Origin: an uncultured delta proteobacterium
GTDB lineage: Bacteria > Myxococcota > Myxococcia > SLRQ01
Direction: 5' to 3'
Assembly: GCA_963727485.1 (NCBI GenBank)
Contig: CAVSGM010000001.1
Coordinates: forward strand, 1,056,001 to 1,120,000
DNA length: 64,000 bases
A program made the position numbers and the translations under genes. The notes beneath the pieces are model-generated. The model worked only from the letters and a program-made list of their open reading frames with translations, was not told where the DNA came from and did no database searches. This document shows, one piece after another, positions 1-64,000 of this stretch (the stretch's first letter is position 1; every line of letters begins with the position of its first letter).

Positions 1-693
1 ACGCTGGCCGCGGGGATCGCCCACGAGCTGGGGACCCCGATGAACGTCATCGCGGTCAGGGCCAAGATGGTCGCCGACGGCGAGGCCGAGGGCGAGGAGG
101 CCCGGGAGAACGGCCAGATCATCCGGGAGCAGACGGTGCGGATGACCCGGATCATCCGCCAGCTCCTCGACTTCGCCCGGCCCCAGGCGCCGGCCAAGTC
201 CCTGGCGGACGTGGGGGCGGTGGCCAAGCAGACCCTCCAGCTCCTCGAGCCCATCGCCTCCCGGAAGCGGGTGCACCTCGAGTGGCGCGACGGGGTCCCG
301 GGCCTCGACCTCTCCACCGACGTCGACGCCTCCCAGCTCCAGCAGGCCCTCACCAACCTGGTGATGAACGGGATCCAGGCCATGCCCGACGGCGGCCACC
401 TCGAGGTCACCGCCCGCCGGGTCACCGCCACCGCGCCGGCGGACCAGGGCGGCCGGGCGGGCGAGTTCCTGGCGGTGGAGGTCAGCGACCAGGGCACCGG
501 CATCGACGAGGGCACCCTGGGCCACATCTTCGAGCCCTTCTTCACCACCAAGGACGTGGGGCAGGGCACGGGCCTCGGCCTCTCGGTCTCCTACGGGATC
601 GTCCACGAGCATGGGGGCTGGATCGGCGCCGAGAGCCGGCCCGGCGAGGGGAGCCGGTTCACCATCTACCTGCCCACCCGGGAGGAGGCATGA
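1..693 (+). CDS. Sensor histidine kinase, C-terminal HisKA/HATPase part (5' truncated by window edge)
   Basis: Frame open from base 1: TLAAGIAHELGTPMNVI (H-box), NLVMNGIQA (N-box), DQGTGI, FEPFFTTK, GTGLGLS; stop overlaps next ATG (ATGA). Confidence 0.93.
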   Translation, partial: TLAAGIAHELGTPMNVIAVRAKMVADGEAEGEEARENGQIIREQTVRMTRIIRQLLDFARPQAPAKSLADVGAVAKQTLQLLEPIASRKRVHLEWRDGVPGLDLSTDVDASQLQQALTNLVMNGIQAMPDGGHLEVTARRVTATAPADQGGRAGEFLAVEVSDQGTGIDEGTLGHIFEPFFTTKDVGQGTGLGLSVSYGIVHEHGGWIGAESRPGEGSRFTIYLPTREEA

Positions 694-2054
694 AGACCCG
701 GATGCTCCTGGTCGAGGACGACCGCGACCTGGCCGACACCCTCTGCCTCGGGCTCTCGCGCCGCGGCTACGAGTGCACCTGGTGCGCCGGCGCCGACGAG
801 GCCCTGGCCCGGCTCGACGAGGCGCCCGCGGAGGTGGTGGTCACCGACCTCCGGCTCAAGGGCCTCGACGGCCTCGACCTCTGCCAGCGGATCAACGCCG
901 GTCACCCCGACGTGCCGGTGATCGTCCTCACCGGCTTCGGGAGCCTGGACACGGCGGTCGCCGCCATCCGCGCCGGGGCCTATGACTTCCTCACCAAGCC
1001 GGTGGACGTGGAGGCCCTGGAGGTGGCGGTGGAGCGGGCGGCCCAGCACCGCGCGCTCACGGTGGAGGTGGCCCGCCTGCGCAAGGCGGTCTCCGCGCCC
1101 CACGGTCTCGAGGGCATGGTGGGCGAGAGCCCGGCGATGCGCCGGGTCTTCGATCTGGTGGAGCGGGTGGCCGACACCGGGGCCTCGGTGCTCATCACCG
1201 GAGAGACGGGCACCGGCAAGGAGCTGGTGGCGCAGGCGATCCACAGCCGCAGCGGCCGGGCCCAGGGCAACTTCGTGCCGGTGAACTGCGCCGCCCTCCC
1301 GGAGAACCTCCTGGAGTCCGAGCTCTTCGGCCACGTCCGGGGGGCGTTCACCGGCGCCGGCGACACCCGCGAGGGCCTGGTCGCCCGGGCGAGTGGCGGC
1401 ACCCTCTTCCTCGACGAGATCGGCGAGATGCCCGTCGGCCTCCAGCCCAAGCTCCTCCGGGTGCTCCAGGAGAAGCGGATGCGCCCGGTGGGCAGCGACA
1501 CCGAGCGCAGCGTCGACGTGCGCATCGTCGCCGCCACCAACCGGGACCTCGAGGCCGACGTGAAGGCCGGGCGGTTCCGGGAGGATCTCTTCTTCCGGCT
1601 CAACGTGGTGCAGATGGAGCTGCCGCCCCTCCGGGCCCGGGGCGACGACGTGCTCCTCTTGGCCCAGCGCTTCCTGGAGCGGGCCGCCGCCGCCGCCAAC
1701 CGGCCGGTCACGGGCCTCGCCAGCGCCGCCGCGGACCGGCTCCTCGCCTACGACTGGCCGGGGAACGTCCGGGAGCTGGAGAACTGCATCGAGCGGGCGG
1801 TGATCCTCGCCCGCTACAATCGCATCACCGTCGACGACCTCCCGGCGAAGGTCCGGGGCGTGGCGCTCACCGTCCGCCCCGGGGGGGACGACGGGGCCGA
1901 GGTGGAGCTGGTGCCCCTCGAGGTGGTGGAGCGCCGGCACGTCCTCGCGGTCCTCGAGGCCGTGGGCGGGCAGCGCACGCGGGCGGCGGAGATCCTCGGC
2001 GTCGACCGCAAGACCCTCTACCGGAAGCTCGAGCGCTGGCAGGCCCACGAGTGA
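690..2054 (+). CDS. NtrC-family sigma-54-dependent response regulator (REC-AAA+-Fis HTH)
   Basis: GGAGG RBS, ATG 690; LLVEDD receiver start, GETGTGKE Walker A, GAFTGA, FLDEIGE, WPGNVRELEN, LGVDRKTLYRKL. Confidence 0.95.
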   Translation: MKTRMLLVEDDRDLADTLCLGLSRRGYECTWCAGADEALARLDEAPAEVVVTDLRLKGLDGLDLCQRINAGHPDVPVIVLTGFGSLDTAVAAIRAGAYDFLTKPVDVEALEVAVERAAQHRALTVEVARLRKAVSAPHGLEGMVGESPAMRRVFDLVERVADTGASVLITGETGTGKELVAQAIHSRSGRAQGNFVPVNCAALPENLLESELFGHVRGAFTGAGDTREGLVARASGGTLFLDEIGEMPVGLQPKLLRVLQEKRMRPVGSDTERSVDVRIVAATNRDLEADVKAGRFREDLFFRLNVVQMELPPLRARGDDVLLLAQRFLERAAAAANRPVTGLASAAADRLLAYDWPGNVRELENCIERAVILARYNRITVDDLPAKVRGVALTVRPGGDDGAEVELVPLEVVERRHVLAVLEAVGGQRTRAAEILGVDRKTLYRKLERWQAHE

Positions 2055-2171
2055 GGCATCGCGCCCCGCGGGGCGCTTTGCCCCGGGATTCCTGGGGCCA
2101 CCGGGCCGGGGCCTTTCGCCTAAGTGCTTGAACAAAAAGGGAAAGTCCGGTAGCCGGTCGGGCGTGGTCGT

Positions 2172-2187
2172 GGGCACGGACCCTGCA
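2172..2187 (+). promoter_or_regulatory. Putative sigma-54 -24/-12 promoter
   Basis: GGGCACGGACCCTGCA has GG-N10-GC spacing. It lies ~70 bp upstream of the receiver gene, after an imperfect inverted repeat (2080-2098) and an AT-rich patch (2121-2140). Confidence 0.55.
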
Positions 2188-2256
2188 GCATCTTCTCCAC
2201 AGGTCCGGACGCGGGCGAGGCGGACGAGACCCGGGCCCCGACCAGGAGGCTTCAAG

Positions 2257-2700
2257 GTGCGCAGCGACGAATCCGGAACTGGGACCCACGGGGGCGGGCA
2301 GCCGGCCCGCGCCCGTGGACGGATCGTCATCGCTGAGGATGATCGCGAGATGCGCCGCCTCCTGGTCGGGGCGTTTGCCAAGCACGGGTGGGACGTGATC
2401 GAGCTCATCGATGGGGTGCAGCTCGCCGAGTACCTCGCCGACCTGGTCCTCGACGAGGGGGACGTGACCCCGCCGGAGGCCATCGTCTCCGACATCCGGA
2501 TGCCCGGGTTCTCGGGCCTCGAGGTGCTCCACGAGCTGGCGCTCTCCCGGTGGGCGCCCCCGGTGGTGCTCATCACCGCCTTCGGCGACAATCTCGTCCG
2601 CGAGGAGGCCCGGCGTCTCGGCGCCGCGGCGGTGGTGGAGAAGCCCCTGGACCTCGACGAGCTGCGCGAGGTGGTCGAGTCGTTCGTGGCCGCCGCGTAG
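2257..2700 (+). CDS. Single-domain response regulator receiver protein
   Basis: AGGAGG RBS then GTG 2257; IVIAEDD, VSDIRMPG, LITAFG, EKPLD motifs. Confidence 0.88.
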   Translation: MRSDESGTGTHGGGQPARARGRIVIAEDDREMRRLLVGAFAKHGWDVIELIDGVQLAEYLADLVLDEGDVTPPEAIVSDIRMPGFSGLEVLHELALSRWAPPVVLITAFGDNLVREEARRLGAAAVVEKPLDLDELREVVESFVAAA

Positions 2701-2754
2701 GGCGCCTTGGCACAGGTGGCACCGGACCCGGTGCCCACGGGGTACACTGGGGGT

Positions 2755-4704
2755 ATGTTCCCATTCCGCCCCCGGCTCGTCCCCGTCGTGGTCCTCGGCC
2801 TCCTGACCGCCTGCGGTCCCCCGACGGTGAAGGGGCTGGCGATCACGGCGACCCCGGCCTACGTCCCTGCGGGGCGCACCGTCTCCGTGGCGGCGAAGGC
2901 CACCTACGCCGACGGGCACGCCGAGGACGTGACGGCGAAGGCGGCCTGGAAGGTGGCCGACGCAAAGGTGGCGGGCCTGGCGCCGGGTGCCGGCCCGGGC
3001 GAAATCCTGGGCGTCGCCCCGGGCACGGCGACCGTCACCGCGCGCTTCCAGGGGGTCTCGGGTACCCTGACGCTCACCGTGGGCCGGCCCGTCGGGGGGG
3101 CCGGGGCGGTGCTGCCCTTCGTGGAGTACGAGGCCGAGGACCAGCAGACGAACGGCACGATCATCGGTCCCAGCCGCACCCTCGGGGATCTCGCCGAGGA
3201 GGCCTCGGGCCGCCGCGCCGTCCGCCTCGACGCCACCGGCCAGAAGGTGTCCCTGACCACCACCGCGGCCGCCAACGCCATCGTCATCCGCTACGCCATC
3301 CCCGACGCCCCTGCGGGCGGCGGCGAGGACGCGACGCTGGGGCTCTACGTCGACGGCGTCCGCCAGCAGGACCTGAAGCTCACCTCGCGCTACGCCTGGC
3401 TCTACGGGGGGGCCACCAACTCCGCCAACGACACCCCGGGGTCGGGCGCCCACCACTTCTACGACGAGGTGCACGCGCGGATCGGCGAGGTCCCCGCCGG
3501 GGCCACCATCACCCTCCAGAAGGATGCCCAGGACACCGCCGCCTGGTACGTCGTCGACCTGGTGGATCTCGAGGAGGTCGCGCCGGCAATCCCCCAGCCC
3601 GCCGGCACCCTGTCCATCACCGACTACGGGGCCACCCCGGACGACGGCACCGACGACGCCGCGGCGATCCAGGCGGCCCTCGACGACGGCAAGGCCCAGG
3701 GGAAGCCCGTGTGGATCCCAACGGGGCGCTTCGACCTCACCTCCGCGCCCCTCCAGGTCTCGGGGGTGACCCTGGAGGGGGCGGGCATGTGGTACTCGAC
3801 CCTCGGCGGGCCCGAGGCCGAGCTGCGGGTCTCGGGAAGCGACAATCACCTGCGCGACTTCGCCCTCTTCGGCGAGACCACCTACCGCGACGACCAGCAC
3901 GGCCGGGACGGCCTCGACGGGGCCCTGGGGACCGGCTCCACCCTCGAGCGGCTGTGGATCGAGCACGTGAAGGCCGCCCTCTGGATCGGCGTGGGCACCC
4001 CGCTCACCGACGGCCTCGAGGTGAGGGGGGTGCGCATCCGCGACACCTTCGCCGACGGGGTGAACCTCGACGCCGGGACCAGCCACTCGGTGGTGGAGCA
4101 GTCGAGCTTCCGCAACACCGGCGACGACGGGGTGGCCACCTGGAGCCCGGCTTCAGATGGCCCCAACGCGGTGGGCAACGTGTTCCGCTTCGACACCGTG
4201 CAGGCCCCGTGGCGGGCCAACTGCTTCGCGGTCTACGGCGGGCAGGACACGACCCTCGAGGACGACCTGTGCACCGACACCGCGAACTACCCGGGCGTCC
4301 TCCTCGCCTCCTCCTTCGGCGCCCATGCCTTCGCCGGGACCACCACGGTGGCGCGCGTGAGCCTCCTGCGCGCCGGGGGGCTCTTCGACGGGCACGACGC
4401 CGGGGCCCTGTGGATCCACGGCGACGAGCAGCCCATCGCCGGGGTGGAGGTCCAGGACCTGATGATCCGGGACGCCTCCTACTCGGGGATCGGAATCGGC
4501 GGCCCCCAGGCGGTCACCGGGGTCACCTTCGACAACGTGCAGGTGGTGGGGGCCGGCGCCGAGGGCATCCGCATCGGGCCGCAGGCCACCGGTGCGGCCC
4601 AGGCCACGGCCCTGGTGGTGGCCGGCTCCAAGACCCGGGGCATCACCAACCTCGCCGGGTCGCACTTCCGGCTCACCCGCGTGAAGTGGGACGGCGGCTG
4701 GTAG
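2755..4704 (+). CDS. Lipoprotein glycoside hydrolase, GH87-like alpha-1,3-glucanase/mycodextranase (Ig-like domain + beta-sandwich + parallel beta-helix)
   Basis: Lipobox LLTAC; Big_2-like segment; LPFVEYEAE...EASGRRAVRL...IRYAIPD...HHFYDE, SITDYGATPDDGTDD, DTFADGVN and RNTGDDG motifs as in GH87 enzymes. Confidence 0.75.
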   Translation: MFPFRPRLVPVVVLGLLTACGPPTVKGLAITATPAYVPAGRTVSVAAKATYADGHAEDVTAKAAWKVADAKVAGLAPGAGPGEILGVAPGTATVTARFQGVSGTLTLTVGRPVGGAGAVLPFVEYEAEDQQTNGTIIGPSRTLGDLAEEASGRRAVRLDATGQKVSLTTTAAANAIVIRYAIPDAPAGGGEDATLGLYVDGVRQQDLKLTSRYAWLYGGATNSANDTPGSGAHHFYDEVHARIGEVPAGATITLQKDAQDTAAWYVVDLVDLEEVAPAIPQPAGTLSITDYGATPDDGTDDAAAIQAALDDGKAQGKPVWIPTGRFDLTSAPLQVSGVTLEGAGMWYSTLGGPEAELRVSGSDNHLRDFALFGETTYRDDQHGRDGLDGALGTGSTLERLWIEHVKAALWIGVGTPLTDGLEVRGVRIRDTFADGVNLDAGTSHSVVEQSSFRNTGDDGVATWSPASDGPNAVGNVFRFDTVQAPWRANCFAVYGGQDTTLEDDLCTDTANYPGVLLASSFGAHAFAGTTTVARVSLLRAGGLFDGHDAGALWIHGDEQPIAGVEVQDLMIRDASYSGIGIGGPQAVTGVTFDNVQVVGAGAEGIRIGPQATGAAQATALVVAGSKTRGITNLAGSHFRLTRVKWDGGW

Positions 4705-4769
4705 CGCCGGAGCGGACCCGGGGCTAGCATCCGCGGACCATCCGCCCGCCTCGCCGCAAGGAGCCCCCC

Positions 4770-6836
4770 GTGCCCCTGACCTACCCCGACGCCCACCGCG
4801 ACGACGTCGTCGACACCTTCTACGGCACCCAGGTCCCCGACCCCTATCGGTGGCTGGAGCACGTGGACGCTCCGGACACCCGCACCTGGGTGAAGGCCGA
4901 GGAGGCGCTCTCCCGCCGCTTCCTCGACGCCCTCCCCGGGCGCGAGGCCATCCGCGCCCGGCTCGAGCACCTGTGGAACTACGAGCGCTACGGGGTGCCC
5001 TTCAAGGAGGGCGGCCGGTACTTCTACGACTACAACCCGGGCCTCGAGAACCAGAGCGTCCTCTACGTGATGGACGGCCTCGAGGGTCCCCCGCGGGTGC
5101 TCCTCGATCCCAACACCCTCTCCCCGGACGGCACGGTGGCGGTCAACGGCCGCTCGGTGAGCCGGGACGGGAGGTACCTCGCCTACGCCCTCTCCTCGGC
5201 GGGCTCCGACTGGATGACCTGGCACGTCCGCGACGTGGCCACCGGGAAGGACCTGGCCGACGAGGTGGCGTGGAGCAAGTTCTCCGGGGCCAGCTGGGCC
5301 CACGACGGGCGCGGCTTCTACTACAGCGCCTACAATCCGCCCCAAGACCAGAAGCAGGCGCTGACCGCCGCCAACTACGACCAGAAGCTCTACTTCCATG
5401 CCCTGGGCACGCCCCAGTCGGCGGACCGGCTGGTCTACGCCCGCCCCGACCACCAGGAGTGGGGCTTCGCCGGGGACGTCACCGATGACGGACGCTACCT
5501 GGTGATCACCGTGTGGAAGGGCACCAATCCCAAGAACCAGCTCTTCTACGCGGACCTCACCGCCGAGCACCCCAAGGTGGTGGAGCTGCTCACCGGCTTC
5601 GACGCCAAGTGGTCGTTCGTGGGCAACGAGGGCCACGTCTTCTACCTGCTCACCGACGACGGGGCCTCGCGCCGGAAGCTGGTGGCCCTGGACCTCGCGC
5701 ACCCGGACCGCGAGGCGATGCGCGTGGTGATCCCCGAGGGCCAGGACACCCTGGAGGCCGCCAGCCTCGTGGGCGGGCACCTGGTGGCCCGCTTCCTCGC
5801 CGACGCCAAGAGCCGGGTGGCGGTCCACGACCTGACGGGCAAGCAGGTCCACGAGGTGTCCCTGCCGGGGCTCGGCACCGCCGAGGGCTTCGGGGGCCGC
5901 GCCGACGACCCGGAGACCTTCTTCGCCTACACCTCGTTCATCGCGCCGACCACCATCTACCGCTACGACATCGCCACCGGGAAGGAGACGGTCTTCCGCA
6001 AGCCCGAGGTCGACTTCGATCCGGACGCCCTGGTGGCCGAGCAGGTCTTCTACACCAGCAAGGATGGCACCCGGGTGCCGATGTTCATCGTCCACCAGCG
6101 GGGCCTGGAGCTCGACGGCACGAACCCCACCTACCTCTACGGCTACGGGGGCTTCGACATCTCCCAGACGCCGTTCTTCTCCCTCAGCGTCCTGGTGTGG
6201 ATGCAGATGGGCGGGGTCCTCGCCCTGCCCAACATCCGTGGGGGCGGCGAGTACGGCGAGGCCTGGCACCAGGCGGGGACGAAGCTCCACAAGCAGAACG
6301 TCTTCGACGACTTCATCGCCGCCGGCGAGTGGCTCATCGCCAAGGGCTACACCCAGGCCCCCAAGCTCGCCATCGGCGGGGGGAGCAACGGAGGCCTGCT
6401 CGTGGGCGCCTGCCTCACCCAGCGGCCCGACCTCTTCGGCGCCGCGGCGCCCCAGGTGGGCGTCCTCGACATGCTCCGCTACCAGAAGTGGACCATCGGT
6501 TGGGCCTGGGCCTCCGACTACGGCACCGCCGACGACGGGAAGCAGATGTTCGAGGCCCTCTACGCCTACTCGCCGTACCACAACCTCGAGCCCGGCACCC
6601 GCTACCCGCCGACGCTGATCTCCACCGCCGACCACGACGACCGGGTGATGCCCGCCCACAGCTTCAAGTTCGCCGCGAGGATGCAGCACGACCAGGCCGG
6701 GGACGCCCCGGTGCTGCTGCGGGTGGAGACCCGGGCGGGCCACGGGGCCGGGAAGCCCACCGACAAGATCATCGACGAGATCGCCGACCGCTGGGCCTTC
6801 CTCGCCTGGGCCCTCGGTCAGCCGCCGATCCAGTAG
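4770..6836 (+). CDS. Prolyl oligopeptidase (S9A)
   Basis: DPYRWLE N-terminus, YGYGGF, NIRGGGEYG, catalytic GGSNGG, DHDDRV, AGHGAG. Confidence 0.96.
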   Translation: MPLTYPDAHRDDVVDTFYGTQVPDPYRWLEHVDAPDTRTWVKAEEALSRRFLDALPGREAIRARLEHLWNYERYGVPFKEGGRYFYDYNPGLENQSVLYVMDGLEGPPRVLLDPNTLSPDGTVAVNGRSVSRDGRYLAYALSSAGSDWMTWHVRDVATGKDLADEVAWSKFSGASWAHDGRGFYYSAYNPPQDQKQALTAANYDQKLYFHALGTPQSADRLVYARPDHQEWGFAGDVTDDGRYLVITVWKGTNPKNQLFYADLTAEHPKVVELLTGFDAKWSFVGNEGHVFYLLTDDGASRRKLVALDLAHPDREAMRVVIPEGQDTLEAASLVGGHLVARFLADAKSRVAVHDLTGKQVHEVSLPGLGTAEGFGGRADDPETFFAYTSFIAPTTIYRYDIATGKETVFRKPEVDFDPDALVAEQVFYTSKDGTRVPMFIVHQRGLELDGTNPTYLYGYGGFDISQTPFFSLSVLVWMQMGGVLALPNIRGGGEYGEAWHQAGTKLHKQNVFDDFIAAGEWLIAKGYTQAPKLAIGGGSNGGLLVGACLTQRPDLFGAAAPQVGVLDMLRYQKWTIGWAWASDYGTADDGKQMFEALYAYSPYHNLEPGTRYPPTLISTADHDDRVMPAHSFKFAARMQHDQAGDAPVLLRVETRAGHGAGKPTDKIIDEIADRWAFLAWALGQPPIQ

Positions 6837-9502
6837 GTGGCCTTGACCATCACCGTGTGCTGGGGCGCGCCGCCCTGGCACAGGTGCTGCCAGGTGCCCA
6901 GGTGGTAGTTGCCGCGGTCGGTGATCCCGCCGCCGCAGCCGAGCTGGTAGACGAAGAAGAGGGTGGAGCCCGGGCGGTACTCCCAGCGGAGCACCACGTT
7001 CGCCTGGAGGCCGGTGAAGGTGAACGACGGCTGGTCGAAGGTGTAGGGCGTGGCCGAGTCGGCGGCCTTCACGGTGACGGTGCCGTCGCCGGTGGTCGCC
7101 GAGCCGGTGCCCCCGGCGAAGGGGGCGAACTCCCGGTACCCCGGGCGGAGGAAGTACTTGAGGCCCCGGTAGGCGCCGGTGACCACCGTCCCCCGGACGT
7201 AGCTCTGGAGCGAGAGGTGGGGGGAGAAGGTCCAGTCGGCCCGGAGGTCCACCGACGACACCACCTGGTCGATGCCGGCGAAGACGTAGCGGGTCCCGAA
7301 GGTGCTCACCGCCGCCGGGTCGGGGTAGGCGTCGACGTACTGGGCGTCGCTCTTGCGCAGCTCCACCCCGGGGCCGAGGCTGATGGAGAGGGCGGGCAGG
7401 GGCTGGAGGTCGAGGCTGCCACCGACGTAGGCGTCGTGGGTGCCGATGAAGGTGACGTTGCCCGAGGTGTTCATCCCGAGGCGCACCGCCCGGCGGGTGT
7501 CGGTGGAGGTCTCGAGGTACCAGCCGAAGCTCGCGGGGGTCGCCGCCAGGGGGCCGCCGCGCAGCAGCCGGTCGTCCTTCGCCGGCGGGTGGAGGCCCAC
7601 CCAGAAGTTCACCGGGACGAAGCCCCGGGTGAGCACGCCCCCGGAGAGGCCGAGCTCGCCCCCGAGGAGGTCCTGGCCGAAGTTGGTCTGGGCATAGAGA
7701 TCCATGCCCACCGCCCATCGTTGGAGCAGGCCCTTGGCGTGGTTGTCCTGGCGGGAAGCCGAGGCCCCGAGGTGCATCTCGTCGGCGCGGTTCTCGAAGC
7801 CGAGGTCGTTGACCTCGAACCTGGGGCTGGTGAAGCCGGCGTTGAGGTCGAAGTTGAAGACCTTGTTGGTCTGGGTCCCGAAGTGGACCTTGCCCTCGAG
7901 CCCCGAGAGGCTCCGGGCCTTCGGGTCCACCGAGAGGTAGCCGGCGTCCGGGCGCTGGGCGTACCGGGCGAAGTTCTCCTGGAGGCCGGTGATCACCGCC
8001 GGGCTGCCCTGGACGAGGCTGCCGAGGAGCTCCCCGGTGAGGTAGTAGCGCTTGTGCTGGATGCCCAGGTTCCAGTCGAGGCCGCCGCTGTAGGCGCTGC
8101 GGGTGAGCTGGCCTTCGAGGTTGGCGGTCAGCGCCCGGTTCACCGCGGTGCCGGTGAAGCCCACCTGGGAGTCGCCGTGGTCGAGGTCCTGCTTGGCCCG
8201 CACCACCAGGTAGTTGGACAGCGGCTGGATCTGGAAGCCCGGCTCGTCGAGGAGCGGCGCGCCCTGGGCGTCGACGTACTGCTGGGAGACCGGGGCGGTG
8301 ACCGCCTCCAGGACGCCGATGGAGGTGCCCCCGTGGGTCCGGCCGGTGACCTTGGCGGCGCCGTAGATGGGCGTCTGGTCCGGGGCGGCGGTGAAGGCGT
8401 AGTGGGCCGGGTCCTCTGGCGCGCCGAGCGGCGGGCCGCCGATGCGCCGGGTGTAGAAGAGGCTGGTGCCGCCGCCGCTGCCCGTGCCGAAGATCTGGAC
8501 CCCGTCGAGGAAGAAGGGCCGGCGCTCGGTGAGGTAGAGCTGGTCGGCCGAGAGGTTCACCTGGGCCGGATCCGCCTCCACCTGGCCGAAGTCGGGGTTG
8601 AGGGTGGCGTCCACCTTCCAGTCGGGACCCAGGGCGTAGGTGAGGTCGCCGCCGACGCCCAGGCTCAGGTCGTGGCCGGTGTGGAAGGGATCCCGGGGGG
8701 CGTCGGGCCGGTAGAAGCTGCCGCCGCCGGAGAGGTAGGGGGTGACCTGGAGCGCGTCGGGGGGCTGGAGGTGGTCGAGGCCCGAGAGCAGCCCCCAGCC
8801 GGAGACCTCGATCCCGGCGTTGGTCGGGATGGGCTGCCACCGGTCCTGCTCGCCCTTGCGGGCCACCAGCCGGAGGAACTCCAGCCCCCAGGTGTGGGTG
8901 CTGGCGTTGAAGTTGAGCTGGCTGAAGGGGATGGCGATCTCGCAGGTCCAGCCCTTCCGGTCGACGTGGACCTTGCTCGCCCACACCGCGTTCCACTCGG
9001 TGTTCCCGTTGGTGTCGTCGAAGAGGTAGAGGTCGCGCTGCACCCCGGCGGCGCTCACCTGGAACACCGCGCCGGTGCGGCGGTCATGGTAGGGGTCGAG
9101 GCCCACCACGAAGAGGTCGGCCTGGCCGCTGTCGGTGTCCCGGCGGTAGAGGGCCCGGGCGATCCGGGACGGATCCGGGTCGTACATCCGGGCGCCGATG
9201 TAGAGGTGGCTGCGGGTGTAGAGGACCCGGACCTCGGTGCGGTAGCTCGCCGGCTTCCCGTCGTCGGGCTGCTGCTGGACGAAGTGGGTGGCCACCGGTG
9301 CGTTCTGCCACTCGGGGTCGTCGAGGCGCCCGTCCATCTTCGGCGCCCGGGCGACGGCGACCGCCCGGAGGTGGCGCCGGGGGGCGCCGGGACGGACCGA
9401 GGTCACGAGGGCCGCGGCGGGGACGCCCTCGCCGTCGGCGAGGGCGGGGGACGCGATTGCCAGGACGAGGGCCGCGGCGAGGAGCTGGACGAGGGTGCGC
9501 AT
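6818..9502 (-). CDS. Secreted/outer-membrane CBM9-like + DUF5916 protein
   Basis: Signal peptide MRTLVQLLAAALVLAIASPALA; MDGRLDDPEW, NPDFGQVEAD, ERRPFFLDG, LFYTRRIG; beta-barrel-like C-terminus VLRWEYRPGSTLFFVY...KATYW. The longer upstream ORF extension is antisense to the PLD gene. Confidence 0.85.
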   Translation of the reverse strand: MRTLVQLLAAALVLAIASPALADGEGVPAAALVTSVRPGAPRRHLRAVAVARAPKMDGRLDDPEWQNAPVATHFVQQQPDDGKPASYRTEVRVLYTRSHLYIGARMYDPDPSRIARALYRRDTDSGQADLFVVGLDPYHDRRTGAVFQVSAAGVQRDLYLFDDTNGNTEWNAVWASKVHVDRKGWTCEIAIPFSQLNFNASTHTWGLEFLRLVARKGEQDRWQPIPTNAGIEVSGWGLLSGLDHLQPPDALQVTPYLSGGGSFYRPDAPRDPFHTGHDLSLGVGGDLTYALGPDWKVDATLNPDFGQVEADPAQVNLSADQLYLTERRPFFLDGVQIFGTGSGGGTSLFYTRRIGGPPLGAPEDPAHYAFTAAPDQTPIYGAAKVTGRTHGGTSIGVLEAVTAPVSQQYVDAQGAPLLDEPGFQIQPLSNYLVVRAKQDLDHGDSQVGFTGTAVNRALTANLEGQLTRSAYSGGLDWNLGIQHKRYYLTGELLGSLVQGSPAVITGLQENFARYAQRPDAGYLSVDPKARSLSGLEGKVHFGTQTNKVFNFDLNAGFTSPRFEVNDLGFENRADEMHLGASASRQDNHAKGLLQRWAVGMDLYAQTNFGQDLLGGELGLSGGVLTRGFVPVNFWVGLHPPAKDDRLLRGGPLAATPASFGWYLETSTDTRRAVRLGMNTSGNVTFIGTHDAYVGGSLDLQPLPALSISLGPGVELRKSDAQYVDAYPDPAAVSTFGTRYVFAGIDQVVSSVDLRADWTFSPHLSLQSYVRGTVVTGAYRGLKYFLRPGYREFAPFAGGTGSATTGDGTVTVKAADSATPYTFDQPSFTFTGLQANVVLRWEYRPGSTLFFVYQLGCGGGITDRGNYHLGTWQHLCQGGAPQHTVMVKATYWIGG

Positions 9503-9616
9503 GGGGGCGGGGCTCGGGGGCAGGAGGGCAGAGGTGCCCCGTCGTACGCCGGAGGGCCGCGGCGCATTTCGCGCGCCGTGGCGCCCGGGGGACCGGCCGC
9601 CTGCCGCCACCCGGGG

Positions 9617-9663
9617 GCGTCCACTCAGTGAACGGATCCGGCCGCCGTTCACATGCTGAACGG
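9617..9663 (+). promoter_or_regulatory. Tandem palindromic sites, putative enhancer-binding-protein sites
   Basis: CCGTTCA-N5-TGAACGG (9645-9663, perfect) and GCGTCCA-N5-TGAACGG (9617-9635), 28 bp apart, upstream of a sigma-54 promoter. Confidence 0.6.
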
Positions 9664-9724
9664 ACCGCCCTCGCCGCCTGGCTGAAAATACAAATAAAAT
9701 CATGTGCTTGTATCCTGGTCGTCC

Positions 9725-9739
9725 TGGCACGCCGGTTGC
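9725..9739 (+). promoter_or_regulatory. Sigma-54 -24/-12 promoter of the PLD gene
   Basis: TGGCAC-GCCGG-TTGC is an exact consensus match; AT-rich IHF-like stretch at ~9685-9711. Confidence 0.85.
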
Positions 9740-9778
9740 CCTAGGGAACGGCGAAACCGACTCGACATGGAGCCGCCG

Positions 9779-11539
9779 ATGTCCAAGACCCGCCTCGCCC
9801 TCGTCCCCGCCGTCCTCCTCACCCTCGCCGCCTGCGGCCAGGGCAACCTCCAGGGTGCCGCCCTCGTCGGCCAGGGGGTCAGCGCCGTCGACCAGTCGGC
9901 CGCAGGGTACACCGCCTGCCAGGTCCAGAAGACCCTCGCGTTCCTCAACGACAAGGGCACCACCGTCGACGTCCTCCAGTCGGTGGGCGTGCGCAAGCGC
10001 GGGCGGGTCAACCTCATCGCCCACCGCGACGGCCCCGACGGCCAGGCCGGCACCGCCGACGACGACCTCTTCGACACCCTCGGCGAGGTCCACGCGGTCA
10101 AGTGGGTCGGCCCCTGGACCCTCCAGCAGCTCGTGGACCACGCCGGGAAGACCTGCGGCCTGGGCACCGGCACCGTGGAGGCGGTCTTCTCGCCGCAGCC
10201 CTGGGGCGACAGCCACCTCGCCAAGATCGTCCACTTGCTGGACGGCGCCCAGGGCACCGTGGACATCGCCATGTACTCGCTGTCCGACGGCACGGTGATC
10301 CAGGCCATCGAGGCCGCGGCCCGCCGCGGGGTGTCGGTGCGCCTGCTCTTCAACCAGGCCGCCGAGGACCGCAAGTCGCCGTCCCACACCCTCTCCGCCG
10401 CCCTCGAGGACGCCGGCGTCGACGTCCGCTGGATCAACAAGACCATGCACCACAAGTTCGCCATCATCGACGGCCCCCGGCGCGACCCGGCGCTGGCCGC
10501 CCAGGCGAAGCTGGTCAGCGGGTCCGCCAACTGGTCCTACGGCGGCGGCACCAAGTACGACGAGAACACCCTCTTCATCCAGGGCAACACCGAGGTCGCG
10601 CTGCGGCTCCAGCAGCAGTTCGACTACCTCTGGGACAACTCCCGGGACTTCGCCTGGAACCCGGCGATCCACACCGAGTTCGGCAACGCCGTCTCGGACG
10701 CCGACATCGCCGCCGCCGACACCCCGGCGTCGGACGCCTGGTTCACCTCCGACAACTTCCGGGTCTACACCTCGAGCCGCTACGGCAAGACCTTCTCCAC
10801 CGTGCGGGGCCAGAACACCGTGGCCGACCACCTGGTCAAGCTCATCCTCGGCGCCAAGCACTCCATCCTCATCGCCTCGGGCCACATGCGCTCCCGGCCC
10901 ATCGCCGAGGCCCTGATCCAGAAGCACCAGCAGGACCCGAGCGTGGACATCCGCGTGGTCCTCGACGACCAGGAGTGGATCAGCGAGGGCTACCACCACA
11001 CCCAGGAGGTCGACCTCAACACCTGCCTGGACGGCGCCACCACCGACACCCAGAAGGCCGACTGCCTCGACCGGGGCTTCCTCTTCGGCTACCAGCTCGA
11101 CCACGCCGGGATCCCCGTCCGCTTCAAGACCTACGCCTACCGCTGGGACTACCACTACGCGATGCAGATGCACGACAAGTACTTCGTCATCGACGGGCAG
11201 ACCCTGGTGACCGGCAGCTACAACCTCTCCGACAACGCCGAGCACAACGTGATGGAGAACGAGCTGGTCTTCGACGGCAACACCTACCCGGCGCTGCTCT
11301 CCGCCTACACCGCCAACTTCGACAAGCTGTGGAACCGCGAGCGGGACACCGGCGCCTACACCCAGCTGATGGACCAGATCGAGAACGGCTCGGGCGCGGT
11401 GCCCCTGGTGTTCAAGTCCATGTCCCTGACCTGGGGCCAGGTGGACCAGCTCAAGCGGGCCATCCGGGCGGCGTGCCCGGCGGTGAACAGCACCGACTAC
11501 CGGGCCCACCCGAACGATCACCAGGTGTGCCCGCGCTAG
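9779..11539 (+). CDS. Phospholipase D/nuclease superfamily lipoprotein with two HKD motifs
   Basis: Lipobox LAAC; HHKFAIID...SGSANWS and HDKYFVID...TGSYNLS; N-terminal HhH-like segment. Alternative start at 9767. Confidence 0.88.
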   Translation: MSKTRLALVPAVLLTLAACGQGNLQGAALVGQGVSAVDQSAAGYTACQVQKTLAFLNDKGTTVDVLQSVGVRKRGRVNLIAHRDGPDGQAGTADDDLFDTLGEVHAVKWVGPWTLQQLVDHAGKTCGLGTGTVEAVFSPQPWGDSHLAKIVHLLDGAQGTVDIAMYSLSDGTVIQAIEAAARRGVSVRLLFNQAAEDRKSPSHTLSAALEDAGVDVRWINKTMHHKFAIIDGPRRDPALAAQAKLVSGSANWSYGGGTKYDENTLFIQGNTEVALRLQQQFDYLWDNSRDFAWNPAIHTEFGNAVSDADIAAADTPASDAWFTSDNFRVYTSSRYGKTFSTVRGQNTVADHLVKLILGAKHSILIASGHMRSRPIAEALIQKHQQDPSVDIRVVLDDQEWISEGYHHTQEVDLNTCLDGATTDTQKADCLDRGFLFGYQLDHAGIPVRFKTYAYRWDYHYAMQMHDKYFVIDGQTLVTGSYNLSDNAEHNVMENELVFDGNTYPALLSAYTANFDKLWNRERDTGAYTQLMDQIENGSGAVPLVFKSMSLTWGQVDQLKRAIRAACPAVNSTDYRAHPNDHQVCPR

Positions 11540-11671
11540 CACTGGCTCCGCTACGCGGCACGCGGTGAAGATGCGGCGCCCTCGGGGAGGACCGGGGCGC
11601 CGCCGGGGCGGCCGGTGGGCGGGGGCTCACCGGCCGCTTCGCTTTCCGTCGACCGGGCGTCCGGCCCGGGT

Positions 11672-12127
11672 TCAGGGGCAGCTCCAGGGGTCCGTGTTGG
11701 CCTGCCCGATTCGCAGCGAGCCGAGCCGGATGCCATAGACCCGCCAGGCGTCACCTTCCTTCAGCATGAACAGCCGCAGGGAGGTCGACCCGTCGCCGGT
11801 CTTCAGGCTCCCGTAGTCGCAGCCCTGCCCGTTGCTCGAGGTGCCCGACCGCGAGAACCCGCCCCCGGTGGCCTGCTCCAGCCGCGGCGTGTCGAGGGAG
11901 GTCTCGAAGTCCTTCCGGCCGAGGCGCTGCCGGGTCTGGCGCGCGAGCATGGCGTACGCGTCGTCGAGGCGGTGCTCGCGCACCGCGCGCAGATAGGCGT
12001 GCCCCGCGGCGCGGACGGCGTGCTGCTCCGTCTGGCAGCGGTAGACCAGCAGGCCAATCGCCACCAGGAGCACCGGGTAGATCAGCACCCCCGGGCTCCA
12101 CTTCCCCGACCTCTTGGCGTCCGGCAT
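11672..12127 (-). CDS. Membrane-anchored hypothetical protein (possibly NTF2-like)
   Basis: N-terminal TM helix, DDAYAML, C-terminal LKEGDAWRV strand pattern. Confidence 0.6.
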   Translation of the reverse strand: MPDAKRSGKWSPGVLIYPVLLVAIGLLVYRCQTEQHAVRAAGHAYLRAVREHRLDDAYAMLARQTRQRLGRKDFETSLDTPRLEQATGGGFSRSGTSSNGQGCDYGSLKTGDGSTSLRLFMLKEGDAWRVYGIRLGSLRIGQANTDPWSCP

Positions 12128-12179
12128 CCCCGAAGAGTGCGCTGGTTCGAGGCGGATCGCAAAGATGTCGGCCGCCTGG

Positions 12180-12551
12180 CTATCCGTCCCCGGCCGGCGC
12201 GCCGTCGAGCCGCTCCTCCAGCCAGGCGCGGAGGACGACGGCGTTGTTGTGGTCCTCGTCCCGGGCGGCGAAGACCAGGGTCACGTTGCCCTCTCGCGCC
12301 GCTTCGAGGAGCGGGGCCGCCGCCTCGGGGTGGGCGTCGAGCTCCCGGCGGTAGCGATCGGCGAAGGCCTCGAACCGGTCGGGTTCGTGGCCGAACCACC
12401 GCCGGAGGTCGTCGCTCGGGGCCAGCTCCTTGAGCCAGCCCTCGAGGGCCACGGCCTCCTTGCGCACCCCTCGGGGCCAGAGACGGTCCACCAGGAACCG
12501 CCGTCCGTCACCGGGCCCGGGCGCATCGTAGGCACGGCGGAGGCGGATCAT
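12180..12551 (-). CDS. DUF488/YeaO family protein
   Basis: RRAYD...LVDRLWPRGV...WLKELAPS..LRRWFGH...HNNAVVL signature. Confidence 0.92.
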   Translation of the reverse strand: MIRLRRAYDAPGPGDGRRFLVDRLWPRGVRKEAVALEGWLKELAPSDDLRRWFGHEPDRFEAFADRYRRELDAHPEAAAPLLEAAREGNVTLVFAARDEDHNNAVVLRAWLEERLDGAPAGDG

Positions 12552-12649
12552 GGGACCACGCTAGCCCCGCGACCCGCGGGCGCACGCCTTCCCCTCGAGG
12601 CGATGCCCGAGACCGGTGTCACCGGCCTCGGGCGGGGACGGCTCTGCGG

Positions 12650-13450
12650 TCAGTTGATGCCCAGCTCGTCCTTGGCGTCGTGGCCCACCGCCAGGAGGGA
12701 CACGGTCCAGTTGTTGGCGTCCGGCTGGTCGCCCTGCTGGGCGCTGCCGCCGGAGGCGGTCTCCGAGTACTTCACCATGCCCCCGGGGACGCTGTCGACC
12801 AGCCACCAGTCGTAGGCGCCGCCGGTGCCGGAGCCGTAGCGCACGTGCCGGGCGGTGTAGGTCCCCGCGGGGACGGTGACCGAGGCGGTGTCCACGGTGG
12901 CGCCCTTGATGCTCTCGGGCGTCAGCTTCTGCGGCGGCGTGTAGTAGTTCTGGTCGTTGACCGGCATCTCCTTGGGCGCCTTGTCGTCGGGGAACTTCCC
13001 GCGCATGCGCAGGACCTTGCCGGCCGTGGGGTCGAGGAGCGCCTCGAGGATGATGTCCTGGTTGTCCTTGGCGTCGTGGTACTTGATCTTCCACCACTGG
13101 TGGCCCTGAGCGTCGTCGGCGAGGCGGGCGCGCTCCAGGGTGTTCTGGCCGCTGTCGCTGCCGCCGGTGATGTTCCACCGGGTGTAGTCGCCGGGCTGGT
13201 AGCCGACGTTCGTCACCTGGTAGCTGCCCGAGTAGAACGCCATGGTGAACAGCCACTGGGTGTAGAAGTTCATCATCTGCGGCGTGTAGGCGCGGACCAT
13301 CGCGTTGCCCACCGACTGGCCGACCGAGTCGCCGACGGTCTCGCCGGTCTTGTTGGCGGCCGAGTCGATGGCCGAGTCGATGAGGGTGGCGCAGCCGGCG
13401 GTGGCCAGCAGCGACGAGGCGAGGACGACGAGAATCGTGGACCGCTTCAT
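12650..13450 (-). CDS. Hypothetical lipoprotein
   Basis: GGGAGGG RBS, lipobox TAGC, VTVPAGTY motif, host-like codon usage. Confidence 0.8.
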   Translation of the reverse strand: MKRSTILVVLASSLLATAGCATLIDSAIDSAANKTGETVGDSVGQSVGNAMVRAYTPQMMNFYTQWLFTMAFYSGSYQVTNVGYQPGDYTRWNITGGSDSGQNTLERARLADDAQGHQWWKIKYHDAKDNQDIILEALLDPTAGKVLRMRGKFPDDKAPKEMPVNDQNYYTPPQKLTPESIKGATVDTASVTVPAGTYTARHVRYGSGTGGAYDWWLVDSVPGGMVKYSETASGGSAQQGDQPDANNWTVSLLAVGHDAKDELGIN

Positions 13451-13537
13451 GGGTTCCCTCCCGGGTTGGAGCTGCCTAGCGACCCGGTGATAGTGGGGTC
13501 CGGAGCCGCCGTCAATCGCGCGAGGGCGGGGGAACGC

Positions 13538-14731
13538 CTAGGCGTGGTCCGGGGCGGCGTCGTCGGGGTCCCCGGGAGCCTCGGCGCCCCGGCCCGGGAA
13601 GGTCAGCAGCCGGGTCTCGAGGGGGCCGTTGAAGAGGGTGTGGGCCCGGGCGGCCCGGGTCCCGAAGGCCCGCTCGAAGCCCGGGGCGCCGGAGAGGACC
13701 ACCAGGGGGTGGTCCCCGGGCAGGGCGCGCCAGGCCTCGCCGAAGCCCCGGAAGAAGCCCTCGAGCTGCAGGTGCTTGCCGCCCCCGAGGCGGGCGCCGT
13801 AGGGCGGGTTGGCAAAGAGCTGGCAGCCGTCGGGCAGAGGCCCCAGGGAGCGGGCGTCCCGGGCCTCGAAGGTGACGTCCGAGGCGACCCCGGCCCGTCC
13901 GGCGTTGGCCCGGGCCGCCTCCAGGACCGAAGGATCCCGGTCCCGGCCGAACAGGGGTGCCGGGGCCGGGCGCACCGCGGACGTCGCCTCGTCCAAGAGC
14001 ACTCGCCAGGCGCGCCGGGCGTCGTCGTCGAAGGCGGGCCAGCGCTCGAAGCCGAAGCGCCGCCCCAGCCCCGGCGCCATCCGCCGGGCGAGGAGGGCCG
14101 CCTCGATGACCAGCGTCCCCGACCCGCACATGGGATCGAGGAGCGGCCGCTCGGGGTCGAAGCCCCCCAGCGCGAGGACGGCCGCCGCCAGGGACTCCTT
14201 GAGGGGCGCCTCGCCGGTGTCCCGGCGCCAGCCCCGGCGGAAGAGGGCGTCGCCGGCGAGGTCGAGGGAGAGCTCGGCCCGGTCCCGGTGGAGGTGGCAG
14301 ACCACGGTGACGTCCGGGCGCTTGGGGTTCACGTCGGGGCGGGCGCCGAGGCGATCCCGGAGCCGGTCGACCACTGCGTCCTTCACCTTGAGGGCGGTGA
14401 AGCCCGTGTGCGCCAGGGTCCGGCTGGTCCCGGTGGCCTGCACCGCGAAGGTGCGCTTGAGGCCGAGGTGGTCCTCCCAGGGGATGGCCCGGGCGGTCTC
14501 GTAGAGGCGGTCCGCGTCCGGGGCCGGGCCGGCGCCGAGGGTGAGGAGGACCCGGTGGGGGATCCGGGCCCAGAGGCAGGCGCGCATCCCCGCCGCCAGC
14601 GCCCCCTGGAAGTGGACCCCACCCCGCTGCGCCTTCACCCGGCGGAGGCCCAGGGCCTTGAGCTCGTCCCGGAGGACGCCCTCGGTGCCGGGGGCGGCGG
14701 TGGCGAAGAAGGTGTGGGGGGTGGGCGCCAT
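13538..14731 (-). CDS. THUMP-domain class I SAM-dependent RNA methyltransferase (RlmL-like)
   Basis: APLKESLAAA, LDPMCGSGTLVIEAA, NPPYG motifs. Confidence 0.9.
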   Translation of the reverse strand: MAPTPHTFFATAAPGTEGVLRDELKALGLRRVKAQRGGVHFQGALAAGMRACLWARIPHRVLLTLGAGPAPDADRLYETARAIPWEDHLGLKRTFAVQATGTSRTLAHTGFTALKVKDAVVDRLRDRLGARPDVNPKRPDVTVVCHLHRDRAELSLDLAGDALFRRGWRRDTGEAPLKESLAAAVLALGGFDPERPLLDPMCGSGTLVIEAALLARRMAPGLGRRFGFERWPAFDDDARRAWRVLLDEATSAVRPAPAPLFGRDRDPSVLEAARANAGRAGVASDVTFEARDARSLGPLPDGCQLFANPPYGARLGGGKHLQLEGFFRGFGEAWRALPGDHPLVVLSGAPGFERAFGTRAARAHTLFNGPLETRLLTFPGRGAEAPGDPDDAAPDHA

Positions 14732-14866
14732 GGCCGCGGCACCCTACCGCAGAGGACGGCCGCGCGTCTCGCCGCCCCGGCGGGGGCCCGGCGCTCCGGT
14801 GCTTGAGCCACCGGGGCCCGGGACCTAGAGTCGAAGGCGCCCGCGCCCCGCGGGCCCCGATCCCCG

Positions 14867-15742
14867 ATGCTCCTCGACCGCTCCGAGCTGACCTTCGACT
14901 TCGGGGGCGACCGCCTCGATCCGGTCGTCCACCGGGACCTCCTCGCCTGGACCTTCAACCAGTTCCTCTACGGTGAGGTGACGGGCATCCAGTGCGGCCA
15001 CTGGCTCCACCGGGCCCCGGACCTCGCCGCGGCGCGCTTCCTCGCCCGGCAGGCCAGCGAGGAGCTGCGCCACGTGGAGGTCTTCCTCGAGGCGTTGCGG
15101 CTCATCGGGGCCCGGCCCGAGCGGGCCCATCCCCTGGTGCGCCACCTGGCCACCGGACGGATGCCCGACACCTGGGCCGAGCACGTGTGCCTGGAGATGG
15201 CCCTGGGCGAGGGCCTGGTGCTCATGGCCTTCTACGCGCTCATCGACACCGTGGACCATCCGAAGGTCGTCGACCTGCTCACCAAGGCGGCCCGGCAGGA
15301 GGTGCGCCACGTGGCCTTCGGCGAGGACCGCACCCTGGACCTGGTGCGCGCCCGGCCGGCCCTGCGTCGCCAGCTGCTCGGCCCGGCGGTGACCAGCCTC
15401 GTCCTGGTGCGGGCCCTGGCCCGGCCCCTGCGCCGGCGCTTCGCCGAGGGGGCCCCGGTGCTCCGCCACCTCCCGGCCTTCGTGGACGCGGTGGCCCGCG
15501 CAGGCGAGCTGCGCCTCCAGCGCCTGGGGCTCCTCCGGGCGCCCCTCTCGGAGACGCCCATGCCGCTCGGGGCCGCCCGGGTCCTCGCCTCCTACGCCGA
15601 GGGCGCCGCCGCCAGCCTGGTGCGCCGGCCGCTTTCCCTCCTGCGCCCCGCGCGCCCCCTCACCGCCCGCTACATGGCCGACCCGGAGGTGCGCCGCTAC
15701 CTCCTCGCGGTGGTCGACGCCGAGGGGACGAACGCCGCATGA
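14867..15742 (+). CDS. Ferritin-like diiron-carboxylate protein
   Basis: FLYGE, SEELRH, LGEG, RQEVRH: two E...ExxH pairs. Confidence 0.75.
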   Translation: MLLDRSELTFDFGGDRLDPVVHRDLLAWTFNQFLYGEVTGIQCGHWLHRAPDLAAARFLARQASEELRHVEVFLEALRLIGARPERAHPLVRHLATGRMPDTWAEHVCLEMALGEGLVLMAFYALIDTVDHPKVVDLLTKAARQEVRHVAFGEDRTLDLVRARPALRRQLLGPAVTSLVLVRALARPLRRRFAEGAPVLRHLPAFVDAVARAGELRLQRLGLLRAPLSETPMPLGAARVLASYAEGAAASLVRRPLSLLRPARPLTARYMADPEVRRYLLAVVDAEGTNAA

Positions 15743-16788
15743 GCCCGCCTGCCGCCGCCGCCGACCCCGGCCTCGAGGCCGACGCCGCCCGCCTCCTCGC
15801 CGAGAGCGAGCTCGTCGACCTCCACGTCGACACCTTCATCCTGGTCCGGGTGCTCGGCTACGACGTGTTCAAGCGCCACGGGAGCGGGCCCTTCAATGGC
15901 CGGGTGGGCTACCACCTCGACGTCCCCCGGCTCATCGACGGCGGGGTGAAGGGGGCCATGTGGTCGGTGACCACCAACCCCCTGCGCCCGGCGGGCAGCC
16001 GGTTCCGCACCTGGAAGAAGAACGCCCGGCGCCTCCGGGGGATTGTCGAGGCGTCCGGCGGGGTCCTGGAGCTGGTGACCTCCCACGGCGCGTACCGGGC
16101 GGCGAGGGCCCGGGGGGCCCACTGCGTGCTCCTCTCAATCCAGGGCGGCAACGCCCTCGACGCCGCCCCCGCCGACGATCCCCTCGGCGACGACGCCCTG
16201 ATGCGGGTGACCCTGGTGCACCTCACGCCCTCGCCGGTGGGGGGCACCTCGAGCCCCCTGCAGCTGCGCCGGGACAAGGGGCTGACGGACCACGGTCGGG
16301 AGCTGGTGCGCCGCCTCGACGCCCGGCGGGTGTTCGTGGATCTCGCCCACATCCACCCCCGGGGGTTCTGGGACGCGGTGGAGGTCCACGACAAGAGCCT
16401 GCCCCTCATCGTCACCCACACCGGGGTGAGCGCGGTGAAGCCCCACTGGCGCAACCTCGACGACGCCCAGGTCAAGGCCATCGCCGAGAGCGGCGGGACC
16501 ATCGGCATCATGCTCCAGCGAAGCTTCCTCGACCGCCCGGGGGGGCCCACCGACGGGGCCATGGTCATCGAGCACCTGGAGCACGTCATCGAGTGCGTCG
16601 GCGAGGACTTCGTGTCCATCGGCACCGACTTCGACGGCGCCATCACCCCGCCTTTGGAGCTGCGCTCCGGGGACACGGCCTACCGGCTCCTCGTGGGCCA
16701 CATGCTCCGGCGCGGGTGGCCCGACACGCGGATCAAGAAGGCGCTGGGGGACAACTTCCTCCGGGTGCTCGAGGCGATGCGGCCCTGA
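15739..16788 (+). CDS. Membrane dipeptidase family (M19) amidohydrolase
   Basis: DLHVDT, VDLAH, VTHTG, RNLDD, IGTDFDG, GDNFLRV; ATGA overlap with the upstream gene. Confidence 0.88.
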   Translation: MSPPAAAADPGLEADAARLLAESELVDLHVDTFILVRVLGYDVFKRHGSGPFNGRVGYHLDVPRLIDGGVKGAMWSVTTNPLRPAGSRFRTWKKNARRLRGIVEASGGVLELVTSHGAYRAARARGAHCVLLSIQGGNALDAAPADDPLGDDALMRVTLVHLTPSPVGGTSSPLQLRRDKGLTDHGRELVRRLDARRVFVDLAHIHPRGFWDAVEVHDKSLPLIVTHTGVSAVKPHWRNLDDAQVKAIAESGGTIGIMLQRSFLDRPGGPTDGAMVIEHLEHVIECVGEDFVSIGTDFDGAITPPLELRSGDTAYRLLVGHMLRRGWPDTRIKKALGDNFLRVLEAMRP

Positions 16789-16845
16789 GCCCGCCGGGGA
16801 CGTGGATCGGCTGCCTGCGCTGACGGGCGAGGCGGGCGCGGGACG

Positions 16846-17241
16846 TCAGGCGATGCGCCGGGGGAGCGCCGGCCCGGGGATCTCGGGGGCGTCGCCCACG
16901 AGCCGGTTGTGGGCGTCGACCCGCACCACCCTGGGCACGTGGCTGCGCGCCTCCTCGGTGGTCATGTCCGCGAAGGTGGCGATGATGACCAGGTCGCCCG
17001 GCTCGTTCTGGTGGGCGGCGGCGCCGTTGGCACAGATGACCCCCGAGCCCCGGGGCCCGGCGAGGGCGTAGGTGACCAGGCGGGTCCCGCGGGTCACGTT
17101 CCACACGTGGACCTGCTCGTGCTCGAGGATGTCGGCGGCGTCCAGGAGGTCGGCGTCGATGGTCAGGCTGCCCTCGTACTCGAGGTCCGCCTGGGTGATC
17201 ACCGCCCGGTGGATCTTGCCGTTGAAGACACGTCGGTTCAT
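16846..17241 (-). CDS. panD: Aspartate 1-decarboxylase
   Basis: [21 protein letters not shown] (G-S cleavage site), RLVTYAL, NGAAAH. Confidence 0.96.
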
Positions 17242-17368
17242 GGCTTCTCTCCGGTCCGTGGCGTCCCGGATGGGGGTACGCCCGTGGGAGCTCCAGCGCG
17301 GCGCAATCTAGCGCCGGCGCGCCATTTTCGCAACGGTTGCGCCGCCTTCCGCGCAGGGTCCGCGCGCG

Positions 17369-18688
17369 CTAGCCGCCGTCGCCGGCGAGGAAGGCGGTGA
17401 GGACGGTGGTCATCGCCGCCGGGTCCTTCGCCCCCCCGAGCTCCCGGATGGAGTGCATCGAGAGCATGGGGTTGCCCACGTCCACGGTGCGGATCCCCAG
17501 CCCCGCGGCGCTGATGGGCCCGATGGTGCTCCCGCAGGGGAGGTCCTGGCGCATCACGAAGTCCTGGTAGGGGACCTCGGACCGGCGGCAGAGGTCCCGG
17601 AACAGGGCCCCGGTCTCGGCGTCGGTGGCGTAGCGCTGGTTGGCGTTGACCTTGACCACCGGCCCGCCGTTGAGGCGCGGGAGGTGGACCCCGTCGTGGA
17701 GGTCCGGGCGGTTGGGGTGGACCGCGTGGGCCATGTCGGCGCTGACCAGGTAGCTGCGCGCGATGGCCCGGCGCAGGCCGCCTCTGCCCGGGCGGGCGGC
17801 GTCGATCCGGGCGAGGACGTCGCCGAGGAGCGGGCTGCCGGCGCCCCGGGCGCTCTGGGAGCCCACCTCCTCGTGATCGAAGAGGGCGACCACGGGGATG
17901 GGGCCCGTCGTCTCCCCGGCGGCGAGGAGGGCCTCGAGGCCCGCGTGGCACATGGCCTGGTTGTCCAGGCGCGGGGCGTGGATCAGCTCGCCGCCCAGGC
18001 CGCTGAAGGTCGAGGGCTGCACGTCATGGAGGCACAGGTCGTGGCCCCGGATGGCGTCCGCCTCGCAGCCGGCGGCCTCGGCGACCAGGCGCATCACCGC
18101 CTCCGCCGGGTCGTCCTCGGTGTCCCAGGTCGCCAGGATCGGCGAGAGGTCCTGGTGCTTGTCGAGCCTCAGGCCCTCGTCGTTCACCTTCCGGTTGAGG
18201 TGGATGGCGACGTTGGGGATGCGGCACAGGGGCCCCTCGAGGCGCAGGCGCCTGGAGACCAGCCTCCCGCCCTCGTCCACGAACACCCGGCCGGCGATGG
18301 AGAGGTCGCGGTCGGCCCAGGTGGCCAGGAGCACCCCGCCGTAGACCTCCACGTCGAGGGCCAGGTACCCGCTCTTGGCCTTCGCCGGGGTGGGTTTCAG
18401 GCGCAGGCCCGGGGAGTCGGTGTGGGCGCCCATCGCACGGAAGCCCACCTCCGCCGGCGCCGCGTCCCCGAGGCGGAAGGCCACCAGCGACCCGTCGCCG
18501 CGGGTCGTGAAGCAGGCGTCGCCGTCGGCGAGGGACCACTCGTCCTGCTCGGAAAGCCGCGTGAACCCGGCGGCTTGGAGGCGTCGGGCGGCCTCGTCGA
18601 CGCAGTGATAGGGGGTGGGGCTGGCGTCGATGAACCGTAACAGGTCCCGCGCCACCTCGTCCTCGGGCTTCAGGCGGTCGTCGCTCAC
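17369..18688 (-). CDS. M18 family aspartyl aminopeptidase
   Basis: SPTPYH, GAHTDSP, RLDNQ, FDHEEVGS, SADMAHAVHPN, CGSTIGP, SMHSIRE; GTG start at 18688 inferred. Confidence 0.93.
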   Translation of the reverse strand: MSDDRLKPEDEVARDLLRFIDASPTPYHCVDEAARRLQAAGFTRLSEQDEWSLADGDACFTTRGDGSLVAFRLGDAAPAEVGFRAMGAHTDSPGLRLKPTPAKAKSGYLALDVEVYGGVLLATWADRDLSIAGRVFVDEGGRLVSRRLRLEGPLCRIPNVAIHLNRKVNDEGLRLDKHQDLSPILATWDTEDDPAEAVMRLVAEAAGCEADAIRGHDLCLHDVQPSTFSGLGGELIHAPRLDNQAMCHAGLEALLAAGETTGPIPVVALFDHEEVGSQSARGAGSPLLGDVLARIDAARPGRGGLRRAIARSYLVSADMAHAVHPNRPDLHDGVHLPRLNGGPVVKVNANQRYATDAETGALFRDLCRRSEVPYQDFVMRQDLPCGSTIGPISAAGLGIRTVDVGNPMLSMHSIRELGGAKDPAAMTTVLTAFLAGDGG

Positions 18689-18753
18689 GGGGGACGTGTA
18701 CCCCAGTGGTGCTGGGCCGTCGAGGGGTGGTCTCATCGACCCTGGAGGAACCC

Positions 18754-19812
18754 ATGCAGCGCACGGCACCGACGATGGTGATGCTCCTGGCCGCCCTGGC
18801 CTTCGCCTCGGTGGGCTGCGGCACCGACGCCGGGGGCACCGGCGGGACCGGTGGCGGCGATGGCGGCTCCGGCGGGACCCTCACCGACGGCGGCGGGGGC
18901 ACCGATGGCGGCGGCACGGCGACCGACGGCGGCGGCACGGCGACCGACGGCGGCGCCCCCGACGCGGGCGCCACCGACGCCGGCTGGGGTCCCAACGACG
19001 GTGGGACCTTCCCGGTGGTCGCCTGCCAGGGCCACGTCTACCAGTGCGGTGACGGCATCGACAACGACGGCGACGGGAAGATCGACTGGCAGGACCCCGA
19101 CTGCCTCGGCCCCTGCGACAACAACGAGTCCGGCTACGCCACCGCCATCCCCGGCGGCAACAGCGCCCCCTGCAAGCAGGACTGCTACTTCGACCAGGAC
19201 ACCGGCTCCGGGAACGACACCTGCGCCTGGAACGCCAAGTGCGATCCCCTCTCGCCCCAGGGCAACACCTGCCCCTACGACGCGAACCTCCTCGGCGGCA
19301 AGGACTGCCCGGCCGCCCAGACCCAGACCTGCCACGACTTCTGCGGGCCCCTGACCCCCAACGGCTGCGACTGCTTCGGCTGCTGCGACCTCCCGGGCGG
19401 GTCCGGGAACTGGGTCTACATCGGCAGCACCGACGCCGCCGGCGTGGCGACCTGCGACCTGGCCCACGCCAGCGACCCGGCCCTGTGCCACCCCTGCACC
19501 CCGGTGGCCGCCTGCCAGAAGACCTGCGGGCGCTGCCAGCTCTGCCTGGGCAAGACCACCGTGCCCCCGGACTGCTACACCGACGGCGGGACCCCCGGCG
19601 ACGGCGGCACCGTGGACGGTGGCACCTCGGACGGCGGCGCGGGCGACGGCGGGATCATCGACAACGGCGGCGACGGCGGCACCACCGACGGCGGCGTCAT
19701 CAACCCGGGCCAGTGCCCGAGCGGCGTCCAGGCCTGCGGGCTCCCGGGCCAGGCCCCGTGCACCGGCGGGTACTACTGCATCACCGGGTGCTGCCAGCCG
19801 ACGATCCCCTAG
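18754..19812 (+). CDS. Cys-rich myxobacterial-type lipoprotein with TDGG low-complexity linkers
   Basis: GGAGG RBS, lipobox SVGC, CGDGIDNDGDGKIDWQDPDC Ca-binding-like motif, many Cys. Confidence 0.85.
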   Translation: MQRTAPTMVMLLAALAFASVGCGTDAGGTGGTGGGDGGSGGTLTDGGGGTDGGGTATDGGGTATDGGAPDAGATDAGWGPNDGGTFPVVACQGHVYQCGDGIDNDGDGKIDWQDPDCLGPCDNNESGYATAIPGGNSAPCKQDCYFDQDTGSGNDTCAWNAKCDPLSPQGNTCPYDANLLGGKDCPAAQTQTCHDFCGPLTPNGCDCFGCCDLPGGSGNWVYIGSTDAAGVATCDLAHASDPALCHPCTPVAACQKTCGRCQLCLGKTTVPPDCYTDGGTPGDGGTVDGGTSDGGAGDGGIIDNGGDGGTTDGGVINPGQCPSGVQACGLPGQAPCTGGYYCITGCCQPTIP

Positions 19813-19861
19813 ACACGACGGGCGTGCGGGCGGGCCGGGCGGCGGCTATGATGCGCCGCCC

Positions 19862-20913
19862 ATGCCCGCCTTCCGCCAGCCCGCCGAGTGGGATCCCCAC
19901 GCCGCCTGCTGGGTCGCCTGGCCCAGCCACGCCGATCTCTGGGGCGAGCGCCTCGCGGAGGCCCGGGCCGCCTTCGTGGCCCTGTGCCGGGGCATCGCCG
20001 ACCCCGACGGCGAGGGCCGGGCCCGGGGCGAGCGCCTCGAGTGCCTGGTCCTCGACGACCGGGGCGAGGCGAAGGCCGCCGGGGCGCTGGCGGGCCTGCC
20101 GGTGCGCTTCCACCAGATCCCGTTCGGGGACATCTGGCTCCGGGACACCGGGCCCATCTTCGTCACCGACGACGCGGGGCGCGTGGCCGGGACGCGGTTC
20201 CTCTTCAACGGCTGGGGCGGGAAGTACGAGCTCGAGGGCGACGAGACGGTGGGCGACGCCATCGCCGCCGCCGCCGGGGTGCCGGTCCACCACCACGGCC
20301 TGGTCCTCGAGGGGGGCGCGGTGGAGGTCGACGGGGAGGGGACGCTCCTCACCACCCGCCAGTGCCTGGAGAACCCCAACCGCAACCCGGGCTTCGAGCG
20401 GGAGGCCACCGAGCGGGTGCTGGCCGCGGCCCTCGGCGCCGAGACGGTGATCTGGCTCGACCGGGGCCTGAAGAACGACCACACCGACGGCCACGTGGAC
20501 ACCCTGGCGCGCTTCGTCGCCCCGGGCCGGGTCCTGTGCATGGCCCCGAACGGGCCCGGTGACCCCAACGCCGAGGCCCTCGAGGGCATCCGCCACGACC
20601 TGTCGCAGGCGGTGGACGCCCGGGGCCGGGCCCTGGAGGTGGTGTCCCTCCCCTCGCCGGGGGCGGTGCTCGACGGAGAGGGGCGGCTGATGCCCGCCAG
20701 CTACGTGAACTTCTACATCGCCAACACCGCGGTGGTGGTGCCCCAGTACGGGAAGCCCGAGGACGCCGAGGCGGTTTCCGTCGTCGCCGGCTGCTTCCCC
20801 GGCCGCCGGGTGGTCGGCGTCGACGCCCGGGCCATCCTCGAGGGGGGCGGTGCCTTCCACTGCATCACCCAGCAGCAGCCGGCGGGGGCGCCCGCCCCCG
20901 TGGAGGACGACTG

Positions 20914-20914
<1 letters not shown>
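19862..20914 (+). CDS. aguA: Agmatine deiminase
   Basis: PAEWDPH, WLRDTGP, FNGWGGKY, LEGG, DHTDGHVD, GGGAFHCITQQQP. Confidence 0.93.
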
Positions 20915-21776
<862 letters not shown>

Positions 21777-21780
<4 letters not shown>

Positions 21781-22466
21781 CGGCGCGCCCCACGGTGCTC
21801 CTCTTCGACGTGGACGGGACCCTGGTGACCACCGGGGGCGCCGGGCGCCGGGCCATGGAGCGCGCCTTCGAGGTCTTCGCCGGGCGCCGGGACGCCACCG
21901 AGGGGCTCTCCTTTGGCGGGATGACCGACCGGGGCATCGCCCGCTACGGCCTCGAGCGCATCGGCCGGGAGGCCGACGACGCCACCATCGACGCCTTCCT
22001 CGCCGCCTACCTCACGGTGCTCGACGCCGAGATCGCCGCGGCGGAGAACTACCGGGCGCTGCCCGGGGTCGAGGCCCTGGTGGCGGCGCTCCCGGCCCAC
22101 GACCACCTGGCCCTGGGCCTCGGCACCGGGAACGTCGAGGCCGGCGCCCGGGCCAAGCTCGCCCGGGTGGCCCTCGATGGCGCCTTCACCTTCGGGGGCT
22201 TCGGCGACGACCACGAGGACCGGGCGCTGCTGGTGCGCGCCGGGGCCGAGCGCGGGGCGGCGCGCCTGGGCCGGCCCCTCGACGCCTGCCGGGTGGTGAT
22301 CATCGGCGACACCCCCCGGGACGTGGCGGCGGCGCGGGCCATCGGGGCCGAGTGCCTGGCCGTCGCCACCGGCGGCGCCACCGCCGAGGTGCTCCGGGCC
22401 GCCGAGCCCACCCGCCTGGTCGCCGACCTCACCCACCCGAGCGTGCCCGGCTTCCTCGCCGGCTGA
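21777..22466 (+). CDS. HAD-superfamily hydrolase
   Basis: LFDVDGTL, TGN, IGDTPRD. Confidence 0.9.
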
Positions 22467-22470
22467 GCCC

Positions 22471-24297
22471 ATGGCGCCGCTCCTCTCGCTCACCGAGGTC
22501 CACCTGGCCTTCGGCGGCCCGCCGGTCCTGGAAGGGGTGAGCCTCCAGGTGGAGAAGGGCGAGCGGGTGGGGCTCCTGGGCCGCAACGGCGCCGGCAAGT
22601 CGTCGCTCCTGGCGCTCCTCGAGGGCACGGTCGCCCCCGACGCCGGCACCGTGGACCGGGCCCCGGCGCTCCGGGTCGCCCGGCTCCCCCAGGACGTCCC
22701 CGACGGCCTCGCCGGGACGGTGCGGGAGATCGTGGCCACCGGGCTCGGTCCCCTGCGCGCCGCGGTGGAGGACCAGGGCGAGTGGGCGCTGGCGCAGCGG
22801 GTCGACCGGGTGCTCCAGGACACGGGCCTCGACGGCGACGCCGAGGTGGCGACCCTCTCCGGGGGCCTCTCGCGCCGGGTGCTCCTGGCCCGGGCCCTGG
22901 TGAGCGATCCCGACGTCCTCCTCCTCGACGAGCCCACCAACCACCTCGACCTCGAGGCCATCGAGTGGCTCGAGTCCATGCTCCTCGCCGGCCGCCAGGC
23001 CCTGGTCTTCGTCACCCACGACCGGGCGTTCCTCCGGCGGCTCGCCACCCGCATCGTCGAGCTCGATCGCGGGCGTCTGTTCGACTTCGCCTGCGACTAC
23101 GACACCTTCGTCGCCCGCAAGGAGGCGCTGCTGGAGGCCGAGGCCAAGGCCGACGCCCGCTTCGACAAGCGCCTCGCCGAGGAGGAGGTCTGGATCCGCC
23201 AGGGCATCCAGGCCCGGCGCACCCGCAACGAGGGCCGGGTGCGGGCCCTGGAGGCGATGCGCGTGGCGAGGCAGGCGCGCCGGACGCGGACGGGCCAGGC
23301 GACCCTGACCCTCCTCGAGGCCGAGCGCAGCGGGAAGCTGGTGGTCGAGACCGAGGATCTGGGCTTCGCCTACGACGGCGGCCCGCCGGTGATCCGGGGG
23401 CTGACGACGACCCTCCTCCGGGGCGACCGGGTGGGCATCGTCGGCCCCAACGGCGCGGGCAAGACCACGCTGCTGCGCGTCCTCCTCGGGGAGCTGAAGC
23501 CCACCTCGGGGAGGGTGCGCCTGGGGACGAACCTCGAGGTCCTCTACCTCGACCAGCGCCGGGACACCCTCGATCCCGAGCGCACGGTGCGGTGGAACCT
23601 CGCCGGCGACGACGACTTCGTGTCGGTGGGCGGCGAGCGGCGCCACGTCATCGGTTACCTCCAGGACTTCCTGTTCACCCCCGACCGGGCCAACTCGCCG
23701 GTGCGCATCCTCTCCGGGGGCGAGAAGAGCCGGCTGCTGCTGGCCCGGGGCTTCACCCGGCCCGCGAACGTCCTGGTCCTCGACGAGCCCACCAACGACC
23801 TCGACCTCGAGACCCTCGACCTGTTGGAGGCGCGGCTGGCGGCGTTCACCGGCACCGTGCTCCTGGTGAGCCACGACCGGGACTTCCTCGACCGGGTGGT
23901 GACCAGCACCCTGGTCTTCGAGGGCGGGGGGCGGGTGGCCGAGTACGTGGGCGGGTACAGCGACTGGGTGCGCCAGCGGCCGGCGCCGGCGGTGCAAGGC
24001 CGCAAGGCGAAGGCGGGCGGCGGCGAGGCGAAGGCCGGCGGCACCAAGGGGAAGCCGAAGTCGCCCCGGCCCAAGAAGCTCGGCTTCAAGGAGAAGCGCG
24101 AGCTCGCCGAGCTGCCGGGGCGCATCGAGGCCCTGGAGCAGGAGCAGGCGGCGCTCCACGCCAGGATGGCCGACCCGGCGCTCTACCGCGACGCCGGCGC
24201 CGAGGTGGCCAAGATCCAGGCGCGCCTCGACGCCCTCGACGGCGAGCTCGAGGTCGCCTACGCGCGGTGGGCCGAGCTCGACGCGATCCCCGAGTAG
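22471..24297 (+). CDS. uup: ABC-F ATPase, Uup-like
   Basis: Two ABC domains (GRNGAGKS, GPNGAGKT, LDEPTN twice), WIRQGIQARRTRNEGRVRAL linker, C-terminal coiled coil ending YARWAEL. Confidence 0.88.
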   Translation: MAPLLSLTEVHLAFGGPPVLEGVSLQVEKGERVGLLGRNGAGKSSLLALLEGTVAPDAGTVDRAPALRVARLPQDVPDGLAGTVREIVATGLGPLRAAVEDQGEWALAQRVDRVLQDTGLDGDAEVATLSGGLSRRVLLARALVSDPDVLLLDEPTNHLDLEAIEWLESMLLAGRQALVFVTHDRAFLRRLATRIVELDRGRLFDFACDYDTFVARKEALLEAEAKADARFDKRLAEEEVWIRQGIQARRTRNEGRVRALEAMRVARQARRTRTGQATLTLLEAERSGKLVVETEDLGFAYDGGPPVIRGLTTTLLRGDRVGIVGPNGAGKTTLLRVLLGELKPTSGRVRLGTNLEVLYLDQRRDTLDPERTVRWNLAGDDDFVSVGGERRHVIGYLQDFLFTPDRANSPVRILSGGEKSRLLLARGFTRPANVLVLDEPTNDLDLETLDLLEARLAAFTGTVLLVSHDRDFLDRVVTSTLVFEGGGRVAEYVGGYSDWVRQRPAPAVQGRKAKAGGGEAKAGGTKGKPKSPRPKKLGFKEKRELAELPGRIEALEQEQAALHARMADPALYRDAGAEVAKIQARLDALDGELEVAYARWAELDAIPE

Positions 24298-24370
24298 GGC
24301 GCCGATCCACGCAAGCCGTGCGATGGCCTCGGCGCCACCACGCAACGACTGCAGGCGGCTCAGAACGATA

Positions 24371-24388
24371 TCGGACAAAATTGTCCGA
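24371..24388. promoter_or_regulatory. Perfect palindromic operator upstream of qNor
   Basis: TCGGACAA-AA-TTGTCCGA in an AT-rich patch. Confidence 0.65.
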
Positions 24389-24409
24389 AATCATTGGGGA
24401 AGCAGAATC

Positions 24410-24424
24410 CGGCACGGCCGTTGC
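24410..24424 (+). promoter_or_regulatory. Sigma-54 -24/-12 promoter of qNor
   Basis: CGGCAC-GGCCG-TTGC, 40 bp before the ATG. Confidence 0.75.
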
Positions 24425-24463
24425 CTTGGGGCGGGGCAACCCTTCCAACCCGGAGCTCGTCCC

Positions 24464-26752
24464 ATGCGTCTGCGAAAGTACTGGATCGCGCTTGCCGTCG
24501 TCGTCGGTGCCTCGTTCCTCGTCCTCGGGGGCGAAGGCGTCCAGCTGCACCACGCGCTGCCGCCCGTCCCCGGCACCGTCGTCGGCCCCGCCGGCCGGGT
24601 GGTCACCACCCGCGCCGCCATCCAGCGGGGCCAGGCGGTCTGGGAGTCGTTGGGCGGCCAGGAGATGGGCTCCATCTGGGGCCACGGCGCCTACGTGGCC
24701 CCGGACTGGACCGCCGACTGGCTCCACCGTGAGGCGACCTTCGTCCTCGACGACTGGGCCCGCGCCGAGGGCGCTACCGGCTTCGCCGCCCTCTCGTTGG
24801 AGCAGCAGGGCGCCCTGAAGGCGCGCCTGAAGCCGGTGATGCGCCACGACACCTACGACGCGAGGACGGACACGGTGACCCTGCCGGCGGCGCGCGTCGC
24901 CGCCTTCGACGCCCTCTCGCGCCACTACGCCGCGGTCTTCACCCAGGGGAAGGCGGCCTACGCGATCCCGGCCAAGACCCTCACCGACCCCTCGAAGCTC
25001 GAGGACCTGGCGGCCTTCTACTGGTGGACGAGCTGGGTCGCCTCGACGGACCGCCCGGGCTCGGACGTCACCTACACCCAGAACTGGCCCCACGAGGCGC
25101 TGGTGGGCAACGTCGCCACCGCCGGCAACGTGATGTGGAGCTTCGCCTCGGTGATCCTCCTGCTCGCCGCCATCGGCGCCATGGTCTGGTGGCGCCAGGG
25201 CCGCTCGGAGCCCGAGACCCGTCAGACGGACCTCCCCGAGACCGATCCCCTCCTCGGGGTGACGCCGACCCCGAGCCAGCGCGCCACCTACAAGTACTTC
25301 GTCGTCGTCGTGGGCATGATGGTGCTCCAGGTGGCCATGGGCGCCCTCACCGCCCACTACGGCGTCGAGGGCAACGGGGTCTTCGGCTTCCCCCTGGCGA
25401 AGTACCTCCCCTACGCGGTGACGCGCTCCTGGCATCTGCAGCTGGGCATCTTCTGGATCGCCACCGCCTGGCTCGCCACCGGCCTCTACCTGGCGCCGCT
25501 GCTCGGCGGCACCGAGCCGAGGTACCAGCGCCTCGGGGTGAACGTCCTCTTCGGCGCCCTGGTGGTGGTGGTCGGTGGCACCCTGGTGGGCCAGTGGCTG
25601 TCCGTGAAGCAGGATCTCCCGCTCTCGCTCTCCTACCTCCTCGGCCACCAGGGCTTCGAGTACGTGGACCTGGGGCGGGTGTGGCAGATCGGGCTCTTCG
25701 TGGGCCTCTTCCTCTGGCTGGGGCTGATGCTCCGGGGCCTGTGGCCGGCGCTGGGGCGCCGTGACGAGCAGCGCCCGCTCCTGCTCCTGTTCACCCTCTC
25801 GGCGCTGGCCATCGCCAGCTTCTACGGCGCCGGCCTGATGTACGGGGCCAAGAGCCACCTGGGCTCGGTGGAGTACTGGCGCTGGTGGGTGGTGCACCTG
25901 TGGGTCGAGGGCTTCTTCGAGGTCTTCGCCACCGTGGCCATCGCCTTCCTCTTCGTGAAGCTCGGGCTGCTCAATGCCAAGCGGGTCACCCCGGTGGTCC
26001 TCTTCGCCACCGCGGTCTTCCTCGCCGGCGGCATCATCGGCACCTTCCACCACCTCTACTTCGCCGGGACGCCGTCGCCGGTGCTGGCGCTGGGCGCGGT
26101 GTTCAGCGCCCTGGAGGTCGTCCCCCTGGTGCTGGTGGGCTTCGAGGTCTGGCAGAACCTCCACCTCCTCGACGCCAAGCCCTGGCTCGCCGGCTACAAG
26201 TGGCCCATCTACTTCTTCGTCGCCGTGAGCTTCTGGAACCTGGTGGGCGCCGGCCTCTTCGGCTTCCTCATCAACCCGCCGGTGGCCCTCTACTACATGC
26301 AGGGCCTCAACCTCACGCCGCTCCACGGCCACACGGCGCTCTTCGGGGTCTACGGGATGCTGGGCATCGGCCTGATGCTCTTCACCCTCCGGGCGCTCAA
26401 GCCCCGCGCGGTGTGGAACGACCGGATCCTCTCGGTGGCCTTCTGGACCCTCAACGGCGGGCTGGCGGGGATGTCGCTACTCTCGCTGCTCCCGGTGGGC
26501 GTCCTCCAGACGATGGCGTCGGTGCAGCAGGGGACCTGGTACGCCCGGTCCGCGGCGTTCCTCCAGACCCCGCTGATGCAGGACCTCCGGTGGCTGCGGG
26601 TCCCCGGCGACGTGGTGTTCACCGTGGGCATCGCGCTGGTGACCTTCTTCGTCGTCGGCCTGCCGCTGGGGTGGTCGACCCTGAAGCAGGCGAAGGGCAC
26701 GCTGCCGGTGCCCGAGGCCGAGCCGGCCCCCGCGGTCGACCGGGCCGCCTGA
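24464..26752 (+). CDS. norB: Quinol-dependent nitric oxide reductase (qNor/NorZ)
   Basis: GSIWGHGAYVAPDWTADWLH, WHLQLGIFW, HLWVEGFFE, GTFHHLYF, HGHTALFGVYG; ~760 aa single subunit with no NorC partner. Confidence 0.95.
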   Translation: MRLRKYWIALAVVVGASFLVLGGEGVQLHHALPPVPGTVVGPAGRVVTTRAAIQRGQAVWESLGGQEMGSIWGHGAYVAPDWTADWLHREATFVLDDWARAEGATGFAALSLEQQGALKARLKPVMRHDTYDARTDTVTLPAARVAAFDALSRHYAAVFTQGKAAYAIPAKTLTDPSKLEDLAAFYWWTSWVASTDRPGSDVTYTQNWPHEALVGNVATAGNVMWSFASVILLLAAIGAMVWWRQGRSEPETRQTDLPETDPLLGVTPTPSQRATYKYFVVVVGMMVLQVAMGALTAHYGVEGNGVFGFPLAKYLPYAVTRSWHLQLGIFWIATAWLATGLYLAPLLGGTEPRYQRLGVNVLFGALVVVVGGTLVGQWLSVKQDLPLSLSYLLGHQGFEYVDLGRVWQIGLFVGLFLWLGLMLRGLWPALGRRDEQRPLLLLFTLSALAIASFYGAGLMYGAKSHLGSVEYWRWWVVHLWVEGFFEVFATVAIAFLFVKLGLLNAKRVTPVVLFATAVFLAGGIIGTFHHLYFAGTPSPVLALGAVFSALEVVPLVLVGFEVWQNLHLLDAKPWLAGYKWPIYFFVAVSFWNLVGAGLFGFLINPPVALYYMQGLNLTPLHGHTALFGVYGMLGIGLMLFTLRALKPRAVWNDRILSVAFWTLNGGLAGMSLLSLLPVGVLQTMASVQQGTWYARSAAFLQTPLMQDLRWLRVPGDVVFTVGIALVTFFVVGLPLGWSTLKQAKGTLPVPEAEPAPAVDRAA

Positions 26753-26791
26753 TCCGTCCGGGTGGCGCCCGGCGGCGCCGGCTGCCGTCCG

Positions 26792-27577
26792 TCAGCGGCC
26801 AGCGGCGAGGGTGGCGACCACGTGGTCGTGCACCAGACCGTTGGACGCCACCGCCTCGCCGCGCTCGAGGTCCACCGGCCCGCCGTCCGGGGCGGTGAAC
26901 CGTCCGCCCGCCTCGGGGACCAGGATCGCCAGGGGCGCCAGGTCCCACACCTTCACCCCGCCCTCGACCCAGGCGTCGGCCTGGCCGTCGAGGACCATGG
27001 CGCACCCGGCGAGGTCGCCGTGGCAGCGCACCGAGGCGGCGGTCTTCATCAGCTCGGTGACCCCCGGGGCCAGGGCGCTCGGGAGCAGGCACTGGAGCTC
27101 GCCTACGCTGAAGGTCGCCTCGTCCCAGGCGCGCACCCCCGAGACCCGCAGGCGCGTCCCGTCGCGCCAGGCCCCGAGCCCCTGGCCGGCCCAGTAGGTG
27201 ACCCCCAGGGCGGGCAGGGCGAGCGCCCCGGCGAGGACCTCGCCCCGGTGCTCGAAGGCCACCAGTGGCCCCCAGAACGGGCCCCCGCGGGTGAAGCCCC
27301 GGGTGCCGTCGATGGGGTCGACGATCCACCGGCTCTCGCCTTCGCCGGCGTGGTGGCCGGTCTCCTCGCCGAGGACGGCGTGGGTGGGGAAGGTGGCGCG
27401 GAGGGTGGCCAGGATCGCCTCCTCGGCGTCCCGGTCCGCGGCGGTCACCGGCGAGCGGTCGGGCTTGAGCTCCACCCGGACGCCTTCACGGAAGTGGGGG
27501 AGGGCGGCGGCGCCGGCGGCGGCCACCGCCCGGCGGCACACGGCCACCACGCGCTCGAGGTCGGGTCCTGGCGGCAT
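26792..27577 (-). CDS. Inositol monophosphatase family, HisN-like histidinol-phosphatase
   Basis: SPVTAADRDAE, LGEE, WIVDPIDGTRGF, WDLAPL. Confidence 0.88.
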   Translation of the reverse strand: MPPGPDLERVVAVCRRAVAAAGAAALPHFREGVRVELKPDRSPVTAADRDAEEAILATLRATFPTHAVLGEETGHHAGEGESRWIVDPIDGTRGFTRGGPFWGPLVAFEHRGEVLAGALALPALGVTYWAGQGLGAWRDGTRLRVSGVRAWDEATFSVGELQCLLPSALAPGVTELMKTAASVRCHGDLAGCAMVLDGQADAWVEGGVKVWDLAPLAILVPEAGGRFTAPDGGPVDLERGEAVASNGLVHDHVVATLAAGR

Positions 27578-27628
27578 GGCCGCGATGGTATTAGACAACC
27601 GGGAAGCCGCACACCCCGGAGGCGCGCC

Positions 27629-28225
27629 GTGAAGCAGATCACCGAAGACGTCTGGAGCTGGTCGGTCTTCCACCCCGAGAAGGGCTACGACTTCAATGGG
27701 CTCTACCTCGACCTGGGCGACATGGCCGTCCTGGTGGACCCGCCGCCGATGACCGACGACGACCTGGCGAAGCTCGGGGAGCTCAAGCGCCCGGACCGCA
27801 TCGTCCTCACCAACCGGGACCACCGCCGGGACGCGGAGAAGCTCCGGGATGAGCTCGACGCCCCCATCTGGATCCACCTGGCCGACCAGCCCACCGTGGG
27901 CTGCGAGGTGGACCACACCTTCGGCGACGACGACGAGGTGGCCCCGGGGATCGTCGCGGTGCGCGTGCCCCACAACAAGTCGCCGGGGGAGTGCGCCCTG
28001 TGGTGGAAGGCGCGGCGGATCCTGATCCTCGGCGACGCCCTCATCGGCGACCCGCCCGGGAGGCTCCGGCTCCTGCCCGCCGAGAAGTACGCCGACACCG
28101 CCAAGGCCCGGGAGGGGATCCGGGTGCTCGAGGATCTGCCGGCCCACATGGTGCTGGTGGGCGACGGGGCGAGCGTCCTCGAGGGCGGCGCCGCGGCGGT
28201 GCGGGCGTTCCTCGAGACCGCCTGA
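27629..28225 (+). CDS. Metallo-beta-lactamase-fold protein with degenerate metal motif
   Basis: GGAGG RBS, GTG 27629; LVDPP, LTNRDHRRD, KSPGE, GDALIG, VGDG. Confidence 0.8.
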   Translation: MKQITEDVWSWSVFHPEKGYDFNGLYLDLGDMAVLVDPPPMTDDDLAKLGELKRPDRIVLTNRDHRRDAEKLRDELDAPIWIHLADQPTVGCEVDHTFGDDDEVAPGIVAVRVPHNKSPGECALWWKARRILILGDALIGDPPGRLRLLPAEKYADTAKAREGIRVLEDLPAHMVLVGDGASVLEGGAAAVRAFLETA

Positions 28226-28246
28226 GCGCCCCGCCCCGACGGACCG

Positions 28247-28279
28247 AAAAAGGGCCCCCCGGTCTCCCAGGGGGCCCTT
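28247..28279 (-). terminator. Intrinsic terminator of the tRNA operon (probably bidirectional)
   Basis: AAAAAGGGCCCCC...GGGGGCCCTTT hairpin with T-tracts on both strands. Confidence 0.8.
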
Positions 28280-28356
<77 letters not shown>

Positions 28357-28370
28357 ATATTCGGGTTGTT

Positions 28371-28443
28371 TGGGCGGAACAGGGCTCGAACCTGTGACCC
28401 GCGGCTTGTAAAGCCGCTGCTCTACCAGCTGAGCTACCCGCCC
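28371..28443 (-). tRNA. tRNA-Val(TAC), CCA not encoded
   Basis: Reverse complement GGGCGGGTAGCTCAGCTGGTAGAGCAGCGGCTT-TAC-AAGCCGCGGGTCACAGGTTCGAGCCCTGTTCCGCCCA. Confidence 0.95.
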
Positions 28444-28613
28444 CTTCAGCGGCGGCGAGTGGCGTCATATAGGGGAGCGGCACCGGTGGTGTCAAGCGCG
28501 CCGAGCCCCTGGGGCGCGCTGCCCGGGTCCGATGGCACCATCCGGGTCCAGAGTGACCCGGGTCCGCGCGCCCCAGGGGATCGCAACCGGCTGGAATCAG
28601 GACGTCCTCTCCT

Positions 28614-28629
28614 CGGCATGGGCGCTGCA
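28614..28629 (+). promoter_or_regulatory. Possible sigma-54 promoter of the signalling cluster
   Basis: CGGCATGGGCGCTGCA with GG-N10-GC spacing, 50 bp upstream of ATG 28679. Confidence 0.45.
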
Positions 28630-28678
28630 CTACCCGGCTCCAGCGCCGCAACCGGCCGCCACCGTCAAGGAGACGCCC

Positions 28679-29218
28679 ATGCCTACCCGCAACCACTCGA
28701 TCCTCATCGTCGACGACGAGGACAACGTTCGGAACGCCCTGCGCCGGACCCTGCGCAAGGACCCCTACGATCTCACCTTCGCCACCAGCGGCGAGGAGGC
28801 CCTGGCGCTCCTGGAGGTCCAGCCCGTCGACCTCATCGTCAGCGACCACCTGATGCCGGGGATGACCGGCCTCGAGCTCCTCAAGACCGTGAGGAACCTC
28901 TACCCGGAGGTCATGCGCATCATCCTCACCGGCCACGCCGACCTCGAGACCGCCATCGCCGCCATCAACCAGGGTGAGATCTACCGCTTCCTCACCAAGC
29001 CCTGGGACGACGTGGACCTCAAGGTCACCCTCCACCTGGCCCTCGAGCACCTCGACCTGGAGCGGGAGAACAACCGCCTCCTGGACACCGTGCGCCGCCA
29101 GTCGAACTTCATCCGCCGCCTCGAGGACACCTACCCCGGGATCGCCGAGGTAAGGCGCGACGCCGACGGCGCCGTGGTGATCACCGAGGAGGAGCTCGCC
29201 GAAGCCTGGGGAGCGTAA
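28679..29218 (+). CDS. Response regulator receiver with C-terminal coiled coil
   Basis: AAGGAG RBS; ILIVDDE, VSDHLMPGMTG, ILTGHAD, FLTKPWD. Confidence 0.92.
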   Translation: MPTRNHSILIVDDEDNVRNALRRTLRKDPYDLTFATSGEEALALLEVQPVDLIVSDHLMPGMTGLELLKTVRNLYPEVMRIILTGHADLETAIAAINQGEIYRFLTKPWDDVDLKVTLHLALEHLDLERENNRLLDTVRRQSNFIRRLEDTYPGIAEVRRDADGAVVITEEELAEAWGA

Positions 29219-31020
29219 TGGACCTCCACGACGCCAGCGCCCAGCTCGACGAGCTCAAGTCCCGGGTCGCCCTCGCCGAGACCGTCAACCAGATCAGCAC
29301 CTCCCTGGCCTCGTGCCTCGACCTCCCCAAGCTGGTCGGGGAGGTCATCGCCTCGGTCAAGGGGCTCCTCGAGGCCGAGGCCGCCACCGTCTTCCTCTAC
29401 GATCAGGCCTCGGGGGAGCTCACCTTCGACGCCGTCTCCGGCGGCGCCGAGGAGGAGGTGCGCAGCCTGCGCCTGAAGCCCGGCGAGGGTCTGGCCGGCT
29501 GGGTCGCCGAGCACCAGGCGGCCGTGGCCGTCGCCGACGTCCAGCACGATCCCCGCTTCAGCGGCCGCCTCGACGAGAAGACCGGCTTCGTCACCCGCAG
29601 CGTCGTCGCCGCGCCCCTGATGTTCCGGGGGCGCCTGGTGGGCGTGGTCGAGGCCGTCAACCGCACCCAGGGCCGATCGTTCTCCGACGCCGACGCCCGC
29701 ACCCTCGCCACCCTCGCCCCCCACGTGGCCGTGGCGTTGAACAACGCCGGGATCACCGCCGAGCTGGTGAGCAGCAAGGAGGGCCTGGAGGCCGAGGTCC
29801 AGCGGCGCCTGGTCCAGATCATCAACGGCAAGAAGGAGTGGGAGCGCACCTTCGACGCCATCGAGGACCCCCTGCTCATCATCGAGGCCGGCTACCGGGT
29901 GCGCCGCGCCAACCTCGCCGTCGCCGCCCGGTCGGGGCTGCCCATCGTCCAGGTCCCGGGGAAGCGCTGCTACGAGGTGGCCTTCGGCCGCGATGCCCCG
30001 TGCCCCGGCTGCCCCCTCGCCGAAGCCCTCGCCGGCAAGGCCGCCAGCGCCGTCCTCGAGCTCGACGGCGCCGTGTTCCAGGCGAGCCACTTCCCCATCG
30101 ACAACGGCGCCGGCGAGGTCTACGCGGCGGCGTGTACCTACCGGGACGTGACCGCGGCCCGGGAGATGGAGGCGCGCCTCCGCGAGGTGGAGAAGATGGC
30201 CTCGGTGGGCCAGCTCGCCGCCGGCGTGGCCCACGAGATCAACAACCCCATGGCCTTCCTCTCGTCGAACCTCTCGACCCTGCGCAGCTACTTCGACGAC
30301 CTGGGCTCGGTGGTGCGCAAGGTCCGGCTCCTGGCCCCGGTGGCCGACCGCGCCGCCGACGACCAGCTCCGGGAGGTGGTGCGGCGCCTCGCCCGGGCCG
30401 TGGGGACCGAGCTCGACCTCGACGACATCCTCACCGACGGCGTCGCCCTCCTCGACGAGTCCGAGGGCGGCGCGAAGCGGGTGACCCACATCGTCAGGCA
30501 GCTCCAGGCCTTCGCCAAGGAGAAGCGCTCCGCCGAGGAGGACGTCCGCCTCGCCGACAGCGTGGAGCGGGCGGTGCGCACCCTGGCCGCCGAGGTCCCC
30601 GGCGCCGAGGTCCAGGTGGCGCGCCACACCGACGCCCGGGTGCGGGTCTCGCCCATCTCCCTGGACCAGGCCCTGACCGCGCTCCTCCGCAACGCCGTCC
30701 AGGCCGCCCCGGGGGCGCCGGTGGACGTCACCGTGGACCTCGAGGACGACCTGGTGGTCCTGGCCGTCGAGGACCGCGGCGAAGGCATCCCCCAGGAGGT
30801 GCGCGGGCGCATCTTCGACCCGTTCTTCACCACCCGGGGCATCGGCGGCGGGCTGGGCCTGGGCCTCGCCACCGTCTACGCCACGGTCCGCCGCCACCGG
30901 GGCGTGGTCGAGGTCGAGGACCGCCCCGGCGGCGGCACCCGGATGGTGCTCAAGTTCCCGGTGGTGCCCGCCCTCCGGTCCTCGGCAACGGCGGTGGCCG
31001 TGTCCCGGGCCCACGGGTGA
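29218..31020 (+). CDS. Cytoplasmic GAF-PAS histidine kinase
   Basis: GAF (GEGLAGWV, DPRF), PAS with C-x10-C-x2-C, AHEINNP, FDPFFTT, GLGLGL; no TM helix. Confidence 0.92.
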   Translation: MDLHDASAQLDELKSRVALAETVNQISTSLASCLDLPKLVGEVIASVKGLLEAEAATVFLYDQASGELTFDAVSGGAEEEVRSLRLKPGEGLAGWVAEHQAAVAVADVQHDPRFSGRLDEKTGFVTRSVVAAPLMFRGRLVGVVEAVNRTQGRSFSDADARTLATLAPHVAVALNNAGITAELVSSKEGLEAEVQRRLVQIINGKKEWERTFDAIEDPLLIIEAGYRVRRANLAVAARSGLPIVQVPGKRCYEVAFGRDAPCPGCPLAEALAGKAASAVLELDGAVFQASHFPIDNGAGEVYAAACTYRDVTAAREMEARLREVEKMASVGQLAAGVAHEINNPMAFLSSNLSTLRSYFDDLGSVVRKVRLLAPVADRAADDQLREVVRRLARAVGTELDLDDILTDGVALLDESEGGAKRVTHIVRQLQAFAKEKRSAEEDVRLADSVERAVRTLAAEVPGAEVQVARHTDARVRVSPISLDQALTALLRNAVQAAPGAPVDVTVDLEDDLVVLAVEDRGEGIPQEVRGRIFDPFFTTRGIGGGLGLGLATVYATVRRHRGVVEVEDRPGGGTRMVLKFPVVPALRSSATAVAVSRAHG

Positions 31021-31080
31021 TCCACCCCCGACGGCCGCGCCCTGGCCGAGGGCGGGCCGGTGGGCTATGGTCGCTTGAAG

Positions 31081-32052
31081 ATGGCCAGCGACCCCCGGCT
31101 CCGCGCGCTCTGCGTCGAAGGCAATCCGCCGTCCCTCGGCGCCCTGCCGGCGCTCCTCGGCGAGGCCGGGTTCCAGGTCGACCGGGTGAGCTGGGAGGGC
31201 GCCCCCCACCGCTTCGCCGAGCGCGCCCCCGACCTGGTCGTCCTCCAGGGCGGCGGCCCCGGCGAGGGCTGGGAGTCCGTCCTCGACCAGGCCCGGGCCC
31301 TGCGCGACGGGGAGGTGTTCGTCCCGGTGATCCTCCTCGCCCCCCGGGGCTCGGTGACCCTTCGCATCCAGGGCCTGCGCCGGGGCGCCGACGAGTGCGT
31401 CGACCCCGACGGCGACGCCGAGGAGACCCTGGCCCGGGTCGAGGCCCTGATGCGCATCAAGGACATCCAGGACCGGATGATCCAGTCACGCCGGGACCTC
31501 AAGGACCGGGCGGTGGTCGACGCCCTCACCGGGGTCCTCGCCCGTCACCCCCTCCACGAGCGGTGCCGGGAGGAGCTCCACCGGGCCCGGCGCTACCATG
31601 ACCCCCTCTCGGTCCTCCTCGTCGATCTCGACGCCTTCCAGGACTTCAACGCCCACCACGGCGAGGGCGCCGGGGACGCGGCCCTCAAGGTGGTCGCCGG
31701 CCTCCTCAAGGAGGCCCTCCGGGACATCGACATCGTGGGCCGGCAGGCCGGAGACACCTTCTGCGTCCTCCTCCCCAGCACCCACCTCTCCGGGGCCCTC
31801 ACCGTCGCCGAGCGGGTCTGGCGCTCGGTCGCCGCCCACGCCTTCGGGGCCGGCGAGACCCGGTCCCGGATGACCTGCTCCATCGGCATCGCCTTCTTCC
31901 CCGCCCGGGGCGTCACCAGCCACGAGGACCTGCTGCGGGTCGCCCAGGAGGCCCTCCACCGGGCCAAGCGCGAGGGGAAGAACCGGATCTGCCTCTACCA
32001 GGCGGCCCACTATTTCTACCAGCCGAGTGACCCGGAACCGGGTACTGGCTGA
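31081..32052 (+). CDS. Degenerate REC + degenerate GGDEF protein
   Basis: DALTG, DLDAFQDFN, RDID I-site, active site AGDTF, CSIGIA, AKREGKNR; the receiver lacks the phospho-Asp (LVVLQ). Confidence 0.85.
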   Translation: MASDPRLRALCVEGNPPSLGALPALLGEAGFQVDRVSWEGAPHRFAERAPDLVVLQGGGPGEGWESVLDQARALRDGEVFVPVILLAPRGSVTLRIQGLRRGADECVDPDGDAEETLARVEALMRIKDIQDRMIQSRRDLKDRAVVDALTGVLARHPLHERCREELHRARRYHDPLSVLLVDLDAFQDFNAHHGEGAGDAALKVVAGLLKEALRDIDIVGRQAGDTFCVLLPSTHLSGALTVAERVWRSVAAHAFGAGETRSRMTCSIGIAFFPARGVTSHEDLLRVAQEALHRAKREGKNRICLYQAAHYFYQPSDPEPGTG

Positions 32053-32190
32053 CCCAGGGGTGTAGAATGACCCGGCGGGCGGCGACCGGCCCCGGGTGAT
32101 CAGGGACCCGCAAGTCCCTGAAAACGGGTCCTCCGGACCCCAGGGGAAGAGGAACCCGGGCTGGCGCGCCGATTGCTCCGCTCTCGGCCC

Positions 32191-33751
32191 ATGATCCCTC
32201 CCTCCAGCGACCCCGCGTCCGGCACCCCGTCCTGTCCGGGGCTGCGGCTCCTGCTCGTCGACGACGAGGACCGGATCCTCCGTTCCCTGCGGCGCAGCCT
32301 CCGGCGGACCGCCGAGGAGGTCCTCACCGCCCCGAGCGGGGAGGCGGCCCTGGCGATCCTCTCCGAGGATCCTCGGGATCCAGGTCATCGTCTCCGACTT
32401 CCGGATGCCGGGGGTGGACGGGGTGGAGCTGCTGCGCCAGGTGAAGGAGCGGTGGCCGGCGATCCAGCGGATCATGCTCACCGGCTACGCCGACCAGCAG
32501 GCCATCGAGGACGCCATCAACCGCTCGGAGGTCTACCGGTTCATCGCCAAGCCCTGGGACGACGGGCACCTCCAGATGACCGTGGTCAGCGCCTACGAGC
32601 AGTGGCAGCTGGTCGAGGAGAACGCCCGGCTCTTCCACCTCACCCAGGCCCAGAACCAGACCCTCGAGGCCAAGGTCGCCGAGCGAACCCGGATGCTCTC
32701 GCTGGCCAAGGCCGAGTGGGAGCTCTCCTTCGACGCCATCGCCGACCCCCTGGCGGTGGTGGGCGCGGACCGCCGGGTGAAGCGCGCCAACCTGGCCTAC
32801 GCCCGCGCCGCCGGGGTCGAGGTCCAGGCCGTCCCGGGCCAGCCCTGCCACCAGGTGCTCTTCGGTCGGGACACGCCCTGCGAGGGCTGCCGCCTGGGCG
32901 AGGTGCTGCGCACCGGGGAGCAGAGATCGTTCCACTGCGCCGCCGACGAGGACCGGCACTACCGGGTCGACGCCTACCGCCTCCCCCCGGACCCCGAGGG
33001 CGGCGACCGGGCGGTGGTCTACTACCGCGACGTCACCGAGGAGGAGCGGATCACCCGCCAGCTCGTCCAGACCGAGAAGATGGCGGCGGTGGGCCAGCTC
33101 GCCGGGGGCGTGGCCCACGAGATCAACAACCCGCTCGCGGGGATCCTCGCCTTCGCCCAGATGATGCGCACCGATCCCGGGCGCAGCGCCGACGACGACG
33201 AGCAGCTCGCCCTCATCGAGGACTCGGCGCGGCGCTGCACCCGGATCGTCGAGTCGCTCCTCCACTTCAGCCGCACCTCCAGCAGCGAGACCGAGGGCAC
33301 CATCGACGTGGCCCGGCTCTTCCACGACGTGCAGGTCCTCTCGGGCCCGGTGGTCAAGGGCCTGCCCGTGGACCTCGAGTTCACGGTGGCCGACGACCTC
33401 CCCGAGGTCGCCGGGGACACCAACCGCCTGGAGCAGGTGGTGATGAACCTGGTGACCAACGCCGCCCAGGCCCTCGAAGGCCGGGGTCGGATCCGGGTCC
33501 TCGCCGCCCCCACCGGGGACGGCCTGCGGATCACCGTCGAGGACAGCGGCCCCGGGGTCCCCGACGACCTCGTCGCCCGGATCTTCGATCCCTTCTTCAC
33601 CACCAAGCCCGAAGGGGAGGGCACCGGCCTCGGCCTCGCCATCTCCTACCGAATCGTCGAGGCCCACGGCGGAACGCTGGCCGTGGGCACCTCCGAGGCC
33701 CTGGGTGGGGCCTCGTTCACCATCGACCTGCCCGCCGGAGGGACCCCATGA
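32191..33751 (+). CDS. Hybrid REC-PAS histidine kinase, with +1 frameshift near 32373
   Basis: LLLVDDE...AILSEDP in one frame joins [16 protein letters not shown] in the next; [26 protein letters not shown]. Confidence 0.85.
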
Positions 33752-35220
33752 ACGAACTCGCCCTGGACACGCACCGCGACGCCGAGCTCCCGACCTTCCA
33801 CGACCTCGGCCTCGCCCCCACGGTGCTGGTGGTCGACGACGAGCTGGTGGTCCTCCGGGCCCTGGAGAAGCTCCTCACCCGCGCCGGCGCCCGGGTCATC
33901 ACCCTCGACAACGGGCTGGAGGCGGTGCGCACGGCGCTCGAGGAGGGCGTCGAGGTGGCGCTCCTCGACATCAAGATGCCCCACGTCGGCGGCCTGGAGC
34001 TCCTCGACGAGCTCAAGGACCGGCGCCCGGACCTCGAGGTGGTGATGATGACCGCCCACGCCACCGTGGCCACCGCGGTGCGGTCGGTGAAGAGCGGCGC
34101 CTACGACTACCTCACCAAGCCCTTCCCCGACGTGAACGAGGTGGTGCAGGTGGTCCACCGGGCGGTGGAGCACCGGCGCCTGGCCCAGCGCAACCGCGAG
34201 CTCGAGGACGCCCTCGAGGCCAAGGACAGCTTCGAGGGCATGGTCGGGGTCTCGCCGTCGATGCGCGAGGTGTTCGAGATGGTGGAGAGCGTCGCCTACT
34301 CGACGAGCACCGTGCTCATCACCGGGGAGAGCGGCACCGGCAAGGAGATGGTCGCCCGGGCCCTCCACAACCGCAGCCCCCGGGCGAGCCGGGCCTTCAT
34401 CGCCATCAACTGCACCGCCATGCCCGAGACCCTCCTGGAGTCCGAGCTCTTCGGCCACGTGAAGGGCGCGTTCACCGGGGCGGTGGCCCAGAAGAAGGGC
34501 CTCTTCGAGGCGGCGAACGGCGGGACCCTCTTCCTCGACGAGATCGGCGATCTGCCCCAGACCATCCAGGCCAAGCTCCTGCGCGTCCTCCAGGAGGGCG
34601 AGATCCGCCGGGTGGGGAGCAACGAGACCAGCCAGGTGGACGTACGGGTGGTCGCCGCCACCCACGTGGACCTCGACGCCGCCCGCCGCGACGGCCGCTT
34701 CCGCGAGGACCTCTTCTACCGGCTCAACGTCATCCCCATGCACCTCCCGTCGGTGGCCGAGCGCCGGGAGGACATCCCGCTTCTCGCCCACCACTTCCTC
34801 CGGCGCTTCGTGGCCCGGGAGAAGAAGCGCATCACCGGCTTCACCCACGGGGCCATGGAGGTCCTCACCGGCTACCGCTGGCCCGGGAACGTCCGCGAGC
34901 TGGAGAACGCGGTGCAGCGGGCGGTGGTGCTCTGCCGCGGCGACTCGGTGGACGTCGCCGAGCTCCCCAAGAACGTGGTCCACGCCTCGGAGACCGGCCC
35001 CTCGCCCGAGGCGGCGGCCCTGGCGCGGCTGCCGTTTGCCCAGGCCAAGGAGCTGGCGGTGGAGGCCTTCGAGAAGCGCTACCTCGAGGCGGTGCTCCGC
35101 CGCGCCGACGGGAACATCTCCGAGGCGGCGCGCCTGGCGGAGATGGATCGGTCCAACTTCCGGCGGGTCCTCAAGCGCTACGAGCTCGACGCGGCTCGCT
35201 TCGCGACCGGAAAGGGGTAG
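33748..35220 (+). CDS. NtrC-family sigma-54-dependent response regulator
   Basis: GGAGG RBS; LVVDDE, LDIKMP, GESGTGKE, GAFTGA, FLDEIGD, WPGNVRELEN, Fis-type HTH. Confidence 0.95.
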   Translation: MNELALDTHRDAELPTFHDLGLAPTVLVVDDELVVLRALEKLLTRAGARVITLDNGLEAVRTALEEGVEVALLDIKMPHVGGLELLDELKDRRPDLEVVMMTAHATVATAVRSVKSGAYDYLTKPFPDVNEVVQVVHRAVEHRRLAQRNRELEDALEAKDSFEGMVGVSPSMREVFEMVESVAYSTSTVLITGESGTGKEMVARALHNRSPRASRAFIAINCTAMPETLLESELFGHVKGAFTGAVAQKKGLFEAANGGTLFLDEIGDLPQTIQAKLLRVLQEGEIRRVGSNETSQVDVRVVAATHVDLDAARRDGRFREDLFYRLNVIPMHLPSVAERREDIPLLAHHFLRRFVAREKKRITGFTHGAMEVLTGYRWPGNVRELENAVQRAVVLCRGDSVDVAELPKNVVHASETGPSPEAAALARLPFAQAKELAVEAFEKRYLEAVLRRADGNISEAARLAEMDRSNFRRVLKRYELDAARFATGKG

Positions 35221-35229
35221 GATTCGGGT

Positions 35230-36204
35230 GTGCCACGGACCTGCCTCGTCATCGACGATTCCCTCACCATCCGCCGCGGCCTGAAGCTGGCCCTCGAGCG
35301 CGCGGAGCTCTTCGACACCCTCCTCGAGGCCCCAGGTGGCGCCGAGGCCCTGGATCTCCTCGCACCCGGTGGCGACCGGGAGGCGGGCCCGGTGGTCGAC
35401 CTGGTCCTCTGTGACCTGGTGATGCCCGGGATCGACGGCTTCGGCTTCCTCGACGCCTTCCGGGCCCACCGCCAGGACACCGACGTCCCGGTCATCGTCC
35501 TCACCGGCCAGGAGACGGTGGAGAAGAAGGTCGAGGCGCTGGACGCCGGCGCCGCCGACTACCTCACCAAGCCCTTCGACCCGGCGGAGCTGGTGGCGCG
35601 GGTGCGGGTGCACCTGAAGGTCAAGCACCTCCGGGACGAGCTCAAGGCGGCCAACGCCCGGCTCCAGGCCCTCTCCACCACCGACGCCCTCACCGGCGCC
35701 GCCACCCGGGCCCACTTCCTGGAGCAGCTCGAGACCGAGCTCGGCCGCGGCCGCCGGCACAACACCCAGGCGGCGGTCCTCCTCCTCGACGTGGATCACC
35801 TGAAGGCCGTGAACGAGACCCACGGCCAGGCGGTGGGCGACCGGGCGCTGGCCGAGGTCTACGAGGTCCTGCGCGCGAGCCTCCGGCGCCACGACGCGGT
35901 GGCCCGCTACGGTGACGCCACCTTCGCGGCGCTCCTGCCCCAGACCGGCCGGGCCGAGGCGGCGGCGGCGGCGGAGAAGCTCCGGGCGGCGGTGAGCCAG
36001 CACGACTTCGCCGAGGCCGAGAGCGTGCCCCTGACCATGAGCGTGGGGGTGGCGACCTTCCCCGACGCCGGCATCGACGACGGGGACACCCTGCTGCGCC
36101 GGGCCGAGGACGCCCTCTTGCGCGCCAAGGAGATGGGGCGCGACCGGGTGGTGATGTGGCTCGGCGAGCTCGACCAGGCGGCGGCCGTGGCGCTCCAGGT
36201 GTGA
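35230..36204 (+). CDS. REC + degenerate GGDEF (PleD/WspR-like) protein
   Basis: LVIDDS, CDLVMPG, TKPF; DALTG, RRHD I-site, active site GDATF. Confidence 0.88.
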   Translation: MPRTCLVIDDSLTIRRGLKLALERAELFDTLLEAPGGAEALDLLAPGGDREAGPVVDLVLCDLVMPGIDGFGFLDAFRAHRQDTDVPVIVLTGQETVEKKVEALDAGAADYLTKPFDPAELVARVRVHLKVKHLRDELKAANARLQALSTTDALTGAATRAHFLEQLETELGRGRRHNTQAAVLLLDVDHLKAVNETHGQAVGDRALAEVYEVLRASLRRHDAVARYGDATFAALLPQTGRAEAAAAAEKLRAAVSQHDFAEAESVPLTMSVGVATFPDAGIDDGDTLLRRAEDALLRAKEMGRDRVVMWLGELDQAAAVALQV

Positions 36205-36223
36205 GCGGCCGCCGCCTGCGCGT

Positions 36224-38371
36224 CTACTGCACCGTCGGGATCACCGGGGCGCAGCGCAGGGCGATGCCGTCGAGGACCGAGCCCGCGTGCACGCTGACGC
36301 CCTTGGCGACGGTGCCCTGGGGACAGTCGGCGGGACCGAAGGGGGTGCCCGCCAGGGTCCCGACGGTGGTGATGCCGATGGAGGCCGGGTCGTAGCCCAC
36401 GGTGAAGCCGGCGGTCGCGTCGCCCGTGAACGCCAGCGGCGCGCAGTGGACCATGGCCTGCTGGACGAAGGTCCCGTGGAAGGTGCCGGTCCCGGAGCCC
36501 TGGGTCCCGCCCAGACCCACGATGGTCTCGCCGCTCGGGCAGGAGAGGGTCTTGGTGGAGGTGCCGGGGTAGCTGCCCCACGCGCCGGTCGCCGGCAGCC
36601 GGGCGCCGGCGGAGGTGGAGACGGTCCAGCCACCGTTCCCGTCCGAGGTCACCAACACCGTGCCGCACTGCACGCTCACCTGGGTGAGCTCGCCGGTGAA
36701 GTCGGCGGCGTTGGCGACCGAGGCCGTGAGGCTGACGGGCACCTGGCCCGCCGGGCAGTCGTGGAGGGCAACGGTGCCCCCGGTGCCGCCGCCGGCGGGC
36801 GCGGTGGTCGTGGTCTGCAGGGTGGGCGTGCCGCAGGTGAGGCCGAATCGGTCGAGGACGTCCCCGGAGCCACCGGTGATGCCCCGGGCGACCATGCCCG
36901 CGGGGCAGTCGGCCTCGGGCACCGCAACGGGGGCGTCGGTGCCGAGGGTGGTCGCGGCGGTGGTGGTGCCGATGGCGACCCCGAAGCCGGCGGCCTTGGA
37001 GCCCGTCACGGTGAGGGGGGCGCACTGGAGCGTGATCTCGGTGACGTAGGCGCCGGTGCCGGTGAGGTGGGCGCCCGAGTAGCCGACGACCACATGGTCG
37101 GTCGGGCACAGGTGCGTCTCCACGGGGCCGGTGTTCGTGGCGTAGGCCCCCTGCCCCCCGGTCGCCGGCACGGTGGCGCCGGCGGCCAGGGTCACGGAGG
37201 TGCCCGAGACGGTGGGGATCCCGCAGATCACCGCGACGTGGTCGAGGGGACCGCTATACGCGGCCCCGGTGCTGACCTGCCCCTGGATGCCGATCGGGAC
37301 CTGGCCGAGGGGGCAGTCGTCGGTGTAGGCGCTGCCACCGGGGCCGCCCTCCGGCGACGTGGCGTCGGTGTCCGCGACCACCACGGTGGTAGGCCCGCAA
37401 TCGCCGATGTAGCCGCTGGTGCAGGCGCCCGTGGTGCACACGTCGCTCCAGGAGCAGACGTTCCCGGTGAGGCACGTGGTGCCGTCGGTCACCGGCGTCG
37501 CGGCGCAGGTGCCGGAGGTGGCGTCGCACATGCCGGTGTTGCACTGGTCGGAGAGGCCGGTGCAGTCCACCGGGTTGCTGCCGACACAGGTGCCGCTGCC
37601 GTCGCAGGTGTCGCTCTGGGTGCAGGCGTCGCCGTCGTCGCAGGCGGTGCCGGCGGCGACGGGCGTGGCCACGCAGCTGCCGATGGTCGGGTCGCACGCC
37701 GCGGTGTTGCACGCGTCCGCCATGGCGGAGCAGTCCATGATGGTCCCGGCGCAGGTGCCGCCGGTGCACTGGTCACTGGTGGTGCAGGCGTCGCCGTCGT
37801 CACAGGTGGTGCCGTCGGCCACCGGCTGCGCGGTGCAGCTGCCGGTGGTCGCGTCGCACACGCCGGTGTGGCACTGGTCGGTCATGCTGGAGCAGTCCAC
37901 CGCGGTGCCGGCGCAGGTGCCGCCGGTGCACTGGTCGGCGGTGGTGCAGGCGTCGCCGTCGTCACAGGTGGTGCCGTCGGCCTTCGGCTGCGCGGTGCAG
38001 CTGCCCGTGGTGGCGTCGCACACGCCGGTGTTGCAGGCGTCGGTCAGATTCGAGCAGTCCACGGCGGTGCCGGCGCAGGTGCCGCTGGTGCACTGGTCAG
38101 TGGTGGTGCAGGCGTCGCCGTCGTCGCAGCTGGTGCCGTCGGCCACCGGCTGCTTGGTGCAGGCCCCGGTCTTCGGGTCGCAGGCGCCGGTGTTGCACGC
38201 GTCGGTCATGCTGGAGCAGTCCACGCCCGCACAGAGGTTGGTCTGTCCGCCGTCCGTGCCCCCATCGGATCCACCGCCCGGGCCCGTGGCGCTTCCGGGG
38301 CAGCCCGTGCCCAGGGTGAGGAGGAGACCTGCCACGACGAGGGGGAGCACGAGACGGGGGTGGGGGATCAT
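36224..38371 (-). CDS. Cys-rich repeat lipoprotein with duplicated C-terminal beta-prism/lectin-like domains
   Basis: Lipobox GTGC; ~5 copies of a 54-aa CDDGDACT..DQC..GTC.GT.VDCS...D.CNTG.CD..TG.C repeat; two C-terminal GG.GG...CP.GQVP...CP...G....G..LD modules. Confidence 0.85.
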   Translation of the reverse strand: MIPHPRLVLPLVVAGLLLTLGTGCPGSATGPGGGSDGGTDGGQTNLCAGVDCSSMTDACNTGACDPKTGACTKQPVADGTSCDDGDACTTTDQCTSGTCAGTAVDCSNLTDACNTGVCDATTGSCTAQPKADGTTCDDGDACTTADQCTGGTCAGTAVDCSSMTDQCHTGVCDATTGSCTAQPVADGTTCDDGDACTTSDQCTGGTCAGTIMDCSAMADACNTAACDPTIGSCVATPVAAGTACDDGDACTQSDTCDGSGTCVGSNPVDCTGLSDQCNTGMCDATSGTCAATPVTDGTTCLTGNVCSWSDVCTTGACTSGYIGDCGPTTVVVADTDATSPEGGPGGSAYTDDCPLGQVPIGIQGQVSTGAAYSGPLDHVAVICGIPTVSGTSVTLAAGATVPATGGQGAYATNTGPVETHLCPTDHVVVGYSGAHLTGTGAYVTEITLQCAPLTVTGSKAAGFGVAIGTTTAATTLGTDAPVAVPEADCPAGMVARGITGGSGDVLDRFGLTCGTPTLQTTTTAPAGGGTGGTVALHDCPAGQVPVSLTASVANAADFTGELTQVSVQCGTVLVTSDGNGGWTVSTSAGARLPATGAWGSYPGTSTKTLSCPSGETIVGLGGTQGSGTGTFHGTFVQQAMVHCAPLAFTGDATAGFTVGYDPASIGITTVGTLAGTPFGPADCPQGTVAKGVSVHAGSVLDGIALRCAPVIPTVQ
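37480..38230 (-). repeat. Intragenic tandem repeat with ~162-bp period
   Basis: GTGCAGGCGTCGCCGTCGTC recurs at ~37620, 37782, 37944 and 38106. Confidence 0.9.
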
Positions 38372-38496
38372 GGCTCACTTCTACATCAATTTCCTTGAGA
38401 CATGACAACCCTTGAGTCCCCCGGCTCCGCGCGGCCGTGACTTCGGGAGACCGATGCCTAGTCTCCAGTTGAACCCGACCCGGACGGAGGTCCCGC

Positions 38497-39756
38497 ATGA
38501 CCCACGACACCGCCGCACACGCGTCGGAGATCCGGGACGCCCTGCAGACGCTGGCCAAGCTGCCGGCCGGGGCCCCGGTCGTCTCCGCCTACCTCGACAC
38601 CCACTGGGACGACGAGCAGCAGCGCGAGCGCCTGCGCATCGAGGTGAAGCACCGCGTGCAGCAGATCCGCGACGCCTACCAGGGTCACCCGGACGAGGCC
38701 GGCCTCGAGGCCACCCTCGTCGAGCTCGAGCACCACGTGGACGGGCTGGTGAACCAGGCCGACGACGCCGCCACCGACTTCGACGGGGTGGCGATCTTCG
38801 CCTCGGTGCCCCGGGCGCTGTGGATTGTCTACCGCAGCCGCGTCCCCTTCGAGACCGCGGTCACCGTCTCCGACCGCCCGAGGCTCCAGCCCCTGGCCCG
38901 GCTCCTCGACGACTACCAGAGCGCCTTCGTGGCCCTGGTGGACCCGCGGCGGGTGCGGATCCTGGAGATCGCCCTGGGCGGGGTGGTCGACGCCTCGACC
39001 CTGGAGACCGACTTCCCCCAGCACGTGCAGCTCGGGGGCCACGGCCACGTCCACGGCGCCGGCTCCCCCCGCGGGGGCGCCCTGGCCCAGATCCAGTACC
39101 AGCGCTACCTCAAGGCCCTGAAGACCCAGAACCTCAAGGAGGGTGCCGAGCACCTCCGGCGGCTGATGGTCCACGTCCCCGGCGCCCACCTCATCCTCGG
39201 GGGCGACGCCGAGGCGATGGCGCTCTTCCACGACCAGCTCTCCGCCGACCTCGCCGAGCGGGTCATCGACCGCACCCGCCTCGACGACAACGAGCCGGCC
39301 CACCGGATCCTGGCCCGGGCCCTGGAGATCCTCGAGGACCACGCCCGGGTCCAGGAGACCGAGGGGGTCGACGCCCTGGTCGGCCTCGCCCTCTCGGGGA
39401 ACCTCGGGGTCCTCGGCCCGGAGGACACGCTCATGGCCCTCTCGGAGGGCCGGGTCTACAAGCTCTTCCTCGACGACGCCGAGGACCTGGGCAACGGCAC
39501 CCGGTGCGCCACCTGCGACGCGATCTTCGGCAAGGCCCACCCGGGGTGCCCCTACTGCGGCGGGGTGCTCACCACCGTGGACCTCGCCGAGGAGATGGTC
39601 CACCGGGCGCTCGCCCAGGACGCGGAGGTGGACCACGTGAAGCGCTCACCGCGCCTGGCCCACTTCGGGGGCATGGGGGCCCTGCTGCGCCACGGGCGCC
39701 AGCCGATCAGCGCCGGCCTGGGGCACGCCGAGCACGTCTCCCCGACGGCGCTGTAG
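38497..39756 (+). CDS. Bacterial archaeo-eukaryotic release factor (baeRF, Vms1/eRF1-like) with Zn ribbon
   Basis: GGAGG RBS; VVSAYLD, GVAIFA, PRLQPLARLLDDY, GG..AQ..YQR loop, LILGG, eRF1_3-like GPEDTLMALSEGRV..L, CATC...CPYC. Confidence 0.82.
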   Translation: MTHDTAAHASEIRDALQTLAKLPAGAPVVSAYLDTHWDDEQQRERLRIEVKHRVQQIRDAYQGHPDEAGLEATLVELEHHVDGLVNQADDAATDFDGVAIFASVPRALWIVYRSRVPFETAVTVSDRPRLQPLARLLDDYQSAFVALVDPRRVRILEIALGGVVDASTLETDFPQHVQLGGHGHVHGAGSPRGGALAQIQYQRYLKALKTQNLKEGAEHLRRLMVHVPGAHLILGGDAEAMALFHDQLSADLAERVIDRTRLDDNEPAHRILARALEILEDHARVQETEGVDALVGLALSGNLGVLGPEDTLMALSEGRVYKLFLDDAEDLGNGTRCATCDAIFGKAHPGCPYCGGVLTTVDLAEEMVHRALAQDAEVDHVKRSPRLAHFGGMGALLRHGRQPISAGLGHAEHVSPTAL

Positions 39757-41092
39757 GCTTCTTGGGGGCACCGTCCGCGGCCTTGGCCGGCGCCGCCCCG
39801 GCGCTCGCCGGCGCCTGGGTGGTGGGCAGCGACCCGGTGTCGTGGAGGCGCACCCCGCGGATGGTCCCGTCGTACCAGGCCATCACCGGGTGCCCGTCGG
39901 CGCCGGGGGCCAGCACCAGGTACGAGCTCATGGCGGCGCCGGCGACGTCGTAGCGCTTCCACCCCTTGGTGAGGTCGCCGTGGGCGTCATCCCGCACCAG
40001 GTAGCGGACGGTGGCGCCCTCGAGGCCCTCGTGGGGGAGGTACTCGTAGGCGAGGATCACCTTTCCGTCCTTGGCCCGGACCACGGCCATGGTGTTGGCG
40101 TCGTCGACCAGGGGCGTGATCTCCCAGGAGCCCGGGTCCTTGCCGGGCCGGGCCATCCGCAGCTGCCGCTTGAGGAGCGCCAGGTAGATGATCACCGGCT
40201 TGCCCGCGTCGTCGAGGAAGACGCCGCTCTTCCACCCGGCGTTGTCCTTGCCGGTGATCTTGTCGACCTTCCACTTGTCGGCGCCGTGCTTCCGGGTGGC
40301 CAGGCGCAGGTCGGAGTTGAACACGTCCCAGTTGGCGTACGACAGGTACCGGGTGCCGTCCTTGGCCCGGGCGTAGCCGAGCACGATGGAGTGGGAGCCC
40401 CCGGCCTTGGGGTCGACGACCCGGTGGGTCCAGGTGGCGTGGACGCCCGCGGCGGTGGGCGGGCGGACGGCCTCCACCAGCTGCTGGTTGCTGGCGTAGT
40501 AGAAGGCGTGGAGGGTGCCGTCGGGATCGGCGACCAGGTGGTCGGCCATGCCAATCTCGGGGCCGTTGTCGATCATCTCGAACATCCAGCCCTTGGCGCC
40601 CTGCCAGGGGGTGCGCGGGTCCTTGGGGTCGACCTTCCCGGGGCCGGCGAAGGTGGCGTAGAGGAGGCGCTGCTTGTCCTGGTTGTAGTAGACGATGCTC
40701 GGGCGGCCCCTCGGGCCCACGGCGATGGCGGTGTACTTCCCCACGGCGCCGTAGGTGTCGACGCGGGTCACGGCGAAGTGGTCGCCGTCCCAGACCGCGT
40801 AGTGGAGCTCGCCGTTGTAGGCGTCGGTGTACGAGAGGTAGGGGCGGCCGCTGGCGTCGAGGGCGAGGCCGGGCCACCAGCCGAGGTCGCCGTCGCGGGG
40901 GGGCACCGAGAGGTCCGAGTGGACCATGGTGCTCCCGCCGGCGTCCCCCTCGGGGAAGGCGGCCTCGACGATCCGCGTCTTCCCCGGCGCCGGGTGGCCG
41001 GCGCGCTTGGGCGCCTGCTGCTCGCAGGTGCACCCCGACCAGCAGAGGGCGGCGACGAGGGGCACGAGGAGGAGGCGCGGCCGGGGTCCCAT
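39707..41092 (-). CDS. Hypothetical lipoprotein, beta-propeller-like
   Basis: Lipobox WSGC; repeated blades LALDASGRPYLSY...L.YA, IAVGPRGRPSIVYY...L.YA. Confidence 0.8.
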   Translation of the reverse strand: MGPRPRLLLVPLVAALCWSGCTCEQQAPKRAGHPAPGKTRIVEAAFPEGDAGGSTMVHSDLSVPPRDGDLGWWPGLALDASGRPYLSYTDAYNGELHYAVWDGDHFAVTRVDTYGAVGKYTAIAVGPRGRPSIVYYNQDKQRLLYATFAGPGKVDPKDPRTPWQGAKGWMFEMIDNGPEIGMADHLVADPDGTLHAFYYASNQQLVEAVRPPTAAGVHATWTHRVVDPKAGGSHSIVLGYARAKDGTRYLSYANWDVFNSDLRLATRKHGADKWKVDKITGKDNAGWKSGVFLDDAGKPVIIYLALLKRQLRMARPGKDPGSWEITPLVDDANTMAVVRAKDGKVILAYEYLPHEGLEGATVRYLVRDDAHGDLTKGWKRYDVAGAAMSSYLVLAPGADGHPVMAWYDGTIRGVRLHDTGSLPTTQAPASAGAAPAKAADGAPKKPTAPSGRRARRAPGRR

Positions 41093-41207
41093 GACCCGCA
41101 CACATACCACGGGCGGGGGCCGGCGGCGCTTGACGCAGCGCGTCCCGGACTCTAAATCCCAGGGGCTCGGGTGCCCCAGGCGGTGCCCGCAGCCGGGAGA
41201 TACCAAC

Positions 41208-41702
41208 ATGGCCGACGAGAAGCGCAAGGGCGGGTTCGACTCCGACAGGATGCGGGGTCAGCTCAACGAGATGTGGAAGAACGCCATGGACGGCCTCGAG
41301 GACCTCCGCGAGGTGGTGCTCAAGGCGTCCCAGAACGCCAAGGTCCGCCTCGACGCGACCTTCCTCCGGCGCGAGCGCGACCGCCTCTACCAGCAGCTCG
41401 GCGAGGAGACCTACGCCCTGGCCGAGACCGGGAAGCTCAAGGTCCCGGCGGAGCTGCGCGACACGGTGGACCGGATCCATGCCATCGTGGAGCAGGTCGC
41501 CGCCGCCGACCGGGAGGCCGAGGAGGCCGGCGAGGCGGAGGACGAGGCGCCGGCGCAGGCCGCCGCGTCTCGCCCCAACGGCGCCGCCGAGCCCGCCCAG
41601 GCCGCCCCCAAGAGGGCCGCCAAGGCCAAGAAGAAGACCCCCTCCACCAAGAAGAAGCCGGCCTCCAAGAAGAAGACCACCGGGGGCGACGACGACGCTT
41701 GA
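41208..41702 (+). CDS. Hypothetical helical protein with acidic then Lys-rich tail
   Basis: GGGAG RBS; helical core RERDRLYQQLGE; C-terminal AKAKKKTPSTKKKPASKKKT. Confidence 0.78.
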   Translation: MADEKRKGGFDSDRMRGQLNEMWKNAMDGLEDLREVVLKASQNAKVRLDATFLRRERDRLYQQLGEETYALAETGKLKVPAELRDTVDRIHAIVEQVAAADREAEEAGEAEDEAPAQAAASRPNGAAEPAQAAPKRAAKAKKKTPSTKKKPASKKKTTGGDDDA

Positions 41703-41728
41703 CGTCCGGGCCGCAAGGTCACTATATT
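41699..41728 (+). promoter_or_regulatory. Sigma-70 promoter of tRNA-Ala
   Basis: TTGACG-N18-TATATT followed by a GC-rich discriminator. Confidence 0.75.
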
Positions 41729-41772
41729 GCGCGGCCTCCCTGGGGAAGCCCGGGGAAAAGAAAAGGGAATAT

Positions 41773-41849
41773 GGGGATGTAGCTCAGTTGGGAGAGCGCG
41801 TGAATGGCATTCACGAGGTCGTCAGTTGGAATCCCGTCCATCTCCACCA
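41773..41849 (+). tRNA. tRNA-Ala(GGC) with aberrant T-arm
   Basis: GGGGATG/CATCTCC acceptor stem with G3:U70, anticodon arm CGTGA-ATGGCAT-TCACG, CCA end; the T-arm reads GTCAG-TTGGAATC-CCGTC (non-canonical). Confidence 0.85.
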
Positions 41850-41853
41850 CCCA

Positions 41854-41892
41854 CGAAGGGGCCGGCCTGAACGGGCCGGCCCCTTCGCCTTT
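41854..41892 (+). terminator. Intrinsic terminator after tRNA-Ala
   Basis: 14-bp perfect stem CGAAGGGGCCGGCC / GGCCGGCCCCTTCG followed by CCTTT. Confidence 0.8.
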
Positions 41893-41990
41893 CCGTCGTG
41901 GCTGTGGCGGCGGCCGTCGCGGGAAGAGGTGACCGGGTGGGGTTCCCGCCGGCCCTGGTCCTGGTAGATTCGTCAAGGGGAGTTGTCCGC

Positions 41991-42797
41991 ATGCTCGGAT
42001 GGACGCACACGCAGGGTGGAGCAGGGCAGAGTTGGCGGCTGGGCGTGGCGGCGACGTGCCTGGCCGCCCTGGCGGCGGGGTGCGGCGCCACGGCGCCCAG
42101 CGGCCCCGGCGACGGTGGGGCGGGCGGCGCTCCCGGCTGGCACCTCTTCTTCCCCTTGGACCAGCGGGACGGCCACGTGCTGACGACGGCGGAGTACTCC
42201 GGGGGCGCCGTTCCCCTGCGGTCGTGGACGCCCGGGCCTGGGGATCCCTGGCTGGCAGACCTGACGGATCGGACCCTTGTCGTCAAGGCCACCATGTCCG
42301 ACGGCCAGGCGGACCTCGACCTGGTGCTCGCCCGCTCCGGCGACACCGTCTCCCTGGATGGCAGCGCCACCGTCGGCGTCAGTCCCATGAGCCGCCAGAT
42401 CGTCTCGGGCTACGGCGGGTTGGCGGGGGCGACCTGGTGCTATCGCCCGAAGACGTCGGCGCGGTCGGTGCGGTTCACCGCGACCATGAACGTCAAGACC
42501 CTCACCGTCGCCGGGCAGGACGCCGAGGCCTTCGCCGAGATCGCCAACTGGGGCGACGGGGGAGGCTGCCGTGCGGAGAAGGTCGTTCACGTGGGGCGGG
42601 CGATGGATGACCCGGCGCCGTGCACGTCGGCCCAGGTCGACCTCTCCGTCTACGACGGCGAGGCGTGCCTCGACGGAGACAGCGTGGGCGCTCGCCTGGT
42701 CTGGGGCGGCCACGCGGGGAGCGTCGACAACCCGGCGCCCGACGACTCGGCGTCCATCGAGGTGGCCTTCACCGTCAAGGCGACGGCCCTGCCGTAG
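41991..42797 (+). CDS. Hypothetical lipoprotein, paralog A
   Basis: GGGAG RBS, lipobox AAGC; full-length similarity to 43395-44210. Confidence 0.78.
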   Translation: MLGWTHTQGGAGQSWRLGVAATCLAALAAGCGATAPSGPGDGGAGGAPGWHLFFPLDQRDGHVLTTAEYSGGAVPLRSWTPGPGDPWLADLTDRTLVVKATMSDGQADLDLVLARSGDTVSLDGSATVGVSPMSRQIVSGYGGLAGATWCYRPKTSARSVRFTATMNVKTLTVAGQDAEAFAEIANWGDGGGCRAEKVVHVGRAMDDPAPCTSAQVDLSVYDGEACLDGDSVGARLVWGGHAGSVDNPAPDDSASIEVAFTVKATALP

Positions 42798-42998
42798 GCG
42801 GCAGCGCCTCGGTGCAGGTGGTGGACACGGTCAGGGCGGCGCCGGGGTGGGGCGGGCGCCGGCGTCGAGGAGCTGGGCCGCGTGGTGAGCGTGCAGCGGC
42901 GTGACGCCCGACGCGTCCCAAGCACGGTACGCGCTCGACGACCCACGGCCTGCACGACGCGGTCGACCGTGCTCCGGCAGGTCGCGAAGTGAGTACCC

Positions 42999-43240
42999 CT
43001 CAACTCGCTGTACAGCGAGTTCGGAACCAAGGCGGGTCTGTTCAGCGCCGCAATCGAATACTACGAACAACACATCGTGCCCTTGTACATCGGCGCCCTC
43101 GAACAGCCTGACGCATCCTTCGGCACCATCCGCGATGTGCTCAACGCCTTCTCGGCCTCCGCCGACACCGATGACCTTGTCCCCGGGTGCCTCATCACCA
43201 ACACGGCCACCGAGCTCGCTCCGACACCGGACGCCAGTCA
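42999..43240 (+). pseudogene. TetR/AcrR-family regulator internal fragment
   Basis: Translates SLYSEFGTKAGLFSAAIEYY...GCLITNTATELAP; lacks the N-terminal helices and start; lower GC than flanks. Confidence 0.75.
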
Positions 43241-43394
43241 CCACGTACCGGTCGGTGTCGAGACGGCCCGACCCGAGAGCCCCCACCGGGAGTGCTCGCC
43301 GCGGGGAGCCCGACCGGGGTAAAGTCACCACTGGGGCAATCGACCATGCGTGGCACGCGGGAGGCCCCGTCACGCACGAACCGGGGGTTTCTCT

Positions 43395-44210
43395 ATGCGC
43401 GGCTGGCAGGTGGTCAGGGTGTGGGTCCGGGGTCTTTCGTACCTCTCGGCGGCTGCGGTCCTCGTCGCGTGCGCGCCGCCGTCCGGCGGGGGCGGCGGGA
43501 GCGATGGCGGGGCCGGCGGTGACGGGGGCACCACCGGCACGCCGGGCTGGCACCTGTCCCTGCCCCAGGACCAGGTGAGCGCCCCCCTCCTCGACATCTC
43601 CTTCCCCGGCGCCGCCGGCGGGCCTGCCGACCAGACGGCCCCGGCCGCCAACAATCCCTGGCGCCAGGGGGAGCTGACCGACAAGACCCTCGACGTCTCC
43701 GGGGACCAGGGCGACGGCCACGCCGAGGCCCACATGACCCTGGCCATCTCCGGGGACACGGTCACCGTCACCGGGAGCGCCAGCGGCAGCTCCGGGGGCA
43801 CCGTGGTGGGCTCGGCGTCCGCGGAGTTCAGCTACGTCAACTGGTGCTACCGGCCGGCCACGGCGGCGAGCGGCGTGCGGTTCGACGTGTCCATGAACAT
43901 CCAGACACTCACCGTCGGCGGTACGAACAGCTCCGCCCTCGCCCGGTTCTCCAACTGGGGGAGCACCAACACCTGCGAGGCCTTGAAGGGCATGAGCCTG
44001 GGCACCCCGGGGGACGTGCCGGCGAGCTGCACCACCGACACGGTGGACGTCACCATCTACCCGGGCGACGACGGCGAGGCGTGCCTCCACGGTGACGTCG
44101 ACGACCCGCAGGTGGCCTGGTCCGCCGTCGGCGGGGACGCCAGCGCTGCCGGCGGCGGCACCGCCTCGGTCCAGGTGGTGTACACGATCAAGGCGACGCC
44201 GATCCCCTAG
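43395..44210 (+). CDS. Hypothetical lipoprotein, paralog B
   Basis: Lipobox LVAC; shares PGWHL, SGDTV, WCYRP, TLTV.G, NWG, DGEACL.GD, T.KAT..P with paralog A. Confidence 0.8.
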   Translation: MRGWQVVRVWVRGLSYLSAAAVLVACAPPSGGGGGSDGGAGGDGGTTGTPGWHLSLPQDQVSAPLLDISFPGAAGGPADQTAPAANNPWRQGELTDKTLDVSGDQGDGHAEAHMTLAISGDTVTVTGSASGSSGGTVVGSASAEFSYVNWCYRPATAASGVRFDVSMNIQTLTVGGTNSSALARFSNWGSTNTCEALKGMSLGTPGDVPASCTTDTVDVTIYPGDDGEACLHGDVDDPQVAWSAVGGDASAAGGGTASVQVVYTIKATPIP

Positions 44211-44470
44211 GCAGGGGCGGCGAGACGTCACCGACGTGGTCTTCCACCTCGCGGGCGTCCGCCGGGCGGCCTCGCCGCGGGCGTCCGGGACGTCCTCGAG
44301 GTCCGCAGCGCGAGTAAGGTTCGCGATGCGGTCCCGGGGTACGTAGCTGAACAGGCCGTCGCGGCCGAGGACGAGGGGCCCCTCGAGGCCCGACCGGTCC
44401 TGGGCGGCCACCGGACAAGCCCTTGCGGTGAAGGATCCCCGACACCCGGCCGGCGGCCCACCGTCCCGGT

Positions 44471-44497
44471 GGAACCAAATCCCACGGCTGCGTGTAA
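44471..44497 (+). promoter_or_regulatory. Possible ECF-type autoregulatory promoter
   Basis: GGAACC -35-like element with CGTGTA about 14-16 bp downstream, just before the ECF gene. Confidence 0.4.
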
Positions 44498-44515
44498 CGT
44501 CACGTGCACCCGGCC

Positions 44516-45106
44516 ATGCCCGCTCCCGTGCCCAGCTTGACGCCGCGCCGCCCCGAGCTCGACGGGTCGACGCTCGCGCGTGCACAGGCGGGTGATCCAG
44601 CCGCGTGCACGGCGCTCGTCGAGCGCTATGAGCGGCCGGTCTTCGCGCTGCTGCACCGGATGGGTGCCGGCAAGATGCCGGCGGCGGCCGTCGAGGACCT
44701 CGCCCAGGAGACCTTCCTGCGCGTGTTTCGGGCGCTCGGGCGCTTCGATCCGTCGGGGCCGGCGCGGCTCTCCACCTGGAGCCTCTCCATCGCGACGCGT
44801 CTCTCGCTCGATGCGGCGCGCAGGGGACCGCCGGCCGCGGATCCGATCGAGGCACACGTCGATACGCTCGTGACGCCGCCGGACGCGGAGGAGACCCTTG
44901 AACGGCGGCGGCTCGGCGAGGCGCTCCGCGAGGCGGCGGCGCTCTCCCCGCAGCAGCGGGCGACGTTCCTGCTCTCGTGCGCGCACGGCCTCGACCAGAC
45001 GGAGATCGCGAGCGCGCTCGGGCTGCCGCTGGGCACCGTGAAGTCGCGGCTCTCCCGCGCGCGGGCAGCGATGGTGCGCGCACTCTCGGAGGTGCACGAT
45101 GGATGA
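44516..45106 (+). CDS. ECF RNA polymerase sigma factor
   Basis: EDLAQETFLRVF, LSTW, EIASALGLPLGTVKSRLSRAR. Confidence 0.92.
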   Translation: MPAPVPSLTPRRPELDGSTLARAQAGDPAACTALVERYERPVFALLHRMGAGKMPAAAVEDLAQETFLRVFRALGRFDPSGPARLSTWSLSIATRLSLDAARRGPPAADPIEAHVDTLVTPPDAEETLERRRLGEALREAAALSPQQRATFLLSCAHGLDQTEIASALGLPLGTVKSRLSRARAAMVRALSEVHDG

Positions 45107-46485
45107 CGAGAAGATCCGCGCCGCGCTCGATGCGTGGACCACGCCCGAGCCGCCGGGGGGCTTCGCCGATGGGGTCGAGCGGGCCCGGGAGAAGGCTGCC
45201 GTGGCCCGCGCGGCGCGGGAGATCGCCGTGGCGCATCGCCCTCGGTCTCGGGCTCGCGGCCGCGGTGGCGCTCATCGTCGTCCTCGGGCGGCATCAGCTG
45301 CGCGGCGGCGCGGCGCAGGGGGCCCTCGAGGCGAGCGCGCGCACCGAGCTGCCGCTCGGCACGCGTGGCATCGCCGTCGCCGAGGCCGGCGCGAGGCTGC
45401 GCTACCACGTCGACGCGAGCGGGAGCGCGAGGGTGCGGCAGGACGCGGGCGACGTGTTCTACCGGGTTCGGCACGGCGGCCCCTTCGTGGTGACGACGCC
45501 CGCAGGCACCGTGACCGTGCGCGGGACCTGCTTCTACGTGGAGATGAGGCCCATGGCGAACAAGCGACAGATGGTGGCGGCGGCCGCGGCCGGTGCGGTG
45601 ATCGGAAGCGCGGTGACCGTCGCGGTGATCGAGGGGCGGGTCTGGGCGGAGAGCGGTGGCGCCAAGGTGACGCTCCACGCGGGCGAGGCGGCGACGATGA
45701 CACGCGGCGCGGCGCCGAAGCGCGTTGCGGTCACGACGGTGCCCCGGACGGTGCCCACGACGGCGAGCGCGCTCGAGGCCAACGCCGACGCCGATGCACG
45801 GATGAGCGCCGACCAGCGGGCCTTCGAGGCCAAGGCCGAGGTGGCGAAGCTCACCGCGCAGGTCAAGACGCTCCAGGACCAGCTCCGCCAGGCGAAGCTC
45901 GGTTACTCGGCCGATGGGAAGAGGTGGTCTCCGGACCAGGAGAACTGGGTCGACCCGTCGCAGGCAGAGCTCGTCGATCGGGCAAAGGACTGCCAGCTCC
46001 TCGTGGACCTGCCGCCCGGCGTGATCGGAAAGCCCCGGCCACTGCCCGGAGCGATGGCAAGGGACCTCGGCATGAGCGAGCGCGAGGTCGACGCCTACGA
46101 TGCGCTCGCCCGGCGCTACAACGCCGCGACCCACGAGCGGATCGCCGCGATCTACGTGGCCGCCACGGGCGACACCAAGGGCGCCAAGACGATGTCGGTC
46201 GGTGCCATGGAGAGCGAGATCCGGGCGAAGGCTCCGAAGGGCATGCGCCTCGTGGCGCAGCAGGAGGTGAGCGCCGAGCTCGCCGGCCTCGCTCGGCCTC
46301 CCGCGGACCCGAGCACCGACCCCCCGCTCGTCAGGCTCGTCCGCTACCAGGCCGGGATTGGCGATCGCTTCGAGGCCGATCTGGGCAAGGTGATCGGTGC
46401 CGACCGCGCCCACGAGCTCCGGAAGAAGAACAACGGTTGGGGCATGAAGCTTGCGAACCAGGGCTGCCCCGGCGACGGGCAGTGA
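45099..46485 (+). CDS. FecR-like anti-sigma factor, with frameshift at ~45190-45225
   Basis: GGAGG RBS, MDDEK...W..PEPPGGFAD in one frame; TM helix and FecR-like GDVFYRV...FVVTTPAGTVTVRGTCF in the next; coupled to the ECF sigma. Confidence 0.75.
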
Positions 46486-46524
46486 TCCGAGCGGGGGCAA
46501 GCTGGACCATTGGGCCAGTACCCA

Positions 46525-46566
46525 ATCGTAGACTGGTGGGCTGCGACGCCTCGCCTGGTTCCAGCT
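46525..46566. repeat. Imperfect direct repeat, copy 1 (copy 2 at 47303-47344)
   Basis: ATCGTAGA-N5-GGGCTGCG(A/G)CGCCTCGCC(T/G)GGTTCCA(G/A)CT; 35 of 42 positions identical by hand alignment. Confidence 0.8.
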
Positions 46567-46614
46567 CTCGTCAGCGATTTGTTGGGCGGCAACCCTACCG
46601 CTCGCCGTCGGAAT

Positions 46615-47193
46615 TCAACTGCTGGCGTCCAGCGCCGCTTTGTAGAGGCTCTGCTTGGGCTGCGCCATGACCTTTCGAACCAACGGAGCGAACAAGTCAA
46701 GCGACAATTTTGGATGTGAATTATCAAATGCGAGGTTGTCGTACTTCGCTATGAAATGCGCCGTACGCTCATAGTGCTCTGAATCTTTGAATTGTTCCCG
46801 CATGTTGCGGTCCATGCCCAAATGATGGAAGAAGTTGTAACCTTGGAAGATCGCGTGATGCTTGATCATCCAGTGGTTGGCCTCCGAAATGAAGGGCTGC
46901 AAGATTGCTGCTGCCACGTCCGCATGGTTGAAGCTACCCAAGGTATCGCCGATGTCGTGCAGGAGAGCACAAACTACGTATTCGTCATCTTCGCCAGATT
47001 CTGCAGCCCGCTCAGCGGTCTGAAGGCAGTGCTGCAGCCTGTCAATGGGAAAGCCACCGTAATCGCCGCTGAGGAGCTGCATATGCGCCAGGATCCGATC
47101 TGGCAGACCGGACATGAACTGCTTCTGCTCCCCGATGATTATTTGCCAATCATCTTTGGTGCTTTCGGTGAAGGATTTGAAGTTTGTTTTCAT
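46615..47193 (-). CDS. HD-domain metalloprotein (phosphohydrolase or PhnZ-like oxygenase), foreign composition
   Basis: GAGGAG RBS; HCLQTA, ALLHDIGD, NH, HH, YD ligands; many A/T-ending codons unlike the host genes. Confidence 0.9.
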   Translation of the reverse strand: MKTNFKSFTESTKDDWQIIIGEQKQFMSGLPDRILAHMQLLSGDYGGFPIDRLQHCLQTAERAAESGEDDEYVVCALLHDIGDTLGSFNHADVAAAILQPFISEANHWMIKHHAIFQGYNFFHHLGMDRNMREQFKDSEHYERTAHFIAKYDNLAFDNSHPKLSLDLFAPLVRKVMAQPKQSLYKAALDASS

Positions 47194-47209
47194 CGGTTCT
47201 CCTCATCCA

Positions 47210-47882
47210 GGTGTAGGAAGCACAAACGCCCTTGCAGGCGAGGCCGGTTGACGGAGCGGTCCTTGCCGGACCTGCCCAGGGCCTCCCCAAGGCCTGCATC
47301 CTATCGTAGAACAGCGGGCTGCGGCGCCTCGCCGGGTTCCAACTGGTTCAACGCCCGAAAATCCCGGCATCGCAGTCGCAGCAGTACCCTTCGGGGAAAC
47401 GAAGGCCGCCAGCCGGCGTAGGAGGTCCATCGGATCAATGCGCAGCTGACTTCGGCCATCGCGCAAGGGCTGTCGCAAGCGATGGTAGACCTCGCCCCGC
47501 GAGTCCTCCTCGAGGCGGTGCTCGGCGAAGAGAGGACGCAGGCCGTAGCGCAGCATCCAAGGTAGCGGACGCGACGGGGCAGCGAGAGCACCCACTGCCG
47601 ATAGCCGGCAACGGGCAGAACCCGATCGACGAGGTGCGCGGCGATGTCGTACATCCGGCGGCCGTTGCAGCTCGGGCAGGAGCGGCCCTCGCAGGAGACG
47701 GGTAGGAGGCGCTCGTGGCCGCAATCAGCACAGCGCAGACCGGTGAAACCGTGGGCGAGGACGCCGCAGTCGAGGAAGGCTTCGAAGGCCTCGACGACGT
47801 GGCGGGGGAGCTCGGCACGGAGCTCGCGAAAGGTCGCCAGGTGCTCGCGCACCAGGCGATGGAGGAGAGACGAGGCAACCAA
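47210..47882 (-). mobile_element. IS91/ISCR-family element remnant (deleted, frameshifted transposase plus oriIS-like end)
   Basis: Zn-binding domain FLDCGVLAHGF..LRC.DCGHERLLPVSC.GRSCPSC, then RQWVLSLP, then in another frame DG...L..DPMDLLRRLAAFV; the HUH core is missing; terminal GCGTTTGTGCTTCCTACACC at 47229-47210. Confidence 0.85.
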
Positions 47883-48070
47883 GGGTCGCCGGGGGCCTCA
47901 CGGCGGGTGCCAGATCGGGTCGGGTCCTGTTTGCGGGGGCTTGCGCCGGATTTCCGGGGTCTGAGTCGTCCGGGGCGTGGACGGTCGTCCGAACGAGCCG
48001 CAGCCCAACGCCCCCGCGCGGGCGAAGCAGGGCGCTTGCCCCTCCGCCCTCCGTCGGCTACCAAGCGCCC

Positions 48071-49045
48071 ATGCGCACCCTGGTCACCGGCGCCACCGGC
48101 TTCGTCGGCCGAGCCCTCGCCCGCCGCCTCGTCGACGACGGCCACGTAGTCCGGGCCCTGGTCCGGGAGGGCGGCGATCCCACGGTGCTCCCCGAGGGCG
48201 TCGAGCTCGTCCAGGGGGACGTCACCGATCCGGTGAGCCTCGACGCCGCGGTGCAGGGCACCGACGTGGTCTTCCACCTCGCCGGGATCCGCCGGGCGGC
48301 GACCAAGCACGACTTCTTCCAGGTGAACGCCGAGGGCACCCGCCACCTCTGCGAGGCGGTGGCGAAGATGGAGACCCCCGCACGGGTGGTCTTCGCCGGG
48401 TCCCTGGCGGCGGTGGGCCCCGCCCGCGAGGGCCGGCCGGTCCACGAGGACGACCCGTTCCGGCCCTTCGAGTGGTACGGCGAGTCCAAGGCCGAGGCCG
48501 AGCGCATCCTCGCCGGCTACACCGGGCGCATCCCCTGGACCGTGGCCCGCCCCTGCCGGATCCTCGGGCCCGGGGACCAGGAGAACCTGGTGTTCTTCAA
48601 GCTGGTGGCAAAGGGCCTGCGGCTGGTGGTCGGGGGCCCCAGGCGGCCCATCTCCATGGTGGACGTCGTCGACGTGGTCGAGGCCCTCATGGACATGGCC
48701 GAGAGCGACGCGGCCCTGGGCGAGGCGTTCTTCATCGCCGCCGAGCCGCCCCTGTCGCTCGCCGAGCTCCAGGACATCGGCGCCGAGGCCCTGGGGATTC
48801 GCCTCAAGACCTTGTACCTGCCCCAGCCGGTGCTCTGGACCCTGGCCACCGCCGCCGACGGGGTGAGCCGGGTCAGCGGGCACCGCCTGCCCCTGAACCG
48901 CAAGCTCGCCCGGCAGCTCACCGCGCCCTCCTGGGCCTGCTCCATCGAGAAGGCCGGGCGCCTCCTGGGGTGGACCCCCAAGGTCCCGATTCGCGAGTCG
49001 GTGGCCGCCGCCGCCAGGTGGTACCGCGACGCCGGCCTCGTGTGA
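48071..49045 (+). CDS. NAD-dependent epimerase/dehydratase (extended SDR), first gene of elb-like operon
   Basis: [18 protein letters not shown]. Confidence 0.9.
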   Translation: MRTLVTGATGFVGRALARRLVDDGHVVRALVREGGDPTVLPEGVELVQGDVTDPVSLDAAVQGTDVVFHLAGIRRAATKHDFFQVNAEGTRHLCEAVAKMETPARVVFAGSLAAVGPAREGRPVHEDDPFRPFEWYGESKAEAERILAGYTGRIPWTVARPCRILGPGDQENLVFFKLVAKGLRLVVGGPRRPISMVDVVDVVEALMDMAESDAALGEAFFIAAEPPLSLAELQDIGAEALGIRLKTLYLPQPVLWTLATAADGVSRVSGHRLPLNRKLARQLTAPSWACSIEKAGRLLGWTPKVPIRESVAAAARWYRDAGLV

Positions 49046-49072
49046 TACCCCTTGGCGACCCCGAGACCGCCC

Positions 49073-49798
49073 ATGGCCCACCCGACCCGTGCCCACGCCG
49101 CCCACGCGGCTCCTGACGCCCCCCCGGTCGACGTCGCCTTCTTCGACGTCGACGGGACCCTGGTGCGCACCAACCTGGTGCACCTCTACGCCTACTACGC
49201 CTTCAACACCGGGTCGCTCGCCGACTCCTTCCGCCGCGCCGGGCGCCTCTTCGCCTCGATCCCCGCGTGGTGGGCGGTGGACAAGGTCAGCCGCCGGGCC
49301 TTCAACGAGGCCTTCTTCCGCTCCTACAAGGGGCTCTCCGAGGACCGCCTGGCGGTGCTCAGCGAGGAGCTCTTCGAGGAGGTCCTGGAGAAGGCGCTGA
49401 TCCCCGGGGCGGTGCGCCTGCTGAAGGCCTGCCAGCGTGCCGGCGCCCGGGTGGTGCTGGTCACCGGCGCCCTCGACTTCTCCATCGGCCCGCTCGCCCG
49501 CCACCTCGGCGTCGACGACGTCCTGGCCAACCGGATGGAGTTCGTCGCCGGCCGGGCCACCGGCCGGGTGGTGCCGCCGCTCGTCGAGGGCGCCAGCAAG
49601 GCCGAGGCCATGCGCGCCTTCTGCGAGCGCGAGGGCGTCCAGCTCTCCCGGTGCGCCGCCTACTCCGACTCCTTCTCCGACTACCCCATGCTCGCGGTGG
49701 TCGGTCACCCCACCGCGGTGAACCCCGACCTCCGGCTCCGGGCCCAGGCCAAGGGCTACCGCTGGCCGGTGGTGGACACCTCCGAGGAATCCCGATGA
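49073..49798 (+). CDS. HAD-IB (SerB-like) phosphatase
   Basis: [28 protein letters not shown]. Confidence 0.9.
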
Positions 49799-51399
49799 GC
49801 CTGTCCCTGGCCGAGCGCCTCGCCGAGGAGCGCCTCGTCGTCACCCTCGACGACGACTCGGCGCCGCGCGTCCTGTTCAACGGTGAGGACTTCCTCCTCG
49901 CCGACCTCCCCGCGGGCACCCGCGTCGTCTACCCGCGCAAGCCCCTCGAGGGCGTGGCCAACCCCACCGCGGCGATCCGCTACGCCCTCAACCACCCCCA
50001 CGAGATGGACCCGCTCCACGCCCTGCTCCGGCCGGGGATGAAGCTGACCATCGCCATGGACGACATCTCGCTGCCGCTGCCGCCCATGAAGACCCCGGAC
50101 ATCCGCCAGCAGATCCTGGAGATCGTCCTGGGGATGGCCGCCGACGCCGGCGTCGACGACATCGAGATGGTCATCGCCAACTCGTTGCACCGGCGGATGA
50201 GCGCCTGGGAGGTGAAGCGGATGGTGGGCGCCGAGATCTTCGACGCCTGGTGGCCCGACCGCCTCTACAACCACGACGCCGAGGCCGACGACTTCGTCAC
50301 CCTCGGCGAGACCCGCCACGGTGAGCTGGTGCAGCTCCCGCAGCGCGTCGTGGACAGCGACCTGGTCGTCTACGTGAACATCAACCTCGTCCCCATGGAC
50401 GGGGGCCACAAGTCCGTGGGCGTGGGCCTCTCGAACTACGCGTGCCTGGGGGCGCACCACAACCCGGACACCATCCGCAAGTCGGACTCCTACATGGATC
50501 CGTCGCACTCGGAGCTGTCCCACAGCGTCGAGCGCATCGGGAAGATCGTCGACGAGCACGTGAAGGTCTTCCACATCGAGACCGCGCTGAACAACCGGAT
50601 GTTCGAAGGGCAGATGGAGTTCCTCCAGAAGAACGAGGACCACTTCACCGACTTCGACCGCCTGAAGTTCAAGGCGATGCAGGCGTCCCTGGCGAGGCTC
50701 CCGCGCAAGCTCAAGCGCAAGATGCTCTTCAACGTGCCCGCGGCCTACGAGCTCATCGAGTGCCACGCCGGCGCCACCGAGCCCACCCACCAGCGCATCC
50801 TCGACGCCTGCTTCCGCCAGTACGCGGTGCCGGTGAAGGGCCAGAGCGACGTGCTGATCACCGGCATCCCCTACGTCTCGCCCTACAACGTGTACGCGGC
50901 GCTCAACCCGCTTCTGGTCCAGGTGCTGGCCCTCGGGTACTTCCACAACATGTACCGGGGGGCGCCGGTCCTGAAGAAGGACGGGGTGCTCATCATCACC
51001 CACCCCCTCTACGACGAGTTCGACCCGGTGCAGCACCCCAGCTACATCGAGTTCTTCCACCGGCTGCTGCCCGAGACCCGGGACGCGCACACCCTGATGC
51101 GCAAGTACCAGGACGAGTTCGCCAAGAACCCCACCTACGTGCAGATGTACCGCGAGGGGAACGCCTACCACGGCGCCCACCCCTTCTACATGTGGTACTG
51201 GGGCGAGAACGGCCGGCAGCACGTGGGCAAGGTCATCTGCGTGGGCGCCGAGTCGCCGCATGTCACCGACATCCTCGGGTGGGAGCGGGCCGACACCATC
51301 GCCGAGGCCCTGTCCATGGCCCGGTCGCACCTGGGGCGGAGCCCCGAGGTGACCATGCTCCACCACCCGCCCATCTTCATCTCGGACGTCACTCCGTGA
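49795..51399 (+). CDS. LarA/DUF2088 lactate-racemase-domain protein
   Basis: [44 protein letters not shown] coupling. Confidence 0.82.
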
Positions 51400-54300
51400 T
51401 CGAGACCCAGGACACCGGCCCGGTCTCCATCGGGCACCTCCTCGAGAAGAGGCGCATCCTGGTCACCGGGGCCACCGGCTTCGTGGGCAAGGTGGCGCTC
51501 TCCATGCTCCTCGACCGGTACCCCGGCGTGGGCAAGGTCTACGTCCTGGTGCGCCCGGGCCTCTCGGGCACCGCCGACGACCGCTTCTTCGGGAAGGTCC
51601 TGGCGTCGCCGCCCTTCGATCCCCTGCGCGCCACCCACGGCGACGGCCTCGAGGCCTGGATGCGCGAGAAGTGCGAGCCGGTCGCCGGCGACGTCACCGA
51701 GCCCAACCTCGGGCTCGCCGACGACGTGGTGGGGCGCCTGGTGGGGCAGGTCGACGTCATCCTCAACTCCGCGGGGATGGTCGACTTCACCCCGCCGCTC
51801 GACCAGTCGCTCCGGGTCAACTCCCAGGGGGCGCGCCACGCCGTGGAGCTCGCCGCGCGGCTGGGCGCCGGGCTGGTCCACGTGTCCACCTGCTTCACCG
51901 CCGGCCAGCGCGACGGCCACGTCTTCGAGGACCTCGACCTCAAGGGCTACTACCCCAAGCGCCCCGACCTCGGCGACGACTTCGACGCCGCCGCCGAGCT
52001 CGAGGACGGGTGGCAGCGCGTCGCCGAGGTGAAGGCGAAGGTCGAGGACCGGGCCCTGCGCGCCGACCTCTCGCGGCTGGCCCGGGAGCGCCTCGAGGCC
52101 GACGGACGGAACCCCGACGACCCGGGTCAGCTCAAGCTCGCCTTCGGCCGCGAGCGCAAGGCCTGGCAGAGCTCGGCGCTCGTCGACCTGGGCATGGACC
52201 GGGCCAAGCTCTGGGGCTGGCAGAACACCTACTGCTACTCCAAGAGCCTGGGCGACCAGCTCATCCTCGACTACGCGGCGACGGTGCCGGGGATGAACGT
52301 GGCGCTCGCCAAGCCCGCGGTGGTGGAGAGCGCGCTCGCCTACCCGTTCCCCGGGTGGAACGAGGGCTTCACCACCTGCGCGCCCCTGATGTACCTGGGG
52401 ATCAAGGGCCATCGGACCTTCCCCTCGGCGCCGGGGACCATCCTCGACGTCATCCCCGTGGACCAGGTGGCGGCCGGGCTCATCGCCATCACCGCCCTGA
52501 CCGCGGCGGGGCGCCAGGAGCAGGTCTACCAGCTGTGCACCGGCGACTCGAACCCCCTGTGGATGGACCGGGTCATCGAGCTCACCGCCCTGGCCCGGCG
52601 CCAGCACTACCGGGGCCGGGAGTCGGGCAGCGCCCGCCTCGACCACCTCCTGTCGCGCATCGAGCCCCTGCCCAAGAGCAAGCGGGTCTACGACCGGGTC
52701 AGCGTCCCCGCGGCCAAGCGCCTCACCGACCGGCTGCGCAACGCCATCGACCGGGTGGAGCCCACCTGGGGCGCGCCCATGGTCAAGGGGCTCCTCGACG
52801 AGGCGCGCAGCACCCTCGACCGGGTCGACGGCTTCCACGACGAGCGGGGGATGCTCTTCAATCTCTACATGCCGTTCCTCACCGAGGCGCGCTACACCTT
52901 CCGCGCCGACCGGATGAACCGCCTGGCGGCGCGGATGACCCCCGAGGATCGGGAGAAGCTCGGCTGGGATCCGGCGGGGATCCACTGGCGTGACTACTGG
53001 CTCGACACCCACGTGAAGGGCCTCAAGCGCTGGGTCTTCCCCAACCTCGAGGAGGAGCTGGGGAACCGCGGGCGCCGGCGCGAGCGGCCCGCCCGGGACC
53101 TCCTGGAGCTGCTGCAGCTCTCGGTGCGCCGCCACGGGAAGCGCTGGGCGCTCCGGCAGGTCGAGGACGGAACGCGAGGCGCGCTACACCTACGAGGAGC
53201 TGTGGCGTTTCGCCGAGCGCGCCGCCGGCCACCTCGCCGCCGAGGCCCGCCTCGCCGCCGGGGAGCGGGTGATGCTCCTCTCCGAGAACCGCCCCGAGTG
53301 GCCCATGGCCTTCTTCGGGGTGCTCCGGGCCGGAGGCGTGGTGGTGCCGGTGGACGCCGACGCCTCGGCCGCCGAGGTGGCCAACCTCGCCAAGGCCAGC
53401 GGCGCCCGGGCGGTGATCCTCTCCGACGAGGTGCGCGATCGCCTCGGCGGGGCGCTGGCCGCGGCCCTCGACCAGCGGGGACAGGACCCGGCCGTCGTCG
53501 ACCTCGCCGCGCTCTTCGCCCCCGGCCCCGAGACGCCGGCCCTCCCGCGCCTCAAGGCCGACACCCTGGCGTCCGTCATCTTCACCAGCGGCACCACCGG
53601 CACGCCCAAGGGCGTGATGCTCACCCACCGCAACTTCACCTCGCTCACCGCGAAGCTCACCTCGGTCTTCGATCTCAAGCCCGCCGAGGGGGTGCTCTCG
53701 GTCCTGCCGCTCCACCACACCTTCGAGTTCACCTGCGGCCTGCTCACGCCGCTGGCCCAGGGCGCCGAGATCACCTACCTCGGCGAGCTCACCGCCGACG
53801 CCCTCTCCGACGCCCTGCGCGGCGGGCGCATCACCGCCATGGTCGGGGTGCCGGCCCTGTGGCAGACCCTCCACCGGCGCATCGAGCAGGACCTCGAGGC
53901 CCGGGGCCCCTGGGCCAGGGAGCTGGTCCACGGGATCATGTCCCTGAACCGCGAGCTCCGGGACCGGACGCCCATCAACCTGGGCAAGCTCCTCTTCCTC
54001 CCGGTGCACCGGCGCCTGGGCAACGTGCGCTTCCTGGTGAGCGGCGGCTCGGCGCTCCCGCCCGAGGTCCTCGAGGCCTTCCAGGGCCTGGGCTTCGATC
54101 TCTACGAGGGCTACGGCCTCACCGAGGCGGCGCCGGTGATCACCGTCAGCCGCCCCGGCGAGGGGGCCAAGGTCGGCTCGGTGGGCCAGGCGCTGCCGGG
54201 CCTCGAGGTGCGCATCTCCGACCCCGACGGCGAGGGGGTGGGCGAGGTCGTGGCCCGGGGCCCGAGCGTGATGCAGGGCTACTTCGGCGACACCGCCGCC

Positions 54301-55911
54301 ACCGAGGCCACCCTCGAGGGCGGGTGGCTGCACACCGGCGACCTCGGCCGCCTCGACGCCGACGGCAACCTCTACATCGTCGGCCGGGCCAAGGACGTCA
54401 TCGTCGACGCCGGGGGCAAGAACATCTACCCCGACGAGATCGAGACCCTCTACGGCGAGCACCCCTATCTCCTGGAGCTCTGCGTGGTGGGCCTCGCCGA
54501 GACCGGCTCGAAGGGCGAGCGGGTAGCCTGCCTCGCCGTCCCCGACTACGAGGCCGGCGAGCAGGCCGGCCTCTCCCGCGACGAGGTGAGGGCCCAGGTG
54601 CGCGCCCACTTCCGCGACGTCGGGGCCACGCTGCCCCTCTACCGGCGCATCAAGGTCCTCCACCTCTGGGACGGCGAGCTCCCACGCACGGCCACCCGCA
54701 AGGTGCGCCGGCCGATGGTGGTCACCGAGCTGGGGCGCCTGGAGCGCGCCAGCCGGGCCACCGGGGGCAAGGCGCCACCGCCCCGGCGCGAGGGGGCGGC
54801 GTGGGTCACCGGCCTGGTCGCCGCGGTGGCGCAGAAGCAGGCCGACCAGGTGCGCCCCGAGGACAAGCTGGTCGACGACCTGGGCCTCGACTCCCTGGGC
54901 CTCTCCGAGCTCGGCGCCGCGGTGGAGGAGGCCGGGGTGCGCCTCCCCGAGGGCCTCGAGGCCGAGCTCCAGGGGGCCACCGTCGCCGACCTGGCCCGGA
55001 TCGTCGCCGCCGCCCCGCGCACCTCCGCCAAGACGCCGACCAAGGCGCCGGTGGCGGTGGGCGAGCTCGAGCTCCCCGAGGTGGTGGCGCGCCTGGGTAC
55101 CCGGGCCCTGCGCCTCGGCCAGCGGGCGATCTACGAGCAGCTCCTCGAGGTCCGGGTCATGGGCCAGGAGCACCTGCCCACCCAGGGCTCGGTGCTGGTC
55201 GCCGCCAACCACTCCAGCCACCTCGACATGGGCCTGGTGAAGCACGCCCTCGGCGAGCAGGGCGACCGGCTGGCCACGCTCGCGGCCCGCGACTACTTCT
55301 TCGGCACGCCCCTGCGCCGCCTCTACTTCGGCAGCTTCACCAACCTGCTCCCCATGGAGCGCGAGGGGTCGGTGCGCGAGAGCCTGCGGCTCGCCGGCCA
55401 GGCCCTGCACCGGGGCCACCACCTGCTCATCTTCCCCGAGGGCACCCGGTCGACCAGCGGGGAGATGGCGCCGTTCCTCCCCAGCGTCGGCTACCTCGCC
55501 CTCCAGCAGAAGGCCGACGTCCTCCCCATGTACCTCGGCGGCACCCACGACGCCCTCCCCAAGGGCGCCAGCCTCCCCAAGCGGATGCCCCTGCGGGTGG
55601 CCATCGGGCCGGTGATCCCGGTGTCGGTCCTCGCCGCGGCCACCGAGGGGCTCGGGCGCCAGGACACCTACCGCCTGGCCACGGCGATCATCGAGGACGC
55701 GGTCTGCGCCCTCCGGGACGCACGGTCGAAGCGCACCCCCGCCGAGATCCGCGCCGGGCTCGACGGCCTCGGCGAGACCCGGGACGCCCGGGCCCAGCGG
55801 GCCGCCCTCGACGAGGCCGAGGGGGTCGCGGGGGCCGACCGGACCCCGGACGCCCTCCCCGACGACGACGCACCTGCGGCCGCCCCCCACATCGAGGAGC
55901 TCGACGGATGA
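51396..55911 (+). CDS. elbD: ElbD-like multidomain ether-lipid enzyme (fatty acyl reductase - acyl-CoA/AMP ligase - ACP - acyltransferase), with +1 frameshift at ~53171
   Basis: TGATGFVG and [13 protein letters not shown] (reductase); [21 protein letters not shown] (AMP-binding); LGLDSL (ACP Ser); NHSSHLD, FPEGTRS (PlsC-type). LRQVEDG joins [10 protein letters not shown] after removing one A. Confidence 0.85.
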
Positions 55912-56912
55912 GTCGCACCGTCCTGGTCACCGGCGGCACCGGGTTCCTGGGCCGGCACCTGGTCCACCACCTCCTCGGCACCGGCGCCAAGGTGCGCGTG
56001 CTGGCCCGGGGCGAGGACGAGGCCCTCACCGCGGCCGGGGCCGAGGTCCGCGCCGGCTCCATCCTCGACCCCCAGGCCGTCGCCTCCGCGGCGAAGGGCT
56101 GCGAGGCGGTGCTCCACTGCGCCGGCCTGGTCTCCCGGGACCCGGAGCACGCCGCGCGTCTCTACCAGCTCCACATCGAGGGCACCCGCACCGTGCTCAC
56201 CGCCGCGGCCGAGGCCGGGGTGGGGCGCCTGGTGCTGGCGAGCACCAGCGGCACCGTGGCCGTGTCGCGGGACCCGGAGCCCGTCCCCGACGAGACCTTC
56301 CCCGACCCCATCGAGCTCATCGGCGCCTGGCCCTACTACACCAGCAAGCTCTACCAGGAGCGCGCGGCCTTCCGCCTCGGCGCCGAGCTCGGGGTGGAGG
56401 TGGTCTCGGCGAACCCCAGCCTGCTCCTCGGCCCCGGCGACGTCCGGGTCTCCTCGGTGGGCGACGTCCTCAACTTCCTCCAGCGCGACGTGCCGGTGGT
56501 GCCCCCCGGCGGCCTCTCCTTCGTCGACGCCCGGGACGTCGCCGTGGCCATGACCACCCTCCTCGACCGGGGCGAACCGGGGCAGCGCTACCTCCTCACC
56601 GGCGCCAACCTGTCCTTCGAGCACTTCTTCGATCGCCTGGCCCACATCTCCGGGGTCGACCCGCCCCGGATGCGCCTGCCCAAGGAGGCCCTGCGACTGG
56701 GGGCCCGGGCCCTGGACCTCGCCGGCAAGGCGCTGCGCTTCACCCCCAAGGTCGACCCGGTGAGCGCCGCCATGGCCGAGGTCTTCTGGTACGCCGACGA
56801 CGCCAAGGCGCGCCGGGAGCTCGACTTCGTCTCCCGGGACCCCTACGAGACCCTCGCCGACACCGTGCTCGACCTCAAGGAGCGGGGGCTCTGGGAGCCG
56901 AGGGCCGCCTGA
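55908..56912 (+). CDS. NAD-dependent epimerase/dehydratase (extended SDR)
   Basis: TGGTGFLG, STSG, YYTSK, NPSLLLGPGD, FVDARDVA. Confidence 0.9.
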   Translation: MSRTVLVTGGTGFLGRHLVHHLLGTGAKVRVLARGEDEALTAAGAEVRAGSILDPQAVASAAKGCEAVLHCAGLVSRDPEHAARLYQLHIEGTRTVLTAAAEAGVGRLVLASTSGTVAVSRDPEPVPDETFPDPIELIGAWPYYTSKLYQERAAFRLGAELGVEVVSANPSLLLGPGDVRVSSVGDVLNFLQRDVPVVPPGGLSFVDARDVAVAMTTLLDRGEPGQRYLLTGANLSFEHFFDRLAHISGVDPPRMRLPKEALRLGARALDLAGKALRFTPKVDPVSAAMAEVFWYADDAKARRELDFVSRDPYETLADTVLDLKERGLWEPRAA

Positions 56913-57256
56913 TGCCGCCGCCGTTCACCCGACACGTCTTCATCTGCACCAACGAGCGCCCCCCGGGCCACCCCAAGGGCGACTGCCTCTCCAAGGGCGG
57001 GCCCGAGGTGGTCCAGGCCTTCAAGGCCGAGCTGGCGCAGCGCGGGCTCAAGGGCAGCATCCGGGCCCAGCGCGCCGGCTGCCTCGACAACTGCGCCCTG
57101 GGGGTGAGCGTGGTCGTCTACCCCGAGGCCGTGTGGTACGCCCACGTCACCGTCGACGACGTCGCCGAGATCGTGGAGCGGCACCTGGTGGGCGGGGAGC
57201 CGGTCGAGCGCCTGCGGATCTACCAGGGCGACGCCGGGCCGGCGCGCCAAGCCTAG
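56912..57256 (+). CDS. Thioredoxin-like [2Fe-2S] ferredoxin
   Basis: HVFICTNER...C...AGCLDNC..G..VVVYPEAVWY...HLVGGEPV; TGATG coupling. Confidence 0.93.
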   Translation: MPPPFTRHVFICTNERPPGHPKGDCLSKGGPEVVQAFKAELAQRGLKGSIRAQRAGCLDNCALGVSVVVYPEAVWYAHVTVDDVAEIVERHLVGGEPVERLRIYQGDAGPARQA

Positions 57257-57612
57257 GCGGTCGCCAGGAGCGCCGCGGCCACCTTCGCCACCGCCGACGC
57301 CGCCTCCAGCGCCAGCGCCGGCCGGTCACCCTCCTCGGAGAGGTAATGGAGGCGCAGCTCCACCCGGCCCGTCGCCGGCACCACCAGGAGCCGGTGGCCG
57401 CCCGTAAGCTCCAGGTCCCACACCGACGGCACCCGGGTGTGGTCCACGTGCCCGGCGGCGACCAGGGCGGCCCGGAGGTCCTCCCACGAGGACACCGGCG
57501 CCGCCAGCCTCACCCGCCAGGTGAGGTGGCGATAGCAGCCGTGGGCCATGGTGACCGCGGCCCAGTCGTTCGACAGCGCGTCGAGGGTGCCGTCGTCCCC
57601 GTCACCCGACAT
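57253..57612 (-). CDS. Small hypothetical protein, last gene of the ParA/roadblock/V4R operon
   Basis: Globular-looking ORF overlapping the end of the upstream gene by 11 bp; start uncertain (57612 or 57549). Confidence 0.55.
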   Translation of the reverse strand: MSGDGDDGTLDALSNDWAAVTMAHGCYRHLTWRVRLAAPVSSWEDLRAALVAAGHVDHTRVPSVWDLELTGGHRLLVVPATGRVELRLHYLSEEGDRPALALEAASAVAKVAAALLATA

Positions 57613-58879
57613 GGGTGACGACGACCTCGGAGTACGGGTACCCCATGGCCGTGGACCGGGTCTGCTCCACCTTCCAGGGCAGGGTGCCGCCGTGGAAGAG
57701 CGACTGGTAGAGCTCGGGGGTGAGCTGCACCGGCTTCGTCCAGTCGACCCGGTGGGCGAGCTGGGCGATGGCCAGCGCCGCCCCCTGGAAGAAGTACTCG
57801 GGAGGCCGTTTCGCGACCCCGTGGCGGGTGCGGTAGTAGACGCTCTCGTAGGTGGCCGGGGCGCGCACCACCAGCCGCTCGCCGGGGACGAACTCGTGAA
57901 GGGTCCAGTGGCCGAAGCCCAGCGCCCGGGCGATGGCCAGGGCCCCGGCGACGATGGGCCGCGGCTCCCCGGAGTGGGGCCCGACCATCCCCTCCCACTC
58001 GGGCGAGGCGAGGATGCCGCCGAAGGTGTTGAACACGCACACGTGCCCGCTCTCCCGGAGGAGGTCCTCGAAGACGCCCACCGAGCCCGGGGCCCGGCGC
58101 TCGACGTCGAGGAGGGTGTCGTAGGAGATCCGGTTGTAGTAGCCGGCGAGGTGCATGGTGACGAAGACCCCGAAGGCCTGCACCAGGCCCCGGGCGTCCC
58201 CGGCGACCCCGGCGGTGAAGTCCCGCAGACCGCCGGCGATGGTGGCGATGGTCTCCTCGTCCTCGCCGTCGAAGGTGGGCTTCACCTGGGCGGCGGCCTC
58301 GGTGCCGGTGACCACGGGTACCGCCGGGGTGGGCGAGCCCGCGGCGGCGATCTCGAAGCGGCACTGCTCGGCGCGCAGCGCCACGCAGGCGGTCTCGGTG
58401 GCGTCGAGGGTCTCCCGGGCGACGCCGTAGGCGACCTCGGTGGCGGCGGCGGCGAAGCCCGCGGCGAAGGCGTCGGCGGGGTGGCGGCGGCGGATCTTCT
58501 GCCCGTACTTCTCGTGCCAGGCGAAGCCGTAGTGGAGGAACTCGCCGATGGCGTTGCCCCCGGTGGCGTCGGCGCGCACCGAGAGGCGGCCGTGGCCCAT
58601 GGCGGCGAAGGTCTCCATGGCGCACTGCATCCGCTCCACCGGCGTCACCGCACCGGTGCGCTCGCAGAGGGCCGAGAGGAAGGTGTGGGCCGCCTCCCGG
58701 GCGGCAACGAAGCGCAGCCGGGCCCCGGCCTCGGGTCCCAGGGCGTCGTCGACGGTCTGGTCGAGGAAGAGGTTGAAGTGGTGGCAGTGGTAGACCGCGG
58801 GCACCCCGACCATGGTCATCAGGTCGTAGCCGGGGAGGTAGGCGCGGGGGGACTCGGTGGGGGTCTCGGGGGTGGTCAT
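57602..58879 (-). CDS. Tandem V4R/H-NOX-fold protein
   Basis: Two similar halves: AMGHGRL...ETACVALRAEQCRFEI and ALGFGHW...QTRSTAMGYPYSEVVV; N-terminal HCHH motif. Confidence 0.7.
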   Translation of the reverse strand: MTTPETPTESPRAYLPGYDLMTMVGVPAVYHCHHFNLFLDQTVDDALGPEAGARLRFVAAREAAHTFLSALCERTGAVTPVERMQCAMETFAAMGHGRLSVRADATGGNAIGEFLHYGFAWHEKYGQKIRRRHPADAFAAGFAAAATEVAYGVARETLDATETACVALRAEQCRFEIAAAGSPTPAVPVVTGTEAAAQVKPTFDGEDEETIATIAGGLRDFTAGVAGDARGLVQAFGVFVTMHLAGYYNRISYDTLLDVERRAPGSVGVFEDLLRESGHVCVFNTFGGILASPEWEGMVGPHSGEPRPIVAGALAIARALGFGHWTLHEFVPGERLVVRAPATYESVYYRTRHGVAKRPPEYFFQGAALAIAQLAHRVDWTKPVQLTPELYQSLFHGGTLPWKVEQTRSTAMGYPYSEVVVTHVG

Positions 58880-58891
58880 CGTCGCCTCGCG

Positions 58892-59471
58892 TCAGATGGA
58901 GAGGGTCTCGAGGCCGAGGATGTCCTTCACGGACTCCTCGAAGGCGTCGAGCTGCTCCGGGGTGAGGGCCTCGGCCTTGCGCAACGACTCCAGGGGGACG
59001 CCGGTCCGCAGGGCCACGCGGGCCAGGGCGGCGTGGGGATCCGGGGCGTACTTCTCCAGGAACTCGGTGATCCGGAATCCCCCGGGGACGCTCCTTGACC
59101 TCGAGGCGCGGGAGCACCGGCTCGAGGCGCTCGAGGAGGCGCTTGGTGTACATCCGCACCATGCCCAGGGGCGCCTCGCGCTCGAAGGCGAAGGTGACCA
59201 CGAAGTCGCCGTGGAGCTCCCGGAGCACCAGGAGCAGGTCCGCGGACTCGATGGTGACCTGCATCTCCGCCGACCAGCTCTTGAGGGCCTTGAGCCCCTC
59301 GCGGTTGGCGCGGACCAGGTCGCCGAAGAACGAGGCGGTGTCCTCGGGGACCCAGGTCTCCTCGGCGGTGGTCCAGGCATCGAAGAGCAGGCAGTCGGGC
59401 ATCGCGGTCACGAAGACCCCGCGCAGCGACGGCACATCGGCGACAACGTCCTTGAGATGGGGCCGTTCCAT
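58892..59471 (-). CDS. Roadblock/LC7 (MglB-like) domain plus C-terminal helical domain, with +1 frameshift at ~59080
   Basis: Pattern helix - GVFVTAMPDCLL - helix - VTIESADLLLVLREL..DFVVTFAF..APLGMVRM; continues in another frame as RITEFLEKYAPDPHAALARVALRTG. Confidence 0.7.
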
Positions 59472-60142
59472 CAGGCTTCTCCTCGAGCTCTCACCGAGAG
59501 CTGGGTGATTCGGCGGATTCGGTGGACCATGTCCCGGTTCAGGGCGCCTCCGAGGACCAGGCCCACGGCGAGGCGGCCGGCGGAGGTGTCGGACCAGATG
59601 ACCTGGAGCACGTTCTGGTGGTCGAGCTCCACGGTGGAGCTGCCGGCGACCGGGGAGGGGACGAAGCGGGCGATGGTCTCCTGGGCGCGGCCCAGGGGTC
59701 CCACCGCCGCGAGATAGCTCTCGGGGGCGTTCCGGTTGGTCAGGGGCAGCCCGTCGGTGTCGGTGACGAAGGCGGCGTAGGCGCCGGTGCCCCCCATGAG
59801 CCAGTCGACGAAGGCGGCGAGGCGCGCCTCCATGTTCAGGGTGTCGGCGTAGACCCCGAAGACGGTGGCCTCGAGGTCCGCCTCGTCGAGCTCGGCGATG
59901 GTCGGGAGGCCCGCGTCGTCCTCGGCGTCGAGGGTGTCGGCGGGGTCGGCGGGGTCGGCGGGGGGCACGGCCGCGGCGGGGGGCCGGGGCGCCGCCACCA
60001 CCGGGGCGGGCGGTCCGGGCGAGGTGAAGGCCTCGACGCCCAGGGGCGCCGTCGGCGCCGCGGGGGCGTCTTGGACCCCCGCCCGGGCGAGGAGGCGCGC
60101 CAGGGCCTCGCGGTCAGGTAAGAAGCGGGATCGGGCCATCAT
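59471..60142 (-). CDS. Pro/Ala-rich N-terminus plus roadblock/LC7-like domain
   Basis: GAYAAFVTDTDGLPL hairpin, helix, three strands, final helix; overlaps both neighbours. Confidence 0.65.
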   Translation of the reverse strand: MMARSRFLPDREALARLLARAGVQDAPAAPTAPLGVEAFTSPGPPAPVVAAPRPPAAAVPPADPADPADTLDAEDDAGLPTIAELDEADLEATVFGVYADTLNMEARLAAFVDWLMGGTGAYAAFVTDTDGLPLTNRNAPESYLAAVGPLGRAQETIARFVPSPVAGSSTVELDHQNVLQVIWSDTSAGRLAVGLVLGGALNRDMVHRIRRITQLSVRARGEA

Positions 60143-60917
60143 CGGTCTCGTCGGTTGCCAGCCCCACCCGGTGCTCGAGCTCGGTGGCGGCCTGGTCGAA
60201 GAGGGCGGCCGCCGGGGGCGCCTGGCGGCGGAGGAGGCCCACGGGGACGCCGGCCCCGCTCGCCTGGAGGAAGACCGGGTCCCGGGGGACGGTGGTCTTG
60301 AGCACTGCGGCCTCGGGGAGCTCGGTGGCCGCCTCCAGGGCCACCCCCGCCGACTCGGCGTCGCCGCGGTCGACCATGGTGAGGAGGAAGCCGCCGAGGG
60401 TCACCTGGGCGCCCTCCTCGCGCAGGGCCCCGATGACCTCCAGGAGCTGGGCCGCGGAGCGCAGGGCCAAGGGCTCGGACTGGAGGGGGCTGATGACCGA
60501 GTGGGCCACCCGCATCACCCCCAGGGTGGCGCCGGTGAACCCCGAGGGGGTGTCGAGGAGGAGGACGTCGAAGCGGGGCGTCGCCTCGGCCACCAGGCGC
60601 CGCAGCGCCTTGCCGTCGGCGAGACGCGAGGCGAAGGCGTGGGTCGCCTGGATGGCGAGGTTGCCCACCGGGAGGAGGTGGAGCTCGGAGAGCCGGGTCC
60701 GCATCATCACCGCGTCCAGGGTGAGCTCCCGGGCGACGTAGCCGGCGAGGCCGGGCCCGGTCTTCATGCCCTGGAGCGAGAGCCCGACGCCGCCCTGGGG
60801 GTCGGTGTCCGCGAGGAGCACCCGGTGCCCCCGCCGCGCCAGGGCGAAGGCGGTGTTGAGGGCGACGGTGGTCTTGCCCACGCCGCCCTTCTGGCTCACC
60901 ACGCCGATGACTTTCAT
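60114..60917 (-). CDS. ParA/MinD-family ATPase
   Basis: GAGGA RBS; SQKGGVGKTT deviant Walker A, DTDPQG, LLDTPSG. Confidence 0.93.
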   Translation of the reverse strand: MKVIGVVSQKGGVGKTTVALNTAFALARRGHRVLLADTDPQGGVGLSLQGMKTGPGLAGYVARELTLDAVMMRTRLSELHLLPVGNLAIQATHAFASRLADGKALRRLVAEATPRFDVLLLDTPSGFTGATLGVMRVAHSVISPLQSEPLALRSAAQLLEVIGALREEGAQVTLGGFLLTMVDRGDAESAGVALEAATELPEAAVLKTTVPRDPVFLQASGAGVPVGLLRRQAPPAAALFDQAATELEHRVGLATDETDDGPIPLLT

Positions 60918-61846
60918 TGGTTCCTCATCCGGGCCTCGAGGCGTTCGATGTTGTGGGCCACCCGCCGGTCGTCGGGGCGCTGGTCCCGGCAGGCGCGGAA
61001 GAGCTCGAGGGCGCGGTCGAGATCGCGCCGCACGTAGGCCTGGGTGGCTTCGCGGAACAGGTCGTCGTAGGTGGGCCCGGTCTCCTCGGCGGCCGGCGGG
61101 GGCTCCGGTTCCGGCACCAGGGCCAGGGGCGGCCCCGGGGGCGCCTCCGGGGCGTCGGCGGCGTCGAGAGAGAGCACGCCCCGCTCCAGGAGCCGGGCCA
61201 GGGCCCGGGCGGTGGCGAAGCGGCCGGCCCGGGACGACTCGAGGATGTCCCCGGCGGTGGCGATGCCGTCGACGAGCTCGAGGACCAGGCTCTCGGTGGG
61301 CGTGGGGCGCCGCTCGGCGAGGCGCGCCTCCGCCGCCGCCGCCCGGGTGGGGATCCGGTCGAGGTGGCCGAGGCGCTCGAGGTGGGCGGCGTGGAGCTTC
61401 TGCTTGAGGAGCTGGATGCCCCGGGACACCGAGGGGTTGTCCGGAGCCACCTTGCGCATCCGGTAGAGGACGTCGAGGGCCTCGTCGTAGCGCTTCTCCC
61501 GGAGCAGGGTCACGAACCGGGCCTTGTCCAGGGTGGGGTCGTCGGCGAGCCCGACGTCGGCCCCGTCCTCGAGCTCCTCGACCACCGCCCGGAGCGCCGC
61601 CGGCGCCGGGTCCCGGCGCTCCACCGGCTCCACCGCCGGGGCCGGCGCCTCGTCCGGCGCGGCGGGGGCGTCCTCGTGGCCCTCGGCGGCCAGGGCCGCG
61701 AGGTACTCGTCCGCCCGGGGATCCGCCGCGTCGAGGAGCCGGGCCTCCCGCCAGCACCGCGCCGCCTCGTCGAAGCGGTTCATGGCGTAGAGGTCGAGGC
61801 CGGTGCGCAGGAGCACCTCGAGGCGGCTCTTGGGGCTGGAGGCCAT
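60914..61846 (-). CDS. TPR - winged-helix - TPR protein
   Basis: N-terminal TPR (GLDLYAMNRFDEAARCW), central LELVDGIATAGDILESS....F...RALARLLERGVL wHTH, C-terminal TPR (AYVRRDLDRALELF); ATGA overlap with the ParA gene. Confidence 0.75.
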   Translation of the reverse strand: MASSPKSRLEVLLRTGLDLYAMNRFDEAARCWREARLLDAADPRADEYLAALAAEGHEDAPAAPDEAPAPAVEPVERRDPAPAALRAVVEELEDGADVGLADDPTLDKARFVTLLREKRYDEALDVLYRMRKVAPDNPSVSRGIQLLKQKLHAAHLERLGHLDRIPTRAAAAEARLAERRPTPTESLVLELVDGIATAGDILESSRAGRFATARALARLLERGVLSLDAADAPEAPPGPPLALVPEPEPPPAAEETGPTYDDLFREATQAYVRRDLDRALELFRACRDQRPDDRRVAHNIERLEARMRNQ

Positions 61847-61910
61847 TCGGGCGGTCGGCGTCGGGTCGGGGGGTGGGGTCTGGATGGAGGGCGCCGTGGA
61901 TCGCCGGCCG

Positions 61911-61941
61911 CGCGAGGATTGCCTCAGAGGCAATCCTCGCG
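61911..61941. repeat. Perfect 15-bp inverted repeat
   Basis: CGCGAGGATTGCCTC-A-GAGGCAATCCTCGCG. Confidence 0.85.
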
Positions 61942-62090
61942 TTTCGGTCGGTCGCTGGGTTTCTTCACCACGTGGAGCCTCGGAGGGGATGTGCCCAGGG
62001 GCCGGGCCTGGCTGGTCCGGGAACTGGGCACCTCTTCCGGCGTAATCGAGGCCCATCCTCGATGCAAGTCAGGAGTTGGACCGGCGGGAC
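61941..62090 (+). ncRNA. Candidate rod-shaped structured RNA, 6S-like
   Basis: Nested pairing by hand: GTTTCGGTCGGTC/GACCGGCGGGAC, GGTTTCT/AGGAGTT, central bubble, TGGAGCCT/AGGCCCA, CGGAGGGG/CTCTTCCG, GTGCCCAG/CTGGGCAC, CCGGGCC/GGTCCGG; about ten G-U pairs favour the + strand. Confidence 0.5.
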
Positions 62091-62131
62091 CATGTAATGG
62101 CCACCCCCAGGTGCGCGCGAGGGCGCTGCCG

Positions 62132-63928
62132 TCACCGCTTCGGGGCGGGCGTCGCGGCCTCGCCGCCGGTGCCCTCGGGGGCCGCCTCCGGTCGTGTCTC
62201 GTCGCCGCCGGTCACCTCGCCCTTGCCGGCGGTGGGGTCGCCGAAGCGCTCCCGGAGGGCCTCCAGGGACGCGGCCCGGGCGGCCACCACCACCCGGTCG
62301 CCGCTCTCGATGATGGTGTCGCCGTGGCCGGCGAGGGTGGTGCGGTCCCGGAGGACCGAGACCAGCACCGCGTCGTCGGGGAGCCCGAGGCTGCGCACCG
62401 GCTGCCTCGCCGCCGGCGACCGCGCCCCCACCCGGAAGGCGTAGAGGTAGCGGTCGGTGCCCGGCAGCGGCACGGCGTCGCCGCTGCCCAGACGGTCGGC
62501 GAGCTCATGGACGATGACGTCGTCCTCGAGGTGGAAGCGGTGCTGGCGCAGGAGCGAGAGGGTGGCCCGGTAGTACTCGCGGTGGTGGACCGGGCTGTCC
62601 GCCGGCGAGTCCACCTGGGACTCGTAGAGGCTCTGGTACCTGGCGTTGCGGGTGAGGCGCTGCTGGACCACCACCGAGATGACCACCGCCACCATGGTCG
62701 GCACCACCAGCCCGTAGCTGCCGGTCAGCTCGGCGACCATGATCAGCGAGGCGAGGGGCACCCGGGCCGCGCCGGCGAAGACCGCGGCCATGCCCACCAC
62801 CGCGAAGGCCTGGGGCGGGATGGAGGTGCCGATGACCGTATGGGAGAGCGCCGCCAGGCCCCCACCGAGCATGGCGCCCACGTAGAGGGTCGGGGCGAAG
62901 ACGCCACCGGAGCCGCCGGAGCCCATGGTCAGGGCCAGGGAGATGAGCTTGGCGAAGGCCAGGCCCAGCATCAGCATCATCGGCAGCCGCCCGTCGATGG
63001 CCAGCTGCATCCACCCGTAGCCCCCGGAGAGGACCTGGGGCAGCCACATCGCGGGGATCCCCAGGAGCAGCCCGCCGATGGCCGGCTTGAAGTGCGGGGC
63101 GATGGGGATCTTGTGGAAGAGATCGCGCATCCCGTAGAAGACCGTCGGCGCCACCGAGGCCAGAAGCCCCGCCACCAGGCCGAGGCCGGCGTAGGCCACC
63201 AGGTGGCTGGCGTGGTCGAAGGCGAGGTGGGGCGGGAGGTGGAAGAGGGGCGCCCAGCCGGAGATGGCGCCGGTGACGCCGTAGGCCACCGCCGAGGCCA
63301 CGATGGTGAACCCCAGCGCCGTCCCCTCGAAGGCGAGGCTGCCGTAGAGGATCTCCACGGCGAAGATGGCCGTGCCCAGCGGGCTCTTGAAGATCGCCGA
63401 GAGGCCGGCGGCCATGCCCATGAGCACCAGGTAGCGCCGGTCGTCGTCGGAGAGCTTGAGCAGGGAGCCCAGGACCGAGGCGAAGCCCGCGGCGATCTGC
63501 GCCGACGGCCCCTCGCGCCCGGCCGAGCCCCCCGACCCGATGGTGATGGCGCTGGCGATGGTCTTGACCACCGGCACCCGCGCCCGCATCCGGCCCCCCT
63601 CCTGGTGGTAGCTCTTGATGGCGGCGTCGTCGCCGTGGCCCTCGGCCTCGGGGGCGAAGAAGTAGACCAGGGCCCCGGAGACCAGCCCGCCGAGGACCAG
63701 GATCAGGGGCAGGTGCCACCCGAGGAAGTGCACCGACGGGATCGCCCCGCCGCCGGCGACCTGGTCAGGGGTGGGGAGCTGCCAGCCGGTGAACCAGGTC
63801 AGCAGGTACTTCTCGGTCAGCCCCAGCATCCAGAGGAAGACCTGGGCGCCGAGGGCTCCGAAGGCGCCGACGATCACGGCCAGGCCGAGCAGCCGCGCGT
63901 TCTGCGTGAGTTTCGGACGCCGCGTCAC
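62132..63928 (-). CDS. ClC chloride/proton transporter with C-terminal TrkA-C (RCK-C)-like domain
   Basis: GGAGG RBS, GTG 63928; APEAEGHG, GSAGREGP (gating Glu), GGSGGVFAP, QSLY; C-terminal LPDDAVLVSVLRD...GDTIIESGDRVVV. Confidence 0.92.
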   Translation of the reverse strand: MTRRPKLTQNARLLGLAVIVGAFGALGAQVFLWMLGLTEKYLLTWFTGWQLPTPDQVAGGGAIPSVHFLGWHLPLILVLGGLVSGALVYFFAPEAEGHGDDAAIKSYHQEGGRMRARVPVVKTIASAITIGSGGSAGREGPSAQIAAGFASVLGSLLKLSDDDRRYLVLMGMAAGLSAIFKSPLGTAIFAVEILYGSLAFEGTALGFTIVASAVAYGVTGAISGWAPLFHLPPHLAFDHASHLVAYAGLGLVAGLLASVAPTVFYGMRDLFHKIPIAPHFKPAIGGLLLGIPAMWLPQVLSGGYGWMQLAIDGRLPMMLMLGLAFAKLISLALTMGSGGSGGVFAPTLYVGAMLGGGLAALSHTVIGTSIPPQAFAVVGMAAVFAGAARVPLASLIMVAELTGSYGLVVPTMVAVVISVVVQQRLTRNARYQSLYESQVDSPADSPVHHREYYRATLSLLRQHRFHLEDDVIVHELADRLGSGDAVPLPGTDRYLYAFRVGARSPAARQPVRSLGLPDDAVLVSVLRDRTTLAGHGDTIIESGDRVVVAARAASLEALRERFGDPTAGKGEVTGGDETRPEAAPEGTGGEAATPAPKR

Positions 63929-64000
63929 CCCTGCCTCCCACTCGCCCCCGACCACCGGCGGCGCCGGCGCGTCTCCGAGGCCCGGCCGGGCACCCACGGA

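Follow-up and report, generated by a model that had tools for sequence, protein, structure and literature searches.

The window analysed in this study, a stretch of 64,000 nt from an uncultured delta proteobacterium (Myxococcota; SLRQ01), corresponds to positions 1,056,001-1,120,000 of contig CAVSGM010000001.1 (assembly GCA_963727485.1). Six minus-strand genes, here named A to F, lie at positions 57253-61846 of the window, where a preliminary description of the sequence had placed them. Gene A (61846-60914) encodes a TPR protein of 310 aa, gene B (60917-60114) a ParA/MinD ATPase of 267 aa, gene C (60142-59471) a putative Roadblock/LAMTOR-like protein of 223 aa and gene D (59471-58892) a Roadblock domain followed by a four-helix tail, its reading frame being broken near 59076-59080. 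They are followed by gene E (58879-57602), encoding a tandem V4R protein of 425 aa, and gene F (57612-57253), encoding a protein of 119 aa. The five junctions were recovered exactly as first described, namely ATGA between A and B, a 29-bp overlap between B and C, TGATG between C and D, a 12-bp gap between D and E and an 11-bp overlap between E and F, and they suggest that A to F are co-transcribed as one operon. GC at the third codon position ranges from 0.93 to 0.98 in every one of the six genes, and promoter and terminator scans found neither at the operon.

Comparison with other loci showed that the gene order is conserved elsewhere. Among loci extending at least 3.2 kb upstream of E, near-duplicates included, ParA-C-D-E is kept in 39 of 46 from genomes and in 27 of 33 from metagenomes. 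The distribution of the operon is patchy, with any E match in only 38 of the 401 genomes of the phylum. Its composition had been thought to be new, and a literature search indeed found no description of it. It is thus a conserved yet unstudied operon, in which a ParA-type ATPase is combined with two Roadblock-like adaptors and a double sensor-fold protein, without a small GTPase. The operon consists of two layers, a core of ParA and C and a cassette of the D tail, E and F. D-E-F was found without ParA at some loci, and 6 of 49 D-E-F hosts, with incomplete genomes, contain no ParA of the gene B clade; ParA-C-D was likewise found without E at some loci. No conserved neighbouring target genes or target enzyme were found around the homologous loci.

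The protein encoded by gene A contains three TPR units set apart by low-complexity linkers, and Pfam TPR matches in 19/19 homologues uphold the original TPR call. Residues ~158-229 possibly form a winged helix, with weak matches to AsnC (E 0.26) and, in 1 of 19 middle regions, to DUF742 (E 0.14), the family of the CvnC-type conservon protein. The slot of gene A is often taken by PATAN, receiver-PATAN or kinase proteins ending in the same C-terminal TPR tag. Out of 46 genome loci, 37 match the profile of this tag and only 21 contain the A-type middle region.

Gene B was confirmed as belonging to the ParA/MinD family. Its ATPase motifs are intact (KGGVGKT, D37/D39 and D122), and the deviant Walker A feature is present, with K10, K15, D37, D39 and D122 invariant in 38/38 homologues. 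B homologues form a separate clade in a quick tree with only three outgroup rows and members picked by profile score, and FleN is found among the PDB relatives. The C-terminal 15 residues are acidic in 37/38 homologues, the protein ending in a short PIxLL-type tail, and no MinD/FlhG-type C-terminal membrane-targeting helix was found in the 38 homologues examined. Neither Arg (0) nor, with one exception, Lys occupies the column of the M. xanthus R238-type DNA-binding arginine among 105 sequences, as mapped via the 8ray alignment. At a second basic position (Soj R189), Arg is present in 71/105, but Gly in the B protein of the window; DNA binding through other residues may still occur. The positions of D60 and R238 in M. 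xanthus ParA were taken from the cited part of PMC12462528. Since B has neither the known nucleoid-binding arginine nor a membrane-targeting helix, classical positioning is doubtful, and with it the spatial-positioning role initially proposed for the operon.

The start of gene C lies inside the 3' end of B in 40/41 ParA loci and in 22/23 further loci chosen by ParA. Its product consists of an N-terminal amphipathic helix (~2-22) connected by a variable Pro/Ala linker to a putative Roadblock/LAMTOR-like domain (~98-220). Part of the helix motif falls in the overlap with B; conservation extends past it, with L17 in 36/39 and a hydrophobic residue at position 14 in 39/39. Two Roadblock-like proteins had been proposed at the outset, and that assignment is borne out for D by a fold model (see below). 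For C, Pfam profiles weakly suggest a Roadblock-like protein (LAMTOR5 in 5/41 members, Robl_LC7 in 2/41); it matches PDB profiles only at chance level, and its profile aligns poorly with that of D (probability 5%).

A caveat to the following prediction is that solved complexes of ParA/MinD proteins with peptides exist. A model of the B dimer with ATP and residues 1-40 of C scored 0.50 against 0.00 for the best control, the controls being folded proteins rather than amphipathic helices, with contacts agreeing to at least 68% and a partner pLDDT of at least 53, in the weak band. The mark used for complex support was reached by 116 of 157 solved pairs and 2 of 215 mismatched pairs; among those reaching it at a score of 0.60 or less were only 18 solved pairs and both mismatched ones. 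Tight coupling of the Roadblock-type protein C to the ParA protein B is supported, and docking of the N-terminal helix of C on the ParA dimer is weakly predicted. N-terminal partner peptides are presented as a general ParA/MinD device in the cited parts of PMC10241942 and PMC12462528. As far as these parts describe ParA-ParB, MinD-MinE and McdA-McdB, the operon has in common with them an ATPase of the deviant Walker A type whose catalytic residues are intact and an adjacent partner with a hydrophobic N-terminal helix and a flexible linker, for which docking is weakly predicted here. It differs from them in that the partner is Roadblock-like, B is without the R238-type arginine and the membrane-targeting helix, and a sensor cassette is attached. 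In addition, the C peptide has a net charge of -4 to +5 and is hence not clearly basic, unlike known activating peptides.

The frame break noted near 59080 in gene D is real in the window and was traced to a single extra base at 59076, which has no counterpart in three metagenome runs (X1, X2 and X5) and stands opposite a gap in a DNA alignment with four homologues. As contigs of ~98-99% identity from these runs, belonging to two studies, do not contain this base, the break is probably an assembly error of one surplus base; it may alternatively be a strain-specific mutation. D is uninterrupted in a single frame in 54 of 55 homologous loci containing it. At 53171, within a neighbouring gene, the window has another extra base that one metagenome run likewise lacks, and the absence of both bases elsewhere disfavours D as a pseudogene.

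The 5' part of D (59077-59471, minus strand, residues 1-123) encodes an MglB-like Roadblock domain. Modelling of an intact homologue (L001) supported the Roadblock fold, with Z scores of 16.4-14.8 to Roadblock proteins including M. xanthus MglB (Z 15.2, rmsd 2.4, 120 residues aligned). MglB is also the best PDB match of the D profile (E 3e-4), and its motif LG(L/M)VR is retained. The 3' part (58892-59075, minus strand) encodes a four-helix C-terminal domain with a YAPDPH motif, belonging to no known family; searches of Pfam, PDB profiles and viral folds found no match to an XRE/Cro helix-turn-helix. This tail is intact only beside E. Across the phylum, 401 genomes contain 17 strong matches to the D tail, every one of them adjacent to one of the 17 strong matches to E, and the tail scores ~60-115 in nearly all loci beside E and 16-22 bits in four ParA-C-D loci whose genomes have no E match.

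The description of E as a tandem V4R protein is borne out by fold comparison and internal homology. The closest folds are the sensor domains of PoxR (Z 13.9, rmsd 3.5, 175 aligned), DmpR (Z 13.3) and MopR (Foldseek E 2e-4). H-NOX as the closest fold was ruled out, since its structural Z is 5.5 or less, and no Pfam HNOB match was found in E. An HCxH motif (H31, C32 and H34) is invariant. The first half carries a putative zinc-type site, D136/E162/C165/C173, in 88/88 sequences, with Asp replacing the first Cys of the three Cys and one Glu that make up the zinc site of the XylR/DmpR phenol sensors; this Cys is present in a second E subfamily, and the site is degenerate in the second half of E. 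The phenol-anchoring His/Trp pair has no counterpart: in an alignment with myxobacterial XylR_N proteins, their Trp falls at A340 of the second half, and by motif spacing, judged by eye, the His positions correspond to F91 and A317 and the first-half Trp to G112. E thus resembles the aromatic sensors XylR, DmpR, MopR and PoxR (PMC10715001) in its V4R fold and in the putative zinc-type site of its first half, and differs from them in its two copies fused as a pseudo-dimer, in the additional HCxH motif and in the lack of the phenol anchor and of any sigma-54 activator or DNA-binding domain. The second E subfamily adjoins a hemerythrin-like gene, without Roadblock or ParA.

Gene F, mostly located after E, encodes a stand-alone protein in which one cysteine (C26) and three arginines are invariant. 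No family or fold was found for it in Pfam, the PDB or the Atlas (score <0.9). Searching with its profile yielded 288 clusters, of which the best 150 are all 94-164 aa long. The match between F and the small gene that follows the second E subfamily is not significant (E 0.26), so that their homology is unproven. Sister cassettes beside the same ParA clade encode other sensors according to Pfam, namely ODP at seven loci, globin at three and H-NOX with globin at one, and the ODP-type loci also encode a histidine kinase. Because families of oxygen or nitric-oxide sensors stand beside the same ATPase, the operon likely passes a chemical cue on to a switch driven by ATP.

How such a relay from sensor to ATP switch might work is proposed tentatively, at slightly less than even confidence. 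Detection of a small molecule or of a metal or redox cue would fall to E, probably together with F, and D and C, as Roadblock proteins, would connect this sensor to B. D could bind E via its four-helix tail and pair with C as a Roadblock heterodimer; the tethered N-terminal helix of C, for which docking on the B dimer in its ATP-bound form is weakly predicted, might set the lifetime of that dimer. Through the TPR tag, A or its PATAN or kinase substitute would bind the complex and tie it to other signalling. As the features known to bind DNA and membranes are missing from B, a protein partner is its likely output, not a gradient on nucleoid or membrane, and the PATAN neighbours hint at a putative link to motility or polarity machinery. 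It is also possible, though somewhat improbable, that the operon represents a new class of signalling switch, in which Roadblock dimers would be a plug-in hub connecting sensor or phosphorylation inputs to a G-protein-like ParA that works away from DNA and membranes.

Roadblock dimers are known to regulate small GTPases and dynein. If the proposal is true, orphan Roadblock proteins would gain a non-GTPase client; the cited part of a 2014 survey counted 328 of 749 MglB-family proteins as orphans, none characterised at that time (PMC4316618). The ParA/MinD family would gain a sensor-gated, matrix-free use, and an overlooked route from chemical cues to cell behaviour would exist in myxobacteria and acidobacteria. 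Binding of oxygen or nitric oxide is already known for the sensor families of the sister cassettes. Inputs to a plug-in hub would comprise tandem V4R, ODP, H-NOX and globin proteins as interchangeable sensors of gases, redox state or small molecules, and receiver-PATAN proteins and kinases for phosphorylation.

The preliminary description had instead proposed that ParA replaced an MglA-type GTPase, with a GAP-like C-D heterodimer and a module that positions E or sets polarity. The absence of a small GTPase was upheld, as no operon among 190 loci contains an MglA-like gene; the nearest GTPases at these loci are an MglA-like match ~15 kb from ParA, a Ras/Roc gene 6.4 kb beyond F that belongs to another cluster and a translation-factor-like GTPase starting 7 kb off, each at one locus. 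The MglB motif and fold kept in D are consistent with this proposal, as are the PATAN genes in these operons, PATAN genes being known mglA/mglB neighbours according to the cited part of PMC4316618. The replacement itself was not borne out, as the host has a canonical mglB-mglA pair of its own, MglA is encoded elsewhere in 46/49 hosts, and C, E or the TPR tag was found in none of 21 MglA-paralogue neighbourhoods of host genomes. No positioning matrix is evident for B, and its predicted contact is the C peptide, the usual ParA-partner device. This scenario is considered unlikely.

Quite unlikely, too, is that the Roadblock proteins pass the sensor signal in trans to the host MglA/MglB switch, with ParA only clustering or placing the complex. 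The presence of MglA in most hosts, the MglB match of the D profile and the persistence of D-E-F without ParA all favour this possibility. Nevertheless, co-occurrence with MglA is uninformative, since MglA is near-universal in these groups and the operon patchy; C is coupled to B rather than to MglA, and no MglA was found at E 1e-10 in two Methylococcales D-E-F hosts with incomplete genomes (L031 and L047). Compared with the MglA-MglB(-MglC) system of Myxococcus xanthus (PMC6785124) and PATAN-linked mglAB (PMC4316618), as far as the cited parts describe them, the operon shares, besides the MglB-like D, two Roadblock-type genes, frequent PATAN (DUF4388) genes and the phylum. It differs in having ParA and V4R genes and no GTPase, in the separate host mglBA and in the four-helix domain that ends D, where MglB has an acidic C-terminal helix.

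That E-F handles metals or cofactors instead of sensing, with B as an Mrp/CooC-like insertase ATPase, would agree with the invariant His and Cys residues of E, the Cys of F and the hemerythrin-like neighbour of the second subfamily. It is very unlikely, given that no conserved cysteine motif was found in B, which scores far under the Mrp/ApbC cut-offs, that the companion genes encode signalling domains (receiver, PATAN and kinases) and that no conserved target enzyme lies nearby. Least probable is a FleN-like, ATP-dependent regulation in which B controls a partner that binds DNA, either through the winged helix of A or through the D tail, with transcription as output, since despite the FleN relatives of B, the origin of the E fold in transcription-activator sensor domains and the winged-helix-like pattern in A, the A-type middle is too often missing, the D tail matched no helix-turn-helix family and conserved neighbouring target genes are lacking.

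Besides these systems, the operon resembles the actinobacterial conservons, the G-protein systems CvnA-D, as far as the cited parts of PMC13343842 and PMC4316618 describe them, in being compact and in combining Roadblock, a nucleotide switch and sensor-like accessory proteins, and the ODP-type sister loci share the histidine kinase with them. Unlike conservons, the six genes include neither a Ras-like GTPase (CvnD) nor a histidine kinase (CvnA), and neither of these two is conserved beside the E loci. Roadblock and V4R/Bet3 folds also occur together in the TRAPP and Ragulator assemblies of Roadblock, longin and Bet3 proteins and their Asgard counterparts (PMC10933270, PMC2253512); the likeness is one of fold only, the operon being bacterial and tied to ParA, not to Rab or Rag GTPases.

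The six-gene minus-strand operon at 57253..61846 is two-layered. Its core is formed by the ParA/MinD ATPase B and the possibly Roadblock-like protein C, and its cassette by the four-helix tail of the Roadblock protein D, the tandem XylR_N/V4R protein E and the small protein F. C starts inside the 3' end of B in 40 of 41 ParA loci, the 41st holding a C recognized by profile only, and likewise in 22 of 23 loci picked by ParA (L059-L081). In the phylum sample (four candidates per genome scored), E matches occur in 38 of 401 genomes, among which 17 places in 15 genomes belong to E's own subfamily; all 17 strong D-tail matches adjoin E, and four weaker ones lie away from it. The tail scores about 60-115 bits in nearly all E-adjacent loci, 38-57 in three distant paralogues and 16-22 in four B-C-D loci of genomes without an E match. 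At locus L142 only the tail of D remains, beside E. The block of the TPR gene A with B and C is inverted relative to D-E-F at L095:2491-7613, which matches this split.

B's ParA clade, which gathers 82 rows at SH-aLRT 99 in a quickly built tree (three outgroups only), is also found with other cassettes, of ODP, H-NOX and globin types. One sister cassette comprises histidine kinase, Roadblock, ODP and receiver/PATAN, with ODP assigned by Pfam in 7 loci; ODP is described as an oxygen sensor in Treponema chemotaxis (PMC7666581). Another, at L061, combines a Roadblock with H-NOX close to a globin and a kinase; in L082, L084 and L085 globins stand beside ParA, one of them fused to PATAN. The slot of A is often held by PATAN-TPR, receiver-PATAN or Ser/Thr-kinase proteins sharing A's last TPR (the TPR tag). 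A conserved sister operon runs PAS histidine kinase, Roadblock, ODP (sometimes two), receiver-PATAN-TPR, ParA and C-like Roadblock (L066-L069, L071-L074, L080, L081, L090, L230, L233, L235, L237, L238). In one subclade (L052, L053, L075, L128, L224, L225, L227-L229, L240) a HAD hydrolase gene, so identified by Pfam for L227, precedes ParA-C-D, often alongside genes judged by eye to be Rieske-like and CrcB-like.

Using E as query retrieved 55 loci in GTDB genomes, mainly of Myxococcota and Acidobacteriota with two of Methylococcales, and 80 metagenome loci. The order B-C-D-E is conserved, in 39/46 genome and 27/33 metagenome loci whose sequence reaches 3.2 kb or more upstream of E; these loci were selected by E, the profiles derive from the genome set, and near-duplicates remain in the counts. 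D occurs in 45 of the 46 genome loci, F in 41, and a middle region of the A type in just 21. Distribution is patchy, with an E match in 2 of the 41 nearest genomes, the host being one. Full-text searches of the open-access literature found neither this operon nor a Roadblock protein described as partner of ParA, agreeing with the preliminary description; the neighbourhood tables of PMC4316618, which counts 328 orphan MglB homologues, could list such loci.

In a model of its unbroken homologue L001 (pLDDT 91.5), D is a Roadblock over residues 1-123, as had been proposed, with Z 16.4 to an Asgard Roadblock and Z 15.2 to Myxococcus xanthus MglB (rmsd 2.4, 120 aligned), which its profile also retrieves (E 3e-4). 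Its four-helix tail gave no match in Pfam, PDB profile or viral fold searches. The same proposal for C held only weakly: C may be a Roadblock, given LAMTOR5 matches in 5/41 members (best E 6.5e-6), Robl_LC7 matches in 2/41, an Atlas lead scoring below 0.9 and a weak match to the D profile (E 0.007, probability 5%). Its N-terminal helix remains conserved past the B overlap; the linker behind it differs greatly in length among members, whose proteins range from 176 to 401 aa. A has TPR matches in 19/19 homologues, and B keeps K10, K15, D37, D39 and D122 in 38/38 sequences. For E (model pLDDT 95.8), structure comparison supports the suggested V4R-type sensor fold, with PoxR (Z 13.9) and DmpR (Z 13.3) ahead of TRAPP (Z 8.3), BcsD (Z 7.6) and H-NOX (Z 5.5); its two halves are homologous (E 1.1e-4), in keeping with a tandem protein. 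F belongs to a family of free-standing proteins (288 clusters) that share one invariant Cys and for which PDB profile and Atlas searches found no known fold.

The operon as a whole is tentatively read, at somewhat under even chances, as a relay by which a cue would reach the ATPase B. It builds on the observed gene set, co-occurrence and motifs and on the modelled folds of D and E, and proposes every binding step as well as the ligand and the output. The cue would be perceived by E, probably with F, and passed to the tail of D and from there to a C-D Roadblock dimer, which would act through the tethered helix of C to set the ATP-dimer state of B; the TPR-tag protein would be a scaffold or second input. 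The core would correspond to a ParA paired with a partner peptide, the B-C contact being a prediction. The complex of the B dimer, ATP and the first 40 residues of C scored 0.50 against 0.00 for the best control, with contacts agreeing to at least 68% and partner pLDDT of at least 53, and gives weak support to docking of this peptide on the ATP-bound dimer. The score mark was reached by 116/157 solved and 2/215 mismatched pairs, although at 0.60 or under only by 18 solved pairs and both mismatches. Complexes of ParA/MinD with peptides have already been solved, and the pass may reflect likeness to these. Since the C peptide is not basic, it may serve as a tether instead of an activator.

That the operon is a GAP-like positioning module is unlikely. 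Positioning ATPases are described as tuned by N-terminal peptides of partners and as binding the nucleoid via basic residues or the membrane via a C-terminal helix (PMC10241942). According to PMC12462528, R238E abolishes DNA binding by M. xanthus ParA, and the ParB peptide docks at the edge of the dimer in a hydrophobic cleft. The alignment-mapped R238 column of the B family contains no Arg and one Lys among 105 sequences, the B tail is acidic in 37/38 sequences, and the operon falls outside matrix-binding ParA/MinD systems as defined.

Slightly less probable still is action of the Roadblocks on MglA in trans, for which the host's own canonical mglB-mglA and the presence of MglA in 46/49 hosts leave room. 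The operon does not fit the MglA-MglB or conservon systems as defined, and neither MglA nor a B-clade ParA was found in the two Methylococcales hosts. The absence of a GTPase from the operon proved general across 190 loci (1.98 Mb), where the nearest are an MglA-like gene about 15 kb from a ParA, a Ras/Roc gene 6.4 kb beyond F and a translation-factor-like gene starting 7 kb away. The idea that ParA replaces MglA found no support here: C, E and the TPR tag occur in 0/21 MglA-paralogue neighbourhoods. MglA paralogues with long C-terminal extensions (L245, L247-L250, L252) hold a fixed place, by eye, between heat-shock-type and nrdR/lon-like genes, and at L244:4754-6534 mglB is followed by two tandem mglA copies.

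In E, D136, E162, C165 and C173 (invariant in 88/88) align to the Cys-Glu-Cys-Cys of XylR-type proteins, reported as a zinc site in PMC10715001; H31, C32 and H34 are invariant within the subfamily, C32 varying in two distant members. A second E subfamily (L091, L208, L210-L213, L215, L216, L218-L221) carries cysteine sites of the zinc type in each half of the protein. Its three-gene unit consists of a hemerythrin-like gene, E' and a small Cys gene; Roadblock and ParA genes are absent from the flanks covered (1.5 kb, or about 8 kb at L091), and the unit is possibly a separate redox or metal module. ParA of B's clade was not seen in 6/49 hosts (incomplete genomes, one locus at a contig edge), and for three loci that lack ParA next to them, a ParA-C(-D) operon lies elsewhere in the genome. 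The ParA-less hosts and the second subfamily argue that E can work without the ParA switch. At L047:4455-9502 (Methylococcaceae), respiratory nitrate reductase genes precede D-E-F in the same orientation; neither MglA nor a ParA of B's clade was found in this genome. Metal handling is an improbable reading of the operon, and transcriptional control is the least probable. The winged helix of A is a by-eye pattern with only weak matches. The operon does not conform to XylR sensors as defined, and E has no phenol-anchoring His or Trp (second-half Trp by alignment, other positions by eye).

Rechecking reproduced exactly the coordinates of all six genes and the five junctions between them. Third codon positions have a GC of 0.93-0.98, and the 5.55-Mb host genome has one copy of each gene. 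The closest named homologues point to a myxobacterium as host. The extra base that breaks D, at 59076, is absent from contigs about 98-99% identical (X1 and X5 of one study, X2 of another), and D is one uninterrupted frame in 54 of 55 homologous loci, the 54 that hold it. A faulty assembly probably explains the base, with a lesion specific to the strain as the less likely alternative. A CLC channel gene with a TrkA-C domain (62132-63997, minus strand) precedes A, and a small thioredoxin-like ferredoxin gene (56912-57256, plus strand; weak Pfam match Suc_Fer-like) converges on F, overlapping its stop by 4 bp; neither is conserved beside the operon in homologous loci. A long plus-strand gene at 51399-55911, by eye combining a fatty-acyl-reductase-like part, an AMP-binding ligase, a carrier domain and an acyltransferase, is interrupted by an extra base at 53171 that is likewise absent in the near-identical X1 contig, probably a second assembly indel.
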